Positions 1-64,000 of a stretch of 64,000 nucleotides of DNA are shown here, in pieces. Where the stretch lies: contig JADJXE010000001.1 in assembly GCA_016716005.1 (NCBI GenBank), positions 2,767,011 through 2,831,010 on the forward strand, given 5' to 3'. This stretch comes from Acidimicrobiales bacterium (GTDB lineage Bacteria > Actinomycetota > Acidimicrobiia > Acidimicrobiales > JADJXE01). Positions within the stretch are counted from its first letter, which is position 1. Each line of letters opens with the position of its first letter. The translations under genes and the position numbers were made by a program. Under the pieces are notes generated by a model. It was given only the letters and a program-made list of their open reading frames with translations, did not search any database and had not been told where the DNA came from.

Positions 1-1234
1 GCTCCAGCAGCAGCACCGGCCGGCCGGCGGCCAGCAGACGGGCCCGGCGGGCCACGTGCTCGTCGGCGCCGGTCAGCGGGCCGAGCGCCCAGCCCTCGAC
101 CTCGTGGCGGACCGTGGGAGCGTCGGGGCGGAACAGCTCGGTGACCCGGCGCCGGGCGACGGCGAGCTCGGTGTCGTCGAGCACCTCGATCGTCGCGGGC
201 TCGAGCTGGTCGGCCACGAGGAGGCGCCCGTCGAGCACGGCCACGTCGAGGCGGTCGAGGGTTCGCAGGGCGTCGGGGTCGAGGATCACCACGCCCCGCT
301 GGGCGAGCAGCCGCCCGACCTGGGCCGCGAAGGCCTCCCGGCCGAGGCGGGCCGCCTTGGGCACCCCGGCCAGCAGGGCGGCGGCGGCGCGGTCGAGGCT
401 GCGCAGGAGGGGGACGGCGACCGCGAACCCGCCCAGCGAGGCCAGCAGCACCCGCTCGTCGTAGCGCTCGATGGGCCCGGGCCGCAGCGGCGCCGGGCGG
501 GTGGGCGGGTAGAGCGGGCCGATCGGGTGGGCCGACGGCGTGGCGCACAGCTCGGGCTCTCGGGCGACCCACGCCCGCCGGCGGCCCTCGGCCTCGCCGA
601 GCAGCGACCCCCGGTGGACGATGTCGAGCAGGGGCCCGAGGGGGCCCTGGGCCAGGCCGGCGGCGATGCCGTTCCCGACGGCCAGGGCCAGCTCGGCCAC
701 CGGGGTCGTCAGGCGGCGGTCGATGGGGTCGCGGGCGCGTGGCACGTTGGCGAGCAGGGAGAGCAGGGCGGCGGTGTCGACCTCGATGGGCAGCGTCGGC
801 ACCCGCAGGGCCCGTCCGACCAGGGCCAGGGCCAGGCCGGTGGCGTCGGCGCCCAGGGCGACCAGGTCGCGCACGATCGGCTCGTGGTCGCCCGGGTGGT
901 CCGGGCGGCCGTTGGCGAAGGGGGTGTGCTCGACGCCCAGGCGGCGTTCGACGTCGTCGACGACGGCGACGCACCAGGCCGGGCCGACCACGTCGGGGTC
1001 GAAGGCCACGACGGCCCGACCCGGGGCCGACAGCACCTCGACCCACCGGATGCCGGGCCGGCCGTCGAGGGCGCCGACGAGGTGCTCGGCGAAGGACGCG
1101 GTGGCCTCGCCGTCGAGCTCGCGCAGCTCGACGTGCACCCGGCCGCCCTCCGGCGTGGCCCACACCCGCCGATGGCGGTGGGGGAGGTCGTACACGGGGC
1201 GGAGGCGGTCGAGCAGCGCCATGGCGCCTACCAT
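1..1234 (-). CDS. N-terminal part of a large CtpH/CtpI-like cation-translocating P-type ATPase (runs off the left edge)
   Basis: Manual minus-strand translation from ATG 1234 (or 1222) is open to base 1: MALLDRLRPVYDLPHRHRRVWATPEGGRVHVELRE...PLRPGPIERY...AGVPKAARLGREAFAAQVGRLLARRGVVILDPDALRTLDRLD. These motifs are recalled from the actinobacterial CtpH/I N-terminus. It is absent from the ORF track because there is no stop in the window. Confidence 0.65.
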   Translation of the reverse strand, partial: MVGAMALLDRLRPVYDLPHRHRRVWATPEGGRVHVELRELDGEATASFAEHLVGALDGRPGIRWVEVLSAPGRAVVAFDPDVVGPAWCVAVVDDVERRLGVEHTPFANGRPDHPGDHEPIVRDLVALGADATGLALALVGRALRVPTLPIEVDTAALLSLLANVPRARDPIDRRLTTPVAELALAVGNGIAAGLAQGPLGPLLDIVHRGSLLGEAEGRRRAWVAREPELCATPSAHPIGPLYPPTRPAPLRPGPIERYDERVLLASLGGFAVAVPLLRSLDRAAAALLAGVPKAARLGREAFAAQVGRLLAQRGVVILDPDALRTLDRLDVAVLDGRLLVADQLEPATIEVLDDTELAVARRRVTELFRPDAPTVRHEVEGWALGPLTGADEHVARRARLLAAGRPVLLLE

Positions 1235-1284
1235 GTTCGGCCTGTCGGGGGCGGTGGGCTAGGGGCGGACGGCCGTGATCTGGG

Positions 1285-2037
1285 TCACCGACTGGTGATC
1301 TTGGCCTGCAGGGCGCGGAGGCGCTCCGCGAACCAGGGCTGCTCGATGGACCACACCTGCGGATCGAGCTCACGGTTCACCGCGGCCTCGTGGTCGGCGA
1401 CGTTGCCCATGTCTCCGAGCGTGCGCTTCACGGTGACGGCCAGCTCACGGGGAGCCTCGGCCGCCCTGGTGGCCAGGGTGCGCGCGGCCTCCAGCAGGGT
1501 GTCGTCGTCGACGCAGCGCCAGACCAGCCCGGTCCGCTCGGCCTCGGCGCCGTCGAGCACCTCGCCGAACAGGATGGCGGCCGCCGCGGTCTGGGGCCCG
1601 GCGGCGCGCTGGAACATCCAGGTGTGGCCGCCCCCGGGGTGGAGGCCGAGCTGCAGGAAGCGGGTGTCGAAGCGCGCCCGCCGGCCGGCGAGCCGAACGT
1701 CGCAGACGAGGGCCAGGTTCATGCCGGCGCCGACGGCGGCGCCGTTGACGGCGGCGATGGTGGGCAGCGGGCACCGGCCCACCCGCAGGAAGCCCTCGTA
1801 GATCCGGCGGAGGCCCTCGCGCTTGGCCGCGCCCAGGTGGTCGAGGTTGGCGCCGGCGCAGAACGCCGGGGGCGCCCCGGTGACGACCACCGCGCCCACA
1901 CCGGGGTCGGCCTCGACCTCCTCGAACGCGGCGATGATCTCGTCGACCATCGGGAGGGTGAGGGCGTTGCGGCGGTCGGGGTCGTCGAGGGTGACGACGG
2001 CGACGCCGTCGGCGATGTCGGTGCGGACGAGGCTCAC
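1285..2037 (-). CDS. Enoyl-CoA hydratase/isomerase
   Basis: Crotonase motifs AFCAGANL and AAVNGAAVGAGMNLALVCD. Confidence 0.92.
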   Translation of the reverse strand: MSLVRTDIADGVAVVTLDDPDRRNALTLPMVDEIIAAFEEVEADPGVGAVVVTGAPPAFCAGANLDHLGAAKREGLRRIYEGFLRVGRCPLPTIAAVNGAAVGAGMNLALVCDVRLAGRRARFDTRFLQLGLHPGGGHTWMFQRAAGPQTAAAAILFGEVLDGAEAERTGLVWRCVDDDTLLEAARTLATRAAEAPRELAVTVKRTLGDMGNVADHEAAVNRELDPQVWSIEQPWFAERLRALQAKITSR

Positions 2038-3170
2038 GGCGCCGAGTCTGTCATCCCCTCGTGGCCCTCACGGCCCTCGACGGGCCGACCCCCGACGGGC
2101 CGGCGCTCGTCGTGGCGCTCGCCGAGCCGGTGGATCACCGCCGGCGAGTGGCGGAAGAACTCCTCGACGTCGCTCTGGTAGCGGTAGCCGGGTGAGGCAC
2201 CCACGGTCTCGCGGAGTCGCAGCGCCCGGGCGAAGTCGTCGACGGTGCCGGCCGACGTGTGCTGGTAGCGGAACCCGGCCTCCTTCAGGCGGCGGTTGTC
2301 GGCCCCACGCCCGTAGCGGAGGAGCGTGAGGGTCTCGGGGGGCAGGTGCACCACCCCCAGCCGCCGCAGCAGCCCGGCCGCGACCTCGGTGCCGACCGCC
2401 GGCAGCGGGAAGGTGCGCTTGCCCACCAGGGCCGCGACCTCGCTCCACGGGAGCAGGCCGTCGCCGGCCACGTTGAACACCCCGGGCAGGTCGGCGTCCA
2501 TCACGAACAGCAGCGAGCGGATGACGTCGTCCTCGTGCACGAACTGGATCCGGGGGTCGAAGCCGAGCACCGAGGGCACCAACGGCTGCTCGAGGGCCCG
2601 GGAGAGCGGGGTGGAGATGTCGGGCCCCAGCACGTTCGAGAACCGCAGCAGGGTCACGCTGACGTGGGGGTTGTCCTCGGCGAAGTCGCTGACGTAGCCC
2701 TCCACCTCGACCAGCGAGCGCTCGACCGCGGTGACCGGGGGCGCGCTGCGGGGGGTCTCCTCCGAGAACCAGACGGGGTCCAGCGGGGCCGAGCCGTACA
2801 CCAGCGTGGCCGACTTCACGACCACCGTGCGCACCGTGGACCCGGGGGCGCTGGCCGCCGCGAACAGGTTCATGGTGCCGATCACGTTGATCTCGTGCAT
2901 CGTGCGGGCCCGCATCATCGTGGAGTCGACGACCAGGAACGTGTGCAGGATCGTGTCGACGCCGGTGGCCTTCACGATGCGCGACAGGATCGAGTAGCTC
3001 TCGTCGCAGCGGACGTACTCGGTGCGCTCCAGGGCCACGGTGGGCTCGTGGATGTCGAGGCCGACGATCACCTCGACGTCGGGGTCGGACTCGAGGGCCT
3101 GGGCGACGCGGCCACCCCAGAACGACCCGAGACCGGTGATGAGCACGCGGCGGCCGCCGCCCCCGTTCAC
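2034..3170 (-). CDS. NAD-dependent epimerase/dehydratase (Rv0501-like)
   Basis: N-terminal VLITGLGSFWG Rossmann motif, EINVIGT, LRFSNVLG; 4-bp overlap with the next gene. Confidence 0.85.
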   Translation of the reverse strand: MNGGGGRRVLITGLGSFWGGRVAQALESDPDVEVIVGLDIHEPTVALERTEYVRCDESYSILSRIVKATGVDTILHTFLVVDSTMMRARTMHEINVIGTMNLFAAASAPGSTVRTVVVKSATLVYGSAPLDPVWFSEETPRSAPPVTAVERSLVEVEGYVSDFAEDNPHVSVTLLRFSNVLGPDISTPLSRALEQPLVPSVLGFDPRIQFVHEDDVIRSLLFVMDADLPGVFNVAGDGLLPWSEVAALVGKRTFPLPAVGTEVAAGLLRRLGVVHLPPETLTLLRYGRGADNRRLKEAGFRYQHTSAGTVDDFARALRLRETVGASPGYRYQSDVEEFFRHSPAVIHRLGERHDERRPVGGRPVEGREGHEGMTDSAP

Positions 3171-3192
3171 GGTCGGTCCCCTCGCGGCGGGG

Positions 3193-4137
3193 TCATCCGA
3201 ACCACACGCTGCGCCGGCTCCGGAGCATCTCGTAGAGGGCCTCCTGGATCCGCTGGCGGATCTCCTCCGAGGCGTCCATCACCTTGCTGCGCGAGTACCG
3301 CACCTGGTCGGGCTCGACGTCGAAGCGGACCGGCTCGAGGACGCGGATGCGGAACTTGGCCGGGAGGTGCACGGCCAGGCCCATCGGCCCGAGGAGCAGC
3401 ATGTTGGCGGTGACGGGCAGGTACGGCAGCCCGAGCGCCCGGGCGAGCGGGTTGAGGTGGAACAGGGTGGGCATCGACTCCTCGGCGCCCAGTATCGCGA
3501 GGGGCACGACGGGCACGCCGGCCCGCATCGCGATGTCGACGAAGCCGCCGCGCCCGAACCGGCGCAGGCGATAGCGCTGGCTGAAGGGCTTGGCCGGGCC
3601 CTTGCTGCCCTCGGGGAACACCAGCACCAGCTGCTGCTGCTCGCGCAGCAGCCGGTAGGCGTTGTCCGGATGGGCGAGCACGCCACCGAGCCGCGACCAG
3701 AGCGTGCCCACCACGGGGATCTCGCGGAAGAGGTGGTCGGCCAGTCCGTAGACGGGGCGGCCGAGCTCGGTCTCGAGGCCGTGCATGATCGCGGGGGCGT
3801 CGGACGGCACCGCGGCGGCGTGGTTCGCCACCAGCAGGGCGCCGCCGGTGGGCGGGAGGTGCTCGAAGCCCTCCCACTCCACCCGGTGCCAGCGACGGTA
3901 GAGGGGGTCGTAGGCCCGGCGGGCCAGCGCCCGGAGGTGCTCGGAGCGCCCCCACTCGTCGACGTCGGACCGCCGCGGGTCGGCCAGCGCGACCTCCGGC
4001 TCGGCTCGGGTGCTCACCGGGACGAGTGCACCGGCGGACTCGGCCGAGCCGGTGGGGGCCAGGACGCGGTCCGGGCGGGTCGCGACCGCGGGTGGTTCAG
4101 CGGACTCGAACCGCCAGTCGTCCTCCACGCCGCCCAT
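3193..4137 (-). CDS. Lysophospholipid/glycerolipid acyltransferase (PlsC-like, Rv0502-like)
   Basis: ALLVANH, VFPEG and GVPVVP motifs. Start moved to ATG 4137. Confidence 0.88.
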   Translation of the reverse strand: MGGVEDDWRFESAEPPAVATRPDRVLAPTGSAESAGALVPVSTRAEPEVALADPRRSDVDEWGRSEHLRALARRAYDPLYRRWHRVEWEGFEHLPPTGGALLVANHAAAVPSDAPAIMHGLETELGRPVYGLADHLFREIPVVGTLWSRLGGVLAHPDNAYRLLREQQQLVLVFPEGSKGPAKPFSQRYRLRRFGRGGFVDIAMRAGVPVVPLAILGAEESMPTLFHLNPLARALGLPYLPVTANMLLLGPMGLAVHLPAKFRIRVLEPVRFDVEPDQVRYSRSKVMDASEEIRQRIQEALYEMLRSRRSVWFG

Positions 4138-4242
4138 GGTACGCAGCGCCCCAACGGGCCCGGCCGGATCGACCGGGCCGCCGGTGGGGGCCCGAGCCGC
4201 AAGGCGAGGAGAGTGACACACCCGGGGCCCATACTCGCCGTG

Positions 4243-4695
4243 ATGGATGTGTCCTCAGCCGTGCGCTTCGCCGGCGCGGTGCGAGCCCTCAGCCGGGCTG
4301 CTCGCGCCCTGGGCCTGGCCGTCCCGGGGTTCCGCAGCCCGCCCCGGTTGCCCGGGGTCGACCGCACCCTGCGCCGCCGCGCCGACGGTTCGGTGTCGGT
4401 GGCGGTGCGGCTGCGGGGGCGGCCGTGGCCGGCGGTGCTGGCCGACCTGGTCGAGGGGGTCGTGGCCGCCAACCGGCTCGGCGGCGTCGAGGCCGACCGG
4501 GTGCGGGCCGCCCTGTGGGGCGCGGTGGGCGACCAGGTGGACGATCAGGCGGGCGAGGCCGCAGCTCGTGGGGTCGGTGGGCCGGAGCGGCGGCTCGTGC
4601 CGGTGCCGCAGCCCGGGGACGTGCCGCAGCCCGGGGACGTGCCGCCTCGCCGTCCGCGTTCACCTACCGTGGATGCACCCGCCCGGGTGGCGTAA
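4243..4695 (+). CDS. Hypothetical protein (~150 aa)
   Basis: Plausible codon usage (MDVSSAVRFAGAVRAL...PGFRSPPRLPGVDRTLRRR). The TAA stop lies inside the tRNA D-loop. Confidence 0.65.
   Translation: MDVSSAVRFAGAVRALSRAARALGLAVPGFRSPPRLPGVDRTLRRRADGSVSVAVRLRGRPWPAVLADLVEGVVAANRLGGVEADRVRAALWGAVGDQVDDQAGEAAARGVGGPERRLVPVPQPGDVPQPGDVPPRRPRSPTVDAPARVA
4603..4645 (+). repeat. 18-bp in-frame tandem repeat (~2.4 copies; VPQPGD)
   Basis: GTGCCGCAGCCCGGGGAC at 4603-4620 and 4621-4638, partial to 4645. Confidence 0.9.
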
Positions 4696-4767
4696 CCGGC
4701 AGGCGCAGGGGGCTTAAACCCCTCGGTCCGCGAGGACGTGCGGGTTCGAGTCCCGCCCCGGGCACCA
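4681..4767 (+). tRNA. tRNA-Leu(UAA)
   Basis: Acceptor stem GCCCGGG/CCCGGGC plus A and CCA; anticodon arm GGGGG-CTTAAAC-CCCTC; long variable arm GTCC-GCGA-GGAC; T arm GCGGG-TTCGAGT-CCCGC. Confidence 0.95.
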
Positions 4768-4804
4768 ACGGTGAGTTGGAGCCACCTGTCGGTCGACGAC
4801 TCGA

Positions 4805-5683
4805 TCAGCTCGCTCCCGTGAGGACTGGGAGCAGGGCCCGGGCGACCTCGGCCGGTCGCTCCTCGTGTGCGAACAGACCGGCACCTTCGATGACCTGGAG
4901 GCGGGCGTCGGGGAACGTCCCGACCATCTCCTTCGCCCATCCGACGGGGAAGAACGGGTCGCGATCGCCCCAGACGAGCTGGACGGGGACGTCGATCCGG
5001 CGATGCAGCTCCGTCAGGTCGCGCACGAGCTGCTGGTCGAAGCTCCGGAGCAGCCGCACGGCGGCGTCACGGCGCTCCGGCGACGTGTGCAGCGGCTGGA
5101 GGAAGAACTCGTCGAACTCGCCGTCGAGCAGGGACGAGTCGGCGAACGCATCGCCGAGCACGAACCGGTTGCGGCGCAGCCGCGGTCGTCCGGCGACCCA
5201 GCCGAGGCCTGCGCCGAACCCGGGCACGCGACGCGCCGCGACGAACGACGTGAACCGCCAGCTCAGACCCCTCGGCTGTTCGGTGTCGATCAGCCCCAAG
5301 GCGCGCAGCCGCGTGTCGCCGGCCACTGCGTGCCGGGCGATCAGCCCACCGCTGTCGTGCCCCACCACCGCGACGTCGTCCAGCTCGAGGACGTCCAGCA
5401 CACGGCGGACGCTGTGGATGTGCTGGCCGATCGTCAGTGGGGTGTCGGCCGTGAACCGGCTGGACCCGGCGCCCGGCAGGTCGATCACGTGGCAGGTGAC
5501 GTGGTCGGCCAGGTGTGGCAGGAGGGTCCGGAACGTGGCCCCGCTGACCGGCCAGCCGTGGACGAACAGCACGTCGGGGCCGCTGCCCACCGCACGGTGG
5601 GCCACCTCGCCGGCCCCGACGTCGAGGAACCGGTCGGGCTCGCGGCGGAACAGGTCGGCGGCGGCTGCCGGGGTGATGCTCAT
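4805..5683 (-). CDS. Alpha/beta hydrolase (epoxide hydrolase/haloalkane dehalogenase-like)
   Basis: LFVHGWP oxyanion motif and GHDSGG nucleophile elbow. Start at ATG 5683, ATGA-coupled to the upstream gene. Confidence 0.88.
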   Translation of the reverse strand: MSITPAAAADLFRREPDRFLDVGAGEVAHRAVGSGPDVLFVHGWPVSGATFRTLLPHLADHVTCHVIDLPGAGSSRFTADTPLTIGQHIHSVRRVLDVLELDDVAVVGHDSGGLIARHAVAGDTRLRALGLIDTEQPRGLSWRFTSFVAARRVPGFGAGLGWVAGRPRLRRNRFVLGDAFADSSLLDGEFDEFFLQPLHTSPERRDAAVRLLRSFDQQLVRDLTELHRRIDVPVQLVWGDRDPFFPVGWAKEMVGTFPDARLQVIEGAGLFAHEERPAEVARALLPVLTGAS

Positions 5684-6072
5684 GCTTCGCCCGCCCCGTG
5701 GATCTTCATCGCGGTTCCGAGGTCGAAGTAGTCCCGCCACACCGTGATCTTGCCGTCGTGCACCTCGAAGACGCTGTTGACCGGCAGCTCCCGCCACCCG
5801 TGGTCGAGGCGGTGGCGGTCCAGGCGCTCGAGGAAGACCACCGGGCCCGCAGCCGCCTTCCGCAGGATGACGAACTCGTTCTCGTGGATCGGGGCGAAGA
5901 ACGGCTCGAGCACCTCCCGCACCCCGGCGTGGCCCCGCACGGTCGTGATCGGGATGTTCGTGTACTCGACATCGTCGGCGAGGTAGGCCAACGCGGTGTC
6001 GAAGTCCATGGCGACGAAGGCGTCGAGGAACGCCTCCACCACCCCGAGCGATCCTGCAGCGTGTTCGGTCAT
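5680..6072 (-). CDS. Limonene-1,2-epoxide hydrolase family (SnoaL/NTF2 fold)
   Basis: DDVEYTNIP, VFLERLDR and KITVWRDYFD motifs; 130 aa from ATG 6072. Confidence 0.88.
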   Translation of the reverse strand: MTEHAAGSLGVVEAFLDAFVAMDFDTALAYLADDVEYTNIPITTVRGHAGVREVLEPFFAPIHENEFVILRKAAAGPVVFLERLDRHRLDHGWRELPVNSVFEVHDGKITVWRDYFDLGTAMKIHGAGEA

Positions 6073-6093
6073 GTGAGGCTCCTCGCGACGGTG

Positions 6094-6135
6094 TGTAGTG
6101 ATCGCTGCGAAACCATAGATGCAGTGATCACTACA
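6094..6135. promoter_or_regulatory. 15-bp inverted repeat, likely TetR operator
   Basis: TGTAGTGATCGCTGC-N12-GCAGTGATCACTACA (14/15 complementary) in the divergent promoter region. Confidence 0.7.
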
Positions 6136-6147
6136 ATCAAGGGCGAG

Positions 6148-6684
6148 ATGGGCCACAAGCACGCCAAGGCGGACATCCTGGATGGAGCGCTCGGAGCCGC
6201 CTTCGACGACGGGCTGAGCCAGCTCACCTTCGGACGCGTCGCCAAGCGGCTCGGCATCAGCGACCGGATCGTCGTCTACTACTTCCCCACGAAGGAGGAT
6301 CTGATCAGCGAGGTCCTGGTCGCCATGGGGAGCGAGCTCCAGGAGACCCTGGCCCCGACCTTCTCCGCGCCGGCGGCCGACCACCTCGAGCTCCTTCGCG
6401 CGGCCTGGCCGATCCTGGCCCACCCCGACGCCGACCCGGTCTTCGCGCTCTTCTTCGAAGCCGGCGGCCTCGCCGCGACCGGCCGCGAGCCCTACCGCTC
6501 CCTCGTGCCCCAGCTCGTCGAAGCCTGGATCGTCTGGGCCAGCGAGTTCATCCGCGGCGTGCCGGCACGGCGCCGCGCCGAGGCCGAGGCCGCCATCGCC
6601 GTCCTCGACGGTCTGCTGCTGCTCCGCCAGCTCGCCGGACCCGACGCCGCTGGTCGCGCCGCCCGAAGGATCGGGATCCGCTAG
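6148..6684 (+). CDS. TetR/AcrR family regulator
   Basis: HTH LTFGRVAKRLGISDRIVVYYFPTKEDL; start ATG 6148 (alternative GTG 6124). Confidence 0.9.
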   Translation: MGHKHAKADILDGALGAAFDDGLSQLTFGRVAKRLGISDRIVVYYFPTKEDLISEVLVAMGSELQETLAPTFSAPAADHLELLRAAWPILAHPDADPVFALFFEAGGLAATGREPYRSLVPQLVEAWIVWASEFIRGVPARRRAEAEAAIAVLDGLLLLRQLAGPDAAGRAARRIGIR

Positions 6685-6733
6685 CTGCTGGCTGCGCCTG
6701 TGGCTCGGGACGCCCCGTCGGGGTCCTGAACCG

Positions 6734-6774
6734 CTCGGTCCGAGAGGATCTGCGGGTTCGAGTCCCGCCCCGGG
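6734..6774 (+). repeat. Degenerate copy of the tRNA-Leu 3' half (att-like)
   Basis: CTCGGTCCGAGAGGATCTGCGGGTTCGAGTCCCGCCCCGGG versus tRNA 4722-4762, 3 mismatches, no CCA. Weaker similarity extends into the anticodon arm. Confidence 0.88.
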
Positions 6775-6855
6775 GCTCGGACGGAGTCCGGGTGACGGGC
6801 CATGCTCTGGAGATGTCCCTCGATCCAGGTCCGATGACGCCCGGGCGCGCCTGCT

Positions 6856-6906
6856 CGCGCCTGGTGCGTCGGTGGTCGCCGAGCGGACACCTGCGCACCA
6901 GGCGCG
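6856..6906. repeat. REP-like palindrome family A, copy 1
   Basis: 13-bp stem CGCGCCTGGTGCG...CGCACCAGGCGCG; the 41-bp core is 39/41 identical to 8132-8172. Confidence 0.85.
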
Positions 6907-7036
6907 GGGTCGCAGACGGCGGCCATCGGGCCGGTGGTCGAGCGGGCGCGGGGCTGGCGGGCCGCGCCCCGAGGGACGCCACCGCGCCCGTCGACGCCGG
7001 TGAACTCGCCCACCATCGAGCCCAGGAGCTGATCCC

Positions 7037-8068
7037 ATGAGGCACCTCGTCTTCAACGCCCCCGGCGACCTGCAGTGGCGGGAGGTGGCCGATCCCACCA
7101 TCGACGACGATCACCAGGCGCTGGTGCGCCCGATCGCCGTCGCCCGCTGCGACCTCGACCCCGCCATCGCGCTGGGCCTCTACCCGATGCGCGGGCCGTT
7201 CCCCATGGGCCACGAGATGGTGGGGGAGGTGGTGGACCGTGGTGAGGCCGCCGGGCCGTTCGAGGTGGGCGACCGGGTGATCGTGCCGTTCCAGATCAGC
7301 TGCGGCACCTGCCCGATGTGCCGGCGGGGACTCACCAACGCCTGCGAGTCGGTCCCACCGGGATCGGCGTTCGGCCTCGGACCCCATGGTGGCGTCGAGC
7401 ACGGCGGGGCCCTGGCCGATCTGGTCCGGGTGCCCCACGCCGACCACCTGCTGCTCCCCCTGCCCGACGGGGTCGACCCGGTCGCCGCGGCCGGCATCCC
7501 CGACAACGTCGCCGACGGCTACCGCTGCGTTGCCGGACCCATGGCGGAGTGGCCCGGCGAAGCGGTGCTCGTCGTCGGCGGTCTCGCCCAGTCGGTCGGC
7601 CTCTACGCCGTGGCGGCGGCCGCCGCGCTGGGGGCACCCCGCGTGGTCTACGTCGACCAGGACCCCGAGCGCCTCCGGGTCGCCCGCTCCCTCGGCGCCG
7701 AGATCGCCGCCGTCGCGCTGGCCGACCTGACCGCCACCGAGCAGTTCGCCGTCACCGTCGACGCCTGCGTCCTCGACCAGGGCCGCAACCACGCCCTGCG
7801 CTCGACCCGACCGTGCGGCACCTGCACCAGCGTCTCCGGCGGCGCCGGCGCCAGTGCCGACCTGCCGTTGCAGTCGATGTACCTCAAGGGGATCCGTTAC
7901 GAGATCGGCCGGGTCCACGCCCGTGCCACCGCCGAACCCGTCCTCGACCTCGTCACCGCCGGCCGGCTCGACCCCACCAGCGTCGTCAGCCGCGTCGTGC
8001 CGTTCGCCGACGCCGTCGACGCCATGACCGACCCGGCGGTGAAGATCGTCTTCACCAACGACGGGTGA
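7037..8068 (+). CDS. Zinc-dependent alcohol dehydrogenase (MDR family)
   Basis: RCDLD, GHEMVGEV and structural Zn cysteines CGTCPMC...C. Confidence 0.92.
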   Translation: MRHLVFNAPGDLQWREVADPTIDDDHQALVRPIAVARCDLDPAIALGLYPMRGPFPMGHEMVGEVVDRGEAAGPFEVGDRVIVPFQISCGTCPMCRRGLTNACESVPPGSAFGLGPHGGVEHGGALADLVRVPHADHLLLPLPDGVDPVAAAGIPDNVADGYRCVAGPMAEWPGEAVLVVGGLAQSVGLYAVAAAAALGAPRVVYVDQDPERLRVARSLGAEIAAVALADLTATEQFAVTVDACVLDQGRNHALRSTRPCGTCTSVSGGAGASADLPLQSMYLKGIRYEIGRVHARATAEPVLDLVTAGRLDPTSVVSRVVPFADAVDAMTDPAVKIVFTNDG

Positions 8069-8127
8069 CCGGTGCCCTCGCCGGGCGTGGGCGGCCCGTG
8101 CGGCCGGCCCACGTCCGGGGTCGCGCC

Positions 8128-8176
8128 GAGGCTGGTGCGTGGGTGGTCGCCCAGCGGACACCTGCGCACCAGCCTC
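8128..8176. repeat. REP-like palindrome family A, copy 2
   Basis: 12-bp stem GAGGCTGGTGCG...CGCACCAGCCTC between convergent genes. Confidence 0.85.
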
Positions 8177-8203
8177 TGGCCGCGGGTCGCGTCGACTGCT
8201 CGA

Positions 8204-8767
8204 TCAGGCCCAGGAGACGAAGGCGGCGTCGAAGGTGGCGACGAGCCGGGCGAAGCTGCGGTCGACGGCCTGGGGCAACCCGAAGCCCCCGGCCGCCTCG
8301 AGGGCCACGAAGCCGTGGAGCGCGCTCCGGAGGGCGCGGGTGGCGTCGATGGCGTCGTCACCGCGCAGGCCGTACCCGGCGAGCACGGCGAGCACCACCA
8401 CGAGCACGGCGTCGCTGGCGGTCACGTGCTCGGCATCGGCCGGGTCGGGTGCCCGCACCGTGGCCGCGTAGCGGCCGGGGTGCTCGGTGGCGTACGTGCG
8501 GTAGGCGTTCGCCATGGCGGCCAGGGCGTCCCCCGTGGCCCGGCCCACCGCAGCAGCGGACAGCGCGGCGGCCAGCTCGCCCGTGGCCTGCACGGCGAGA
8601 CCGCGGTGGAGGGCGTCGAGGCCGTCGACGTGCTTGTACAGGCTGGGGAGCCTGACCCCGAGGCGCTGCGCCACGGCCGCCAGGGTGAGGTGGTCGTAGC
8701 CCACGTCGTCGGCCACCAGCGCGGCCTCGCCCACGACGAGGGCGGGGGTGAGCCCGGCCCTAGGCAC
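8204..8767 (-). CDS. TetR/AcrR regulator with WHG-type C-terminal domain
   Basis: LTLAAVAQRLGVRLPSLYKH HTH; ALRSALHGFVALE. Confidence 0.9.
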   Translation of the reverse strand: MPRAGLTPALVVGEAALVADDVGYDHLTLAAVAQRLGVRLPSLYKHVDGLDALHRGLAVQATGELAAALSAAAVGRATGDALAAMANAYRTYATEHPGRYAATVRAPDPADAEHVTASDAVLVVVLAVLAGYGLRGDDAIDATRALRSALHGFVALEAAGGFGLPQAVDRSFARLVATFDAAFVSWA

Positions 8768-9599
8768 GGTGCTCGGCTCTCTCCAGCAGACCCAGCACGG
8801 CCGGGGCCACCACCTCGGGCCACTCCGCCTGGGGATAGTGGCCGGCGTCGGGAACGAGGAGCACCTCGCCGCGGAGGCGGCCGCCGACCAGGCGGGCCTC
8901 GGCGGCCGGGTCGGGGAAGTCGGGGTCGCGCTCGCCCATGATCACCAGGGTGGGCGCCGAGACCCCGTCGAGCCGGGCCTCGATGGCTGCGTGGGAGCTG
9001 CGGGCGGTGGCCACGAACGAGCGCCAGTGCCCGGGGCGGCGCAGGCTCGCCCGGATGCGCTCCCGGTGCTCGGCCAGGTCGGCGGGCGGGCGGCCCGTGT
9101 AGAGCCGGGCGTAGAAGGCACTCCAGGCGGCCGGGCCCCACGGCCGGCACAGGCCGAGGCGCAGCGCCAGGCGGCTGGCCAGGCCGAGGGGGACGTCGCG
9201 CACGAAGGGTCCGATCAGCACCAGCCCTGCGACCTGTCCCGGTGCCTCGGCTGCGGCCCACACCGCCGCGCCCGCGCCCAGCGAGCCGCCGACCAGCGCC
9301 GCCGGCCCGCCGCCCAGGTGGTCCACCAGGGCCAGCAGGTCGGTGCCGGCGGCCACGCCGTCATGGCGGGTGAAGCCGGCGTCGCTGTCACCGTGGCCGC
9401 GCAGGTCGGCGAGGGCCACCCGGTACCCGCCGGCCACCAGGGCGGGTACGACGAAGCGGTAGACGGAGCGGACGTCGCCCATGCCCGGCAGGCAGACCAC
9501 GAGGGGGCCGTCCCCGTGGACCTCGTAGGCGATGCGGCCCTCGGGGCGGGCGAGGAAGCGGGTCTCGGCAGGGACGGTCGGCGCCGGGCTCATCTGCAT
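8760..9599 (-). CDS. Alpha/beta hydrolase
   Basis: CLPGMGD, DLRGHG, GGSLGA and AGHYP motifs. Confidence 0.9.
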   Translation of the reverse strand: MQMSPAPTVPAETRFLARPEGRIAYEVHGDGPLVVCLPGMGDVRSVYRFVVPALVAGGYRVALADLRGHGDSDAGFTRHDGVAAGTDLLALVDHLGGGPAALVGGSLGAGAAVWAAAEAPGQVAGLVLIGPFVRDVPLGLASRLALRLGLCRPWGPAAWSAFYARLYTGRPPADLAEHRERIRASLRRPGHWRSFVATARSSHAAIEARLDGVSAPTLVIMGERDPDFPDPAAEARLVGGRLRGEVLLVPDAGHYPQAEWPEVVAPAVLGLLERAEHRA

Positions 9600-9631
9600 A
9601 GCTGTTACGCTAAGCTAATTAGCCACGGCCG

Positions 9632-10486
9632 TCAACCCCCGCGGTGGCGGTGCTCCTCGCCCAGCAGGCCGGCCACGTGGTCGGGCACGTAGGTGCTGGC
9701 CTCGCGGGGCGGGCGGACGTAGCCCTCGTCGGACTGGCGGGCGGGCAGGTCGAGCCGGGCCGGCACGTGGTCCTCGTAGGGCACCTGCTCGAGGATGTGG
9801 GCCAGGCAGTTCAGTCGGGCCCGACGCTTGTCGTCGGCCTCGACCACGAACCACGGGGCCTCGGGGATGTCGGTGTGCACGAACATCTCGTCACGGGCCC
9901 GCGAGTAGTCGACGTAGCGGCTGCGGGCGTACAGGTCCATGGGGCTGAGCTTCCAGCGCTTCGAGGGATCCTCGACCCGCTCCTGGAAGCGGCGCTCCTG
10001 CTCCTCGTCGCTCACCGAGAACCAGTACTTGAGCAGCAGGATCCCCGACTCGACCACCAACCGCTCGAAGATGGGGCACTGGCGCAGGAACAGCCGGTGC
10101 TCCTGGGGGGTGCAGAAGCCCATCACCTTCTCGACGCCGGCCCGGTTGTACCAGCTGCGGTCGAACACCACGATCTCGCCCGCGGCGGGCAGGTGCGCGA
10201 CGTAGCGCTGGAAGTACCACTGGGTGGTCTCGCGCTCGCTGGGCGCCGGGAGGGCGACGATGCGGGCGATGCGGGGGCTGAGCGGATCGGTGAGCCGCTT
10301 GATCATCCCGCCCTTGCCGGCCGCGTCCCGGCCCTCGAACACCAGCACCAGCTTCTGGCCGGTGTGGCGCACCCAGTACATCATCTTGACCGCTTCGGCC
10401 TGCAGCCTGGTCAGCTCGTCCTCGTACGTCTTCCTCGGCACCCGGCTCGCCGTCTCGACCGCCTGGGCGCGTTTGTCGTGAGCCAC
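9632..10486 (-). CDS. ppk2: Polyphosphate kinase 2
   Basis: Walker A EGRDAAGKGG, FDRSWYNRAGVE, RWKLSPMD. Confidence 0.96.
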   Translation of the reverse strand: MAHDKRAQAVETASRVPRKTYEDELTRLQAEAVKMMYWVRHTGQKLVLVFEGRDAAGKGGMIKRLTDPLSPRIARIVALPAPSERETTQWYFQRYVAHLPAAGEIVVFDRSWYNRAGVEKVMGFCTPQEHRLFLRQCPIFERLVVESGILLLKYWFSVSDEEQERRFQERVEDPSKRWKLSPMDLYARSRYVDYSRARDEMFVHTDIPEAPWFVVEADDKRRARLNCLAHILEQVPYEDHVPARLDLPARQSDEGYVRPPREASTYVPDHVAGLLGEEHRHRGG

Positions 10487-10623
10487 GACGCCACTTTCTC
10501 ACGCGGGGCCGGGGCCGACGCACGAACGGTGCCGGAGCGGGCGGGCCGGGATCCCGCGCCGCGGGCCGTCGCCGGGGCACGCGGCCGCCGGGTGACTGGA
10601 GAAGGGGAGCCCCACCGCGTAGC

Positions 10624-11718
10624 GTGACGGAGATGTCGCGCCCTGCGCTCCTCTCTGCGCGCCGCCTGGTGGCGGCCGCCGGCCTCGTCGTGATCGGCGG
10701 GCTCGGCGCCGCCGCGTGCACCGCGTCGGGCGCCGACGAGGCCGGCTCCACCACGTCGACGACCGCCGCGAGCACGTCGACGAGCCGGGCCACGTCCACC
10801 ACCGCGCCCAGCACCACCACCACGACGGCCCCGCCCGAGACGACGACGAGTGAGGCGCCGTCCGACGTGCTGGCCGAGGGCGCGCAGGGCCCGCGCGTCG
10901 AGCAGCTCCAGCGGCGGCTGACGGAGCTGCGGTACGACCCGGGCCCCGTCGACGGCAAGTTCGGCACGGCCACCACCCAGGCCGTCTGGGCGTTCCAGAA
11001 GCTCCACGGCCTCTCCGCCGACGGCGTCGTCACCCTGGGCGTGTGGGCGCTGATGCAGCAGGGCGGCGACCCGGCCCCGCTCGTGCCGGGGGGCGGGGCC
11101 AACCGGGTCGAGGTCGACATCCCCCGCCAGGTGCTGCTGCTGTACCAGGGCGGGCAGCTGCGCCTGATCACCCACATCTCGTCGGGTTCGCGCCGGTCCT
11201 ACTGCGAGAACGGCCACTGCGGCGACGCCGTCACCGACCCTGGCTCGTTCCGCTTCGGCCGCCGCTACACGGGCTGGGAGGACGGTCCGCTCGGCAGGCT
11301 GTACAACCCCGTGTACTTCAACGGCGGCATCGCCGTGCACGGCGCCAGCTCGGTGCCCAGCTACCCGGCCAGCCACGGCTGCGTGCGGATCCCCATGCAC
11401 GTCGCCGAGTACTTCCCGAGCCTGGTCGAGCGGGGCGAGCCCGTGTACGTGATCGACGGGGGCGCACCGCCGGCCATCGCCGAGGCGCCCCCGGAGACCA
11501 CCACCACGGCCCCGCCGGAGACCACCGTCCCGCCGGAGACCACCACCGTCCCGCCGGAGACCACCGTCCCGCCGGAGACCACCACCACGCTGCCGGCGGA
11601 GACCACCACCGTCCCGCCGTCGAGCGACACCACCGCGCCGGCCGCCACCGACCCGCCGGCCAGCGACACCACCCAGCCGTCGATGCCGGCGTCGCTCCCG
11701 CCGATCTCGTTCCCCTAG
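10624..11718 (+). CDS. L,D-transpeptidase lipoprotein with peptidoglycan-binding domain and Thr/Pro-rich linkers
   Basis: Lipobox-like AAAC, PG_binding_1 (VEQLQRRL...VDGKFG...AVWAFQ), catalytic HG...SHGCVR. Start may be ATG 10633. Confidence 0.9.
   Translation: MTEMSRPALLSARRLVAAAGLVVIGGLGAAACTASGADEAGSTTSTTAASTSTSRATSTTAPSTTTTTAPPETTTSEAPSDVLAEGAQGPRVEQLQRRLTELRYDPGPVDGKFGTATTQAVWAFQKLHGLSADGVVTLGVWALMQQGGDPAPLVPGGGANRVEVDIPRQVLLLYQGGQLRLITHISSGSRRSYCENGHCGDAVTDPGSFRFGRRYTGWEDGPLGRLYNPVYFNGGIAVHGASSVPSYPASHGCVRIPMHVAEYFPSLVERGEPVYVIDGGAPPAIAEAPPETTTTAPPETTVPPETTTVPPETTVPPETTTTLPAETTTVPPSSDTTAPAATDPPASDTTQPSMPASLPPISFP
11490..11620 (+). repeat. In-frame 18/21-bp tandem repeats (PPETT(T)V)
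   Basis: Repeated CCGCCGGAGACCACC(ACC)GTC units; boundaries approximate. Confidence 0.85.
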
Positions 11719-11762
11719 CCAGCCCCCGCCCGGTCCTGCCGCCCGCGCCCGGCGAGACCGGC

Positions 11763-13016
11763 TCAGCGGGCGGGGCGGCGGCCGAAGCCGAACAGCTCCT
11801 GGGCGACCTTGCGGATCTGGATCTCCTCTGATCCCTCCGTGATCCGGTACCGGCGATGGTGGCGGTAGATGTGCTCGAAGGGCTCGTGGCGCGAGTACCC
11901 GACGCCGCCGTGCACCTGCATGGCCCGGTCGGCGGCCTCGCAGACGAGCCGGTTCGCCCGGTAGTTGCACATGGCGACCAGGTGCGTCACCTCCAGGTGG
12001 TTCCGGCGGTCGAGCTCCCAGGCCGTCCTGCGGACGAGGCCACGCACCATCTCGGCCTCGGTGTGCAGCTCGGCCAGGGGCCACTGGATCGCCTGGTTGG
12101 TCGACAGCGGCTTGCCCCACGTGACCCGTCGGTTGGCGTACCCGACGGCACGATCGATGCAGTACTGGGCGGCGCCCACGCCGGAGGCGGCCTGGCGGAT
12201 GCGGTTCTCGTGCACGAAGTGCTGGGCGAGCAGCAGCCCCTGGTCGACCTGGCCGAACACGGCAGAGGTGGGCACACGCACGTCGGAGAGGGTGACCTCG
12301 GCGTGGTCGGTCGGCATGTTGAAGGTCCACCAGAAGAAGGGCACCTCGAAGCCGGGGGCGTCGGTGGGCACGAGGAAGGCGGTGATGCCGGTCGGCTGGC
12401 CCGGGTCTCCCGACGTGCGGGCGAAGATGATGTCGTGGGTGGCCGAGTGCAGGCCGCTGTTCCAGCGCTTGGTCCCGTTGAGCACCCACTCGTCGCCGTC
12501 GAGGTGGGCGGTGGTCTCGAGGTAGGTGGCGTCGCTGCCGTGGTTCGGCTCGGTGAGGCCGAAGGCGAGCCGCCGCTCGCCGGTGATCATGGCGTGCATC
12601 CACTCGGCCCGCTGCTCCGGGGTCCCGAAGTCGCGCATCATCAGCACCGTGGGGAAGTTGCCGACCACCGACGACTCGTTCTGGAGGTCGTTGTGCAGGC
12701 CGAGGCCCTTGGCGGCCAGGTGCTCGCGGATGATCGCCATGGCCAGGTTGCTGCCGTCCTGGCCCCCGAGGTCGGCCGGCAGGGCGTAGCGCAGGAAGCC
12801 CGCCCGGTCGGCGCGGCGACGCATCTCGCCCAGCAGCTCCTCCCAGTCGCGGCGGGGCACGCCGCCGCCCTCCCAGTCGGTGCGGGCCCACTCGCGGCGG
12901 TGGTCGAAGAAGCGCATGTTGTCGTCCTGCTGCTCGAGCGGGCGGATCTCGGCGTCGATGAAGGCGTCGAGGGCGTCGAGCGTCTGCTGGATCTCCGGCG
13001 GGATGGAGAAGTCCAC
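11763..13016 (-). CDS. Acyl-CoA dehydrogenase
   Basis: FGLTEPNHGSD, LNGTKRW, AMQVHGG, ITEGSEEIQ. Confidence 0.93.
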   Translation of the reverse strand: MDFSIPPEIQQTLDALDAFIDAEIRPLEQQDDNMRFFDHRREWARTDWEGGGVPRRDWEELLGEMRRRADRAGFLRYALPADLGGQDGSNLAMAIIREHLAAKGLGLHNDLQNESSVVGNFPTVLMMRDFGTPEQRAEWMHAMITGERRLAFGLTEPNHGSDATYLETTAHLDGDEWVLNGTKRWNSGLHSATHDIIFARTSGDPGQPTGITAFLVPTDAPGFEVPFFWWTFNMPTDHAEVTLSDVRVPTSAVFGQVDQGLLLAQHFVHENRIRQAASGVGAAQYCIDRAVGYANRRVTWGKPLSTNQAIQWPLAELHTEAEMVRGLVRRTAWELDRRNHLEVTHLVAMCNYRANRLVCEAADRAMQVHGGVGYSRHEPFEHIYRHHRRYRITEGSEEIQIRKVAQELFGFGRRPAR

Positions 13017-13051
13017 GGTGCGTCCCCCAAGGTCGTGCGGCCTCGCCGGCC

Positions 13052-14233
13052 GTGCGGCGGGACGACGGTACCAACGAGACTGCCCGGGTGACGCCCGACG
13101 GGCCCGCCGGCCCTGCGGTCAGCCCGGTGCTGCCCACGGTGGAGCTGGGCAAGCTGTTCGCGACCTTCGGCGCGACCGAGGGCCGTGGCTACGCTCCGCT
13201 GTACGAGCGGCTGTCGACAGCCATCGCCGCCGACCCTGGGCTGCTCGGCCTGGTTGCCGCCGCGCCCGAGGAGCGGCGGGGCCCGGTGCTGCTGTTCGCG
13301 GGCGTCCACGACCTGGTCCTGGCCCACCCCGACGCGCCGCTGGCCCGCTTCTACCCCTCGGTCACCGGCTCGGCGGTGCCCGACGAGGATCCGCTCCCGG
13401 CCTTCCGGGCCTTCGTGACCGAGCACCGGGCCGAGCTCGACGCCCGGCTCGCCAACCGCACGGTCCAGACGAACGAGGTGAACCGGTGCGCGGCCGTGCT
13501 CCCCGCCCTGCGGGTGGCGGCGGCGCGGGCCGGCCGACCGCTCTCCCTGGTGGAGGTGGGGTGCAGCGCCGGGCTCAACCTGTGCTTCGACCGGTTCGCC
13601 TACGACCTCGGCGGTGAGCGGGCCGGCGACGCCGGCAGCGGCGTGCTGGTGCGGGCCGAGGTGCGCGGAGACCTGCGCCCGCCGCCGCTCGCACCCGCCC
13701 CCGAGGTGGCCGCCCGAACCGGCATCGACGTGGCCCCGGTCGACGTGCTCGATCCGGAGGCGGTGCGGTGGCTGGAGGCCTGCGTCTGGCCCGAGCAGCC
13801 CGATCGGCTGGCCAGGCTCAGAGGGGCCGTGCGGGTGGTCCGGCGCGACCCGCCCGAAATCGTGGCCGGCGACGTCCTGCGCGTGCTGCCGGCGGTGCTC
13901 GCCGGCCTGCCGCCCGGCACCGAGCCGGTGGTGCTGCACAGCTGGGCGCTCGTCTACCTGTCGCCGGCCGACCGGGCCCGGTTCGTCGAGCTGCTGGAGG
14001 CGGCCGCGACCGGCGGGCCGCTCACGTGGATCTCCATCGAGGCACCCGGCGTCGCCCCCGGGGTGGTGGCGCCCGTGGTCGCCCCCGACGCCCCGGCCCG
14101 CGAGCGCTACGCGACGGTGGTGGCCCTCACCCGCTTCGAGGGCGGCGCCCGGACCGACCTGGTGCTGGCCCGGTGCCACCCCCACCTGTCGTGGATCGAG
14201 TGGCGCGACCCCGGGAGCGGTCGGCGGGCTTGA
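13052..14233 (+). CDS. DUF2332 family protein
   Basis: VQTNEVNRCA and EVGCSAGLNL motifs. The true start is probably somewhat downstream. Confidence 0.85.
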   Translation: MRRDDGTNETARVTPDGPAGPAVSPVLPTVELGKLFATFGATEGRGYAPLYERLSTAIAADPGLLGLVAAAPEERRGPVLLFAGVHDLVLAHPDAPLARFYPSVTGSAVPDEDPLPAFRAFVTEHRAELDARLANRTVQTNEVNRCAAVLPALRVAAARAGRPLSLVEVGCSAGLNLCFDRFAYDLGGERAGDAGSGVLVRAEVRGDLRPPPLAPAPEVAARTGIDVAPVDVLDPEAVRWLEACVWPEQPDRLARLRGAVRVVRRDPPEIVAGDVLRVLPAVLAGLPPGTEPVVLHSWALVYLSPADRARFVELLEAAATGGPLTWISIEAPGVAPGVVAPVVAPDAPARERYATVVALTRFEGGARTDLVLARCHPHLSWIEWRDPGSGRRA

Positions 14234-14250
14234 CCGCCGGCCGACCGGGG

Positions 14251-14991
14251 CTACAGCAGCCCGAGGTACTGGCCGCCGTCGACCTGGATCGCGGTGCCCG
14301 TCAGGAAGCGGGCGTGCTCCGAGCACAGGAACGCCACCACGCGGCCGAAGTCGGCGGGATCGCCCAGAACCTGGGCCGGCACGGCGCGGGCCAGGTCGTC
14401 GGGTGAGCCGAGGGCGCGGATGCGGTCGGTGGCGTGCAGGCCGGGCTGCACGGAGTTCACCGTGACGCCGTCCTTGGCGACCTCGAGGGCCACCGTCTTC
14501 AGGAAGCCGGTCACGCCGGCCCGGGCCGTGTTGGAGAGGATCAGCGTGCTGATGGGCTGGCGCACCGCCACCGACGTGATCGCCACCACCCGCCCCCACC
14601 GCTGCTCCTGCATGGCCGGCACCGCCGCCTTGCACATGGCCACCACCGAGAGCAGGTTCAGGTCGAGGGCGGCCGGGTAGGCGTCGAGGGGGGTCGAGGC
14701 GAAGGTGCCGGGGGGAGGTCCCCCGGCGTTGGTGACGAGGATGTCGACCCCGCCGAGCGCCTCGTGCGCCGCAGCCACGAACGCCTCGCCGCCGCCGGGC
14801 GTCGACACGTCGAGGGTGAGCGGCACGGCCGCGGGCCCGAGGCGCTCGGCGGCCTCGCGCACGCGGCGCTCGTCGCGGCTGCAGATCGCCACGCGCGCGC
14901 CCTCGGCGACGAGGGCCGCGGCCGACGCGAACCCGAGCCCGGCCGACGCCGCCGCCACCGCGGCCCGCTTCCCGCTGATCCCCAGATCCAT
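14251..14991 (-). CDS. SDR family oxidoreductase
   Basis: AASAGLG, TNAGGPPPG, SNTAR motif typical of this SDR subgroup. Confidence 0.9.
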   Translation of the reverse strand: MDLGISGKRAAVAAASAGLGFASAAALVAEGARVAICSRDERRVREAAERLGPAAVPLTLDVSTPGGGEAFVAAAHEALGGVDILVTNAGGPPPGTFASTPLDAYPAALDLNLLSVVAMCKAAVPAMQEQRWGRVVAITSVAVRQPISTLILSNTARAGVTGFLKTVALEVAKDGVTVNSVQPGLHATDRIRALGSPDDLARAVPAQVLGDPADFGRVVAFLCSEHARFLTGTAIQVDGGQYLGLL

Positions 14992-15023
14992 GGCGCCGGA
15001 CGGTACCTCCTACAGTCGCCGCC

Positions 15024-15920
15024 ATGGAGCTGCCGGTGTCGGTCACGATCCGCGAGGTCGGCCCCCGCGACGGCTTGCAGGGCGAGGCGCCCGTGGCGGT
15101 CGAGGACCGGGTCGCCCTGGTGGAGGCCCTGATCCTGGCGGGCGTCACCGAGGTGGAGGTGGCGGCCTTCGTGTCGCCCAGAGCCGTTCCGGCCATGGCC
15201 GGCGCGGCCGAGGTGGTCGCCGCCCTGGGCTGGCGTGACGGGGTGCGGCGCTGGGTGCTCGTCCCCAACCTCCGCGGTGCGGAGCTGGCCGTCGAGGCCG
15301 GGGCCGACGCCCTCACGGTCACGGTGTCGGCCTCCCCGGGGTACAGCGAGAGGAACGTGCGGATGACCGTCGAGGAGTCGGTCGAGGAGGCCGGCCGCAT
15401 CGCCGCGGCCGGTGCCGCCAGCGGGCTGCCGGTCGACGTGGTGGTGTCCTGCGCCTTCGGGTCGCCCTACGAGGGGGACCTGGCCCCCGCCGCCGTCGAC
15501 GCCGTCGGACGCCGGTGCCTCGAGGCCGGGGCCACCTCGCTCACCTACGCCGACACCACCGGGATGGCCACCCCGCGCCGCATCGACGAGCTGCTGGCCC
15601 GCACCGGCCCCGGCGTGGGCCTGCACCTGCACGACACCCGCGGCACGGCGCTGGTGAACGCCTACGCCGCCCTCGAGCGGGGCGTGACCCGCTTCGACAC
15701 CGCGGTCGGTGGCCTGGGCGGCTCGCCCTTCGCGGCCGGGGCCGGGGGGAACCTGGCCACCGAGGATCTGGTGCACCTGCTCGACGACGAGGGCGTGCGC
15801 ACCGGGCTCGACCTGGAGCTGCTGCTCGAGGCGGCGGCCCTGGTGGCCGGCCTGGTCGGCCGCCCGGTCCCCGGCCGGGTGGCCACCCACGGGCCCCGCT
15901 GGCGGCTCTCGCCCTCCTGA
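15024..15920 (+). CDS. Hydroxymethylglutaryl-CoA lyase
   Basis: EVGPRDGLQ, HLHDTRG, GGLGGSPFA, GNLATED. Confidence 0.92.
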   Translation: MELPVSVTIREVGPRDGLQGEAPVAVEDRVALVEALILAGVTEVEVAAFVSPRAVPAMAGAAEVVAALGWRDGVRRWVLVPNLRGAELAVEAGADALTVTVSASPGYSERNVRMTVEESVEEAGRIAAAGAASGLPVDVVVSCAFGSPYEGDLAPAAVDAVGRRCLEAGATSLTYADTTGMATPRRIDELLARTGPGVGLHLHDTRGTALVNAYAALERGVTRFDTAVGGLGGSPFAAGAGGNLATEDLVHLLDDEGVRTGLDLELLLEAAALVAGLVGRPVPGRVATHGPRWRLSPS

Positions 15921-15934
15921 CGGCCCTTCCCGGC

Positions 15935-15982
15935 TTCTGCGTCCGAGATGGCCCGCTTCCCGGGCCGATCGGGACGGAGAAC
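15935..15982. repeat. REP-like imperfect palindrome (TTCTG...AGAAC ends)
   Basis: TTCTGCGTCCGAGATGGCCCGCTTCCCGGGCCGATCGGGACGGAGAAC; same length and termini style as family B. Confidence 0.6.
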
Positions 15983-16059
15983 TGCGGGGTGGGGCGGGAC
16001 GCGGCCCTCCGGGTGGCGGCGGCGCGCGGATGGCTCGGCGGTGCGCCATCCTGGCAGGC

Positions 16060-16986
16060 GTGCGGACCAGAGAGCAGCGCCTGTTGAACCACGTCTCCCG
16101 GATCGGCATCTACGAGGAGCACCTCGTGCCTGCCGGGGGGGCCGAGATCGTGCTGTCGGTGTGGAGGGCCGACGGCGACGGCGGTTCGGCCGGACCCCCG
16201 GTGGTGTTCCTGCCCGGCACCATGACCCACCCGCTCTTCTACGAGGAGTGGTGCGACGCCCTGGCCACCAGCGGCTTCCCGGTGGTGGGCGTGCACTTCC
16301 GCGGGCACGGCAAGAGCCCCCGGGGGGTGGCCCCCACCTTCGACGGCCTGCTCGACGACGCCCGCGTCGCCGTGGGCTGGGCCGCCGACCGCTTCGGGGG
16401 CCCGGTGGTGGTGATGGGGTCCAGCCAGGGCGGCATCCTGGCGGTGGCGCTGGCCGCCACCGGCGACGAGCGGGTGGCGGCCGTGGTCGCCCACAACGTG
16501 CTCGACCCGACCCTGCCGGAGTCGTTCGGCGTCACCCGCTTCCCGGAGTGGCTGGCGCCGGTGGGCCCCACCCTCACCGTGCTGCTGGCCCTGGTGGCGC
16601 GGGTGGCGCCCGACGTCGCCGTGCCGGTGTCGGCCTATCTCGACGCCGACCGCGTCTTTCACGAGGAGTGGAGCAGGGAGCAGTTCGAGTCGGACCCGCT
16701 GGGACTGCGCTCGTACCCGCTGGGGCTGCTGGCCGGCCTGCTCACCGCCGACCTGTCGGGGATCGGCGACGGGTCGATCCGCTGCCCGGTGGTCGTGGTG
16801 GCCGCCACCGGCGACGCGCTGTTCACGCTCGACTACACCCGCAGCGTGTTCGAGCGGATCGTCGCCCCGGTGAAGGAGCTGGTCGAGCTCGACCTCGACT
16901 GCCACCTGGTGTTCACCGAGGCCGTCGACGAGGCGCTGGACCCGGTGGTGGGCGCGCTGCGACGGGCCCTGGCCACGGGGAGCTGA
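16060..16986 (+). CDS. Alpha/beta hydrolase (lysophospholipase-like)
   Basis: FRGHGKS and GSSQGG (GxSxG). Start estimated at GTG 16060. Confidence 0.85.
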   Translation: MRTREQRLLNHVSRIGIYEEHLVPAGGAEIVLSVWRADGDGGSAGPPVVFLPGTMTHPLFYEEWCDALATSGFPVVGVHFRGHGKSPRGVAPTFDGLLDDARVAVGWAADRFGGPVVVMGSSQGGILAVALAATGDERVAAVVAHNVLDPTLPESFGVTRFPEWLAPVGPTLTVLLALVARVAPDVAVPVSAYLDADRVFHEEWSREQFESDPLGLRSYPLGLLAGLLTADLSGIGDGSIRCPVVVVAATGDALFTLDYTRSVFERIVAPVKELVELDLDCHLVFTEAVDEALDPVVGALRRALATGS

Positions 16987-16993
16987 GCCCGGG

Positions 16994-18136
16994 TCAGCGG
17001 GGCCCGGCGCACACGGCGGCCAGGCTCGACAGGGCGGTGCCCCGCCGGGGCTCGCGGACCTGGTGCTGGTCGATGCCGTTGGTGCAGTACCCGAACGACA
17101 GCCCGGTGGCCGGATCGGCCCACGCGATCTGGCCGGCCGCCCCTGCGTGGCCGAACGCGCCGGGGGAGACGGTCTTGCCGAAGTTGTGGCGCAGCGACGC
17201 CCGGCCGTCGTCGCCGGCGAGCACGAGCCCCAGGGTGCGCATGGCGGGGACGCCGCTCCACGGGTCGGGCAGGTTGCACCGCACGTGGCTGGTGACGTCG
17301 GCCAGGACGTCGGGCCGCCAGATCCCGCCGGGGTCGTGCAGCAGCGCCTGGTAGTACGTGGCCAGGTCGGCGGCACCCATCACCGCGCCCCCGCCCGGCA
17401 CGCCGACGGCCCTGACCTCGGGTGCGTTGAACGCCAGCATGGCGTCGGGCGTCACCTCGGTGGCCGGCAGCTCGCGCACCCCGAAGGCGGCCTCCAGCTC
17501 GTCGGGTGTGGCCGGCTCGCCCACGGCCACGAGGGTGGCCACGCCGTCCTGCTGGTCCTCGGGGACGCCGAGAACGCGCCGGGTCAGGCCGGCCGGCCGG
17601 GTCACCCGCTCCTCGACCACGTCGCGGTAGTCGCGGCCGGTCACCCGCTCGATGATCTCGGCGAGCACCCAGTGGGCCGAGGTGGCGTGGTACTCGTACC
17701 GGGTGCCGGGCTCCCAGTCGAGCCGCCAGCGCCCGAAGGCCGCGAGGCGGCCCTCGCGCGTGGACCACGCGGGCGGCCCGAGGGGCGCGTAGGGGAAGCC
17801 CGAGGTGTGGAGCATCACGTGCTCCACCGTGACCACCTCCTTGCCGTTGGTCCCGAACTCGGGCACGTGCTCGACGACCCTCGATGCCGGATCGACGAGC
17901 CCCTCGCCGATGAGCACCCACATGGCCCCGGCGACCAGGGCCTTGGTGCAGGAGAAGACCACGTACCGCGTGTCGAGGGTGGCGTCGCCGATCGCCTCGT
18001 GCACCACGACCTCTCCGTCGACGGCCAGGGCCAGCTGGCACGACGGCAGCAGGCCCTGGTCGACCTCGCGGTGGGCTCGGGTGAGCAGGGCCTCGACCCT
18101 GGCCGGGTCGAGGCGTGGGGGCAGGATGGCGGTCAC
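16994..18136 (-). CDS. Serine hydrolase (beta-lactamase-related)
   Basis: SxxK (FSCTK), LHTSG, YEYH, FGHAGAAG. Start moved to GTG 18136. Confidence 0.9.
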   Translation of the reverse strand: MTAILPPRLDPARVEALLTRAHREVDQGLLPSCQLALAVDGEVVVHEAIGDATLDTRYVVFSCTKALVAGAMWVLIGEGLVDPASRVVEHVPEFGTNGKEVVTVEHVMLHTSGFPYAPLGPPAWSTREGRLAAFGRWRLDWEPGTRYEYHATSAHWVLAEIIERVTGRDYRDVVEERVTRPAGLTRRVLGVPEDQQDGVATLVAVGEPATPDELEAAFGVRELPATEVTPDAMLAFNAPEVRAVGVPGGGAVMGAADLATYYQALLHDPGGIWRPDVLADVTSHVRCNLPDPWSGVPAMRTLGLVLAGDDGRASLRHNFGKTVSPGAFGHAGAAGQIAWADPATGLSFGYCTNGIDQHQVREPRRGTALSSLAAVCAGPR

Positions 18137-18220
18137 GGCCCGACACCCTGCCACGCCGCCGCGCGTCCTGCTCGACCGGTCGGGGTGGCAGGATCGGTCG
18201 TTCCCGACCGAGGAGACCAC

Positions 18221-18778
18221 ATGGCCACCGAGTGCCCGGAGCCCGACGGCTCCAGCCCCCGCAGGACCCGCTTCGACGGCCCGCCCCCGATGTGCATCGA
18301 CCCGGCCAAGCGCTACACGGCCACGATGGACACCTCGCTGGGCACGATGGTGATCGCGCTCGACGCCGCCGCCGCCCCCCAGACGGTCAACAGCTTCGTG
18401 TTCCTCGCCCGCTGGCACTACTACGACGGCCTGACGTTCCACCGGATCATCAAGGGCTTCGTGTGCCAGGGCGGCTGTCCCGAGGGCAGCGGCCGGGGCG
18501 GCCCCGGCTACCGGTTCGCCGACGAGCTGCCCAAGGCGGGCCGCTACGAGGTCGGGTCGCTGGCCATGGCCAACGCGGGCCCCGACACCAACGGCAGCCA
18601 GTTCTTCCTCATCAGCGGCCCCGACGGCACCCGCCTGCCCCCGCAGTACTCGCTGTTCGGCAAGGTCGTGAAGGGCCTCGACGTGGTCGAGCAGATGCAG
18701 TCGGTGCCCACCGGCACCGGTGACCGGCCCCGCGACCCGGTCGTGATCGAGTCGATCACGATCACCGAGGCCGACTGA
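18221..18778 (+). CDS. ppiA: Cyclophilin-type peptidyl-prolyl isomerase
   Basis: FHRIIKGFVCQGG, AMANAGPDTNGSQFF; AGGAG RBS before ATG 18221. Confidence 0.93.
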   Translation: MATECPEPDGSSPRRTRFDGPPPMCIDPAKRYTATMDTSLGTMVIALDAAAAPQTVNSFVFLARWHYYDGLTFHRIIKGFVCQGGCPEGSGRGGPGYRFADELPKAGRYEVGSLAMANAGPDTNGSQFFLISGPDGTRLPPQYSLFGKVVKGLDVVEQMQSVPTGTGDRPRDPVVIESITITEAD

Positions 18779-18874
18779 GGCGGGCCGCTCCCCGGGCAGG
18801 GGCGGGCGACGAGCGCCAGCGCCCGCGGGCGCGATGTGGATTCCCGTCCGTCATGGCCTACAAAGGGGGTCGCC

Positions 18875-27022: not shown

Positions 27023-28411
27023 TCAGCGGCGCCGCCGGCCGGCGATCCAGCGCAGCTTCCCGGCCCGCTCGGAGGCGGCGCCGGTGGCCATCCGCTCGAC
27101 CACCGCGCCGAGGGTGCCGGGCACGTGCGCCAGCGCGGCCACGTCGGTGAGCCTCAGCTGCTGGCGCACGGCCAGGGCCAGCTCGTGGACGAGCTCGCCG
27201 GCCCCGTGCGCCAGGAGGTGGGCGCCCACGAGGCGGTTCCGGCCGGTCACCAGGAGCACGCGCCCGCCGATCGGCCCGGCTCCGGCGGCCGGGGGCACGT
27301 CGTGGCGCCACACCTCGACCGTGTCGCCGTGGCGGGCCTCGGCCTCGGCGACGGTGGCGCCGGCCCGGGCCAGCTCGGGATCGGTGGCGGTGCACCACGC
27401 CACGACGTCGGGCCGCCGGTCGAGCGCGGCCAGGGGCGAGGACGGGAACATCGTCCGCAGGGCCCGCACCGCGCCGTGCGCGGCGGCGTGCGGGGAGGCG
27501 GGGCCGCCCGTCACGTCGCCGGCCGCGAACACCGACGGCACGGCCGTGCGGCCCCGGTCGTCGACGGCCACGCCGTCGGGGCCGACCTCGACGCCGATCT
27601 CCTGCAGGTCGAGCCCCTCCACGTCGGGCCGACGGGTCGTGGCCAGCAGCTCCGCTCCCGACCAGGTGGCGGGCCGCCCGGCGCGCCGCCCCGACAGCAC
27701 CGGCCGGCCACCCACCCGCGTGGCCGCCTGGAGCTGCACGTGGGGCTCCACCGTGACCCCGTCGGCCCGGAGCCGGTCGGTGAGCAGGTCGACCAGCTCG
27801 GGCTCGTCGCCGGGGAGCAGCCGGGCCCCCGCGGCGACCAGGGTGACCTCGACGCCCAGGCGGGCCAGGGCCTGGGCCAGCTCGAGCGCGGGCGGGTCGG
27901 CGCCGGCGACGAGCAGCCGGGCCGGCGGGCGTTCGAGGGCCCAGAGGGCGTCGGGCGTGAGAGCGCCCACCTCGGCCAGGCCGTCGACGTCGGGCAGGGT
28001 GGGCCGGCTGCCGGTGCACACGAGCACCGACTCGGCGGCCAGCACGCGGTCGCCCACGGCCACCTCGTGGGGTCCGGTCAGCCTGGCCCGGCCCCGAACC
28101 AGCTCGATGCCGACCGGCACCCGCCGGTGCGGCTCGGACGCCGCCCGGACCGCCCGCAGGTGCTGCCAGAGCCTGGACAGGTCGGGGTCGGGGTCCATCG
28201 GGGCCAGCCCGACGCGGTCGGCGTGCCGGGCGGCGTGGGCCAGGGCTGCGGCCGCCGTGAGGGCCGCGCCCGCCGCGGTGTCGGCGTGGCCGGCCGCATC
28301 GTCGAGAGGGTCGACGGCCGCGGCCCGGAGCCCGAGCCCCGACGCGAACTCGGCCGCGGCGGTGCCGGCGGCGCCGAGGCCGACGATCACCAGGTCGAGC
28401 GGCGCAGCCAC
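27023..28411 (-). CDS. Dihydrolipoamide dehydrogenase/mercuric reductase-like flavoprotein with degenerate catalytic motifs
   Basis: GLGAAG, CTGSRP and FAAGDV present; the redox CxxxxC motif and canonical NAD-binding GxGxxG are absent. Confidence 0.8.
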   Translation of the reverse strand: MAAPLDLVIVGLGAAGTAAAEFASGLGLRAAAVDPLDDAAGHADTAAGAALTAAAALAHAARHADRVGLAPMDPDPDLSRLWQHLRAVRAASEPHRRVPVGIELVRGRARLTGPHEVAVGDRVLAAESVLVCTGSRPTLPDVDGLAEVGALTPDALWALERPPARLLVAGADPPALELAQALARLGVEVTLVAAGARLLPGDEPELVDLLTDRLRADGVTVEPHVQLQAATRVGGRPVLSGRRAGRPATWSGAELLATTRRPDVEGLDLQEIGVEVGPDGVAVDDRGRTAVPSVFAAGDVTGGPASPHAAAHGAVRALRTMFPSSPLAALDRRPDVVAWCTATDPELARAGATVAEAEARHGDTVEVWRHDVPPAAGAGPIGGRVLLVTGRNRLVGAHLLAHGAGELVHELALAVRQQLRLTDVAALAHVPGTLGAVVERMATGAASERAGKLRWIAGRRRR

Positions 28412-28436
28412 GGGTCCGCCCCGCCGGCAGCGGTGG

Positions 28437-29339
28437 TCAGAGGAGGGCGCGCAGCGCGGCCCGGGTGCGCGCCCGCTCGTCGCCGGTGGCGCCGAACTCC
28501 ACGGCCGCGAAGTCGGTGACGCCGATCTCGGCCAGCCCGGCGATGCGCTCCCCGACCTCGCCCTCGCCGCCGACGACGGCGATGTCGGCCGGGCCGGCCG
28601 CGCCCTCGCGGTCGAGCATGGCCCGGTACGAGGGCAGCTGGCCGTAGATGGCGAACACCTGGGCGGCGCGCTGGCGGGCCCCGGCGGGGTCGTCGGTGAC
28701 GCACACCGGCAGGGCGGCGATCACGCGGGGTGCCGGCCGGCCGGCTGCCTCGGCCGCGACGGTGATGGCGGGCACCGTGTGGGCGGCCAGGGTGGCCGGC
28801 CCCACGCACCAGGTGATCGTGCCGTCGGCCACCGTCCCGGCCAGCGCGAGCAGCTGCGGGCCGAGCGCCGCGATCACCACCGGGAACGGCGTGGCGCCGG
28901 GGACGGCGACCGCGCCGACGCCCTTGATCGTGTCGCCCTCGAACGCGACCGACTCACCCCGCACCAGGGGCAGCAGCACCGAGAGGTACTCGCGCAGGTG
29001 CCGGACCGGCTTGTCGAACGAGTAGCCCCACATGCCTTCCACCACCACCTGGTGCGACAGGCCGATGCCGAGCACCAGGCGTCCGCCGCTGGCCGCCTGG
29101 GTGGTGAGCGCCTGCTGGGCCAGCACCATCGGGTGGCGCGGGTACGTGGGCACCACCGACGTGCCCAGCTCGATGCCGGGAACCTCGCGGCCCACGACCG
29201 CGAGCGCGGTGAGGGCGTCGAGGCCGAAGATCTGCGGCGTCCAGTAGGCGGCGAAGCCGTCGGCGGCCGCCTGGCGGGCGGCGGCGACCATGGCGTCGAG
29301 GCCTCCGCCGTCGTCGCCCCCGAAGATGCCGATCCGCAT
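28437..29339 (-). CDS. LLM-class F420-dependent oxidoreductase
   Basis: WTPQIFGLDAL, GTSVVPTYPRHP, GIGLSH; SD GGAGG before ATG 29339. Confidence 0.92.
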   Translation of the reverse strand: MRIGIFGGDDGGGLDAMVAAARQAAADGFAAYWTPQIFGLDALTALAVVGREVPGIELGTSVVPTYPRHPMVLAQQALTTQAASGGRLVLGIGLSHQVVVEGMWGYSFDKPVRHLREYLSVLLPLVRGESVAFEGDTIKGVGAVAVPGATPFPVVIAALGPQLLALAGTVADGTITWCVGPATLAAHTVPAITVAAEAAGRPAPRVIAALPVCVTDDPAGARQRAAQVFAIYGQLPSYRAMLDREGAAGPADIAVVGGEGEVGERIAGLAEIGVTDFAAVEFGATGDERARTRAALRALL

Positions 29340-29441
29340 GTCGCCCTCCTCCAGGCCGGCCGTACGGCCGGGGGCGAGGGTATCCCGCGGCCGGCGCCGA
29401 ATCCCGGGCAACCCTGCCGTGGAGCCTGGGATCATGGCCGC

Positions 29442-31451
29442 ATGGCCTCGCCCGACGGTCGCGTCCGCACTGCCTGCCCGCTCGACTGCCCCGACACGTG
29501 CAGCCTCGAGGTGCTCGTGGAGGGCGGGCGGCTCGTGCGCGTCGACGCGGCTCCGCCCGGCGCCGACACCAGCCCCCTCACCCAGGGGTTCATCTGCCAG
29601 AAGGTGATGCACCACGCCCGGCGGGTGTACGCGCCCGAGCGGGTGCGGACCCCGCTGGTCCGCACCGGGCCCAAGGGCTCGGGCGAGCTCCGCGCCGCCT
29701 CCTGGGACGAGGCCCTCGACCTGGTGGTGGCCCGGCTGCGCGAGGCCGCCGAGCGCGACGGGCCCGAGTCGGTGGTGCCCTACACGTACAACTCGTCGGG
29801 TGGCGTGCTGGCCCAGGAGGGTCTGGGCGGCCGCTTCTGGCATCGCTTCGGCGCGTCGCTGGTGCAGCACACGATCTGCGCGGCCACCGCGGGGGCCGCC
29901 TGGGCGCTCACGTACGGCGACATGCTCTCGGCCGACCCCCTCGACGTCGTGCACGCCCGCCTGGTGGTGGTGTGGGGGGCCAACCCCACCGTGTCCAACG
30001 TGCACCTCCCGCCCCTGGTGCGCCGGGCCCAGGACGCCGGGGCGCGCCTGGTGGTCGTCGACCCCCGCCGCACCGGCATGGCCCGCCGGGCCGATCTGCA
30101 CCTGGCGGTGCGGCCCGGCACCGACGTCGTCGTCGCCCTGGCTGCGGCCCGCCACCTCGCCCACGAGGGCCTGCTCGACGACGCCTTCCTGGCCGAGCAC
30201 GCCACCGGCGTCGAGGCGTTCCTCGACGCGGCCGAGCCGTGGACGCTCGAGCGGGCATCGGCCGTGGCCGGCGTCGCCGCCGCCGCCATCGCCACCCTCG
30301 CCGAGTGGTACGCGGCCACGCGCCCGGCCATGCTGCGGCTCGGGTGGGGTCTCGAGCGCAACCGCAACGGGGGCGCGGCGGTGCGGGCCGTGCTGGCCCT
30401 CCCGGTGCTGGCCGGCCAGCTCGGCGGGCTCGGCGGGGGGGTGCTGGGCAGCACCGGCCGGGGCTCCCCCTGGGGCCTCGGCCAGCGCGATCCCGGCGTC
30501 GCCCCCGGCCGCCCGCCCCGCCGGCGGCTGAACATGAACCGCCTCGGCGCCGACCTCACCGATCCGGCCCTCGACCCGCCGGTGGCCGTGCTGTTCGTGC
30601 AGGGCGCGAACCCGGCGGTGATGAACCCCGACCAGGGTGCGGTGCTGGCCGGCCTCGCCCGCGACGACCTGTTCACGGTGGTCCACGACCAGGTGCTCAC
30701 CGACACGGCGTGCTTCGCCGACGTCGTGCTGCCGGCCACCACCCACTTCGAGGTCGACGACGCCGCCGACTCCTACGGGGGCTACACCCTCCAGCCGATC
30801 CGGCCGGTGATCGACCGGGTGGGAGAGAGCAGGACGAACGACGAGGTGATCGCCGCGCTGGCGGAGCGGCTGGGCTACCCGGCCGACACGTACGACCCGT
30901 CGCCCCAGCGCCTGCTGCGCGACGGCCTCGGGGGGGCGGCGCCCGGCGACGTGGGCCCCGTGCTGCGGCCCGCCGGCACCACCGTGCAGCTGCGCGACAC
31001 CTTCCCGGGGTTCCCGGACCGCCGGGCCCGCCTCGCCCACCCCGGCCTCGACGGCGTCGACGAGGTGCCCCGCTACCGCGAGCTGCCCGTCGAGCGCACC
31101 GGCCCGTTCCCGCTCACGCTGGTGAGCCCGGCGACGCACCGCACCGTCAACTCCATCTTCGGCGAGGTGCAGCCGGCCGCGGCCGTCGTGGCGCTGCACC
31201 CGGCCGATGCCGCCGCCCGCTCCGTGGCCGACGGCGACCGGGTGCGGGTGTGGAACGACCAGGCCGAGGTGATCCTGTCGGCCCGGGTCGATGCCGACCT
31301 GCGCCCGGGGGTGTGCTCGATCCCGAAGGGCCTGTGGCGGCGCCACGTCGCCGGGGGGCTCACCGCCAACGCCCTCGTGCCCGCCGACGTCTCCGACCTG
31401 GCCGGCGGCGCCTGCTTCAACGACGCGCGGGTCGAGGTGCAGCGGGCCTGA
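29442..31451 (+). CDS. Molybdopterin-dependent oxidoreductase, catalytic subunit
   Basis: N-terminal CPLDCPDTC...FICQK, WGANP, DVVLPATT, LHPADA. Confidence 0.92.
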   Translation: MASPDGRVRTACPLDCPDTCSLEVLVEGGRLVRVDAAPPGADTSPLTQGFICQKVMHHARRVYAPERVRTPLVRTGPKGSGELRAASWDEALDLVVARLREAAERDGPESVVPYTYNSSGGVLAQEGLGGRFWHRFGASLVQHTICAATAGAAWALTYGDMLSADPLDVVHARLVVVWGANPTVSNVHLPPLVRRAQDAGARLVVVDPRRTGMARRADLHLAVRPGTDVVVALAAARHLAHEGLLDDAFLAEHATGVEAFLDAAEPWTLERASAVAGVAAAAIATLAEWYAATRPAMLRLGWGLERNRNGGAAVRAVLALPVLAGQLGGLGGGVLGSTGRGSPWGLGQRDPGVAPGRPPRRRLNMNRLGADLTDPALDPPVAVLFVQGANPAVMNPDQGAVLAGLARDDLFTVVHDQVLTDTACFADVVLPATTHFEVDDAADSYGGYTLQPIRPVIDRVGESRTNDEVIAALAERLGYPADTYDPSPQRLLRDGLGGAAPGDVGPVLRPAGTTVQLRDTFPGFPDRRARLAHPGLDGVDEVPRYRELPVERTGPFPLTLVSPATHRTVNSIFGEVQPAAAVVALHPADAAARSVADGDRVRVWNDQAEVILSARVDADLRPGVCSIPKGLWRRHVAGGLTANALVPADVSDLAGGACFNDARVEVQRA

Positions 31452-31467
31452 CTACCGTTCAGCGGTC

Positions 31468-33375
31468 GTGGGAGCCTACGACGACGTCTACCGCCGGAGC
31501 ATCGACGAGCGCGAGGCCTTCTGGGCGGATGCCGCCCTCGCCGTCGACTGGGTCGACCCGCCGTCGCAGGTGCTCGACACGTCCGACGCGCCGTTCGTCC
31601 GCTGGTTCCCCGACGGTGTCCTGAACACGTGCCACAACGCCCTCGACCGCCACGTGGAGGCGGGCCGCGCCGACCAGCCGGCCCTGATCCACGACAGCCC
31701 CGTCACCGGCACCGTCCGCACCTTCACGTACCGGGAGCTGCGTGACGAGGTGGCCCGCTTCGCCGGCGCCCTGCGCTCGCTGGGCGTGGCGCGCGGCGAC
31801 CGGGTCGTCATCTACCTGCCGATGGTGCCGGAGGCGGCCATCGCCATGCTGGCCTGCGCCCGGCTGGGCGCCGTCCACTCGGTGGTCTTCGGCGGGTTCG
31901 CCCCCCACGAGCTGGCCATCCGCATCGACGACGCCACCCCCAAGGTGGTCGTGTCGGCGTCGTGCGGCATCGAGGTGCAGCGGGTCATCCCCTACAAGCC
32001 CCTGCTCGACCTGGCCATCGCCCAGGCCGAGCACCAGCCGGCGGCCTGCGTGATCCTGCAGCGCGGCGATCTCGGGCTGGGCGCCCCGGACGCCGAGCTG
32101 ATCGACGGTCGCGACGTCGACTGGCACGAGCTGGTGGCGTCGGCCGATCCGGCGCCGTGCGTGCCCGTGGCCGCCACCGACCCGCTGTACATCCTGTACA
32201 CCAGCGGGACCACGGGCCGGCCCAAGGGCGTGGTGCGCGACAACGGCGGCCATGCGGTGGCCCTCCGGTGGAGCCTCCCCAACGTGTACGACGTGCACCC
32301 GGGCGACGTGTTCTGGGCCGCGTCCGACGTGGGATGGGTCGTCGGCCACAGCTACATCGTCTACGCGCCCCTCCTCACCGGCTGCACCACCGTGCTGTAC
32401 GAGGGCAAGCCGGTCGGCACGCCCGACCCCGGCGCCTTCTGGCGGGTGATCGCCGAGCACGGGGTGAAGACGCTGTTCACCGCACCCACCGCGTTCCGGG
32501 CCATCAAGAAGGAGGACCCGACCGGCCAGCACCTGCGCCGCCACGACCTGTCGAGGTTCGAGGCGCTGTTCCTGGCGGGCGAGCGCCTCGACACCGACAC
32601 GTACCACTGGGCCGCCGGGCTGCTGGGCGTCCCGGTCGTCGACCACTGGTGGCAGACCGAGACCGGCTGGCCCATCGCCGCCGACTGCCTCGGCATCGAG
32701 CGGCTGCCGGTGAAGCCGGGCTCGCCCACCAAGCCGGTGCCCGGCTACGAGGTGGTGATCCTCGACCCCGACGGTCGCGAGCTGCCGGCGGGCGCCGAGG
32801 GGGCGGTGGCCCTGCGGCTGCCGCTGCCGCCCGGCACGCTGCCCACGCTGTGGCACGACGACGAGCGGTTCGTGGCGTCGTACCTGAGCGCCCATCCCGG
32901 CTTCTACGTCACCGGCGACGGCGGCTCGATCGACGCCGACGGCTACCTGTTCGTGATGGGCCGCATCGACGACGTGATCAACGTGGCCGGCCATCGCCTC
33001 TCCACCGGTGCGATGGAGGAGGTGATCGCGACCCACGCCGACGTGGCCGAGTGCGCGGTGATCGGGGCGGCCGACGACCTCAAGGGTCAGGTGCCGGTGG
33101 GGCTCGTGGTGCTGAAGGCCGGGGCCGACCGCGAGCCGGCCGAGGTGGAGGCCGAGCTGGTGCGGCTGGTGCGGGAGCAGATCGGTGCGGTCGCCAGCTT
33201 CAAGCAGGCGTCGGTGGTGGCCCGCCTGCCCAAGACCCGCTCGGGGAAGATCCTGCGCGCGACCATGCGAGCCATCGCCGACGGGCGCGCCTACCAGGTG
33301 CCCTCGACCATCGACGATCCCGTCGTCCTGGACGAGATCGGTGCGGCCCTCGACGACCGGCGACGGCGGGGCTGA
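31468..33375 (+). CDS. prpE: Propionyl-CoA synthetase (acetate/propionate-CoA ligase)
   Basis: YTSGTTGRPKGVVRDNGG, DHWWQTETG, LPKTRSGKILR. Confidence 0.88.
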   Translation: MGAYDDVYRRSIDEREAFWADAALAVDWVDPPSQVLDTSDAPFVRWFPDGVLNTCHNALDRHVEAGRADQPALIHDSPVTGTVRTFTYRELRDEVARFAGALRSLGVARGDRVVIYLPMVPEAAIAMLACARLGAVHSVVFGGFAPHELAIRIDDATPKVVVSASCGIEVQRVIPYKPLLDLAIAQAEHQPAACVILQRGDLGLGAPDAELIDGRDVDWHELVASADPAPCVPVAATDPLYILYTSGTTGRPKGVVRDNGGHAVALRWSLPNVYDVHPGDVFWAASDVGWVVGHSYIVYAPLLTGCTTVLYEGKPVGTPDPGAFWRVIAEHGVKTLFTAPTAFRAIKKEDPTGQHLRRHDLSRFEALFLAGERLDTDTYHWAAGLLGVPVVDHWWQTETGWPIAADCLGIERLPVKPGSPTKPVPGYEVVILDPDGRELPAGAEGAVALRLPLPPGTLPTLWHDDERFVASYLSAHPGFYVTGDGGSIDADGYLFVMGRIDDVINVAGHRLSTGAMEEVIATHADVAECAVIGAADDLKGQVPVGLVVLKAGADREPAEVEAELVRLVREQIGAVASFKQASVVARLPKTRSGKILRATMRAIADGRAYQVPSTIDDPVVLDEIGAALDDRRRRG

Positions 33376-33399
33376 CGCCGGCCGCGCCACCATGGTGGG

Positions 33400-34092
33400 G
33401 TGATCGTGGGCCTGGCTTTGGTGCTCGCCCTGCTGGCCGGGCCGGCCGCGGTGCCGGTGCCGGTGCCGGTGCAGGTGTCCGCGCCCGCGGCCGTGCCCCG
33501 GGCCGTGCCCCCGGCGCGCCCCCCCGCCGTGCGCACGGCCGACGCCCGGCTGGTGCTGGTGGGCGATTCGGTGACGGAGATGCTGGGGCCGGGCCACACC
33601 GACACCGCCCGCCAGGTGCTGGGTGCCGCTGGCTGGTCCGTGGTCGTCGACACCCTCGTCGGGCGGTCGATCGGGCACGGGGCGTCGACGCTGCGGGCCC
33701 GGTGGGGCGAGGTGGGCGACGTCGTGGTGGTGCAGCTGGGCGCCAACGACGGCGGCGACGCCGGGGTGCTCGCCCAGCGCCTCGGTGCGCTGGTGGCCGG
33801 GCTCGACGGGGTCGAGCGGGTCGTGCTGGTGGGCTACCCCGAGGACGACCCCGACCGGGCCGCCGTGAACGCCGCGATCCTGGACGTGGCCCTGCGCGAC
33901 CCCCGGGTGGTGATCGCCGACTGGCGGGCCGTGGCGGCGCGGAACCCCGGCCTGGTGGCCGGGGACGGGCTGCACCTCACCCCGGCCGGCGCCCGCGCCC
34001 TGGCCCGCGTGATCCTGCTGGCCGTCGGCCCTGCGCCCGGCACGGCGGCGCCGCGAGGGGCGGCGCGCGGCCCTACGGCGCGAGCCCGCTGA
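33400..34092 (+). CDS. Secreted SGNH/GDSL-hydrolase-like protein
   Basis: Signal peptide, GDSV, LGAND, DGLH. Confidence 0.8.
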   Translation: MIVGLALVLALLAGPAAVPVPVPVQVSAPAAVPRAVPPARPPAVRTADARLVLVGDSVTEMLGPGHTDTARQVLGAAGWSVVVDTLVGRSIGHGASTLRARWGEVGDVVVVQLGANDGGDAGVLAQRLGALVAGLDGVERVVLVGYPEDDPDRAAVNAAILDVALRDPRVVIADWRAVAARNPGLVAGDGLHLTPAGARALARVILLAVGPAPGTAAPRGAARGPTARAR

Positions 34093-34549
34093 AGGGCGCC
34101 GAGGGCAGGTTGCGGGCCACCCAGAACGCGGCCGTGACGACGAGCAGCCCGGCCAGCACCGACCGGGGCAGGCGCTCGAGGCGGGGGAGCCGGGGCCCGC
34201 CCACGCTGCGCAGCGCGTAGGCGACCCACACGTACACCAGCACCGGGACGGCCAGCACCCACAGCACGTTGAGGCCGGCGGCCTCGCCCAGGTGGCCCCG
34301 GGTGAGGGCGTGGGTGGCGCGCAGGGTGCCGCAGCCGGGGCACCACCACCCCGTCACGGCGTGGAACGGGCAGGCCGGGAAGCCGCCGTCGTTGGGGTCG
34401 ACGCCGGCCAGCAGGGCGCAGCCGGCCAGCGCCCCCGCGGCCACCGCGGCCGGGCCGGTCCACGCCGGGAGCTGCCGCCGGCCCGCCGGGTGGGCGTGAT
34501 CGTGGGCGGTGTCGACCCGGTGATCGGAGGTGGCCCCGGCCGGCAGCAC
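34073..34549 (-). CDS. DUF2752 family membrane protein
   Basis: CPFHAVTGWWCPGCGTLRA motif. Start uncertain. Confidence 0.82.
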   Translation of the reverse strand: MLPAGATSDHRVDTAHDHAHPAGRRQLPAWTGPAAVAAGALAGCALLAGVDPNDGGFPACPFHAVTGWWCPGCGTLRATHALTRGHLGEAAGLNVLWVLAVPVLVYVWVAYALRSVGGPRLPRLERLPRSVLAGLLVVTAAFWVARNLPSAPFSGLAP

Positions 34550-34666
34550 GGGTGCAGTCTCGCATGCCGTCGCCGTCGCCGGTGCTGCGCGCGGGGACCC
34601 GGCGCCGCGCCGGTCGCGGCCACGGCCTAACCTCCGGCCGCGCCGCCATGTCCAGGGGGAGGACGC

Positions 34667-36211
34667 ATGAAGGTTCCGCTCACGGTCGCCGACCACCTCC
34701 GCCGGGCCGAGCTCGTCTACGGCGACCGCGTCGGCATCGTCGACGAGCCCGACCAGCCGGCGGTGCCGCTGGGCGCGGCCGAGCCGCTCACGTGGCGGCG
34801 GGTGGCCGAGCTGGCGCGGGCCCAGGCGGCCGGCCTCGACGCCCTCGGCGTCGGCCCCGGCGAACGGGTCGCGGTCGTGAGCCACAACGCCGCCCGGCTC
34901 CTCGTGGGCTTGTTCGGGGTGAGCGCGTTCGGGCGGATCATCGTGCCCGTGAACTTCCGCCTGAACGCCGAGGAGGTGGCGTACATCCTCGAGCACTCGG
35001 GCGCATCGGTGCTGCTGGTCGACCCGGAGCTCGACGAGCAGCTCGCAGGGGTGACCGCACCGCACCGCTTCGTGATCGGGGCCGAGAGCGACGAGGTGCT
35101 GTACCGAACCGGCGCCGAACCCGTGCCGTGGGAGCCCGACGAGGACGCCACCGCGTCGATCAACTACACCAGCGGCACGACGGCACGGCCCAAGGGCGTG
35201 CAGCTCACGCACCGCAACCTCTGGGTCAACGCGGCCACGTTCGGCTGGCAGCTGGGCGTGAGCGACCGCGACGTCTACCTCCACACCCTCCCCATGTTCC
35301 ACTGCAACGGCTGGGGCATGCCGTACGCGGTCACCGGCATGGGCGGCACCCACGTGGTGCTGCGCAAGGTCGACGGCGCCGAGATCCTGCGGCGGGTCGA
35401 CGGGCACGGGGTGACGCTGCTGTGCGGCGCGCCTGCCGTCGCGGCCATGGTCCTCGACGCCGCCGCCACCTGGGACGGCCCGATCCCCGGTCGTGACCGG
35501 GTGCGCATGGTGGTGGCCGGCGCCCCGCCCCCCACGCGCACCATCGAGCGCGTCGAGACGGAGCTGGGCTGGGAGTTCGTGCAGATCTACGGGCTCACCG
35601 AGACCGCGCCCCTGCTCACCATGAACCGCGGCCGGGCCGAGTACGACGGCCTCGGCTCGGCCGAGCGGGCCGCCCGGTTGGGGCGCACCGGCGCGCCGGC
35701 ACTCGGGGTGGAGCTCGAGATCGACGCCCAGGGCGAGGTGCTGGCCCGGTCGAACGTGGTCATGGACGGCTACTGGCAGCAGCCCGAGGCCACCGCCGAC
35801 GCCATCGTCGACGGCTGGTTCCACACCGGCGACGGCGGCTACCTCGACGACGACCACTACCTGACGATCTCCGACCGCAAGAAGGACGTGATCATCTCCG
35901 GGGGGGAGAACGTCTCCTCCATCGAGGTGGAGGACTGCCTGTTCTCGCACCCGGCCGTGGCCGAGGTGGCCGTGATCGGCGTGCCCGACGAGAGGTGGGG
36001 GGAGACGGTCAAGGCGCTGGTCGTGCTGCAGCCGGGCGCCGAGGCCACCGAGGACGAGCTGATCGCCCACTGCCGCGAGCACCTCGCGCACTACAAGTGC
36101 CCGACCTCGGTGGAGCTGCGCGACGGGCTGGCCCGAACGGCCACCGGGAAGCTCCAGAAGTTCAGGCTGCGGGCTCCCTACTGGGAGGGCCGCAGCCGGC
36201 AGGTGGGCTGA
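34667..36211 (+). CDS. AMP-binding acyl-CoA synthetase
   Basis: YTSGTTARPKG, YGLTE, FHTGD, TGKLQK. Confidence 0.93.
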   Translation: MKVPLTVADHLRRAELVYGDRVGIVDEPDQPAVPLGAAEPLTWRRVAELARAQAAGLDALGVGPGERVAVVSHNAARLLVGLFGVSAFGRIIVPVNFRLNAEEVAYILEHSGASVLLVDPELDEQLAGVTAPHRFVIGAESDEVLYRTGAEPVPWEPDEDATASINYTSGTTARPKGVQLTHRNLWVNAATFGWQLGVSDRDVYLHTLPMFHCNGWGMPYAVTGMGGTHVVLRKVDGAEILRRVDGHGVTLLCGAPAVAAMVLDAAATWDGPIPGRDRVRMVVAGAPPPTRTIERVETELGWEFVQIYGLTETAPLLTMNRGRAEYDGLGSAERAARLGRTGAPALGVELEIDAQGEVLARSNVVMDGYWQQPEATADAIVDGWFHTGDGGYLDDDHYLTISDRKKDVIISGGENVSSIEVEDCLFSHPAVAEVAVIGVPDERWGETVKALVVLQPGAEATEDELIAHCREHLAHYKCPTSVELRDGLARTATGKLQKFRLRAPYWEGRSRQVG

Positions 36212-36214
36212 CGA

Positions 36215-37858
<1,644 letters not shown>

Positions 37859-37936
37859 GGCGGCGAGGGTACGCCCACGTCCGCGACGTGCCAAAGCGCA
37901 GGCGCGTCGGAGGGCTGGTGCCCCTACCGTGAGGTC

Positions 37937-39319
37937 ATGACGCAGCACCGGATCGAGCGGGACTCGCTGGGCGAGGTGCGGGTGCCGGCCCACGCCAAGT
38001 GGTCGGCCCAGACCCAGCGGGCCGTGGAGAACTTCCCCATCTCCGGGTACCGCAAGGGCCGCGGGCTCATCGCCGCCCTCGCCGCCGTCAAGGGCGCCGC
38101 GGCCGCGGTCAACGCCCGGTCGGGGGTGATCGCCCCCGACGTGGGCGCAGCCATCGCCGAGGCCGCCCGGGAGGTCGTCGCCGGGCGCTGGGACGACGAG
38201 TTCCCGGTCGACGTCTTCCAGACCGGCTCGGGCACCTCGTCGAACATGAACGCCAACGAGGTGCTCGCCACGCTGGCGTCGGAGCGCCTCGGGCGCCCGG
38301 TCCACCCCAACGACGAGGTGAACGCCTCGCAGTCGTCGAACGACGTGTACCCCTCGGCGATCCACGTCGCCGCCGTCCGTGGCCTGGTGCACGATCTGAT
38401 CCCCGCGCTCGAGCACCTGGCCGGTGCCCTCCGCGAACGCCAGGCCGCGTTCGCCGGGGTGGTGAAGGCCGGCCGCACCCACCTGATGGACGCCGTCCCC
38501 GTCACCCTCGGCCAGGAGCTGGGGGGCTATGCCCGCGCCGTCGAGCTGGGCGTCGAGCGCCTCCGGGCCTGCCTGCCCCGGCTCGGCGAGTTGCCGCTCG
38601 GCGGCACGGCGGTCGGCACCGGGCTGAACTGCCCGCCGGGGTTCGCGGCGGCCGTGATCGATGCGGTCGCCGCGTCCCTGGACGTGCCGCTCCGCGAGGC
38701 CCAGGACCACTTCGAGGCCCAGGGTGCGCGCGATGCGCTGGTCGAGGCCAGCGGGGCGTGCCGCACCGTGGCGGTGTCGCTCACCAAGATCGCCAACGAC
38801 CTCCGGTGGATGGCGTCGGGCCCACGGGCCGGCCTGGCCGAGATCCGCCTGCCGTCGCTGCAGCCGGGCAGCTCGATCATGCCGGGCAAGGTGAACCCGG
38901 TGCTCCCCGAGGCCGTCGTGCAGGTGGCCTGCCAGGTGATCGGCAACGACGCGGCCGTGGCCTGGGGGGGCGCCGCCGGGAACCTGGAGCTGAACGTGAT
39001 GCTCCCCGTGATGGGGCGCAACCTGCTCGAGTCGATCCGGCTGCTGGCGGCCGTGTCGCGCCTGTTCGCCGACCGGTGCGTGTCGGGCATCGAGGCCGAC
39101 GTGGAGACCTGCCGGCGCTACGCCCTGTCGTCGCCCGCCCTCGTCACGGCCCTCAACCCGGCCATCGGCTACGAGGCGGCCGCGTCGGTGGTGCAGCAGT
39201 CGCTCCGCGAGGGCCGGACGGTGCGCGAGGTGGTGCTGGATCGAGGGCTGCTCACCGAGGACGAGGTCGATCGCGCCCTCGACGTGCTGGGGATGACCCG
39301 GGGCGGGCTGCTGGCCTGA
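37937..39319 (+). CDS. fumC: Class II fumarate hydratase
   Basis: [30 protein letters not shown]. Confidence 0.95.
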
Positions 39320-39329
39320 GGTGCCGGGC

Positions 39330-39818
39330 TCAGCCGGCGGCCGGCGTGCCCGCGAACGGCGCCGGGTCGCGGGGTGCCGGCACCAGCAGGGTGGCCCAGC
39401 TCATGAGGTCGGCCAGCTCGTCGGCGACCGCCTTCCACGCCGGCGGGTCCCAGCCCTCGGCCGAACCGACCACGTGACCGGCCATGTCCAGGTGCAGGAA
39501 CGCCGGCAGGCGATCGAGCCCGAGGGCCCTCACCGCGACCCGGTCCGGGTCGCAGAAGGCGAGGAGCTCGTCGGCGAGGGGCCCGAGGAAGGCGCGGGTG
39601 TCGTCGGCCTCGGCGGTGACGAGCCACGCGGTCCGGCAGTCGGCCTGGGCGAACTCGCGGAGGATCCGGCTCGCGGTGGGCAGGATCCAGGCGCTCTCGT
39701 TGGTGTACGGGTCGAGCACCACCAGGGCCAGGTGGAAGGTGGTGAGCCACTCCTGGACGGTGCGCGCCCGCCCGTGGAGCGGCGTGAGCGCCAGGTCGGC
39801 GGGGGGGTCGATCGGCAC
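39330..39818 (-). CDS. Hypothetical protein, possibly thioredoxin-like fold
   Basis: Plausible codon usage and a -10 element 8 nt before the start; no firm family motif. Confidence 0.6.
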
Positions 39819-39931
39819 GGCCGCGAAAGGTAGCGCAGCGACGTCGGGCCGGGGAAACCCCTGGTCCGGCTAGATTGCATCGTCCGCCGTCCCGCCCCAC
39901 GGCGGCGCACCCCTCCCCGAACGGAGACCCC

Positions 39932-40357
39932 GTGTCGACCAGCGACAAGATCCTCTTCCTGCTGCACCTCCTGTCGGCCATCGCCGCCTTCGGGCCCCTG
40001 CTCGTCTACCCGATGCTGGGCGCCAGCGGGGTGGCCCCGCCGCCCCGCGCCACCCAGTGGATCGTGCTCCCCGGGCTGGTCGGGCTGTTCGTGTTCGGCC
40101 TGGCCCTGGTGAGCGCGCTCGGCTTCGAGTTCTCCGATCCCTGGATCTCGCTCGCCTTCCTCCTCAACCTGGCCGCCATCGCCGTGGCCCTGTTCCTGCT
40201 CCTCCCCACCCAGCGCCAGATCGTCGACCTGGCCGACCGGGCGGGTGGCGACACGGCCACGGCCCCGCTGCTGAAGCGGGTGAGCATGTACAGCGGGGTG
40301 CTGCACCTGCTGCTGTTCGTGGCCATCGTCGACATGATCTGGAAGCCCGGCGCGTAG
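39932..40357 (+). CDS. Four-TM membrane protein (DUF2269-like)
   Basis: LHLLSAIAAFGP...W...LHLLL...DMIWKPG; hydrophobic segments. Confidence 0.75.
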   Translation: MSTSDKILFLLHLLSAIAAFGPLLVYPMLGASGVAPPPRATQWIVLPGLVGLFVFGLALVSALGFEFSDPWISLAFLLNLAAIAVALFLLLPTQRQIVDLADRAGGDTATAPLLKRVSMYSGVLHLLLFVAIVDMIWKPGA

Positions 40358-40382
40358 CCCTCGGCTCTCGCCGTCGCCTCCC

Positions 40383-41183
40383 GTGCACCCCATCGAGCGG
40401 CTCCGCTACGTGGCCCGGGCCTCGGGCACCGACCACGCGCTGCTCGTCCGGGAGACCGCCGGCGCCCTCGCCGCCCTCGGGTTCGACCCGCCGGGCATCG
40501 TCACCGCCTGCCGGCGCATCATCGAGCGTCACCCCACGTCGGGGCCTCTGTGGTGGCTCGCCTGTCGGGTGCTCGTGGCCGACGACCCGGTCGCCGAGGC
40601 GTGGCGAGCGGCCGACGACCTCGCCGACGACCCGACCGCCTTCGAGCTGGCCCACGCCCTCCCCGACGACGCCACCGTGCTCGTGCTCGGGTGGCCCGAG
40701 CAGATCGGCGAGGCCCTGCCCCGGCGGGGTGACGTGCAGGTGCTCGCGGTCGACGTGCTCGACGAGGGCGTGGGGCTGGTGCGGCGGCTCCGCCGCTCCG
40801 ACGTGGAGGCCGTCGAGGTGCCCGTGTCCGGCCTGGGCGTCGCGGCTGCCCGCACCGACCTGGTGCTGCTCGAGGCCTCGGCGTTGGGCCCCGGGGGTCT
40901 GGTGGGCATCGCCGGCTCCCGCGCCGCGGCGGCCGTCGCCCGGCACGCCGGCACGCCGGTGTGGGCCGTTGCCGGCGTGGGCCGGGTGCTCCCCGGCCGG
41001 CTGTGGGAGGCGCTGGTCGAGCGCCTCGACGCCGACGACCCCTGGGAGGCCGACGACGAGCTGGTCCCGCTCGACCTGGTCGACCGGGTGGCCGGGCCCC
41101 GGGGCGTCGACGACGTGGCCGCCGCCCTGGCGGGCGCCGACTGCCCGGTGGCCCCGGAGCTGCTGCGGCAGGTGAACCTGTGA
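40383..41183 (+). CDS. Hypothetical protein, possibly eIF2B/IF-2B-like fold
   Basis: Clear ORF. C-terminal pattern VLVLG...VLAVD...LVLLEA...GTPVWAV is only loosely suggestive. Confidence 0.55.
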   Translation: MHPIERLRYVARASGTDHALLVRETAGALAALGFDPPGIVTACRRIIERHPTSGPLWWLACRVLVADDPVAEAWRAADDLADDPTAFELAHALPDDATVLVLGWPEQIGEALPRRGDVQVLAVDVLDEGVGLVRRLRRSDVEAVEVPVSGLGVAAARTDLVLLEASALGPGGLVGIAGSRAAAAVARHAGTPVWAVAGVGRVLPGRLWEALVERLDADDPWEADDELVPLDLVDRVAGPRGVDDVAAALAGADCPVAPELLRQVNL

Positions 41184-41199
41184 ACGAGAGGTGGGAGCC

Positions 41200-41658
41200 G
41201 TGAGCCGACGTGACCAGATCAAGATGACCCCCGAGGAGATCGACGCGTTCCTCCACGGGCGCCACGTGATGAACGTGGCGACGCTCGGCGGCGACGGCCG
41301 CATCCATCTGGTGGCCATGTGGTACGGCTTCCTCCACGGCAAGCCGGCCTTCTGGACGTACGGCAAGTCGCAGAAGGTCGTGAACCTCCGCCGTGACGCC
41401 CACGTCACCTGCCTGCTCGAGGACGGCGTGGAGTACGCCGAGCTCCGCGGCGTCGAGCTGGTGGGCACGGCACGGGTGCTCGATCGGTTCGACGACGTGC
41501 TGGCGGTCGGCACGAGCGTGGCCGAGCGCTACACCGGGCCGGTCACCGACGAGGTCCGCCCCTTCCTGGAGGCGCAGGCCCGCAAGCGGGTGGCGGTGGT
41601 GATCGACGTGGAGAAGGTCGTGAGCTGGGACCACGCCAAGCTCCGCGGCACGTACTGA
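41200..41658 (+). CDS. Pyridoxamine-5'-phosphate oxidase-like (PPOX, probably F420-binding) protein
   Basis: HLVAMWY, SQKVVNLRRD, LRGVEL, SWDH. Confidence 0.88.
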   Translation: MSRRDQIKMTPEEIDAFLHGRHVMNVATLGGDGRIHLVAMWYGFLHGKPAFWTYGKSQKVVNLRRDAHVTCLLEDGVEYAELRGVELVGTARVLDRFDDVLAVGTSVAERYTGPVTDEVRPFLEAQARKRVAVVIDVEKVVSWDHAKLRGTY

Positions 41659-41707
41659 CCGGCTGACGGCTGGAGCCCGCCGGCCCGGCGTGGCTATCGT
41701 CACTTCC

Positions 41708-42406
41708 GTGGGCGAGATCGTGACCTTCCCGAGCAACGGCGGCACCTGCACCGGCTACCTGGCCGTCCCGGCGGGCGGGAGGCCGGCCCCGGGGGTCGTG
41801 GTGATCCAGGAGTGGTGGGGCCTCGTTCCCCACATCACCGACGTGTGCGACCGGCTCGCGGCCGAGGGGTTCGTGGCCCTGGCGCCCGACCTCTACCGGG
41901 GCGAGACCACCACCGAGCCCGACGAGGCCGCCAAGCTGATGATGGCCCTGAACATGGAGCAGGCCGCCAAGGACCTGGGTGGCGCGGTCGACCGCCTGAA
42001 GGCGCACGGCGACGTCGACTCGTCCGGCGGCGTGGGCGTGATCGGCTTCTGCATGGGCGGCGGTCTGGCCCTGGTGCTGGCCGCGCACCGCTCCCACGAC
42101 GTCACCGCGGTGGTGCCGTTCTACGGGGTCATCCCCTGGCCGGGAGTCAAGCCCGACTGGTCGCGGCTCGCGGGTCGGGTGGCCGTGCTCGGCCACTACG
42201 CGGAGAAGGACGCCTTCGCCCCGCCCGACGTGGTGGAGGCCCTCGAGGGCGAGCTGAAGGTGCACGGCAGGCGGGTCGATCTGCTCATCTACCCCGGCCA
42301 GGACCACGCCTTCTTCAACGACACCCGCCCCGACGTGTACAGCCCCGAGGCGTCGGCCCAGGCCTGGGCCCGCACCATCGACTTCCTGCGGTCCGAGCTG
42401 GCCTAG
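41708..42406 (+). CDS. Dienelactone hydrolase family protein
   Basis: QEWWG, GFCMGG, HAFFND. Confidence 0.93.
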
Positions 42407-42466
42407 CCGCCGGTCGCACCGGTCGCCGGGTGGCGGCCGGGGGCGCGCCTCCCTACCCTGACTGCC

Positions 42467-43264
42467 GTGCCGGCCGCCCCTCGTGCTCGACCGGGCGCAC
42501 CGCCGGTGGAGGCCGTGGTCCTCGACGTCGGCGGCGTGCTGGTGGTCCCCCACCACGAGCACCTCGCTCCGGCCCTGGTCCCGTACGGTGCCACCACCGA
42601 GCCGGCGGCCTACGAGCGGGCCCACTACGCGGGCATGCACGCGGTCGACGTCGAGGGCGACGCCCGACCCCGTCCCGGCGACTGGACGGCGTACCAGCTG
42701 GCCTACGCGTCGGCGGTGGGCGTGGCCGAGGATCACCTGGCCGAGGCCGTCGGCCACCTCGACCGGGCCCTCGACGGGCAGGCGCACCTGGTGTGGTCGA
42801 AGGTGCTCGACGGTGCCGCGCCCGGCCTGGCCGCGCTGGCCGCCACCGGCCTGCCGCTGGCCGTCGTGAGCAACAGCGACGGTTCGGTGGAGACCCTCCT
42901 CGCCGTCGCCGGGCTGTGCCAGGTCGGGCCCGGCCCCGGCGTGGCGGTCGCCGCCATCGTCGACTCCGAGGTCGTGGGCGTGGCCAAGCCCGACCCCCGG
43001 ATCTTCTCGTTCGCCCTCGACCCCCTGGGCGTCGCGCCCGAGCGGGCCCTCTACGTGGGCGACTCGGCGCTGTTCGACGTGGGAGGGGCCCGCGCCGCCG
43101 GCTTGCAGCCGCTGCACCTCGATCCCTACGGCCTCTGCCGGGCGACCGACCACCCCCACGCCCGCTCGCTCACCGAGATCGCCGGCCGCCTCGGCCGCTC
43201 GGGCGAGCCCGCGCCGTCCGCGCCCGACGCCGCCGTCTGGCGTGGCCCTGCCTCCGGTCCGTAG
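42467..43264 (+). CDS. HAD-superfamily hydrolase
   Basis: [23 protein letters not shown]...D. Confidence 0.9.
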
Positions 43265-43275
43265 CGTCGAGGGTG

Positions 43276-44322
43276 ATGCGGAACCCCAAGGACTTCTTCC
43301 GGCCCCTCGCCGTGGGCGCCCCGACCCCATTGCGCGAGGCCCCCTTCACGCCGTCCCGGATGATCCACTTCTTCGACCCGGGCAACGAGAAGATGGTGGC
43401 CAAGCTCCCCGACCTGGCCCCGCAGGTCGACGTGCTGCTCGGCAACCTCGAGGATGCCATCGCGTCCGATCGCAAGGAGGCGGCCCGGGCCGGCCTGGTG
43501 CACGTGGGGCGCACCCTCGACCTCGGCGACACCCAGCTGTGGACCCGGGTGAACAGCCTCGACTCGCCCTGGGTGCTCGACGACCTGATCACCCTGGTCA
43601 CCGAGATCGGCGACGCCCTCGACGTGATCATGGTCCCCAAGGTCGAGGGCGCGGAGGACATCCACTACGTGGATCGCCTGCTGGCCCAGCTCGAGGCCCG
43701 CGCCGGGCTCGCCGAGCCGCTCCAGGTGCACGCCATCCTCGAGACGGCGCGGGGCGTGGCCAACGTCGAGGAGATCTGCGCGGCCTCGCCGCGCATGCAG
43801 GGCCTGTCGCTGGGCCCGGCCGACCTGGCCGCCGACCGTCGGATGAAGACCACCCGGGTGGGCGGCGGGCACCCCGACTACCTCGTGCGCGAGGACCCGG
43901 GCGACGACGAGTCGGCCCCCCGCGCCGTCTTCCAGCAGGACCTGTGGCACTACACGCTGGCCCGCATGGTCGACGCCTGCCGGTCCAACGGGATCTTCCC
44001 GTACTACGGCCCCTTCGGCGACATCAAGGACGTCGTCGCCTGCGAGGACCAGTTCCGCAACGCGTTCCTGCTGGGGTGCGTCGGGGCGTGGAGCCTCCAC
44101 CCGGTGCAGATCGAGATCGCCAAGCGGGTGTTCAGCCCCCCGGTGGCCGAGGTGGCGTGGGCCAAGCGGGTGATCGACGCCATGGGCGACGGCACCGGCG
44201 CGGTGATGATCGACGGGAAGATGCAGGACGACGCGACCGTGAAGCAGTGCCGGTCGGTGGTGGAGCTGGCCGAGCTGCTGGCGGCGCGCGACCCCGAGCT
44301 GAAGGAGGCCTACGGGCTGTGA
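43276..44322 (+). CDS. mcl: Malyl-CoA/beta-methylmalyl-CoA lyase (Chloroflexus-type Mcl)
   Basis: [50 protein letters not shown] match recalled Chloroflexus Mcl. Confidence 0.85.
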
Positions 44323-45203
44323 GCACCGACACCGCGATCCGTCCCCGCCGCTCGGTGCTGTACATGCCGGGCGCCAACACCAGGGCCCTGGAGAAGGCCA
44401 AGGGGCTGGCGGCCGACGCCCTCATCCTCGACCTCGAGGACGCGGTGGCCCCCGATGCCAAGCCCGAGGCGCGCGCCAACGTGGTCGCCGCCGTCACGGG
44501 GGGCGGCTACGGCCGGCGTGAGCTGGCGATCCGCGTCAACGCCCTCGGCACGCCGTGGGGCGCCGACGACGTGCGGGCCGCGGCCGGAGCCGGGCCCGAC
44601 GCGGTGCTGGTGCCCAAGGTGGAGAGCGCCGACGGCGTGCACGAGGCGCTGCGTGCCCTCGACGCCGCCGGCGCCCCTGCCGGCACCAGCCTGTGGGTGA
44701 TGCTCGAGACGCCCCTGGCCGTCCTGCGGGCCGCCGAGATCGCCGGCGCCAGCGAGCGGCTGACGGTGCTGGTGATGGGCACGAACGACCTGAGCAAGGA
44801 GCTCCGCTGTGCCATCCAGCCGGGACGCGAGCCCATGCTCTACGCCCTCGGCGCCTGCGTGGCCGCGGCGCGCTCGGCCGGCAAGGTGATCCTCGACGGG
44901 GTCTACAACGCCATCGACGACCCGGACGGGTTCGCGGCCGAGTGCCGCCAGGGGGTGGCCTTCGGGTTCGACGGCAAGACCCTGATCCACCCCAGCCAGC
45001 TCGAGCCGTGCAACGCCGCGTGGGCGCCCAGCGAGGCCGACGTGGCCCAGGCCCGCCGGATCATCCAGGCCTTCGAGCAGGCCCGGGCCGAGGGCCGGGG
45101 CGTGGTCACGGTCGACGGCCGCATGATCGAGAACCTCCACGTCGACAACGCCCGGCGGGCCCTGGCCATGGCCGAGGCCATCGCCGCCCTCGAGGAGGGC
45201 TGA
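44319..45203 (+). CDS. CitE-family CoA-ester lyase, malyl-CoA thioesterase (Mcl2)-like
   Basis: [44 protein letters not shown]; GTGA-coupled to mcl. Confidence 0.85.
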
Positions 45204-45249
45204 GCCCGAGCCGGGCCCCGGGCCGGGCCGCACCGGTAGGGTCGGCCCG

Positions 45250-46359
45250 GTGGAGCAGGTCGACGTGGTGGTGGTGGGGGCCGGCGCGATGGGGTCGGCC
45301 GCGGCCTGGTGGCTGGCCCGCCGGGGCCGGTCGGTCGCGCTGCTCGAGCGCTTCGAGCCCGGCCACGGTCGGGGGTCGAGCCACGGGTCGACCCGCCTCT
45401 TCCGGCTCGCCTACGACGATCCGCTCTACGTGCGGCTGGCCCAGGAGGCCCTGCCGCTGTGGCGCGAGCTCGAGGACGAGGCCGGCCGGCCCCTGCTCGA
45501 CGTCACCGGCTCCACCGACCACGGCGACCCGGTGGCGGTGGCCGCGGTGGCCGACGCCCTGGCCGCGTGCGGTGCGCCGTTCGAGCGCCTCACCCCCGGC
45601 GAGGCGGCCGAGCGCTGGACCGGGATGCGCTTCGACGGCGAGGTCGTGCACCAGCCCGAGGGCGGGCGTTGCCGCGCCGCCGACACCGTGGCCGCCCTCC
45701 GGGCCCTCGCCGCGGGCCTGGGGGCCGACGTGCGGAGCTCGGTCGGTGCGGCCACGGTCGAGCCCGGCGTCGACGGCGTCGTGGTGCGCGCCGGCGACGA
45801 CGGCGACCACCCCGGCGAGTCGTGGCGGGCACCGGTGGCGGTGGTGGCCGTGGGCTCGTGGGCCGAGCCCGTCCTGGGGCCGGCGCTCAAGCGGCTCGGG
45901 CCGTCGCTGCCCGACCTGGTCGTCACCCGCGAGCAGTGGCAGCACGCCCGCCCCCTCGACCCCGGCGCGGCCTGGCCCAGCTACATCCACCACCTGGCGC
46001 CCGAGGTGTACGGCCTGGCCGGGCCCGAGGGCGTGAAGCTGGCCTCGCACCACGCCGGCAGCCGCACCACGGGCGACGGGCGCTCGTTCGCGCCCGACCC
46101 GGCCGTGCTGGCCTGGGCCCGGTCGTACGCCGAGCGCTGGCTGCCCGGTTGCGACCCCGAGCCCGTCCACCCGGCCACCTGCCTCTACACCAGCACGCCC
46201 GGCAAGGACTTCGTGATCGACCGGGTCGGCCCGATCGTGGTCGGTTCGCCGTGCTCGGGCCACGGCTTCAAGTTCACCCCGGTGATCGGGCGGATGCTGG
46301 CCGACCTGGCCGACGGGACCGCCGACCGGGCCCACGACCCCCGCTGGGCCCTCGCCTGA
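45250..46359 (+). CDS. Monomeric sarcosine oxidase/N-methyltryptophan oxidase-like flavoprotein
   Basis: GAGAMG, GSSHGSTR, TCLYT, CSGHGFKF. Confidence 0.88.
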   Translation: MEQVDVVVVGAGAMGSAAAWWLARRGRSVALLERFEPGHGRGSSHGSTRLFRLAYDDPLYVRLAQEALPLWRELEDEAGRPLLDVTGSTDHGDPVAVAAVADALAACGAPFERLTPGEAAERWTGMRFDGEVVHQPEGGRCRAADTVAALRALAAGLGADVRSSVGAATVEPGVDGVVVRAGDDGDHPGESWRAPVAVVAVGSWAEPVLGPALKRLGPSLPDLVVTREQWQHARPLDPGAAWPSYIHHLAPEVYGLAGPEGVKLASHHAGSRTTGDGRSFAPDPAVLAWARSYAERWLPGCDPEPVHPATCLYTSTPGKDFVIDRVGPIVVGSPCSGHGFKFTPVIGRMLADLADGTADRAHDPRWALA

Positions 46360-46420
46360 CGGGCGTGCGGCCGCGGTCCCGATCGGGGACCAGGGCCCGC
46401 CGGCCTGGCAGGCTGGGCGG

Positions 46421-47503
46421 GTGGCCGGCGAGGTGCGGTACGGGATCATCGGGACCGGGATGATGGGCATCGAGCACGTGGCCAGCCTGCGGGCCCTCGA
46501 CGGAGCCAGGGTGGTGGCGCTGGCCGACCCGCACGAGCCCTCGCTGGGCGCCGCGGTGGCCGCGCTGGGCGAGGACGCCGCCGGCGTGCACGTCTACGGC
46601 GACCACCGCGAGCTGCTCGACTCGGGCGGCTGCGATGCCGTGGTGATCGCGTCGCCGAACATGACCCACGCCGACGTGCTGGTCGACGTGCTCGCCACCG
46701 ACGTGCACGTGCTGGTGGAGAAGCCGCTGTGCACCACGGTCGAGGACTGCCGGCGGGTGGCCGCCGCGGCCGAGGGGCGCCGGGCCCTCGTCGCCGTGGG
46801 CCTCGAGTACCGGTTCATGCCCTCGACGGCGCGGTTCGTGGCCGAGGTGCGGGGCGGCACGGTCGGCCGGCTGCGCATGCTCGCCATCCGGGAGCACCGC
46901 TTCCCGTTCCTGGTGAAGGTCGGCGACTGGAACCGCTTCAACCGCAACACCGGGGGCACGCTGGTCGAGAAGTGCTGCCACTTCTTCGACCTCATGCGGC
47001 TGGTGGCCGGCAGCGACCCGGTGAGGCTGCTGGCCTCCGGCGGGCAGAGCGTCAACCACCTCGACGAGGTGTACGGCGGCGAGGTGCCCGACATCCTCGA
47101 CAACGCCTACGTCATCGTCGACTTCGCCGACGGGGTGCGCGCCCTGCTCGACCTGTGCATGTTCGCCGAGGCCACCCATCACTCCGAGGAGCTGGTCGCG
47201 GTGGGCGACCGGGGCAAGGTCGAGGCCCTGCTGCCCCAGGGCACGGTGCGGGTCGGTCGTCGGGGCGAGCACTGGATCGGCGGCGTCGAGCACGATCGGG
47301 TGGCCGACGACCGGGTTCGCTACGAGGGGTTCCATCACGGCGCCTGCTACCTCGAGCACGCCGACCTGCTGGAGGCGATCCGCGCCGGCCGCCGCCCGGC
47401 GGTCGGTCTCGACGACGGGCTCTGGTCGGTGGCCATGGGCGTGGCCGCGCACCGTTCGATCGACGAGGGTCGGGTGGTCACCATGGACGAGGTGCTGGGG
47501 TGA
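46421..47503 (+). CDS. Gfo/Idh/MocA-fold enzyme, probable NAD+-dependent sulfoquinovosidase (GH188/SqgA-like)
   Basis: EKP, GLEYRFMP, REHRFPFLVKVGDWNRF, GGTLVEKCCHFFDL; operon context with smoB/smoC-like genes. Confidence 0.7.
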   Translation: MAGEVRYGIIGTGMMGIEHVASLRALDGARVVALADPHEPSLGAAVAALGEDAAGVHVYGDHRELLDSGGCDAVVIASPNMTHADVLVDVLATDVHVLVEKPLCTTVEDCRRVAAAAEGRRALVAVGLEYRFMPSTARFVAEVRGGTVGRLRMLAIREHRFPFLVKVGDWNRFNRNTGGTLVEKCCHFFDLMRLVAGSDPVRLLASGGQSVNHLDEVYGGEVPDILDNAYVIVDFADGVRALLDLCMFAEATHHSEELVAVGDRGKVEALLPQGTVRVGRRGEHWIGGVEHDRVADDRVRYEGFHHGACYLEHADLLEAIRAGRRPAVGLDDGLWSVAMGVAAHRSIDEGRVVTMDEVLG

Positions 47504-48429
47504 CGGCCGGCGGGGGTCTGGTCGACGCCGGCCCCCGGTCGCTGGCGCCAGGGCTGCTCCCCGTGGGGCCGCTCGGGTTCGGGTGCTGGCGCCTCACCAC
47601 GCCCTCCACCGCCGAGGCGCGGGTGCTGGTCGAGGCGGCGCTCGACGCCGGGCTCACCCTCGTCGACACCGCCGACGTGTACGGGCTCGACTGGGGCGGC
47701 CGCGGCCTCGGCAGCGTCGAGGAGCGCCTCGGGGCGGTGCTGGTCGAGGCGCCGTCGCTGCGGGAGCGCATGGTGCTCGCGACCAAGGGTGGGATCGTGC
47801 CGGGCGTGCCGTACGACTCGAGCCCCGCCCACCTGCGAGCGGCGTGCGAGGCGTCGCTGCGGCGCCTCGGCGTGGAGGCCGTCGACCTCTGGATGATCCA
47901 CCGGCCCGATCCCTTCACCCACCCGGCCGCGGTCGCCGAGACCCTGGTGGCGCTGCGCGACGAGGGCAAGATCCTCGCCGCCGGCGTGTCGAACTGCACC
48001 GTCGCCCACCTGGACGCCCTCCAGGCCCACCTGCCGTTCCCGCTGGCCACCAACCAGGTAGAGCTGTCTGCCGCGCACCTCGACCCGCTCGTCGACGGGA
48101 CCCTCGACCGGTGCCTGCGCGACGGCACGGTGCCCACGGCCTGGAGCCCGCTCGCCGGCGGCCGGCTGGCCACCGGCGCCGGGCCCGGCGACGGCGCGGT
48201 CCGGACCGAGCTGCTGGCCGTACTCGACCGCCTGGCCCGGCGCGAGGGCGTCGACCGCACCGCGGTGGCGCTGGCGTTCGTGCTCTCCCACCCGTCCCGA
48301 CCCGTGGCCCTGGTGGGCACCCAGCGGCCCGACCGGATCCGGGCGGCCACGGCCGCCCTCCGCGTCCGGTTGACCCGCGCCGACGTGTACGCCGTGATCG
48401 AGGCGTCGACCGGCGAGCCGCTGCCGTGA
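47500..48429 (+). CDS. Aldo/keto reductase, SmoB (6-oxo-glucose reductase)-like
   Basis: DTADVYG, ATKGG, IHRPDP, GVSN, TNQVE, AWSPL; coupled to both neighbours. Confidence 0.8.
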   Translation: MTAGGGLVDAGPRSLAPGLLPVGPLGFGCWRLTTPSTAEARVLVEAALDAGLTLVDTADVYGLDWGGRGLGSVEERLGAVLVEAPSLRERMVLATKGGIVPGVPYDSSPAHLRAACEASLRRLGVEAVDLWMIHRPDPFTHPAAVAETLVALRDEGKILAAGVSNCTVAHLDALQAHLPFPLATNQVELSAAHLDPLVDGTLDRCLRDGTVPTAWSPLAGGRLATGAGPGDGAVRTELLAVLDRLARREGVDRTAVALAFVLSHPSRPVALVGTQRPDRIRAATAALRVRLTRADVYAVIEASTGEPLP

Positions 48430-49541
48430 CCGCCGGGTCCGGCGAGGGGCCGGGGGTGCGCCCGGTGGAGGTGGCCTGGTTCGCGGCGCTGTGCGACGAC
48501 GACCACGAGTTCCTGGGGGTCGCCGACCCGTACCTGCGCAGCTCGTGGGAGCACTGCCGGAACCTGGCGCTGCTCGCCGAGCGCCACGGGTTCGACAGCC
48601 TGCTGCTCCCGTCGGGCTACGCCATGGGCATCGACAACGTGGCGTTCGCGGCCGGCATCGCCCCGCTCACCCGGCGGATCGGCCTGCTGCTGGCGGTGCG
48701 CGTGGGCGAGCTGGTGTTGCCGCAGCTGGCCCGCCAGCTCGCCACCCTCGACCAGCTGGCCGAGGGGCGTCTGGCCGTGAACGTGATCTCCAGCGACGTG
48801 CCCGGCGAGCAGCTGCCGGCCGATGCCCGCTATCGGCGCACCCTCGAGGTGATGGCGGTGCTGCGCGACCTGCTCGACGGCCGGCCCGTCGACGTGCGCG
48901 GCGAGTTCGTGCGCCTCGCCGTCGACCCTCCCCGGGTGGCCGTGGACGGGCGGGGGTGCCCGCCGTACTACTTCGGTGGGCTCTCCCACGAGGCGCGCGA
49001 GTGCGCGGCGGCCGGGGCCGACGTGTACCTCACCTGGCCCGACACCGCCGACCGGGTCGCTGCCCTGATCGCCGACGTGCGGGCGCGGGCCGCCCGCAGG
49101 GGCCGCAGCCTGCGGTTCGGCTGGCGCTCCCACGTGATCGTGCGGGAGACCGAGGCCGAGGCCCAGGCGGCGGCGCGCCGGCTGCTCAGCCGCCTCGATC
49201 CCGACGAGGGTGCCCGCATCCGGGCCCGTTCCCTCGACAGCACCTCGGCCGGGGTGCGGCGGCAGGGTGAGCTGCGCGCCGGCGCGGACGACGAGGGCTA
49301 CGTGGAGCGCCACCTCTGGACGGGGGTGGGCCGGGCCCGCAGCGGGGCCGGCGCGGCCATCGTGGGCGATCCCGACCAGGTGCTGGCCACCCTGGAGGGC
49401 CTCCGCGACCTCGGTGTCGACGCCTTCATCCTGTCGGGCTACCCGCACGCGGCCGAGTGCGATCTGGTCGCCCGCTACGTGCTCCCGCACCTGCCCCACG
49501 CGCCGCTGGCCGTCACGCCCCAGCCGGTCGCCCTCGCCTGA
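48426..49541 (+). CDS. smoC: LLM monooxygenase, sulfoquinovose monooxygenase (SmoC/SquD)-like
   Basis: WFAALCDDD..LG...LRSSWEHC, NVISSD, YVERHLWTGVGRARSG, ILSGYPH match recalled Agrobacterium SmoC. Confidence 0.75.
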   Translation: MTAGSGEGPGVRPVEVAWFAALCDDDHEFLGVADPYLRSSWEHCRNLALLAERHGFDSLLLPSGYAMGIDNVAFAAGIAPLTRRIGLLLAVRVGELVLPQLARQLATLDQLAEGRLAVNVISSDVPGEQLPADARYRRTLEVMAVLRDLLDGRPVDVRGEFVRLAVDPPRVAVDGRGCPPYYFGGLSHEARECAAAGADVYLTWPDTADRVAALIADVRARAARRGRSLRFGWRSHVIVRETEAEAQAAARRLLSRLDPDEGARIRARSLDSTSAGVRRQGELRAGADDEGYVERHLWTGVGRARSGAGAAIVGDPDQVLATLEGLRDLGVDAFILSGYPHAAECDLVARYVLPHLPHAPLAVTPQPVALA

Positions 49542-49552
49542 CCCGGCTCCGT

Positions 49553-49692
49553 CGTCTTGTGCGCGGGCGGTGCGTGTGGGGCGTCGTGGGAGCGATGGGG
49601 ACGTGGGGGTCGGCGTCTTGTGCGCGGGCGGTGCGTGTGGGGCGTCGTGGGCGCGATGGGGACGTGGGGGTCGGCGTCTTGTGCGCGGGCGG
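49553..49692 (+). repeat. 61-bp tandem repeat (~2.3 copies), each unit with a G-quadruplex motif
   Basis: Units start at 49553, 49614 and 49675 (one mismatch between the full units); GGGG-N6-GGG-N6-GGGG-N4-GGGGG. Confidence 0.9.
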
Positions 49693-49928
49693 CCCGCTGG
49701 GACGGCGCGCTGCTGGCGGCGGTGTCCGCCGACGGGATGATCAACCCCCTCACGCCCTCCCAGCCGGCCGAGGCGGTCGCGGTGATGGGCGGGCACCGGC
49801 CCGTGGGCGCGGGCCCCTTCGCGGTGGCCGTGATCACTCCCGGCCCACCTGATGCGGCCGCGACCGCCGCGCTGGCCGAGGCCTGGGCGACCGGGATCCT
49901 GGTGGCCGGCGCCTGCGGCGGGGCCTGA
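49684..49928 (+). pseudogene. Possible C-terminal remnant of an LLM-class gene
   Basis: RAARWDG...P...AALAEAWAT resembles LLM C-termini; no credible start. Confidence 0.4.
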
Positions 49929-49932
49929 CGGC

Positions 49933-51540
49933 CTAGCTGGCCTGCTGGGCGTCGGCGACGAGCCGGCGGGCGATCACCTTGAGGCAGAGGGTCTCGTCGG
50001 CGCCCTCGAAGATCGACAGCACGCGGGCGTCGACGAAGAGCCGGCTGACGGGGTACTCCTCGGCGTAGCCGAACCCGCCGTGGATCTGCATGGCCTCGCG
50101 CGTCACCCACTCGGCGGCCTTGCACACGTACGCCTTCACCATCGACGCCTCGAGAGCACCCTCGCCCTTGGCCATCATCCGGGCCACCGCGTAGGAGAAC
50201 TGGCGGCTGGCCTGGATGATCGCCGCCATCCGGCCCAGCTTGGCCTGGGTGAGCTGGTAGTCGGCGATGGGGTGGCCGAACACCACGCGGTCGAGGGCGT
50301 ACTGGCGGGCCGACTCGTACGCGGCCTGCATCACACCTAGGGCGCGGGCCGCGGTCTGGAGCCGGCCGTTCTCGAAGCCCTCCATCTGCAGGTAGAAGCC
50401 CTTGCCCAGGCCGTCGCGGCCGCCCACCAGGCACGACTCGGGCACCCACCAGGCGTCGAGGGCGACCTCGTAGGAGTGCATGCCCCGGTACCCGATGGTG
50501 TCGATGGGGCGGCCCTCCATCTTGCCGCCGCCCTCCTGGGTGAACTCGAAGCCGTGGCCCTCGCCGCGGGGCTTCGGCACGACGAACAGCGACAGGCCGC
50601 GATGGCCCTTCGAGCGGTCGGGGTCGGTGCGGGCCAGCAGCATGAGCACGTCGGCGCGGGCGCCGAAGGTGCACCAGGTCTTCACCCCGTTGATGACCCA
50701 CCCGGGCTCGCCACCGGGGCCGGCCTGCTCGGCGGCGGTGACCTTGATGCCGGCCACGTCGGAGCCGTAGTCGGGCTCGGTGACCGCGACCGCGGCCATC
50801 ACCTCGGCCGTGGCCAGCTTGGGGAGCCACTGCTGCTTCTGCTCCTCGGTGCCGCCCTTCACCAGGGCCCGGGTGAGGATCTCGGGCCGGGTGATGAGCG
50901 AGCCACCGATGCCGAGGGACCCGCGTGAGAGCTCCTCGGTGGCCACGACCATGCCCAGGTAGTCGTGCTCGCCGCCGGCGGCGAAGCCGCCGTACTCCTC
51001 GGGCACGGACAGGCCGAAGCCGCCCATCTCGGCCAGGCCGGCGATGATGTCCTCGGGCACGTCGGCGTTGGCCCGGTGCACGTGCTCGGCGACCGGCTTG
51101 ATCTTCTCGTCGGCGAAGCGGCGGAAGGTGTCCTGCACCATCTCGAAGTCGGGATCGAGGTGGCGGGGCCCCTCCACCTCGGCCAGGCCGGCGAGGAACG
51201 CGGGGCTGCGGTACGCGGCGAGGAACTCGCGAGCACCGTCGAGCGAGCCGGGCTCGACGCCCCAGTCGGCTTCGCGCCCGAAGACCTTGGCGCCCAGGTC
51301 GGCCACCGCGTCGGCGATGAAGGCGCAGGCCAGCCGCCGCTCGGCGTCACCCTTGGCGCCGTAGTCGAGCAGCGACCGGGCGGTCTCGACGGCGGCGGCC
51401 GCGTGGGCCAGGTCGTAGGCCACCACCTGGTTGGCGTCGAGGTCGCCCTGGGCGGCCAGGTGGCGGACGGCCCGCCCCACGACCCCGTGGGCGAGGTCGA
51501 CGATCGTGGCGGCGGTGGCGAGATCGGGCGCAGCGGTCAT
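49933..51540 (-). CDS. Long acyl-CoA dehydrogenase, (2S)-methylsuccinyl-CoA dehydrogenase-like
   Basis: 535 aa with N-terminal extension; EELSRG, TEPDYGSD, IGYRGMHSYE, QTAARA, SIFEGA. Confidence 0.8.
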   Translation of the reverse strand: MTAAPDLATAATIVDLAHGVVGRAVRHLAAQGDLDANQVVAYDLAHAAAAVETARSLLDYGAKGDAERRLACAFIADAVADLGAKVFGREADWGVEPGSLDGAREFLAAYRSPAFLAGLAEVEGPRHLDPDFEMVQDTFRRFADEKIKPVAEHVHRANADVPEDIIAGLAEMGGFGLSVPEEYGGFAAGGEHDYLGMVVATEELSRGSLGIGGSLITRPEILTRALVKGGTEEQKQQWLPKLATAEVMAAVAVTEPDYGSDVAGIKVTAAEQAGPGGEPGWVINGVKTWCTFGARADVLMLLARTDPDRSKGHRGLSLFVVPKPRGEGHGFEFTQEGGGKMEGRPIDTIGYRGMHSYEVALDAWWVPESCLVGGRDGLGKGFYLQMEGFENGRLQTAARALGVMQAAYESARQYALDRVVFGHPIADYQLTQAKLGRMAAIIQASRQFSYAVARMMAKGEGALEASMVKAYVCKAAEWVTREAMQIHGGFGYAEEYPVSRLFVDARVLSIFEGADETLCLKVIARRLVADAQQAS

Positions 51541-51573
51541 GACGCCGAGGTTACCGACGGGTCACCCGGCCGG

Positions 51574-53310
51574 TCATCTCGGCGGGTCGGCGGCGGTCTC
51601 CGAGGTCCGGGGCCGCACTCCCGTCAGATCGAGGACGAGCGAGGCCGGCGGCCGGTACCCGGCCAGCCACCGGGGGAGTGCGGCGGCCTCCAGGGGCGGG
51701 CTCACGAGGAAGCCCTGGACGCGGTCGCAGCCCAGCTCGACCAGCCGGGCCAGGGTGGCCTCCTGCTCGACCCCCTCGGCGACCACCTCGAGATCCAGGT
51801 TGTGCCCCAGGTCGACGATGGTGCGCACGATCACCTCGTCGGGCGCGTGCTCGGCCATGCCGGCCACGAAGGACCGGTCGATCTTGATCTGGTCGAGCGG
51901 CAGCCGGCGCAGGTAGGCGAGCGACGACCAGCCCGTGCCGAAGTCGTCGACGCTGGTGCGCACGCCCACCCGGTCCAGCTCGACCAGCACCGCCAGCGCA
52001 GCCGCCGGGTCCTCCATGACCTCGCTCTCGGTGAGCTCGAGGACGAGCCGGTCCGCGGGCACGCGGTGTCGGGCCAGGAGCCGGCCGACGTGGCCCGGGA
52101 GCGCGGGGTCGTGGAGGTCGCGGACCGACACGTTGACCGCCACGCTCAGGTCGAGGCCCTGGCGCCGCCAGGCCGCGCACTGGCGGATGGCCTCGGCCAG
52201 CACCCACCGGGTGAGCGGGGCCAGCAGGCCGGTGACGGCGGCCAGGTCGAGGAACTCCGAGGGGGGGAGCAGCTGGTGCTCCGGGTGGCGCCAGCGCACC
52301 AGGCACTCCACCCCCGCGACCCGGCCGGAGCGCACCGCCAGCATGGGCTGGTGGTGGAGCTCGAGCTCCCCCTCGTCGAGGGCCCGGCGCAGGTCGGCGG
52401 CCAGCGCCAGGCGACGCCGGCTGTGGCGCTCGTGGTCGGGCTGGTACACGGCCTGGGCGGCCTCGGACCGCTTGGCCACGGCCAGAGCCACGTCGGCCCT
52501 GCGCAGCAGGCTGTCGGCGTCGTCGCCGTGGTCGGGCGCGAGGGCGATCCCGATGCTCACCCGCACCGGCAGGGCCAGGCCGTCGAGCACGACCGGCGAC
52601 TGCAGGGCGCCCACCACGGCGCCGGCCACGGCTTCGGCCTCCTGGCGGCCCGAGCCGGGCAGCACGATGCCGAACTCGTCGCCCCCCACGCGGGCGACGG
52701 TTGCCGACTCGTCGATCGTGCCCGCCAGGCGCACCGCGACCTCGCGCAGCAGCTGGTCGCCGTGGTGGTGCCCGAGTGTCTCGTTCACCTGCTGGAACTG
52801 CTCGACGTCGGCCACGAGGAGGGCGACGGGGCGACTCGGCCGGGCCGCCACCAGGGCCTGATCGAGCCGATCGACCAGCAGCGCCCGGTTGGGGAGACCG
52901 GTGAGCGGATCGCGCACGGCCTGGCGCGCCAGCCGGGCCTCGGTCGCGAGGCGGGTGGTCTCGTCGTCGAGCACGACGGCCACCGTGTCGGCGTCGACCG
53001 GGACGGCGCGCAGGGTGAGGCGGGTCCCGCCGGCCGCTCCCGCGAGGGCCACCTCCTGCAGGTCCACGCAAGCCCCGACGGCGGCGGCGTGGGCCAGCAG
53101 GGCCTCGGCGCCCTGCTCGGCCAGCCCGGGGAACAGGGCGGTGAGCGGCCGCCCCACGAGGGTCGCGGCCCCCCGGTCGAGGACGCGCCCGGCCGCCGGG
53201 TTGGCGGCGGTCACCACGACCCGGGGTGGCCGACCCGGGGTGATCCCGAGCACCAGCACGCCTACGGGCAGGCTCTCCAGCACGGCGCCGGCGAGCGCGT
53301 CTGCGAGCAC
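51574..53310 (-). CDS. PAS-GGDEF-EAL c-di-GMP protein
   Basis: DPLTGLPNR, GGDEF, ECLVRW, ELTE, DDFGTG, IKID, EGVE. Start GTG 53310. Confidence 0.92.
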   Translation of the reverse strand: MLADALAGAVLESLPVGVLVLGITPGRPPRVVVTAANPAAGRVLDRGAATLVGRPLTALFPGLAEQGAEALLAHAAAVGACVDLQEVALAGAAGGTRLTLRAVPVDADTVAVVLDDETTRLATEARLARQAVRDPLTGLPNRALLVDRLDQALVAARPSRPVALLVADVEQFQQVNETLGHHHGDQLLREVAVRLAGTIDESATVARVGGDEFGIVLPGSGRQEAEAVAGAVVGALQSPVVLDGLALPVRVSIGIALAPDHGDDADSLLRRADVALAVAKRSEAAQAVYQPDHERHSRRRLALAADLRRALDEGELELHHQPMLAVRSGRVAGVECLVRWRHPEHQLLPPSEFLDLAAVTGLLAPLTRWVLAEAIRQCAAWRRQGLDLSVAVNVSVRDLHDPALPGHVGRLLARHRVPADRLVLELTESEVMEDPAAALAVLVELDRVGVRTSVDDFGTGWSSLAYLRRLPLDQIKIDRSFVAGMAEHAPDEVIVRTIVDLGHNLDLEVVAEGVEQEATLARLVELGCDRVQGFLVSPPLEAAALPRWLAGYRPPASLVLDLTGVRPRTSETAADPPR

Positions 53311-53406
53311 CGGACGAGTGTGGACCGGCGGGATCCGCCGGACGGGGATGGTCGCCCGGACCCGGGCGCGACCCACCTGGGGTGGAGGCGTCGGTAGTGT
53401 CGTGGG

Positions 53407-53970
53407 GTGCCCCAGCTCATGCCCACCCTCCGTCGCGCCGGCGCGCTCGCGCTGGGCGCGATCCTGCTCACCGCCCTGCTCGCCGGATGTGGAGACGACG
53501 ACGACAGCGGCGGTGGCGGCGGCTCGGCCGACGTCGACCTCGAGGAGCTCTCGTCGCAGTGCGAGGAGCTGGCCACCACGGTCGAGGACCCGCTCGCCTA
53601 CCTGTTGGACGACATCGCCGGCCTCGAGGAGGCGACGGCCGGGGCCTCGGTGTCGCCGGACCAGTTCGAGGCCATGCGCGACCGGGTGTCCGAGCTGAGC
53701 GAGAAGGATCAGCGCTACGTCTCGTGGGCGACGTGCATGGTGAACCTGGGCCCGCCGGTGCGCTTCGCGTGCGGCCCGGTGAACCCGGAGGCCACGTACC
53801 TCGTCGAGCTGAACGAGCAGTGCAAGCCGATCTACCCCCCGTCGCTGACCGACGAGGTGGTCACCAACCCCATGCCGCACGGAGAGATCCCCGTCCCGCC
53901 GGCCACCACCGAGACGACCGTCCCGGTGACGTCGGCGGACCAGGGCACCTCGACGACCGCTGGCGCGTGA
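53407..53970 (+). CDS. Hypothetical lipoprotein
   Basis: LAGC lipobox, acidic/Gly linker, four further Cys, Thr-rich tail. Confidence 0.75.
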   Translation: MPQLMPTLRRAGALALGAILLTALLAGCGDDDDSGGGGGSADVDLEELSSQCEELATTVEDPLAYLLDDIAGLEEATAGASVSPDQFEAMRDRVSELSEKDQRYVSWATCMVNLGPPVRFACGPVNPEATYLVELNEQCKPIYPPSLTDEVVTNPMPHGEIPVPPATTETTVPVTSADQGTSTTAGA

Positions 53971-54048
53971 GCCGGCCCGGCGCGGGCTGGTGGCGCTGGG
54001 CACCCCTCTCGTAAGGTCGGGGCTGTCCCCACGGCCGCTCACAGCGAG

Positions 54049-54573
54049 GTGAGGCGCGTGACCGTCTACGACCGCCCCTTCGGTCGCTACCTCGAGGACT
54101 TCGAGGTCGGCGACATCTACCGGCACTGGCCCGGCAAGACCATCACCGAGTACGACGACCACCTGTTCTGCATGATCACCATGAACCACCACCCGTTGCA
54201 CACCAACGAGTGGTTCGCCGAGAACGAGACCGTGCACAAGAAGAACGTGGTGGTGGGCAACCTCGTCTACTCGCTCGTGCTGGGGATGAGCGTGCCCGAC
54301 GTATCGGGCGCGGCCATCGCCAACCTCGAGGTCGAGTCGCTCACCCACAAGCGGCCCACCTTCCACGGCGACACCATCTACGCCGAGACCCGCGTGCTCG
54401 ACAAGGTGGAGTCGTCGTCGAAGCCCGACCGGGGCATCGTCACGGTGGAGACGAAGGGCTTCAACCAGCGCGGCGAAGAGGTCTGCTACTTCCGCCGCAA
54501 GGTGATGGTGTGGAAGCGCGAGGTCGCCCCGCCGCGGCGTCGGCCCTACGGCGACGACGTCTGGGACGCCTAG
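54049..54573 (+). CDS. MaoC-family (hotdog) acyl-CoA dehydratase
   Basis: GRYLEDF, TMNHHPLH, PTFHGDT. Confidence 0.92.
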   Translation: MRRVTVYDRPFGRYLEDFEVGDIYRHWPGKTITEYDDHLFCMITMNHHPLHTNEWFAENETVHKKNVVVGNLVYSLVLGMSVPDVSGAAIANLEVESLTHKRPTFHGDTIYAETRVLDKVESSSKPDRGIVTVETKGFNQRGEEVCYFRRKVMVWKREVAPPRRRPYGDDVWDA

Positions 54574-54624
54574 CGTGACCGCCGGCGGCGGGCCGCCGGC
54601 GCTGCACCACACCGACGTGCACGG

Positions 54625-55503
54625 GTGCGGTCGGCGACCCTGATCCCCGACCGGGCCCTGCTGCGGTGGTTCGGCGCGCAGCGGCGCGACCTGCCCTGGC
54701 GCCGCACCCGCGACCCGTGGGCCGTGCTGGTGTCGGAGCTGATGCTCCAGCAGACCCAGGTGGCGCGGGTGATCCCCCGCTACGAGGCGTTCCTCGCCGC
54801 CCTGCCCACCCCGGCGGCGTGCGCGGCCGCCCCGCTGGGCGAGGTCGTGCGCCGCTGGGAAGGCCTCGGCTACAACCGTCGCGCCGTCAACCTCCATCGC
54901 GCCGCGACGGCGGTGGTGGAGCGCCACGGCGGTTCGCTGCCCGCCGCCCTGGACGCCCTGCTCGCGCTGCCGGGGGTGGGGCCCTACACCGCCCGAGCCG
55001 TGCTGGCGTTCGCCTTCGAGGCCGACGTGGGCGTGGTCGACACCAACGCGGCGCGTGTGCTGGCCAGGGTCGCCGGCCGCCGTCTCGGCCGCCGGGACGT
55101 GCAGGGCCTCGCCGACGCCGCGGTGCCGTCCGGAGCGGGATGGGCCTGGAACCAGGCCGTGCTCGACCTGGGTGCGACCGTCTGCGTCGCCACCGCGCCC
55201 GCCTGCGGTCGCTGCCCGGTGGCCCGCGGGTGCGCCTGGCGTGGCGGCCGCGGGCCGGCCGGTCGGGCCGACCCGGCGGTGGGCTCGGCCGGTGTGAGCG
55301 GTGGGCAGTCGCCGTTCGCCGGGTCCGACCGCCAGGGCCGGGGTCGCCTGGTGCACGCCCTGCGGGCGGGGCCGGTGGCCCGGGCCGACCTGGCCGCGGT
55401 GATGGGCTGGCCGGCCGACCGCTCACGCGCCGAGCAGGTCGCGGCCACCGTGCTGGCCGACGGGCTGGCGGTGGAGCGCGACGGCGCGCTCCACCTGCCC
55501 TGA
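54625..55503 (+). CDS. mutY: A/G-specific adenine glycosylase
   Basis: RDLPWR, SELMLQQTQV, GLGYNRR, LPGVGPYTA, VDTN, CX6CX2CX5C Fe-S motif. Confidence 0.93.
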   Translation: MRSATLIPDRALLRWFGAQRRDLPWRRTRDPWAVLVSELMLQQTQVARVIPRYEAFLAALPTPAACAAAPLGEVVRRWEGLGYNRRAVNLHRAATAVVERHGGSLPAALDALLALPGVGPYTARAVLAFAFEADVGVVDTNAARVLARVAGRRLGRRDVQGLADAAVPSGAGWAWNQAVLDLGATVCVATAPACGRCPVARGCAWRGGRGPAGRADPAVGSAGVSGGQSPFAGSDRQGRGRLVHALRAGPVARADLAAVMGWPADRSRAEQVAATVLADGLAVERDGALHLP

Positions 55504-55536
55504 CCGCCCGCGCTGGCCCGCCCCGGCGAACCGTGC

Positions 55537-56067
55537 CTACGGCCGGTCCCGGTCGGTGAGCTCGGCCAGGATGGCGTCGAGGGCGGCGTCGGCGTGGGCC
55601 CGCATCTCGTCGTCGGTGCGGTCCTGGATGGGGTGGGGCACGAGCACCCGCGCCACCGACGGGAACCCGAGGGCGCCGGCCTGGGCCTCAGCGGCCCGGG
55701 CGAACTCCGACGAGGCCACGAACACGCCGGGTACCCCACGGGACTCGAGATCGACGATGTCGTGCACACTGCACGACGTGCAGCTGCCTCAATCGGCCAG
55801 CGCCTCGATCACCAGGTCGCACGTGATGGAGATCTGGTGGCGCAGGTCGATGGGCGCGGGCTTGGTGAAGGTGGGCTTGCGGTAGCGCTCGACCCGCACG
55901 CCCAGCTCGGTGAGGCGCTCCTCGAGGCGGTCGAGGAACACGTCGCCCCGCGGCTTGGAGATGTCGAGCAGGCCGACGGTGCGCCCCTGCAGGCTCGGCG
56001 GGCGGCGGACCCGCTCGCGCGTGGCCGGCGCCCGCTCGCCGGTGGGATCCAGGATCACGGTCGTCAT
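55537..56067 (-). CDS. UGSC-family selenoprotein (Sec at TGA 55789-55791)
   Basis: In-frame readthrough gives ...LDISKPRG...KPTF...EALAD-U-GSCTSCSVHD...HPIQ, 176 aa. Confidence 0.85.
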
Positions 56068-57509
56068 GCGAGGATCTCCTTGGTCACGGGCTGGCTGCCC
56101 ACGTCGCCGTTGGCCCAGCCACCGATGATCGTCGAGAACAGCCCCGCTCCGCCGCCGGCGTGCACCAGCAGGATCCCGTCGGGGCGGAACTTCGGCAGCG
56201 TGAGCGCTGCGAACGCCTCCGGGACGCCTTCGGCGATCCCGCCGGCGCCCCGGACGATCTCGTCGCCGGGCAGCTGTAGCCGGGCGTGGAGCTCCTCGAC
56301 GATCCGGGCCCGGTCCCAGCCGGCGTCGGCGAAGACACGGGCGTGCTCGGGCCCGACGACGAGCACCGCGTCGAACCCGAGGGGGAGCTTCGGGTGGTGG
56401 ACGGTGCGCAGGCACGACGCCAACGTGCCGGCCAGCGACTCGGGCGTGCGGCTCAGCTGGTCGACCACGCACCGGGGGCCCTCGCCCGCGAACAGCGTGA
56501 CGGTGGAGGTGCCGGCGGGCGCGCCGCGGCTCACCGACAGCGGCTCCCACGGCGATCCCTCCTCGTCCTCGGCGAAGCAGAACGAGAGCTTGCCCGGGTT
56601 GCCGTGCGTGGCCCGGTCGACCTCGCCGGGGCGCCCGCCGCCCACGTTGCGCACCACCAGCTGCAGGGCCCGGCCGATGGCCAGGTTGGCCCGGTTGCCC
56701 TGACCGAGGGCGTTCACGCCGCTGTTCATGCCGAGGCGCCGGCGGATCGGCCCGTTCACCACGATCACCGGCCCCACCGGCATGGTGGTGGCCAGCACAC
56801 CGTGGACGTTGAACTCGTCGGTGCACGCCGCCTCCAGCGCGGCCAGCACCACCGGGAGGTGCTCGGGCAGGCAGCCCGCCATCACCGCGTTGACCGCCAC
56901 CTTCTCGACGGTGCCGGCCACCAGGTCGGGGGGCACCACCGCGACCACCTCATCGGGCTCCCGGCTGGTGCCCTCCAGCATCCGCAGGACCCGCTCGGGG
57001 GTGGGCGGCACCACGGGGAGCCCGTCGGTCCATCCCCGAGCGAAGAGGGCCTCCATCTCGTCCTCGGCCGACGCCAGCTCCACCCGGCGGCTGCGCAGGC
57101 GGTCGCCCGAGAAGCGGGCGCGGAGCTCGTCGACCCGGTCGGGGTCGACCGAGAGCGAGCCGCAGCCGGGCCGGAACTCGGGGAGCCCGGCGCCCAGCCC
57201 GCTGACGCCCGTGAGCGCCTCCCACCGGGATCGCATCCAGCCCTCGGCGCGGGCGACCTCCTCGCCGCCCTCGATCCGCAGCACGGTCGGCACGGTCTCG
57301 ATCGCCCAGTGCCAGGAGACGGCGAGGTCGGCGTCGTGGTCGTGCTCGACCGAGGCCGGGAAGGCCGGGTCGTCCTGGGTGAGCACGGTCAGGCGACCGG
57401 CCGCGGCCAGCTCGGCCAGCACCGGCTCGACGAGCCGGCACGTGGCGCAGTCGCGCTTCACGATCACTGCCAGGCCGTCGGGGAGGGCCGGCGCGGGGGC
57501 CGGGCTCAT
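56064..57509 (-). CDS. Thioredoxin-like CxxC domain fused to the conserved UGSC-partner domain
   Basis: KRDCATC, RPGCGS, GWTDGLPVVPPT, EKVAVNAVMAGC, GNRANLAIGRAL; ATGA overlaps at both ends. Confidence 0.8.
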   Translation of the reverse strand: MSPAPAPALPDGLAVIVKRDCATCRLVEPVLAELAAAGRLTVLTQDDPAFPASVEHDHDADLAVSWHWAIETVPTVLRIEGGEEVARAEGWMRSRWEALTGVSGLGAGLPEFRPGCGSLSVDPDRVDELRARFSGDRLRSRRVELASAEDEMEALFARGWTDGLPVVPPTPERVLRMLEGTSREPDEVVAVVPPDLVAGTVEKVAVNAVMAGCLPEHLPVVLAALEAACTDEFNVHGVLATTMPVGPVIVVNGPIRRRLGMNSGVNALGQGNRANLAIGRALQLVVRNVGGGRPGEVDRATHGNPGKLSFCFAEDEEGSPWEPLSVSRGAPAGTSTVTLFAGEGPRCVVDQLSRTPESLAGTLASCLRTVHHPKLPLGFDAVLVVGPEHARVFADAGWDRARIVEELHARLQLPGDEIVRGAGGIAEGVPEAFAALTLPKFRPDGILLVHAGGGAGLFSTIIGGWANGDVGSQPVTKEILA

Positions 57510-58375
57510 GCCGTGAGGAAGCCGACGATGCGCTGGTTGACCTCGGCCGGGCGCTCGAGGTGCAGGAAGTGCCCGGCCCCCTCGACGATCACCACCTCGC
57601 TGCCCGGCCCGAGCGACGCCAGGGCGCCATCGGCCACCTCGGCGCCGACGCAGCCGTCGTCGGCGCCGTGGAGGTACAGCGTGGGCTGCGGGGTGGGGAG
57701 GGTCGTGGCGATCTGCTCGGGCTCGAGGGCCGGGTCCTTGAACCCGTCGCCGAGCGTCGCCCGGTAGTAGCCGAGGGCAGCCTGCAGGTTGGCGGGGTCG
57801 CGCAGGGCGGCCTTCACGTGGCGCAGCTCGGCGGAGGCGTCGAACCCCGGCGACCAGTCGGCCCACAACCCGTCGATGAAGGCCAGGTCGTCCAGGCCCA
57901 CGACCACGTCGGACAGCGGGTGCTGGAAGAAGAACATGTACCAGCTGCGCTGCAGCTGGGGGTAGCGCAGGAACCCCTGGGCCACCGAGCTGGCCGGGGG
58001 GACCGCGGCGGTGACCACCCGCCGCCAGCGGTCGGGCGCGTGGGCCGCGGCGCCGTAGGTGGCCATCGCCCCCCAGTCGTGGCCGATGATCACGGCGTCG
58101 CCGTCGCCGCCCAGGGCGTCGTGCAGGGCGATGGCGTCGGCCGCCAGCGCGCCCGTCTGGTAGCGGCCGTCGGGGGGCACCGAGGTGGGGGCGTAGCCGC
58201 GCATCCACGGGGCCACCGCCCGGTAGCCGGCGTCGGCCAGGTCTGGCAGCAGGTGGCGCCAGGTGCGGGCGGAGTCGGGGAAGCCGTGCAGGCAGAGGGC
58301 CAGCGGGCCCCGGCCGCACTCGAGGAACGCGAACTCGGCCCCGTTGGCCGTGACCCGGCCCTCGAACAGCTCCAT
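57506..58375 (-). CDS. Alpha/beta hydrolase (epoxide hydrolase-like)
   Basis: LHGFPD, GHDWGA, RSWYMFFFQ, AGHFLH. Confidence 0.92.
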   Translation of the reverse strand: MELFEGRVTANGAEFAFLECGRGPLALCLHGFPDSARTWRHLLPDLADAGYRAVAPWMRGYAPTSVPPDGRYQTGALAADAIALHDALGGDGDAVIIGHDWGAMATYGAAAHAPDRWRRVVTAAVPPASSVAQGFLRYPQLQRSWYMFFFQHPLSDVVVGLDDLAFIDGLWADWSPGFDASAELRHVKAALRDPANLQAALGYYRATLGDGFKDPALEPEQIATTLPTPQPTLYLHGADDGCVGAEVADGALASLGPGSEVVIVEGAGHFLHLERPAEVNQRIVGFLTA

Positions 58376-58442
58376 GCATCGACGCTAACCGCCGGTGGGG
58401 GCGGTCGCCACGGGCCGTCGGCCACCCGCCGACCGCCCGCTC

Positions 58443-58456
58443 GTGACCTGCGTCAC
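58443..58456. promoter_or_regulatory. CRP/GlxR-like palindrome
   Basis: GTGAC-CTGC-GTCAC, i.e. GTGA-N6-TCAC, between divergent genes. Confidence 0.45.
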
Positions 58457-58518
58457 CAACCCTTGCGTCACCTGCCGTTCACCTGACTACCCTGTTGTCT
58501 TCCAGTCCGGGGGGATGG

Positions 58519-59361
58519 GTGCTGACGGTCGGCTTCTACGGGGTGCGGGGCTCCACGCCCTGCTCGAGCGAGGCGAACCGGCGCTTCGGGGGCAACACCT
58601 CGTGCGTCGCGCTCGAGGTGCCCGGCGAGGACCCGCTGGTGTTCGACCTGGGCACGGGCCTGCGGTTCTGGGGCCACACCCAGCCCGACGACGGCACCTT
58701 CCACGGAGCCGCCCTGGTGAGTCACCTCCACTGGGACCACGTGCAGGGGCTGCCGTTCTTCGTGCCGATCAACCGGCCGGGCGCCACCCTCGACGTGTAC
58801 GGCCCGCACCAGGAGGGGAGCCCGTCGGTCGAGGACGCCTTCCACGAGTTCATGCGGCCGCCGTACTTCCCGGTGCAGCTCGACGGCCTTGCCGGCGAGG
58901 TGCGCTTCCACGACCTGGGGGTCGACGACGTGGCCATCGGCACGGCCAAGGTGCGGGCCCGCCCCGTCCCCCACGTGGGCCTCACCAGCGGCTACCGGGT
59001 GGAGTGGGGCGGGGCGTCGGTGGCGTACGTCAGCGACCACCAGCAGCCCCTCGACGGGTCGCTGCGTGTGCCCGACGACGTGCTCGAGCTGTGCGACGGC
59101 GCCGACCTGGTGATCCACGACGCGCAGTACACGCGCGAGGAGTTCTGTCAGAAGCCCCACTGGGGGCACTGCACGGTCGAGTACGCGGTGCACGTCGCCC
59201 GCGAGGCGGGCGCCCGGCGCCTGGCCCTGTTCCACCACGACCCCGACCACCACGACGCCGTCCTCGACGTGATCTCGCGCAACGCGTCCGACGCCGGGGA
59301 GCGCGTGGGCCTCGAGGTGCTGACCGCCCACGAGGGCCTCACCGTCGCCTTCGACGGCTGA
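58519..59361 (+). CDS. MBL-fold metallohydrolase (possible cyclic-nucleotide phosphodiesterase)
   Basis: GGNTSCV, DLGTG, SHLHWDHVQG, IHDAQY, WGH, FHHDP. Confidence 0.88.
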   Translation: MLTVGFYGVRGSTPCSSEANRRFGGNTSCVALEVPGEDPLVFDLGTGLRFWGHTQPDDGTFHGAALVSHLHWDHVQGLPFFVPINRPGATLDVYGPHQEGSPSVEDAFHEFMRPPYFPVQLDGLAGEVRFHDLGVDDVAIGTAKVRARPVPHVGLTSGYRVEWGGASVAYVSDHQQPLDGSLRVPDDVLELCDGADLVIHDAQYTREEFCQKPHWGHCTVEYAVHVAREAGARRLALFHHDPDHHDAVLDVISRNASDAGERVGLEVLTAHEGLTVAFDG

Positions 59362-59429
59362 GGTGTGGGCGGCCCGGCGGGCCGTGGCACGATCTGGTGT
59401 CTCGTCCCCCCGCTCCAGGAGGCCGCTCC

Positions 59430-59921
59430 GTGGCCGACCAGCTCCCGCTCGACCCGGCCTCGTTCCGTCAGGTGCTCGGCTACTTCCCGACCGGCGTCAC
59501 CGTGATCACCGCCCACCCGGCCGGCGAGGCCCCGGTCGGCCTGGCCGTGGGCTCGTTCACCTCGGTGTCGCTCGAGCCGCCCCTGGTGGCGTTCTGCCCG
59601 GCCAGGACCTCGGGGAGCTGGCCCAGGATCCAGGCCACCGGTGTGTTCTGCGTGAACGTCCTGGCCGCCGACCAGGAGCACGTGTGCCGGGTGTTCGCGG
59701 GGAAGGGCGACGACAAGTTCGCCGGCCTCGGCTGGCGGCCGTCGCCGGCGGGGTCACCGGTGCTGGCCGACGCGCTGGCCTGGATCGACTGCGCGATCGA
59801 CGCGGTGCACGAGGCCGGCGACCACTTCATCGTGGTGGGTCGGGTCACCGCGCTGGCCGTGGAGCGTGCGGAGCGCCCCCTCGTGTTCTTCCGTGGCGGC
59901 TACGGCAGCGTCGCCAGCTGA
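59430..59921 (+). CDS. Flavin reductase (HpaC-like)
   Basis: FPTGVTVIT, SFTSVSLEPP, AGDH, FFRG. Confidence 0.93.
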   Translation: MADQLPLDPASFRQVLGYFPTGVTVITAHPAGEAPVGLAVGSFTSVSLEPPLVAFCPARTSGSWPRIQATGVFCVNVLAADQEHVCRVFAGKGDDKFAGLGWRPSPAGSPVLADALAWIDCAIDAVHEAGDHFIVVGRVTALAVERAERPLVFFRGGYGSVAS

Positions 59922-59942
59922 GCCGGCCCGGGTCCGGGCGCC

Positions 59943-60317
59943 GTGATCGGCTGGCTGGCGGGCGCCGCCGTCGGCGTCTCGCTCCTCGTGGCCGGGGGCG
60001 CCAAGCTGCGCGACCCGGCATGGCCCTCGCAGGCACGCGGGCTCGGGGCGCCGGCCGTCGTGATCCCCGTGCTGCCCTGGGTCGAGCTGGTGCTGGGCGC
60101 CCTGCTCGTCGTCCACGTCGCGCTCCCGTGGACCGCCTGGGCGGCCGTCGCGCTCCTCGTGCTGTTCACGGTGCTGGTCGTGGCGCGCCTCGTGCAGGGC
60201 CGGCGGGTGCCGTGCGCCTGCTTCGGCCGGCTCTCGGCCGCGCCGATCGGCCCGGGCACGATCGTCCGCAACGCCGTGCTCGTCGCCCTGGCCGTGCTGG
60301 CGGCCGTCGCGGCCTGA
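59943..60317 (+). CDS. MauE/DoxX family membrane protein
   Basis: GGAKL, ELVLG, VPCACFG, RNAVL. Confidence 0.85.
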   Translation: MIGWLAGAAVGVSLLVAGGAKLRDPAWPSQARGLGAPAVVIPVLPWVELVLGALLVVHVALPWTAWAAVALLVLFTVLVVARLVQGRRVPCACFGRLSAAPIGPGTIVRNAVLVALAVLAAVAA

Positions 60318-60357
60318 GCCTGGCCGGCCCGGCGGCGACCTCGGCGGGTGGCACGCG

Positions 60358-60410
60358 CCGTTCTGTGTGGACGAACCCGCATCCCATCGGGATTCGCCTT
60401 CACAGAACGG
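60358..60410. repeat. REP-like palindrome family B, copy 2
   Basis: CCGTTCTGTG...CACAGAACGG between convergent genes. Confidence 0.88.
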
Positions 60411-60456
60411 TCGACCCGGCGGGGGGGGCGGGGCCGTGGGCCGGTCGGCGAGGGGC

Positions 60457-62520
60457 TCAGCGATCGACGCCGAGGGCGGCGAGGAGGAACGCCAGCACGA
60501 TCGCCTCGTCGCGCCAGGCGTCGTAGCGGCCCGACGGCCCCCCGTGCCCGGCGCCCAGCTCGGTGCGCAGCAGGACGGGCCGGTCGCCGGTGGTGACGGC
60601 GCGCATCTTGGCGACCCACTTGGCCGGCTCCCAGTACTGGACCCGCGGGTCGTTGAGGCCGGCGGTGACCAGCATGGCCGGGTAGGCGACGGAGGCCACG
60701 TTCTCGTAGGGGGCGTAGCCCTTCATCCGGGCGTAGGCCGCGGGCTCCTCGGGTTTCCCCCACTCCTCCCACTCGCCCACGGTGAGCGGGAGCGACGCGT
60801 CGAGCATGGTGTTCACCACGTCGACGAACGGCACCTCGGCCACCACCGCCGCGAACAGGTCCGGCCGCATCGCGGTGGCCGCTCCCACCAGGAGCCCACC
60901 GGCGCTCCCGCCCCGGATGGCCAGGCGCCCGGCGGCGGCGTACCCGGTCGCGACCAGGTGCTCGGCGCAGGCGATGAAGTCGGTGAAGGTGCTGGTCTTG
61001 GCCTCCATCTTCCCCTGCTCGTACCAGCGGCGGCCCAGCTCGCCGCCGCCGCGGACGTGGCCGATGGCGAACACGACGCCTCGGTCGAGCAGGCTGAGAC
61101 GGGCCGGGGAGAAGGCCGCCGGCATCGACGCCTCGTACGACCCGTAGCCGTACAGCACGCACGGCGCCGTCCCGTCGACCGGCGTGTCTCGTCGACGGAC
61201 GATCGAGAGCGGCACCCGCGTGCCGTCGGGTGCGGTGGCCCACTCCCGCGAGGTGACGTAGGCGTCCTGGTCGTACCCGCCCAGGACCGGGTGGCGCTTC
61301 TTCAGCACCCGAGTCGCGGCGTCGAGGTCCTCGTCGTAGACCGACGGCGGCGTGACCATCGACGTGTACGTGAAGCGGTACGTGGACGTGTGGTACTCGG
61401 GGTTCGCTCCCGGGCCCACCTCGTAGACCTCCTCGTCGAAGGCCAGCTGGCGCTGCACGCCGTCGGATACTCGCAGCACGGTGATCCGGGGGAGGGCCCC
61501 GGTCCGCTCGTGCACGACGACGTGGTCGGCGAAGGCCTCGACGGTCACCAGCGCGACGTCGTCCCGGGGTGGGAGGAGCTCGGTCCAGTGCTCGGGGCCG
61601 GGCGACGCCACCGGCGCCTCGACCAGGCGGAAGTCGACCGCCCCGTCGTTCGTCACCACCAGGAAGCGGTCACCCTGGTGGTCGAGGTGGTACTCGACGC
61701 CGTCCCGGCGGGGCGCCACCACGCGAGGAGCGCCCGTCGGGTCGCGGGCGTCGAGCACGTGCACCTCGTCGGTGATGCGGCTGCCGGCGTGGATCACCAC
61801 GAAGGCCTCGCTCCGGGTGGCGCCCAGGCCCACCTCGAAGCGCTCGTCGTCCTCCTGGTACACGAGCACGTCGGCCGACGGGTCGCTGCCGACTTCGTGG
61901 CGCCACACCTGCCAGGGCCGCATGGCCTCGTCGGGGACCACGTAGAGGTAGGTCCTCGAGTCGGCCGCCCAGGCGCCGCCGTAGTACGTGCGGGGGAGCT
62001 CGTCGGGGAGGTCGGCGCCCGTGTCGAGGTCGCGGAAGCGAGTCCGGTACACCTCGGCCCCGCTCGTGTCCTCGCCCCAGGCCAGCAGCCGGTGGTCCGG
62101 GCTCACGTGCAGGCCGCTGGTCTCGAAGTACGTGTGCCCCTCGGCCTGCGCGTTCTCGTCGAGCAGCGCCTGCTCGGTGCCGTCGTCGCCCGCCTCCGAA
62201 CGGCTCCGGCAGTGGATCGGGTACTGCAGGCCCTCGACCGTGCGTTGGTAGTACCACCAGTCCCCCTTGCGGGCGGGGACGGAGAGGTCGGTCTCCTGCC
62301 AGCGCCCCTTGATCTCCTGGAACAGGCGCTCCTGGAGGTCGCGGGTGGGGGCGAGCACCGCCTCGGTGTGGGCGTTCTCGGCCTCGAGGTAGGCGACCAC
62401 GTCGGGGTCGTCGCGCTCCCGGAGCCAGGACCAGGGGTCGTCGACGGCGTCGCCGTGGATCGTCCGGGTGTGCGGGACCTGCTTGGCCACGGGTGGGGTG
62501 GCCGGTGCGAGCTCGGGCAT
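60457..62520 (-). CDS. ptrB: Oligopeptidase B (S9A family)
   Basis: DPWSWLR, YGYGSY, HVRGGGE, GGSAGG, DPRV, AGHGG. Confidence 0.93.
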   Translation of the reverse strand: MPELAPATPPVAKQVPHTRTIHGDAVDDPWSWLRERDDPDVVAYLEAENAHTEAVLAPTRDLQERLFQEIKGRWQETDLSVPARKGDWWYYQRTVEGLQYPIHCRSRSEAGDDGTEQALLDENAQAEGHTYFETSGLHVSPDHRLLAWGEDTSGAEVYRTRFRDLDTGADLPDELPRTYYGGAWAADSRTYLYVVPDEAMRPWQVWRHEVGSDPSADVLVYQEDDERFEVGLGATRSEAFVVIHAGSRITDEVHVLDARDPTGAPRVVAPRRDGVEYHLDHQGDRFLVVTNDGAVDFRLVEAPVASPGPEHWTELLPPRDDVALVTVEAFADHVVVHERTGALPRITVLRVSDGVQRQLAFDEEVYEVGPGANPEYHTSTYRFTYTSMVTPPSVYDEDLDAATRVLKKRHPVLGGYDQDAYVTSREWATAPDGTRVPLSIVRRRDTPVDGTAPCVLYGYGSYEASMPAAFSPARLSLLDRGVVFAIGHVRGGGELGRRWYEQGKMEAKTSTFTDFIACAEHLVATGYAAAGRLAIRGGSAGGLLVGAATAMRPDLFAAVVAEVPFVDVVNTMLDASLPLTVGEWEEWGKPEEPAAYARMKGYAPYENVASVAYPAMLVTAGLNDPRVQYWEPAKWVAKMRAVTTGDRPVLLRTELGAGHGGPSGRYDAWRDEAIVLAFLLAALGVDR

Positions 62521-62606
62521 CGGGGCGACGCTACCGGGCGCTGCGGGGCACGCCACGGGTGCTGCGCCCCCTGGCGCGTCGGGGTCGCGGTCGGCTACGG
62601 AGGGGC

Positions 62607-63125
62607 ATGGCCATCTACGCGCTCGGCGACCGCACCCCCACCATCGACCGCACCGCCTACGTCCACCCGCAGGCCACCGTGATCGGCGACGTGGTGATCG
62701 GGCCCGAGGCCTCGGTGTGGCCCGGGGCGGTGCTCCGGGGCGACTACGGCCACATCGAGGTGGGCGCCCGCACGTCGGTGCAGGACGGCGCGGTCGTCCA
62801 TGCCACCGCAGAGCTGGCCACGGTGATCGGGGCCGACTGCGTGGTCGGCCACCTGGTGCACCTCGAGGGCTGCACCATCCACGACGGCGCGCTGGTCGGG
62901 TCGGGATCCGTCGTGCTGCACCGAGCGGTCGTGCGGTCCGGTTCGCTCGTGGGCGCGGCCGCGCTCGTGCCGGGCGGCATGGTGGTGCCGGAGGGGGCGA
63001 TGGCGCTGGGCGTGCCGGCCAAGATCCTGCCCGACAGCGCAGACCGCATCGCGATCGTGCGGGGCGTCGAGACCTACCGCGACAACGCCCGGCGGTACCA
63101 CGAGCAGCTCCGTCGCCTGGACTGA
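62607..63125 (+). CDS. Gamma carbonic anhydrase family (hexapeptide repeat) protein
   Basis: VIGDV, VLRGD, SVQDG.VVH, VGH.VHLEGC. Confidence 0.92.
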   Translation: MAIYALGDRTPTIDRTAYVHPQATVIGDVVIGPEASVWPGAVLRGDYGHIEVGARTSVQDGAVVHATAELATVIGADCVVGHLVHLEGCTIHDGALVGSGSVVLHRAVVRSGSLVGAAALVPGGMVVPEGAMALGVPAKILPDSADRIAIVRGVETYRDNARRYHEQLRRLD

Positions 63126-63194
63126 ACAGACGAGCGCCTGCGCAGGACCGGGCCGGCGCGTGCCGAACGCCGGCGGCTCACGTAGCGTCGGCGC

Positions 63195-64000
63195 ATGGAC
63201 CTCGGACGCGTCGGCCTGTGGACGTTCCAGCTCGACCTGCAGCCCATGAGCCGGGCGCAGGAGATCGCCGCCGAGCTCGACGAGCTCGGGTGGGGCGCGC
63301 TGTGGGTTCCCGAGGCCGTCGGCCGCGAGCCCTTCGCCAGCTGCGCCCTGCTGCTGTCGGCGACCCGGCGGATGGTGGTGGCCACCGGCATCGCCAGCCT
63401 CCAGACCCGCAGCGCCCTGGTCATGAACGCCGGCTGGCGAACCCTCTCGGAGGCGTTCCCGGACCGGTTCCTGCTCGGCGTCGGGGTGAGCCACGCACCG
63501 ATGGTGGAGGGCGTGCTCGGCAAGGCCTACGACCGGCCGTACTCCACGATGAAGGCGTACCTCGACGCCATGGACAGGGGGCTCTTCTTCGCCGCCGCGC
63601 CGGCGACCGAGCCGCGCCGGGTGCTGGCGGCCCTGGGCCCTCGGATGCTGGCGCTGGCCGGCGAGCGGGCCGCGGGCGCGCACCCCTACTTCGTGCCCGT
63701 GGAGCACACGGTGGCGGCCCGGGCCGTGCTGGGCGCAGGGCCGCTGCTGGCACCGGAGCAGGCGGTGGTGCTCGAGGCCGATCCGGCCGAGGCCCGCCGC
63801 ATCGCCCGCCAGCACATGCAGACGTACCTGGGGTTGCCGAACTACACGAACAACCTGATGCGCCTCGGCTTCACCGACGACGACCTGGCCGGAGGCGGGA
63901 GCGACCGGCTGGTCGACGCCATCGTCGCCTGGGGCGACGTCGACGCGGTGGTGGAGCGGGTGCAGGCCCACCACGACGCCGGCGCCGACCACGTGTGCCT
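63195..64000 (+). CDS. LLM-class F420-dependent oxidoreductase (runs off the right edge)
   Basis: Manual translation: MDLGRVGLW...WVPEAVGRE...GVGVSHAPMV...AALGPRML...GAHPY. Confidence 0.88.
   Translation, partial: MDLGRVGLWTFQLDLQPMSRAQEIAAELDELGWGALWVPEAVGREPFASCALLLSATRRMVVATGIASLQTRSALVMNAGWRTLSEAFPDRFLLGVGVSHAPMVEGVLGKAYDRPYSTMKAYLDAMDRGLFFAAAPATEPRRVLAALGPRMLALAGERAAGAHPYFVPVEHTVAARAVLGAGPLLAPEQAVVLEADPAEARRIARQHMQTYLGLPNYTNNLMRLGFTDDDLAGGGSDRLVDAIVAWGDVDAVVERVQAHHDAGADHVC

Follow-up and report, generated by a model that had tools for sequence, protein, structure and literature searches.

A compact three-gene module predicted to encode the core of sulfolytic sulfoquinovose breakdown in Acidimicrobiales

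We identified three contiguous genes that very probably encode the catalytic core of a sulfolytic sulfo-SMO (sulfo-ASMO) pathway, as judged by sequence comparison, in a member of the Acidimicrobiales. The genes lie in a 64,000-nucleotide stretch of DNA (the window) from a genome of 3.8 Mb and 75% G+C, whose host, originally predicted to be an actinobacterium, can be narrowed to this order. Output of the plant sulfosugar sulfoquinovose is put at ~10 billion tonnes per year (PMC10755693). [quoted passage not shown]

Three overlapping genes on the forward strand

Three consecutive genes encode proteins of 360, 309 and 371 amino acids, with the Pfam domains GFO_IDH_MocA (N and C), Aldo_ket_red and Bac_luciferase, respectively. 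At both junctions the sequence reads GTGA (47500–47503 and 48426–48429), the downstream GTG start overlapping the upstream TGA stop. The coupling by GTGA proposed in the original prediction is confirmed. All three frames are open, with frame-specific, genome-typical codon bias (GC3 0.96–0.97). An alternative GTG start for the first gene, four codons later at 46433, has no consequence for the reading. The features are as follows.

46360..46420, + strand: spacer of 61 nt between an upstream amine-oxidase-like gene and sqgA (direct sequence reading)
46421..47503, + strand: gene 1, sqgA-like, predicted GH188 NAD+-dependent sulfoquinovosidase (Pfam, PDB matches, residues)
47500..48429, + strand: gene 2, smoB/squF-like, aldo-keto reductase, putative 6-oxo-glucose (6-dehydroglucose) reductase (Pfam, PDB, clade)
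48426..49541, + strand: gene 3, smoC/squD-like, predicted FMNH2- and O2-dependent sulfoquinovose monooxygenase (Pfam, PDB, tree)
59397..59921, + strand: candidate NADH:flavin reductase, outside the operon (Pfam Flavin_Reduct, NCBIfam)

The spacer contains a short hairpin (GGTCCC-GATCG-GGGACC, 46375–46391) and is probably the site of the operon's own promoter. A scan for consensus sigma-70 promoters and terminators across 45–50.2 kb of the window, spacer included, returned nothing, which says little because of the high G+C content of the genome. smoC is followed by a G-rich tandem repeat (61 bp) and by a coding-like remnant of 78 aa that lacks a start and has no homologue in its own genome or the related loci and no NCBIfam match.

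Family, structural and residue evidence

Gene 1 encodes a Gfo/Idh/MocA protein (PF01408, 4e-28, residues 5–127) with the NAD+ Rossmann motif GIIGTGMMG. Its top PDB matches are three characterized SqgA enzymes, ArSqgA (8qc3, 1.2e-96), RdSqgA (8zn9, 8.4e-94) and FlSqgA (8qc2, 7.7e-92), and the next match follows ~70 orders of magnitude behind (2.5e-27); the identities of 8QC3, 8QC2, 8ZN9, 7BBZ, 7OH2 and 7OLF as SqgA, SmoB or SmoC were checked through the respective papers. Kaur et al. 2023 described nine residues for catalysis and sulfonate binding (ArSqgA K107, Y136, E164, R166, L170, K172, E189, H193 and H321), and all of them are identical in gene 1 in the HMMER alignment (K101, Y130, E158, R160, L164, K166, E183, H187 and H305). 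Within this set, the catalytic and sugar-binding residues Lys107, Tyr136, Glu189, His193 and His321 correspond to K101, Y130, E183, H187 and H305, and the sulfonate-binding triad (Arg166, Lys172 and the Leu170 backbone) to R160, K166 and L164, in a segment reading REHRFPFLVKV (VEHRFPFLHKV in ArSqgA). Identity to ArSqgA is ~49% over 348 aligned positions, no paralogue was found in the same genome at 1e-8, and the best named NCBIfam match, iolG, scores 124.6 bits, under its curated cut-off of 355. Gene 1 is predicted to encode a GH188 sulfoquinovosidase (SqgA) that would cleave alpha- and beta-sulfoquinovosides in an NAD+-dependent manner, and the structural matches and retained residues bear out the GH188-type assignment made originally.

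Gene 3 encodes a luciferase-like protein (Bac_luciferase, 5e-51) whose best structural matches are RoSmoC (7oh2, 1e-98, 334 bits) and AtSmoC (7olf, 5.5e-95, 322 bits), compared with 215, 201 and 109 bits for MsuD, SsuD and SfnG. Its score against the NCBIfam SsuD equivalog, 252 bits, is below the cut-off of 518. Phylogenetic analysis placed it within a SmoC/SquD clade with Ro/AtSmoC and Sphingomonadales sequences (support 100/99), apart from SsuD/MsuD. Gene 3 keeps 34 of 37 clade-signature positions, differing at Y27H, S132A and R249Q (RoSmoC numbering), in a test that is partly circular, the 79 clade sequences having been retrieved with the gene 3 protein as query. The RoSmoC residues W206, R236, H238, Y341 and H343 correspond to W204, R234, H236, Y339 and H341 in the PDB-match alignment, and the FMN-phosphate residues Tyr136 and Ser189 to Y136 and S187; being common to SsuD and MsuD, these sulfonate and FMN-phosphate residues show a competent enzyme and not its specificity. 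The sulfonate-binding residues that the original prediction had singled out for checking are thus all kept, in gene 1 (with the catalytic residues) and in the SmoC constellation of gene 3.

Gene 3, the sole SsuD-like gene in the genome, is predicted to encode a sulfoquinovose monooxygenase of the SmoC/SquD clade that would desulfonate sulfoquinovose, in line with the SmoC-like LLM monooxygenase first proposed. The assignment of sulfoquinovose as its probable substrate draws on clade membership and gene linkage, because no substrate complex of SmoC exists to point to its specificity residues.

Gene 2 (Aldo_ket_red, PF00248, 2e-52) keeps the tetrad D56, Y61, K96 and H134 together with R135 and W215. 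SmoB is its top PDB match (7bbz, 2e-44, 155.6 bits), about equal to the YdhF-type structures 7twz, 4r9o and 1og6 (1.6e-42 to 4e-40; 149.4, 144.2 and 141.6 bits). In the reductase tree AtSmoB and YdhF fall together, across a split from gene 2, which joins the reductases encoded beside smoC in the related loci in a clade of 28 members (support 100/100). The glucose-contacting Lys120 of AtSmoB has no counterpart in gene 2, where the loop is 10 residues shorter, a deletion common to all 27 smoC-linked reductases aligned. Gene 2 is of the kind linked to smoC in Novosphingobium and other Sphingomonadales, not of the Agrobacterium type. The SmoB-like reductase of the original prediction has SmoB as its top structural match and falls in a smoC-linked clade, but E. 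coli YdhF is as close to it as SmoB is. We infer that gene 2 encodes a SmoB/SquF-like 6-oxo-glucose reductase, a function that rests mainly on linkage to smoC because the scores against SmoB and YdhF are about equal.

Genomic context

We compared the locus with 80 related loci spanning Actinomycetota, Alphaproteobacteria, Myxococcota and others. In 60 of these the smoC-like gene has an sqgA-like gene no more than 3 kb away, in 27 it has a reductase gene at this distance or less, and in 19 it has both; the identical order and strand of all three genes recurs in 2 of the 80. Given these proximity counts, the three-gene arrangement is not due to chance. At least two genomes of related Acidimicrobiales, L007 and L078 (Aquihabitans), have the bare arrangement too, although the smoB-like gene of L078 appears to be split. 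A 2026 survey defined sulfo-SMO clusters by genes for SmoB and SmoC within 10 ORFs, and here they sit among three contiguous, overlapping genes.

Neither a transporter or binding protein nor a regulator or flavin reductase is encoded within ~10 kb of the three genes, and no linked transporter or regulator was present among the genes scanned (27–62.5 kb of the window); this neighbourhood scan bears out the original remark that neither a flavin reductase nor a transporter is adjacent. When the PF03601, LysR, MFS and LacI genes that are neighbours in related loci served as tblastn queries, the genome yielded no homologue at 1e-8. Three flavin reductase genes were found genome-wide, two of PF01613 (59397–59921 and C1:218754) and one of PF03358 (C1:1283728). 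The first (Flavin_Reduct, 1.3e-48; NCBIfam HsaB-like, 227.7 bits, cut-off 230) lies 10 kb from the operon, its linkage is not conserved across the 80 related loci, and its product is a candidate that could supply FMNH2. It had been proposed in this role with coordinates 59430–59921; family and candidate status hold, and the start is now placed at 59397.

We considered an operon reaching further upstream and rejected it, as the genes on that side (two for CitE/RipC-like lyases and one resembling N-methyltryptophan oxidase) belong with the downstream acyl-CoA dehydrogenase and RipB-like hydratase genes to a separate set for acyl-CoA metabolism of an itaconate or ethylmalonyl-like kind. None of these genes recurs beside smoC in the 80 related loci.

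Elsewhere in the genome, the only GH31 gene encodes a secreted lipoprotein whose nearest solved relatives are the sulfoquinovosidases YihQ and SmoI. It was rejected as a second sulfoquinovose locus, its counterpart of the sulfonate-binding Trp being His and its neighbours unrelated.

Predicted pathway and alternative readings

In the proposed pathway, cytoplasmic SqgA with tightly bound NAD+ would oxidize a sulfoquinovoside, for example sulfoquinovosyl glycerol, at C3, eliminate the aglycone, rehydrate and re-reduce the sugar, and so release free sulfoquinovose. The SmoC/SquD-type monooxygenase would then use FMNH2 and O2 to break the C6–S bond, yielding sulfite and 6-oxo-glucose, which the aldo-keto reductase may reduce with NAD(P)H to give glucose. 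FMNH2 would come from an unlinked flavin reductase, the substrate would enter through an unlinked transporter, and the module may serve carbon supply, sulfur supply or both. This is the reaction sequence of the original prediction, and PDB matches, trees, residues and linkage support it at the level of sequence.

The same enzymes might instead serve chiefly to scavenge sulfur, furnishing sulfite for assimilation under sulfate limitation and standing in for the missing Ssu system, which we regard as rather unlikely to be their main purpose. The smoC-like gene is the only member of the SsuD family in the genome, it has neither a sugar transporter nor a catabolic regulator beside it, and SsuD-type systems are classic sulfate-starvation genes. 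A glucose-recovering reductase beside smoC, as found in 27 of the 80 related loci, nevertheless makes sense mainly with carbon use, and the Agrobacterium pathway supports growth on sulfoquinovose as a carbon source (PMC8795539). The two roles are not exclusive. As to the substrate, it is improbable that a related 6-sulfonated hexoside or other sulfonated glycoside takes the place of sulfoquinovose. SmoC has no substrate complex to show its specificity determinants, the similarity of SqgA (~49% identity) and of the monooxygenase (334/322 bits to SmoC) to characterized enzymes is too distant to settle the substrate, and a sulfofucose pathway is known (PMC12421959); yet the SqgA residues contacting the C1–C4 hydroxyls and the sulfonate of sulfoquinovose are all identical, and the gene sits among smoC homologues with GH188 linkage in many phyla.

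A cryptic or decaying module, with intact enzymes in a cell that cannot import the substrate, is very improbable. It would fit the lack of a linked transporter, the absence from the genome of homologues of the relatives' linked membrane proteins, and the tandem repeat and start-less remnant 3′ of smoC, whereas the three open frames with genome-typical codon bias oppose it, and retention of the bare triad in the other Acidimicrobiales (L007, L078) argues for selection and an unlinked uptake system. Least credible is a generic trio brought together by chance, in which gene 1 would encode a sugar or inositol dehydrogenase, gene 2 a housekeeping aldo-keto reductase and gene 3 an alkanesulfonate monooxygenase of the SsuD type. 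The best named NCBIfam matches are indeed iolG and SsuD, names that surface since NCBIfam gave no match to a model for SqgA or SmoC, but both scores are far under the curated cut-offs, and the structural ranking, the tree, the signature positions, the sulfonate-binding residues of gene 1 and the conserved linkage contradict it. The SsuD and inositol dehydrogenase reading is thereby largely refuted; the original prediction had named best matches to SsuD/SfnG or inositol dehydrogenases as the outcome that would count against it, and the closest solved relatives are instead SqgA, SmoB and SmoC. We retain the sulfo-SMO reading.

Significance

The gain is incremental, the pathway being known and the lineage one in which it was already predicted. 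The original prediction described sulfo-SMO as mainly alphaproteobacterial, which holds for experimental work, carried out in Alphaproteobacteria only, but not for the literature at large: the published GH188 list already includes many Acidimicrobiia, and the 2026 survey reported sulfo-SMO clusters as frequent in Actinomycetota, for which the record consists of survey-level predictions only. The taxonomic surprise is smaller for that reason. The locus offers a compact, intact example that might serve as an annotation template for Acidimicrobiales, where current NCBI models would give the names ‘Gfo/Idh/MocA oxidoreductase’, ‘aldo/keto reductase’ and ‘LLM class monooxygenase’. A cultured relative, Aquihabitans daechungensis DSM 27986 (L078), is at hand for testing the prediction.

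With more doubt than confidence, we propose that sulfo-SMO in Acidimicrobiales takes the form of a bare sqgA-(smoB)-smoC module without its own importer, regulator or flavin reductase (window, L007 and Aquihabitans L078), which, if active, could make these bacteria complete sulfoquinovose mineralizers that rely on an unlinked uptake route. Such a route might work with the secreted GH31 lipoprotein. The organisms concerned would be widespread free-living actinobacteria, and a Gram-positive lineage would for the first time be shown to have a sulfolytic pathway for sulfoquinovose.

Comparison with characterized systems

The smoABCDEFGHI cluster of A. tumefaciens (Sharma et al. 2022, PMC8795539) shares with the window an FMNH2-dependent monooxygenase of the same clade, a reductase of the YdhF/SmoB subfamily and the same proposed chemistry, from sulfoquinovose to sulfite and 6-oxo-glucose and on to glucose. 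Its glycosidase is the GH31 enzyme SmoI, in contrast to GH188 SqgA here, and the window, from an actinobacterial host, lacks the SmoA flavin reductase, the SmoEFGH ABC importer and a regulator, as well as the Lys120 loop of SmoB. The sulfo-ASMO cluster of N. aromaticivorans (SquD, SquF; Liu et al. 2021, reviewed in PMC9594981) likewise has no flavin reductase, so a cluster-encoded one is not universal; it was found through a GH31 YihQ gene. Sphingomonadales, including Novosphingobium MAGs, group with the monooxygenase and reductase described here, the link to SquD and SquF being through homologues of the same genus.

With the E. coli SsuD/SsuE system, gene 3 shares a TIM barrel of the luciferase-like type, chemistry based on FMNH2 and O2, and the conserved residues for sulfonate and peroxyflavin. 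SsuD belongs to a separate clade, set apart at the 37 signature positions and also through indels (such as NLVTGSDPQELAGDG in SsuD versus NVISSDVPGE in the gene 3 protein), and neither ssuE nor ssuABC is found here. SqgA of Arthrobacter sp. U41, Flavobacterium sp. K172 and Roseobacter denitrificans (8QC3, 8QC2, 8ZN9; PMC10755693, PMC12780224) has the fold, Rossmann motif and nine residues in common with gene 1. The Arthrobacter enzyme, at ~49% identity, serves a sulfo-EMP pathway and not sulfo-SMO, whereas in Roseobacter-clade bacteria SqgA is encoded inside a sulfo-SMO cluster without a GH31 gene, as it is in the window.

A probable sulfoquinovose monooxygenase operon

Three consecutive genes very probably form the core of a sulfoquinovose monooxygenase (sulfo-SMO) pathway, as the original prediction proposed for 46421-49541; family membership, active-site residues, coupling and conserved linkage are observed and carry this reading. 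Window G+C is 71-77%, because of which spurious frames crowd raw ORF lists; genes were called by frame-specific GC3 analysis, which resolved a plus-strand gene run at ~39.9-49.5 kb ending in the triad.

46421-47503, plus strand: gene 1, sqgA-like, 360 aa, GC3 0.96-0.97, Pfam GFO_IDH_MocA N and C domains
47500-48429, plus strand: gene 2, smoB/squF-like, 309 aa, GC3 0.96-0.97, Pfam Aldo_ket_red
48426-49541, plus strand: gene 3, smoC-like, 371 aa, GC3 0.96-0.97, Pfam Bac_luciferase

The sequence reads GTGA at both junctions (47500-47503 and 48426-48429), so that each downstream GTG start overlaps the upstream TGA stop, a classic sign of translational coupling; with three plus-strand frames and matching Pfam domains, the predicted GTGA-coupled arrangement was borne out. 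A 61-nt spacer sets the triad apart from the upstream gene, and within it, 5' of sqgA, lies a short hairpin (GGTCCC-GATCG-GGGACC, 46375-46391) that could be a terminator of the upstream gene or an operator.

Assignment of the three proteins

Against all PDB sequences, gene 1 was matched best by 8QC3 (1.2e-96), 8ZN9 (8.4e-94) and 8QC2 (7.7e-92), with the fourth-ranked structure at only 2.5e-27. 8QC3 (ArSqgA) and 8QC2 (FlSqgA) are the NAD+-dependent sulfoquinovosidases founding GH188 (depositing papers), and 8ZN9 is from a marine SqgA study. With a 13-residue tag offset corrected, gene 1 is identical to ArSqgA at all sulfoquinovose contacts of Kaur et al. (Lys107, Tyr136, Glu189, His193 and His321; K101, Y130, E183, H187 and H305 in gene 1), throughout the sulfonate triad of the same authors (Arg166, Leu170 and Lys172; R160, L164 and K166) and at a neighbouring Glu (E158). 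The GH188 assignment was thereby upheld, sulfonate-binding residues included. Gene 1 passes no NCBIfam model, and an inositol dehydrogenase was rejected on an iolG score of 124.6 bits versus a cut-off of 355 and on the far higher rank of the SqgA structures. A search of the full assembly (3.79 Mb, nine contigs, 99.6% complete) recovered no SqgA paralogue.

For gene 3, the predicted SmoC-like identity was supported. It scored 334 bits against RoSmoC (7OH2) and 322 bits against AtSmoC (7OLF) in the PDB, compared with 215 for MsuD, 201 for E. coli SsuD and 109 for SfnG. An SsuD or SfnG identity was further opposed by the SsuD equivalog model (NCBIfam; 252 bits versus a cut-off of 518) and by a maximum-likelihood tree whose 100/99-supported clade unites gene 3 with Ro/AtSmoC, Sphingomonadales, Acetobacteraceae and many Acidimicrobiia and leaves out SsuD, MsuD and the SsuD-like genes found in related genomes. 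Motifs and indels missing in SsuD are present (WFAALCDDD; NVISSDVPGE without the SsuD insertion). Gene 3 also keeps 34 of 37 signature positions, meaning residues conserved to 97% or more across 81 SmoC-clade sequences and missing from the five SsuD-clade sequences compared, a partly circular test because gene 3 was the query that retrieved most clade members. Sharma et al. (PMC8795539) describe a Trp-Arg-His-Tyr-His constellation and FMN-phosphate residues, which gene 3 retains; as both are common to SsuD, they mark a competent enzyme, not specificity. No other SsuD-family gene occurs in the assembly at E ≤ 1e-10.

The SmoB-like reading of gene 2 agrees with the Aldo_ket_red domain and the top PDB match (SmoB, 7BBZ, 2e-44); YdhF-type reductases score nearly as well (1.6e-42 to 4e-40). 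The catalytic tetrad and equivalents of Arg152 and Trp232 are kept, and the loop bearing SmoB Lys120 is deleted, as it is in all 27 reductases adjoining smoC in related loci. With these 27, which include Novosphingobium and Sphingobium proteins, gene 2 forms one clade (support 100/100); it has no close paralogue in its own genome. Given the near-equal YdhF-type scores, the deleted loop and this clade, we infer a 6-oxo-glucose reductase from smoC linkage and from the Novosphingobium aldo-keto reductase SquF, reported as characterised in the review PMC9594981, and not from specific SmoB similarity.

Linkage in related loci

Genomes scanned at one per species yielded 276 monooxygenase relatives, of which the best 80 loci were fetched with flanks of up to 10 kb each side. 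Among these 80, 60 have an sqgA-like gene no more than 3 kb from smoC, 27 have the reductase within that distance and 19 have both. Two loci share the window's exact order and strand (L001 and L007), the proteins of L001 being 77%, 65% and 80% identical to the three encoded here. Recurrent smoC neighbours are MFS, TonB-receptor and LacI genes in Alphaproteobacteria and, in Acidimicrobiia, a LysR regulator (20 fetched loci) and a PF03601 (YeiH-type) membrane protein (18 fetched loci; for example L042:11130-12194, directly downstream of smoC). L009:7436-8350 is a second example locus for the Acidimicrobiia neighbours. The PF03601 protein is a candidate sulfoquinovose or sulfite transporter and the LysR protein a candidate regulator; to our knowledge, neither neighbour has been described for the sulfo-SMO pathway.

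Six of the 80 loci (L034, L043, L047, L050, L065 and L066; Streptosporangiaceae, Mycobacteriales and unclassified Actinomycetota) carry a smoC-clade gene, its product 66-69% identical to the gene 3 protein, with no sqgA-like or smoB-like gene in the fetched flanks, and the substrate may differ in this subclade. ABC exporter-type genes recur in a cluster of 9 of the 80 loci, represented by Mycobacteriales L050.

A bare module and its genomic context

Flank annotation of the window recovered no LysR, PF03601, MFS, TonB-receptor or LacI neighbour, and tblastn (1e-8) found no homologues of the relatives' PF03601, LysR, MFS and LacI neighbours in the genome. As predicted, no transporter adjoins the triad; the flanks encode unrelated enzymes.

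43273-46359, one side of the triad: two CitE/RipC-like C-C lyases and an N-methyltryptophan-oxidase-like flavoprotein
49933-54573, other side of the triad: 535-aa acyl-CoA dehydrogenase, GGDEF-EAL protein and RipB/Ich-like enoyl-CoA hydratase

These genes are an acyl-CoA set unrelated to the triad and resemble one of the itaconate or ethylmalonyl type that the triad interrupts. The two relatives annotated, L007 and Aquihabitans daechungensis (L078), likewise hold the triad amid unrelated genes, so the bare module recurs in Acidimicrobiales, the order to which this genome also belongs. In L078 (DSM 27986, NZ_CP172265.1), a cultured relative, the smoB-like gene adjoining smoC seems split into overlapping frames (9070-9786 and 9729-10001, within 9070-10001), which suggests a frameshift or sequencing error, and a GDSL/DUF459 lipase gene directly adjoins sqgA.

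A G-rich 61-bp tandem repeat (49553-49692, 2.3 copies, 98% match) begins 11 nt past the smoC stop, and partial copies of its core occur at C1:2135550 and C1:2135614 of the same genome. It is followed by a start-less stretch with coding-like GC3 (49692-49928), whose 78-aa reading matches no NCBIfam model and lacks homologues both in the genome and across the 80 related loci.

Elsewhere in the genome, two PF01613 reductases and one PF03358 protein are possible FMNH2 suppliers, one of the former being HsaB-like (59397-59921 of the window; NCBIfam 227.7 bits versus a cut-off of 230), and four TauE-family genes could export sulfite. The only GH31 gene lies apart from the triad.

G000:C1:637384-640116 (L101:8385-11117), minus strand: GH31 gene, 910-aa predicted lipoprotein

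Among solved structures, this protein is closest to the sulfoquinovosidases YihQ (5AED, 1.6e-73) and Agrobacterium SmoI (5OHS/7OFX), and the alpha-glucosidase 6PNR scores almost as high. Equivalents of YihQ Arg301, Tyr508, Asp405 and Asp472 are kept, Trp304 is His, and the neighbours (amidase, GGDEF-EAL and FIST) are unrelated to sulfoquinovose.

Proposed pathway and precedent

The substrates, the supply of cofactors, the uptake route and the role in physiology are inferred. SqgA would free sulfoquinovose from glycosides via transient C3 oxidation with NAD+, SmoC with FMNH2 and O2 would yield sulfite and 6-oxo-glucose, and the reductase would convert the latter to glucose. Agrobacterium and Novosphingobium are the genera in which sulfo-SMO was established, and the pathway is also widely distributed among Roseobacter-clade bacteria. 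Many Acidimicrobiia entries, Ilumatobacter among them, already figure in the list of GH188 members given by Kaur et al., and a 2026 survey describes sulfo-SMO clusters as frequent in Actinomycetota. A precedent is N. aromaticivorans, whose sulfo-SMO cluster, like the triad described here, is without a flavin reductase of its own (PMC9594981).

Follow-up and report, generated by a model that had tools for sequence, protein, structure and literature searches.

Three overlapping genes and their products

The minus strand of the 64-kb window, the whole stretch of DNA analysed, carries three overlapping genes, which encode in the order of transcription an alpha/beta hydrolase, a 481-aa protein and a UGSC selenoprotein (Table 1). 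Both junctions are ATGA overlaps, as originally predicted for all three genes, and they recur in relatives. The hydrolase gene overlaps the middle gene in 21 of the 39 related loci that have it, with a gap of at most 22 nt in all 39, and the middle gene overlaps the UGSC gene in 36 of 77 loci, with a gap of at most 49 nt in 73. This recurrence is more than chance. An AAGGAG Shine-Dalgarno-like sequence can be read 8 nt upstream of the middle/UGSC overlap.

A scan of the operon for sigma-70 promoters and intrinsic terminators found none, which is uninformative at 74% G+C. An Rfam scan of the operon gave nothing relevant and no family matching the selenocysteine-site hairpin. Within the window, the operon is not flanked by transporter or pathway genes.

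Table 1. Features of the operon in the order of transcription, with positions in the window.
Feature	Position	Strand	Details
Alpha/beta hydrolase gene, putative epoxide-hydrolase type	57506-58375	-	289 aa
HGFP motif of hydrolase	58277-58288	-	residues 30-33
GHDWG motif of hydrolase	58070-58084	-	residues 98-102, Asp nucleophile
GAGHF motif of hydrolase	57566-57580	-	residues 266-270, catalytic His
ATGA overlap, hydrolase stop and middle-gene start	57506-57509	-	plus strand reads tcat
Middle gene, thioredoxin-tagged protein of uncatalogued family	56064-57509	-	481 aa
N-terminal thioredoxin-fold domain	57135-57509	-	residues 1-125; Foldseek, PDB profile search, conservation
Active site C21-A-T-C24	57438-57449	-	residues invariant
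Linker motif G115-C116-G-S118	57156-57167	-	C116 invariant in 70 homologues
Partner domain, about 340 aa	56067-57098	-	residues 138-481; conserved blocks, no catalogued family
Block G-W-T-D-G-L-P-V-V-P-P-T	57000-57035	-	
Block M210-A-G-C213	56871-56882	-	
Block R-A-N-x-x-I-G-R-A	56667-56693	-	
Block G-x-P-G-K-x-x-F-C311-x-A-E-D-E	56559-56603	-	
Block P-E-H-A	56340-56354	-	
ATGA overlap, middle-gene stop and UGSC start	56064-56067	-	plus strand reads tcat
UGSC-family selenoprotein gene	55537-56067	-	176 residues; in-frame TGA at 55789-55791 is U93
Motif U93-G-S-C96-T-S-C99	55771-55791	-	D before U93
Bacterial SECIS-type hairpin GUCGUGCA-GUG-UGCACGAC	55759-55777	-	19 nt, 11 nt after UGA

The hydrolase scores 85 bits against PF00561 (cut-off 25.8). 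Among solved structures, the epoxide hydrolases 5cw2 (8e-31) and 5ng7 (4e-30, over the full length) match it best. By its Abhydrolase_1 fold, HGXP, Sm-X-Asp-X-Sm-Sm and catalytic His, it appears epoxide-hydrolase-like. It resembles the mycobacterial EphA (PDB 5cw2) and the metagenomic 5ng7 in the fold, the HGFP oxyanion motif, the Asp nucleophile of GHDWG and the C-terminal His, although its identity to them is modest and other members of the family, haloalkane and fluoroacetate dehalogenases, also match, at 1e-14 to 1e-17.

The N-terminal domain of the 481-aa protein is a divergent thioredoxin-fold domain and no canonical thioredoxin. Foldseek of its AF2 model (pLDDT 86.6) returned only thioredoxins and DsbE at a probability of about 1.0, with a best E of 5e-3 and target TM-scores of 0.5-0.6, and the PDB profile search found thioredoxins at 2.5e-4. 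Both searches confirm the thioredoxin-like module that had been read from the CATC motif. C21, C24, C116 and P74, the last in a conserved cis-Pro-type loop V73-P74, are invariant in 70 close homologues. The family scores fall under the cut-offs, being 12.3 versus 23.5 bits for PF00085 and 19.6 versus 96.8 bits for TIGR01068.

The rest of the protein is a domain that matches zero families in Pfam or NCBIfam even at E up to 1-10. Neither the PDB profile search nor Foldseek with two models found a solved relative. We call it the partner domain. As many as 6269 representative clusters at 50% identity match it at E of 1e-3 or lower. Among 150 diverse representatives, D162, G163, P165, P169, A211, G212, G253, G269, N275, G279, R280 and E314 are conserved family-wide, along with C213 (94%), C311 (87%), K307 (87%) and H389 (86%). 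The conserved polar residues D162, R280, K307, E314 and H389, together with C213, suggest an enzyme-like domain.

The cysteines of the 481-aa protein differ in the depth of their conservation. In the 70 close homologues, C21, C24, C116, C229 and C311 never vary, and C213 is kept in at least 90%. Across the 150 representatives, only C213 and C311 hold up. The CATC, GCGS and MAGC motifs of the original prediction are all present and its conserved MAGC Cys is well borne out. However, the CxxC and GCGS cysteines are not family-wide, and the GCGS Cys is clade-specific, as is the C-x-x-C formed by C96 and C99 in UGSC.

The selenocysteine site and its kinship with GrdB and PrdB

The product of the third gene is a full member of the known UGSC family, well above both curated cut-offs, with 168.5 bits against NF041046 (cut-off 125) and 166 bits against PF24696 (cut-off 25). 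It shares with the family the U-G-S-C motif, the conserved TGA and the SECIS hairpin. Residue 93 is invariably U or C. Cys takes the place of Sec in the Cys-type relatives, which is what one expects of a catalytic redox residue. C96 is retained in 28 of 31 fusion-type relatives, whereas C99 is confined to the stand-alone UGSC clade and gives way to Trp in the fusions. Hence, of the predicted U-x-x-C plus C-x-x-C, the former holds widely but the latter only in the stand-alone clade.

The in-frame TGA is retained in all 75 related loci covering the site, with coding conservation on both sides. The hairpin has an 8-bp stem and a GUG loop, and is worth -10.9 kcal/mol when folded alone. Each of the seven consecutive positions from +4 to +10 after the TGA shows the same codon throughout the 70-72 distinct sequences, compared with 2-6 synonymous codons for the other fully conserved residues within 20 codons. 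The 66-nt stretch downstream of the UGA folds no more stably than shuffles (z 0.32). The informative RNA signal at the site is the minimal 19-nt hairpin and the synonymous-site invariance only.

The genome encodes the Sec machinery, namely tRNA-SeC(tca), selA (395 bits), selB (266.5 bits), which adjoins selA, and selD (328 bits), all three scores being over the respective cut-offs. A true stop at the TGA with two small ORFs is ruled out, because the retained TGA, the two-sided conservation, the SECIS hairpin and the full machinery all speak against it. On these sequence signs, we take the selenocysteine to be real.

Structurally, UGSC is predicted to be a flavodoxin-like alpha/beta sandwich rather than a thioredoxin fold. 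The PDB sequence search found no solved relative of it, and the fold search gave only generic flavodoxin-like or lumazine-synthase-like matches with a best E of 3.6e-3.

At the profile level, UGSC aligns with the GRDB-family selenoproteins from relatives, U on U, at an hhalign probability of 92.3% and E of 5.6e-7. The probability is 86.6% with the Sec/Cys columns masked and at most 0.7% in 20 column-shuffled controls. The match spans 63 columns only, and the probability against two full-length GrdB sequences is 51.6%. HMMER at E up to 10 found no match to Pfam GRDB (PF07355), and only PF24696 and a chance DUF116 match came up. UGSC thus appears to be remotely related to the Sec-bearing module of GrdB and PrdB.

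The selenoprotein B of glycine, sarcosine and betaine reductases and the PrdB of D-proline reductase resemble UGSC in that U-x-x-C lies where a beta-strand ends and a helix begins, with a 'G-I/V-P' strand next. In both cases, moreover, the Sec-bearing protein is paired with a second, larger subunit, although for UGSC the pairing is known from the genes. The Grd and Prd reductases depend on a dithiol or thioredoxin-type reductant, as UGSC would too. UGSC differs from GrdB and PrdB in its size of only 176 residues and in not matching PF07355 by HMMER. The source genome has a separate PrdB-like selenoprotein elsewhere.

The likeness does not extend to the second subunit. The partner domain reaches only 0.3% against the GrdB-family profiles in hhalign, which rules out a split GrdB, and matches none of the pyruvoyl proprotein families in Pfam (PrdA/GrdE type) at E up to 10. 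The neighbourhood contains no GrdA- or GrdC-like components. The loose analogy to glycine and proline reductases in the original prediction is therefore upheld for UGSC, but is left with no counterpart for the partner, which is unlike GrdB and the pyruvoyl proproteins.

The pair, its redox modules and its neighbours

In 77 of 80 related loci, UGSC comes immediately downstream of the 481-aa gene, and these include Myxococcota-labelled contigs with no further synteny to the source locus. Many of the 80 loci come from related Acidimicrobiia with shared synteny, so these counts are not independent events. UGSC is absent within 2.3 kb of the partner gene in one lineage (L039) and lies 3.9 kb from it in one locus (L077). 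Among 201 Actinomycetota genomes, the partner occurs in 14 and UGSC at significant scores in the same 14, and both are absent elsewhere. All 17 copies in these 14 genomes are adjacent or fused. Our search of the source genome found no paralogues of the pair.

Natural fusions of UGSC and the partner are numerous, and one models as a single compact body (pLDDT 90, pTM 0.91). By these comparisons, the two appear to be a fixed pair across bacteria, and the co-conservation on which the prediction hinged is found in the loci, the genomes and the fusions alike.

The redox modules attached to the pair vary. The partner domain is fused here to a thioredoxin fold, and elsewhere to UGSC or to a FeThRed_B/FtrB-like (ferredoxin:thioredoxin-reductase-like) module. 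At other loci it adjoins FeThRed_B or a thioredoxin-reductase-like flavoprotein. The FTR-B-like module that the partner carries in other lineages likens it to the catalytic subunit of ferredoxin:thioredoxin reductase (PF02943).

The distant loci of the pair are in a catabolic setting. Their neighbours include ABC, TRAP and MFS transporters, Amidohydro_2, SDR, zinc ADH and luciferase-like monooxygenases, and IclR, TetR and MarR regulators. Amino-acid pathway genes are not enriched near the distant copies. These neighbourhoods are heterogeneous and single out no substrate. One conserved third gene is ruled out, as the immediate neighbours differ across 8 distant Actinomycetota contexts and 7 assembly contexts.

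A proposed two-subunit selenoenzyme

In our view, the middle and UGSC genes probably specify a selenoenzyme of two subunits that has an electron donor of its own and is recharged through thioredoxin. From the above features we infer a complex of the two proteins, the kind of its substrate and every chemical step, the originally predicted thiol/selenol relay included, as follows. The C-terminal domain of the 481-aa protein would be the substrate-binding or catalytic subunit, and UGSC would supply the selenolate (U93) at a helix start with C96 as the resolving thiol. U93 would either reduce the substrate or make a nucleophilic attack on it, after which U93 may be joined to C96 in a selenenylsulfide, or to Cys213 or Cys311 of the partner in a mixed Se-S bond. 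The tethered thioredoxin-fold domain (C21-x-x-C24) would reduce the Se-S bond and be recharged by the cellular thioredoxin reductase. The substrate would most likely be a small imported organic compound.

This proposal resembles the enzymes with thioredoxin in cis, such as the Trx-MsrA-MsrB PilB of Neisseria, in that the enzyme would be recharged by a CxxC thioredoxin fold attached to it. Unlike in those enzymes, the catalytic domain belongs to an undescribed family, and the role of acceptor would fall to a separate selenoprotein instead of a Cys sulfenate on the same chain.

UGSC-containing selenoproteins have been known as a family since 2007, and the 2007-2008 surveys place them among the selenoprotein families most abundant in aquatic metagenomes (Zhang and Gladyshev 2007 PMC1976440; 2008 PMC2398784), the 2007 one naming Hyphomonas neptunium as a carrier. 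The 2008 survey reports UGSC fused to a conserved 'Unknown_1' domain (PMC2398784), which is very probably the partner domain. A 2026 review lists UGSC among the prokaryotic selenoproteins with largely uncharacterised functions, and the literature that we searched contains no biochemical characterisation of UGSC or the partner. The system is thus uncharacterised, as predicted, but not nameless, as UGSC was already a family (NF041046, PF24696) and its fusion was reported in 2008.

The same surveys group UGSC with the Trx-fold redox selenoproteins and assign no function (PMC1976440, PMC2398784), whereas our comparisons tie it to a single, constant partner. This grouping, the CxxC thioredoxin fold, the UxxC motif and the want of adjoining transporter or pathway genes in the window would all fit general thiol-redox housekeeping, that is, a thioredoxin- or peroxiredoxin-like antioxidant or protein-disulfide reductase relay in which the large domain is a scaffold or client-binding module. 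However, UGSC is here modelled as a flavodoxin-like sandwich, and its profile aligns with the Sec module of GrdB and PrdB. Moreover, the partner has enzyme-like invariant polar residues, and in distant lineages the pair sits in transporter and catabolic clusters under IclR, TetR or MarR regulators. Hence, we regard housekeeping as unlikely.

The hydrolase was predicted to supply or remove the substrate, and a survey of the gene neighbourhoods finds it an atypical member. Of 78 close relatives, 40 have it beside the pair and 38 do not. None of the 12 Myxococcota-labelled loci has it, nor do most distant contexts. At least 7-11 gains or losses are needed to explain its distribution on the tree. 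Three genomes with the pair have an orthologue at 53-59% identity on another contig, and two others have only paralogues at 32-36%. No single hydrolase family is common to all contexts.

All these argue against one obligate three-gene pathway, in which the hydrolase makes or consumes the substrate of the selenoenzyme, for example by ring-opening or dehalogenation before reductive cleavage. In its favour, the hydrolase, where present, is always directly upstream with the short junctions described above, and its distribution on the tree is clustered (none of 500 shuffles came out as low). Another genome has a 31%-identical homologue 3.4 kb from a second, fusion-type copy, and hydrolases of other families, namely Amidohydro_2, DUF6282, FAA_hydrolase, SGL lactonase and isochorismatase, recur near the distant copies. 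On balance, the obligate pathway seems slightly less likely still than housekeeping, and we read the hydrolase as optional, an accessory that some lineages have added to the operon, outside the core machine.

Very improbable is a self-processing partner cleaved at G212/C213 to a pyruvoyl-like electrophile as in PrdA and GrdE, making the pair a functional equivalent of the protein B of proline or glycine reductase on an amine substrate, since, for all that A-G-C213 holds the best-conserved Cys of the family, invariant in the fusions, and UGSC is related to the GrdB/PrdB module, the partner resembles neither GrdB nor any Pfam family including the reductase proproteins, the model has A-G-C213 on a short loop that joins two helices within a compact domain, and the distant copies lack enrichment in amino-acid pathway genes.

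Returning to the two-subunit selenoenzyme, we tentatively suggest that UGSC and the partner could be a new class of Sec-dependent reductase. It would combine a minimal Sec module of GrdB/PrdB type with a catalytic subunit of a fold unseen in solved structures. Electrons would come from a fused or adjacent dithiol module, be it thioredoxin fold, FTR-like or TrxR-like, for reductive bond cleavage on small organics imported by aquatic bacteria.

With the fixed partner, the recurrent thioredoxin-type electron-input modules and the GrdB/PrdB kinship, UGSC becomes a system that can be reconstituted, for which the trapping mutants are clear and the electron donor is defined. A family of over 6000 clusters at 50% identity, covered by none of Pfam, NCBIfam and PDB, would gain functional context. 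The epoxide-hydrolase-like gene, an accessory at the level of the operon in some of the Acidimicrobiia, offers a first, weak handle on the substrate class. If true, a new Sec-dependent reductase acting on imported small organics would explain the abundance of UGSC among the selenoproteins of fresh and coastal waters.

Operon layout and the selenoprotein gene

The hydrolase gene, the gene of the 481-aa middle protein and the UGSC gene form a three-gene operon by layout, because ATGA is found at both junctions and the genes lie between a convergent MutY-like gene, which ends at 55503, and an MBL-fold gene that is divergent and starts at 58495. Both ATGA overlaps of the original prediction are thus read on the coding strand, and every motif it named (CATC, GCGS, MAGC and UxxC plus CxxC) is found in the sequence. 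The 119-bp divergent stretch from the hydrolase start to the MBL-fold gene (58376-58494) holds a GTGA-N6-TCAC box at 58443-58456. If a regulator site, this box would serve the operon and the MBL gene alike.

Features of the operon in the window
Feature	Coordinates	Strand	Remark
Alpha/beta hydrolase, 289 aa	57506-58375	minus	open frame
Middle protein, 481 aa	56064-57509	minus	open frame
UGSC selenoprotein, 176 residues	55537-56067	minus	frame open only with TGA 55789-55791 as a residue
Hairpin GUCGUGCA-GUG-UGCACGAC, 8 bp	55759-55777	minus	-10.9 kcal/mol, 11 nt 3' of TGA

Judged from its sequence, the third gene is a genuine selenoprotein and a member of a known family. Against NCBIfam NF041046 'UGSC family (seleno)protein', whose cut-off is 125 bits, its score is 168.5 bits; against Pfam PF24696, it is 166 bits. 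In its read-through translation, the Sec residue U93 sits in D-U-G-S-C-T-S-C. The comparison set was 80 related loci from one-genome-per-species contigs, with genes called by a simple GC3-based rule. All 75 loci that span the Sec site have TGA there, and the surrounding peptide IEALAD-U-GSCTSCSVHD is nearly constant in them. Cys replaces Sec at the equivalent site in relatives of the same phylum. The genome carries tRNA-Sec, selA with adjoining selB, and selD, the three gene matches each exceeding the curated cut-off.

The hairpin codons ACG TCG TGC AGT GTG CAC GAC are each a single codon in all 70-72 distinct sequences, whereas other fully conserved residues within 20 codons use 2-6 synonymous codons each. 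Because these seven codons lack synonymous variation, the predicted hairpin is under RNA-level constraint as expected for a bacterial SECIS.

The fixed pair and its facultative hydrolase

The partner domain, the C-terminal part of the middle protein, and UGSC are a fixed pair. In 77 of 80 loci, the middle gene is directly followed by UGSC, at a gap of -4 in 36 and of at most 49 nt in 73. These counts are not independent, since most of the loci come from Acidimicrobiia and have MBL, MauE-like, oligopeptidase B, MutY and MaoC genes nearby in common. Twelve Myxococcota- or 'Deltaproteobacteria'-labelled loci have none of this synteny and retain the pair nonetheless. An independent test covered 201 genomes, sampled evenly from the phylum. 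Fourteen of them have the partner domain, and significant UGSC matches occur in those same 14, an extra match of 19 bits being noise. For all 17 partner copies there, the UGSC match is adjacent or in the same frame. The co-conservation that the original prediction presumed is therefore borne out in both surveys.

As to the exceptions, the contig beyond the middle gene is too short to judge at loci L040 and L032, and UGSC is 3.9 kb from the middle gene at L077. At the Deltaproteobacteria-labelled L039 (6001-9722; sister L032), a full-length thioredoxin-fused partner is kept and UGSC is not found within 2.3 kb 3' of it; in the survey, only this lineage clearly breaks the pair. Acidimicrobiia-type copies with the same synteny occur in four MAG records (L019, L071, L074, L079) whose titles name Bifidobacterium or Ferrithrix; these organism names look unreliable.

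Within the operon, the hydrolase is a facultative accessory outside the core. It is an Abhydrolase_1 protein with HGFP, GHDWG (Asp nucleophile) and C-terminal His motifs; its nearest solved relatives are epoxide hydrolases, with additional matches to dehalogenases from the same superfamily. It stands immediately 5' of the pair in only 40/78 scorable loci, never more than 22 nt from the middle gene and with the ATGA overlap in 21/39, and its presence on the middle-protein tree takes at least 7-11 changes, so the hydrolase is not a typical operon member. It is missing beside the pair in every Myxococcota-labelled locus.

We followed the hydrolase in five more genomes with a 67-71%-identical partner domain and in a sixth whose copy of the pair is distant. 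Three of the five have a 53-59%-identical orthologue on a different contig, two have only paralogues of 32-36%, and no match was found in the sixth. In one genome, a 31%-identical homologue is 3.4 kb from a fusion-type copy.

The partner domain and its electron-input modules

The AlphaFold2 model of the middle protein (70 homologues as input, pLDDT 86.6) has two parts, residues 1-125 and 138-481. The first is modelled as a thioredoxin fold; Foldseek returns thioredoxins and DsbE-like proteins and nothing else, and PDB sequences searched by profile give the same outcome. Divergence keeps this part below the Pfam and NCBIfam thioredoxin cut-offs. C21, C24 and the loop V73-P74 do not vary across the 70 homologues. 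The predicted CATC thioredoxin-like module is hence confirmed at the level of model and profile.

For the partner domain, Pfam and NCBIfam gave no family even when thresholds were permissive, and a PDB relative was found neither by sequence nor by fold. Its family comprises at least 8000 clusters at 90% identity and 6269 representative clusters at 50% identity (E 1e-3 or better). The core conserved in 150 diverse representatives consists of D162, G163, P165, P169, A211, G212, G253, G269, N275, G279, R280 and E314, with C213 retained in 94%, C311 in 87%, K307 in 87% and H389 in 86%. Of the cysteines singled out originally, the MAGC one (C213) is thus widely kept but the GCGS one (C116), like C229, is conserved only in the thioredoxin-fused clade.

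The domain also occurs stand-alone (~350 aa), as a tandem duplicate and fused to an FeThRed_B/FtrB-like module; elsewhere it adjoins a separate FeThRed_B gene or a thioredoxin-reductase-like flavoprotein. Since three different dithiol-type electron-input modules are found on one domain, we argue that it needs dithiol-type reducing equivalents. In the representative protein P0187, the fused FTR-B-like module scores 80.6 bits against NCBIfam NF041072 'FtrB family double-selenoprotein', under the cut-off. This match hints at a further selenoprotein family tied to the partner domain.

Direct UGSC-partner fusions are many. Some carry Cys and are 530-590 aa long; others carry Sec, and their gene calls begin just 3' of TGA. 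Such fusions are very probably the 'UGSC/Unknown_1 fusion' published by Zhang and Gladyshev (2008; PMC2398784). A natural fusion is modelled as a single compact body (pLDDT 90, pTM 0.91). For its UGSC part, the model predicts a five-stranded beta-alpha sandwich; the Cys equivalent to Sec follows strand 90-96 and precedes helix 99-116. A thioredoxin-like fold, the published guess for UGSC, is not borne out because Foldseek gives only weak matches, flavodoxin-like or lumazine-synthase-like.

Remote reductase kinship, proposed mechanism and genomic contexts

A Pfam GRDB (PF07355) search over 31 relatives gave 16 matches (L095-L110, same order), one of them in the own genome, and all 16 have an in-frame TGA just 3' of the matched stretch. 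The Sec context is L-L-V/T-P-V-U-P-V/L-C in 14 short matches and T-A-T-U-G-T-G-T-R-C in two full-length GrdB-like genes. Short 'mini-PrdB' selenoproteins seem common in this order. The own-genome one (L098:1111-2361; contig C1:762589-763839, outside the window) is a second selenoprotein gene, with TGA in L-L-V-P-V-U-P-V-C; it adjoins a fatty-acid-desaturase-like membrane protein gene, with no partner-domain gene nearby.

By hhalign, the UGSC alignment (102 sequences) matches these GRDB sequences at a probability of 92.3% (E 5.6e-7, 63 columns), pairing U with U and C with C. The value is 86.6% with those columns masked, at most 0.7% in column-shuffled controls (n=20) and 51.6% against the two full-length sequences. 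UGSC has no HMMER match to the GRDB family and so is not counted among its members. On profile comparison, the best description of UGSC is that of a minimal and remote relative of the GrdB/PrdB Sec-bearing module. The Sec modules align Sec on Sec, but UGSC's partner is unrelated to GrdB (hhalign 0.3%) and matches no Pfam proprotein family. Hence, the loose analogy to glycine/proline reductase has sequence backing for UGSC and none for its partner.

From the anatomy of the genes and established knowledge of UxxC/CxxC redox proteins and Grd/Prd, we propose that the partner domain would bind the substrate and U93 would serve as reductant or nucleophile. C96 would resolve it by forming a selenenylsulfide, to be reduced by the tethered thioredoxin domain, which cellular thioredoxin reductase would recharge. 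A redox-enzyme architecture of UGSC and thioredoxin-tagged partner is moderately probable; GrdB-like bond cleavage is clearly less so. Published work already covers the UGSC family with its abundance and one of the fusions. The fixed partner, the alternative redox fusions and the GrdB/PrdB link were neither characterised nor described in the papers found.

Fifteen distant contexts were surveyed, and their neighbours name no substrate. The commonest non-transport neighbour is Amidohydro_2 (4/72 neighbour proteins, twice directly adjacent). DUF6282 (PF19799) is adjacent in two further loci on unrelated contigs, beside or between UGSC and partner (L091:6647-9493 and L094:4630-8041), with FeThRed_B in one and a thioredoxin-reductase-like gene in the other; in some lineages, this family may recur as a third component. 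One metagenomic contig (L089:151-9631) has three consecutive copies of the system, two of them split pairs and the other a 546-aa fusion. Interspersed among the copies are genes for two NMT1-type binding proteins, for an isocitrate/isopropylmalate-dehydrogenase-family protein and for an ABC permease; a MalT-like regulator gene and one for a family III CoA-transferase come next.

Common to the distant contexts are transporters (ABC with NMT1-type binding proteins, TRAP and MFS), along with regulators (IclR, TetR, MarR and MalT-like) and assorted catabolic enzymes. Their recurrence favours that the system serves the use of small imported compounds.
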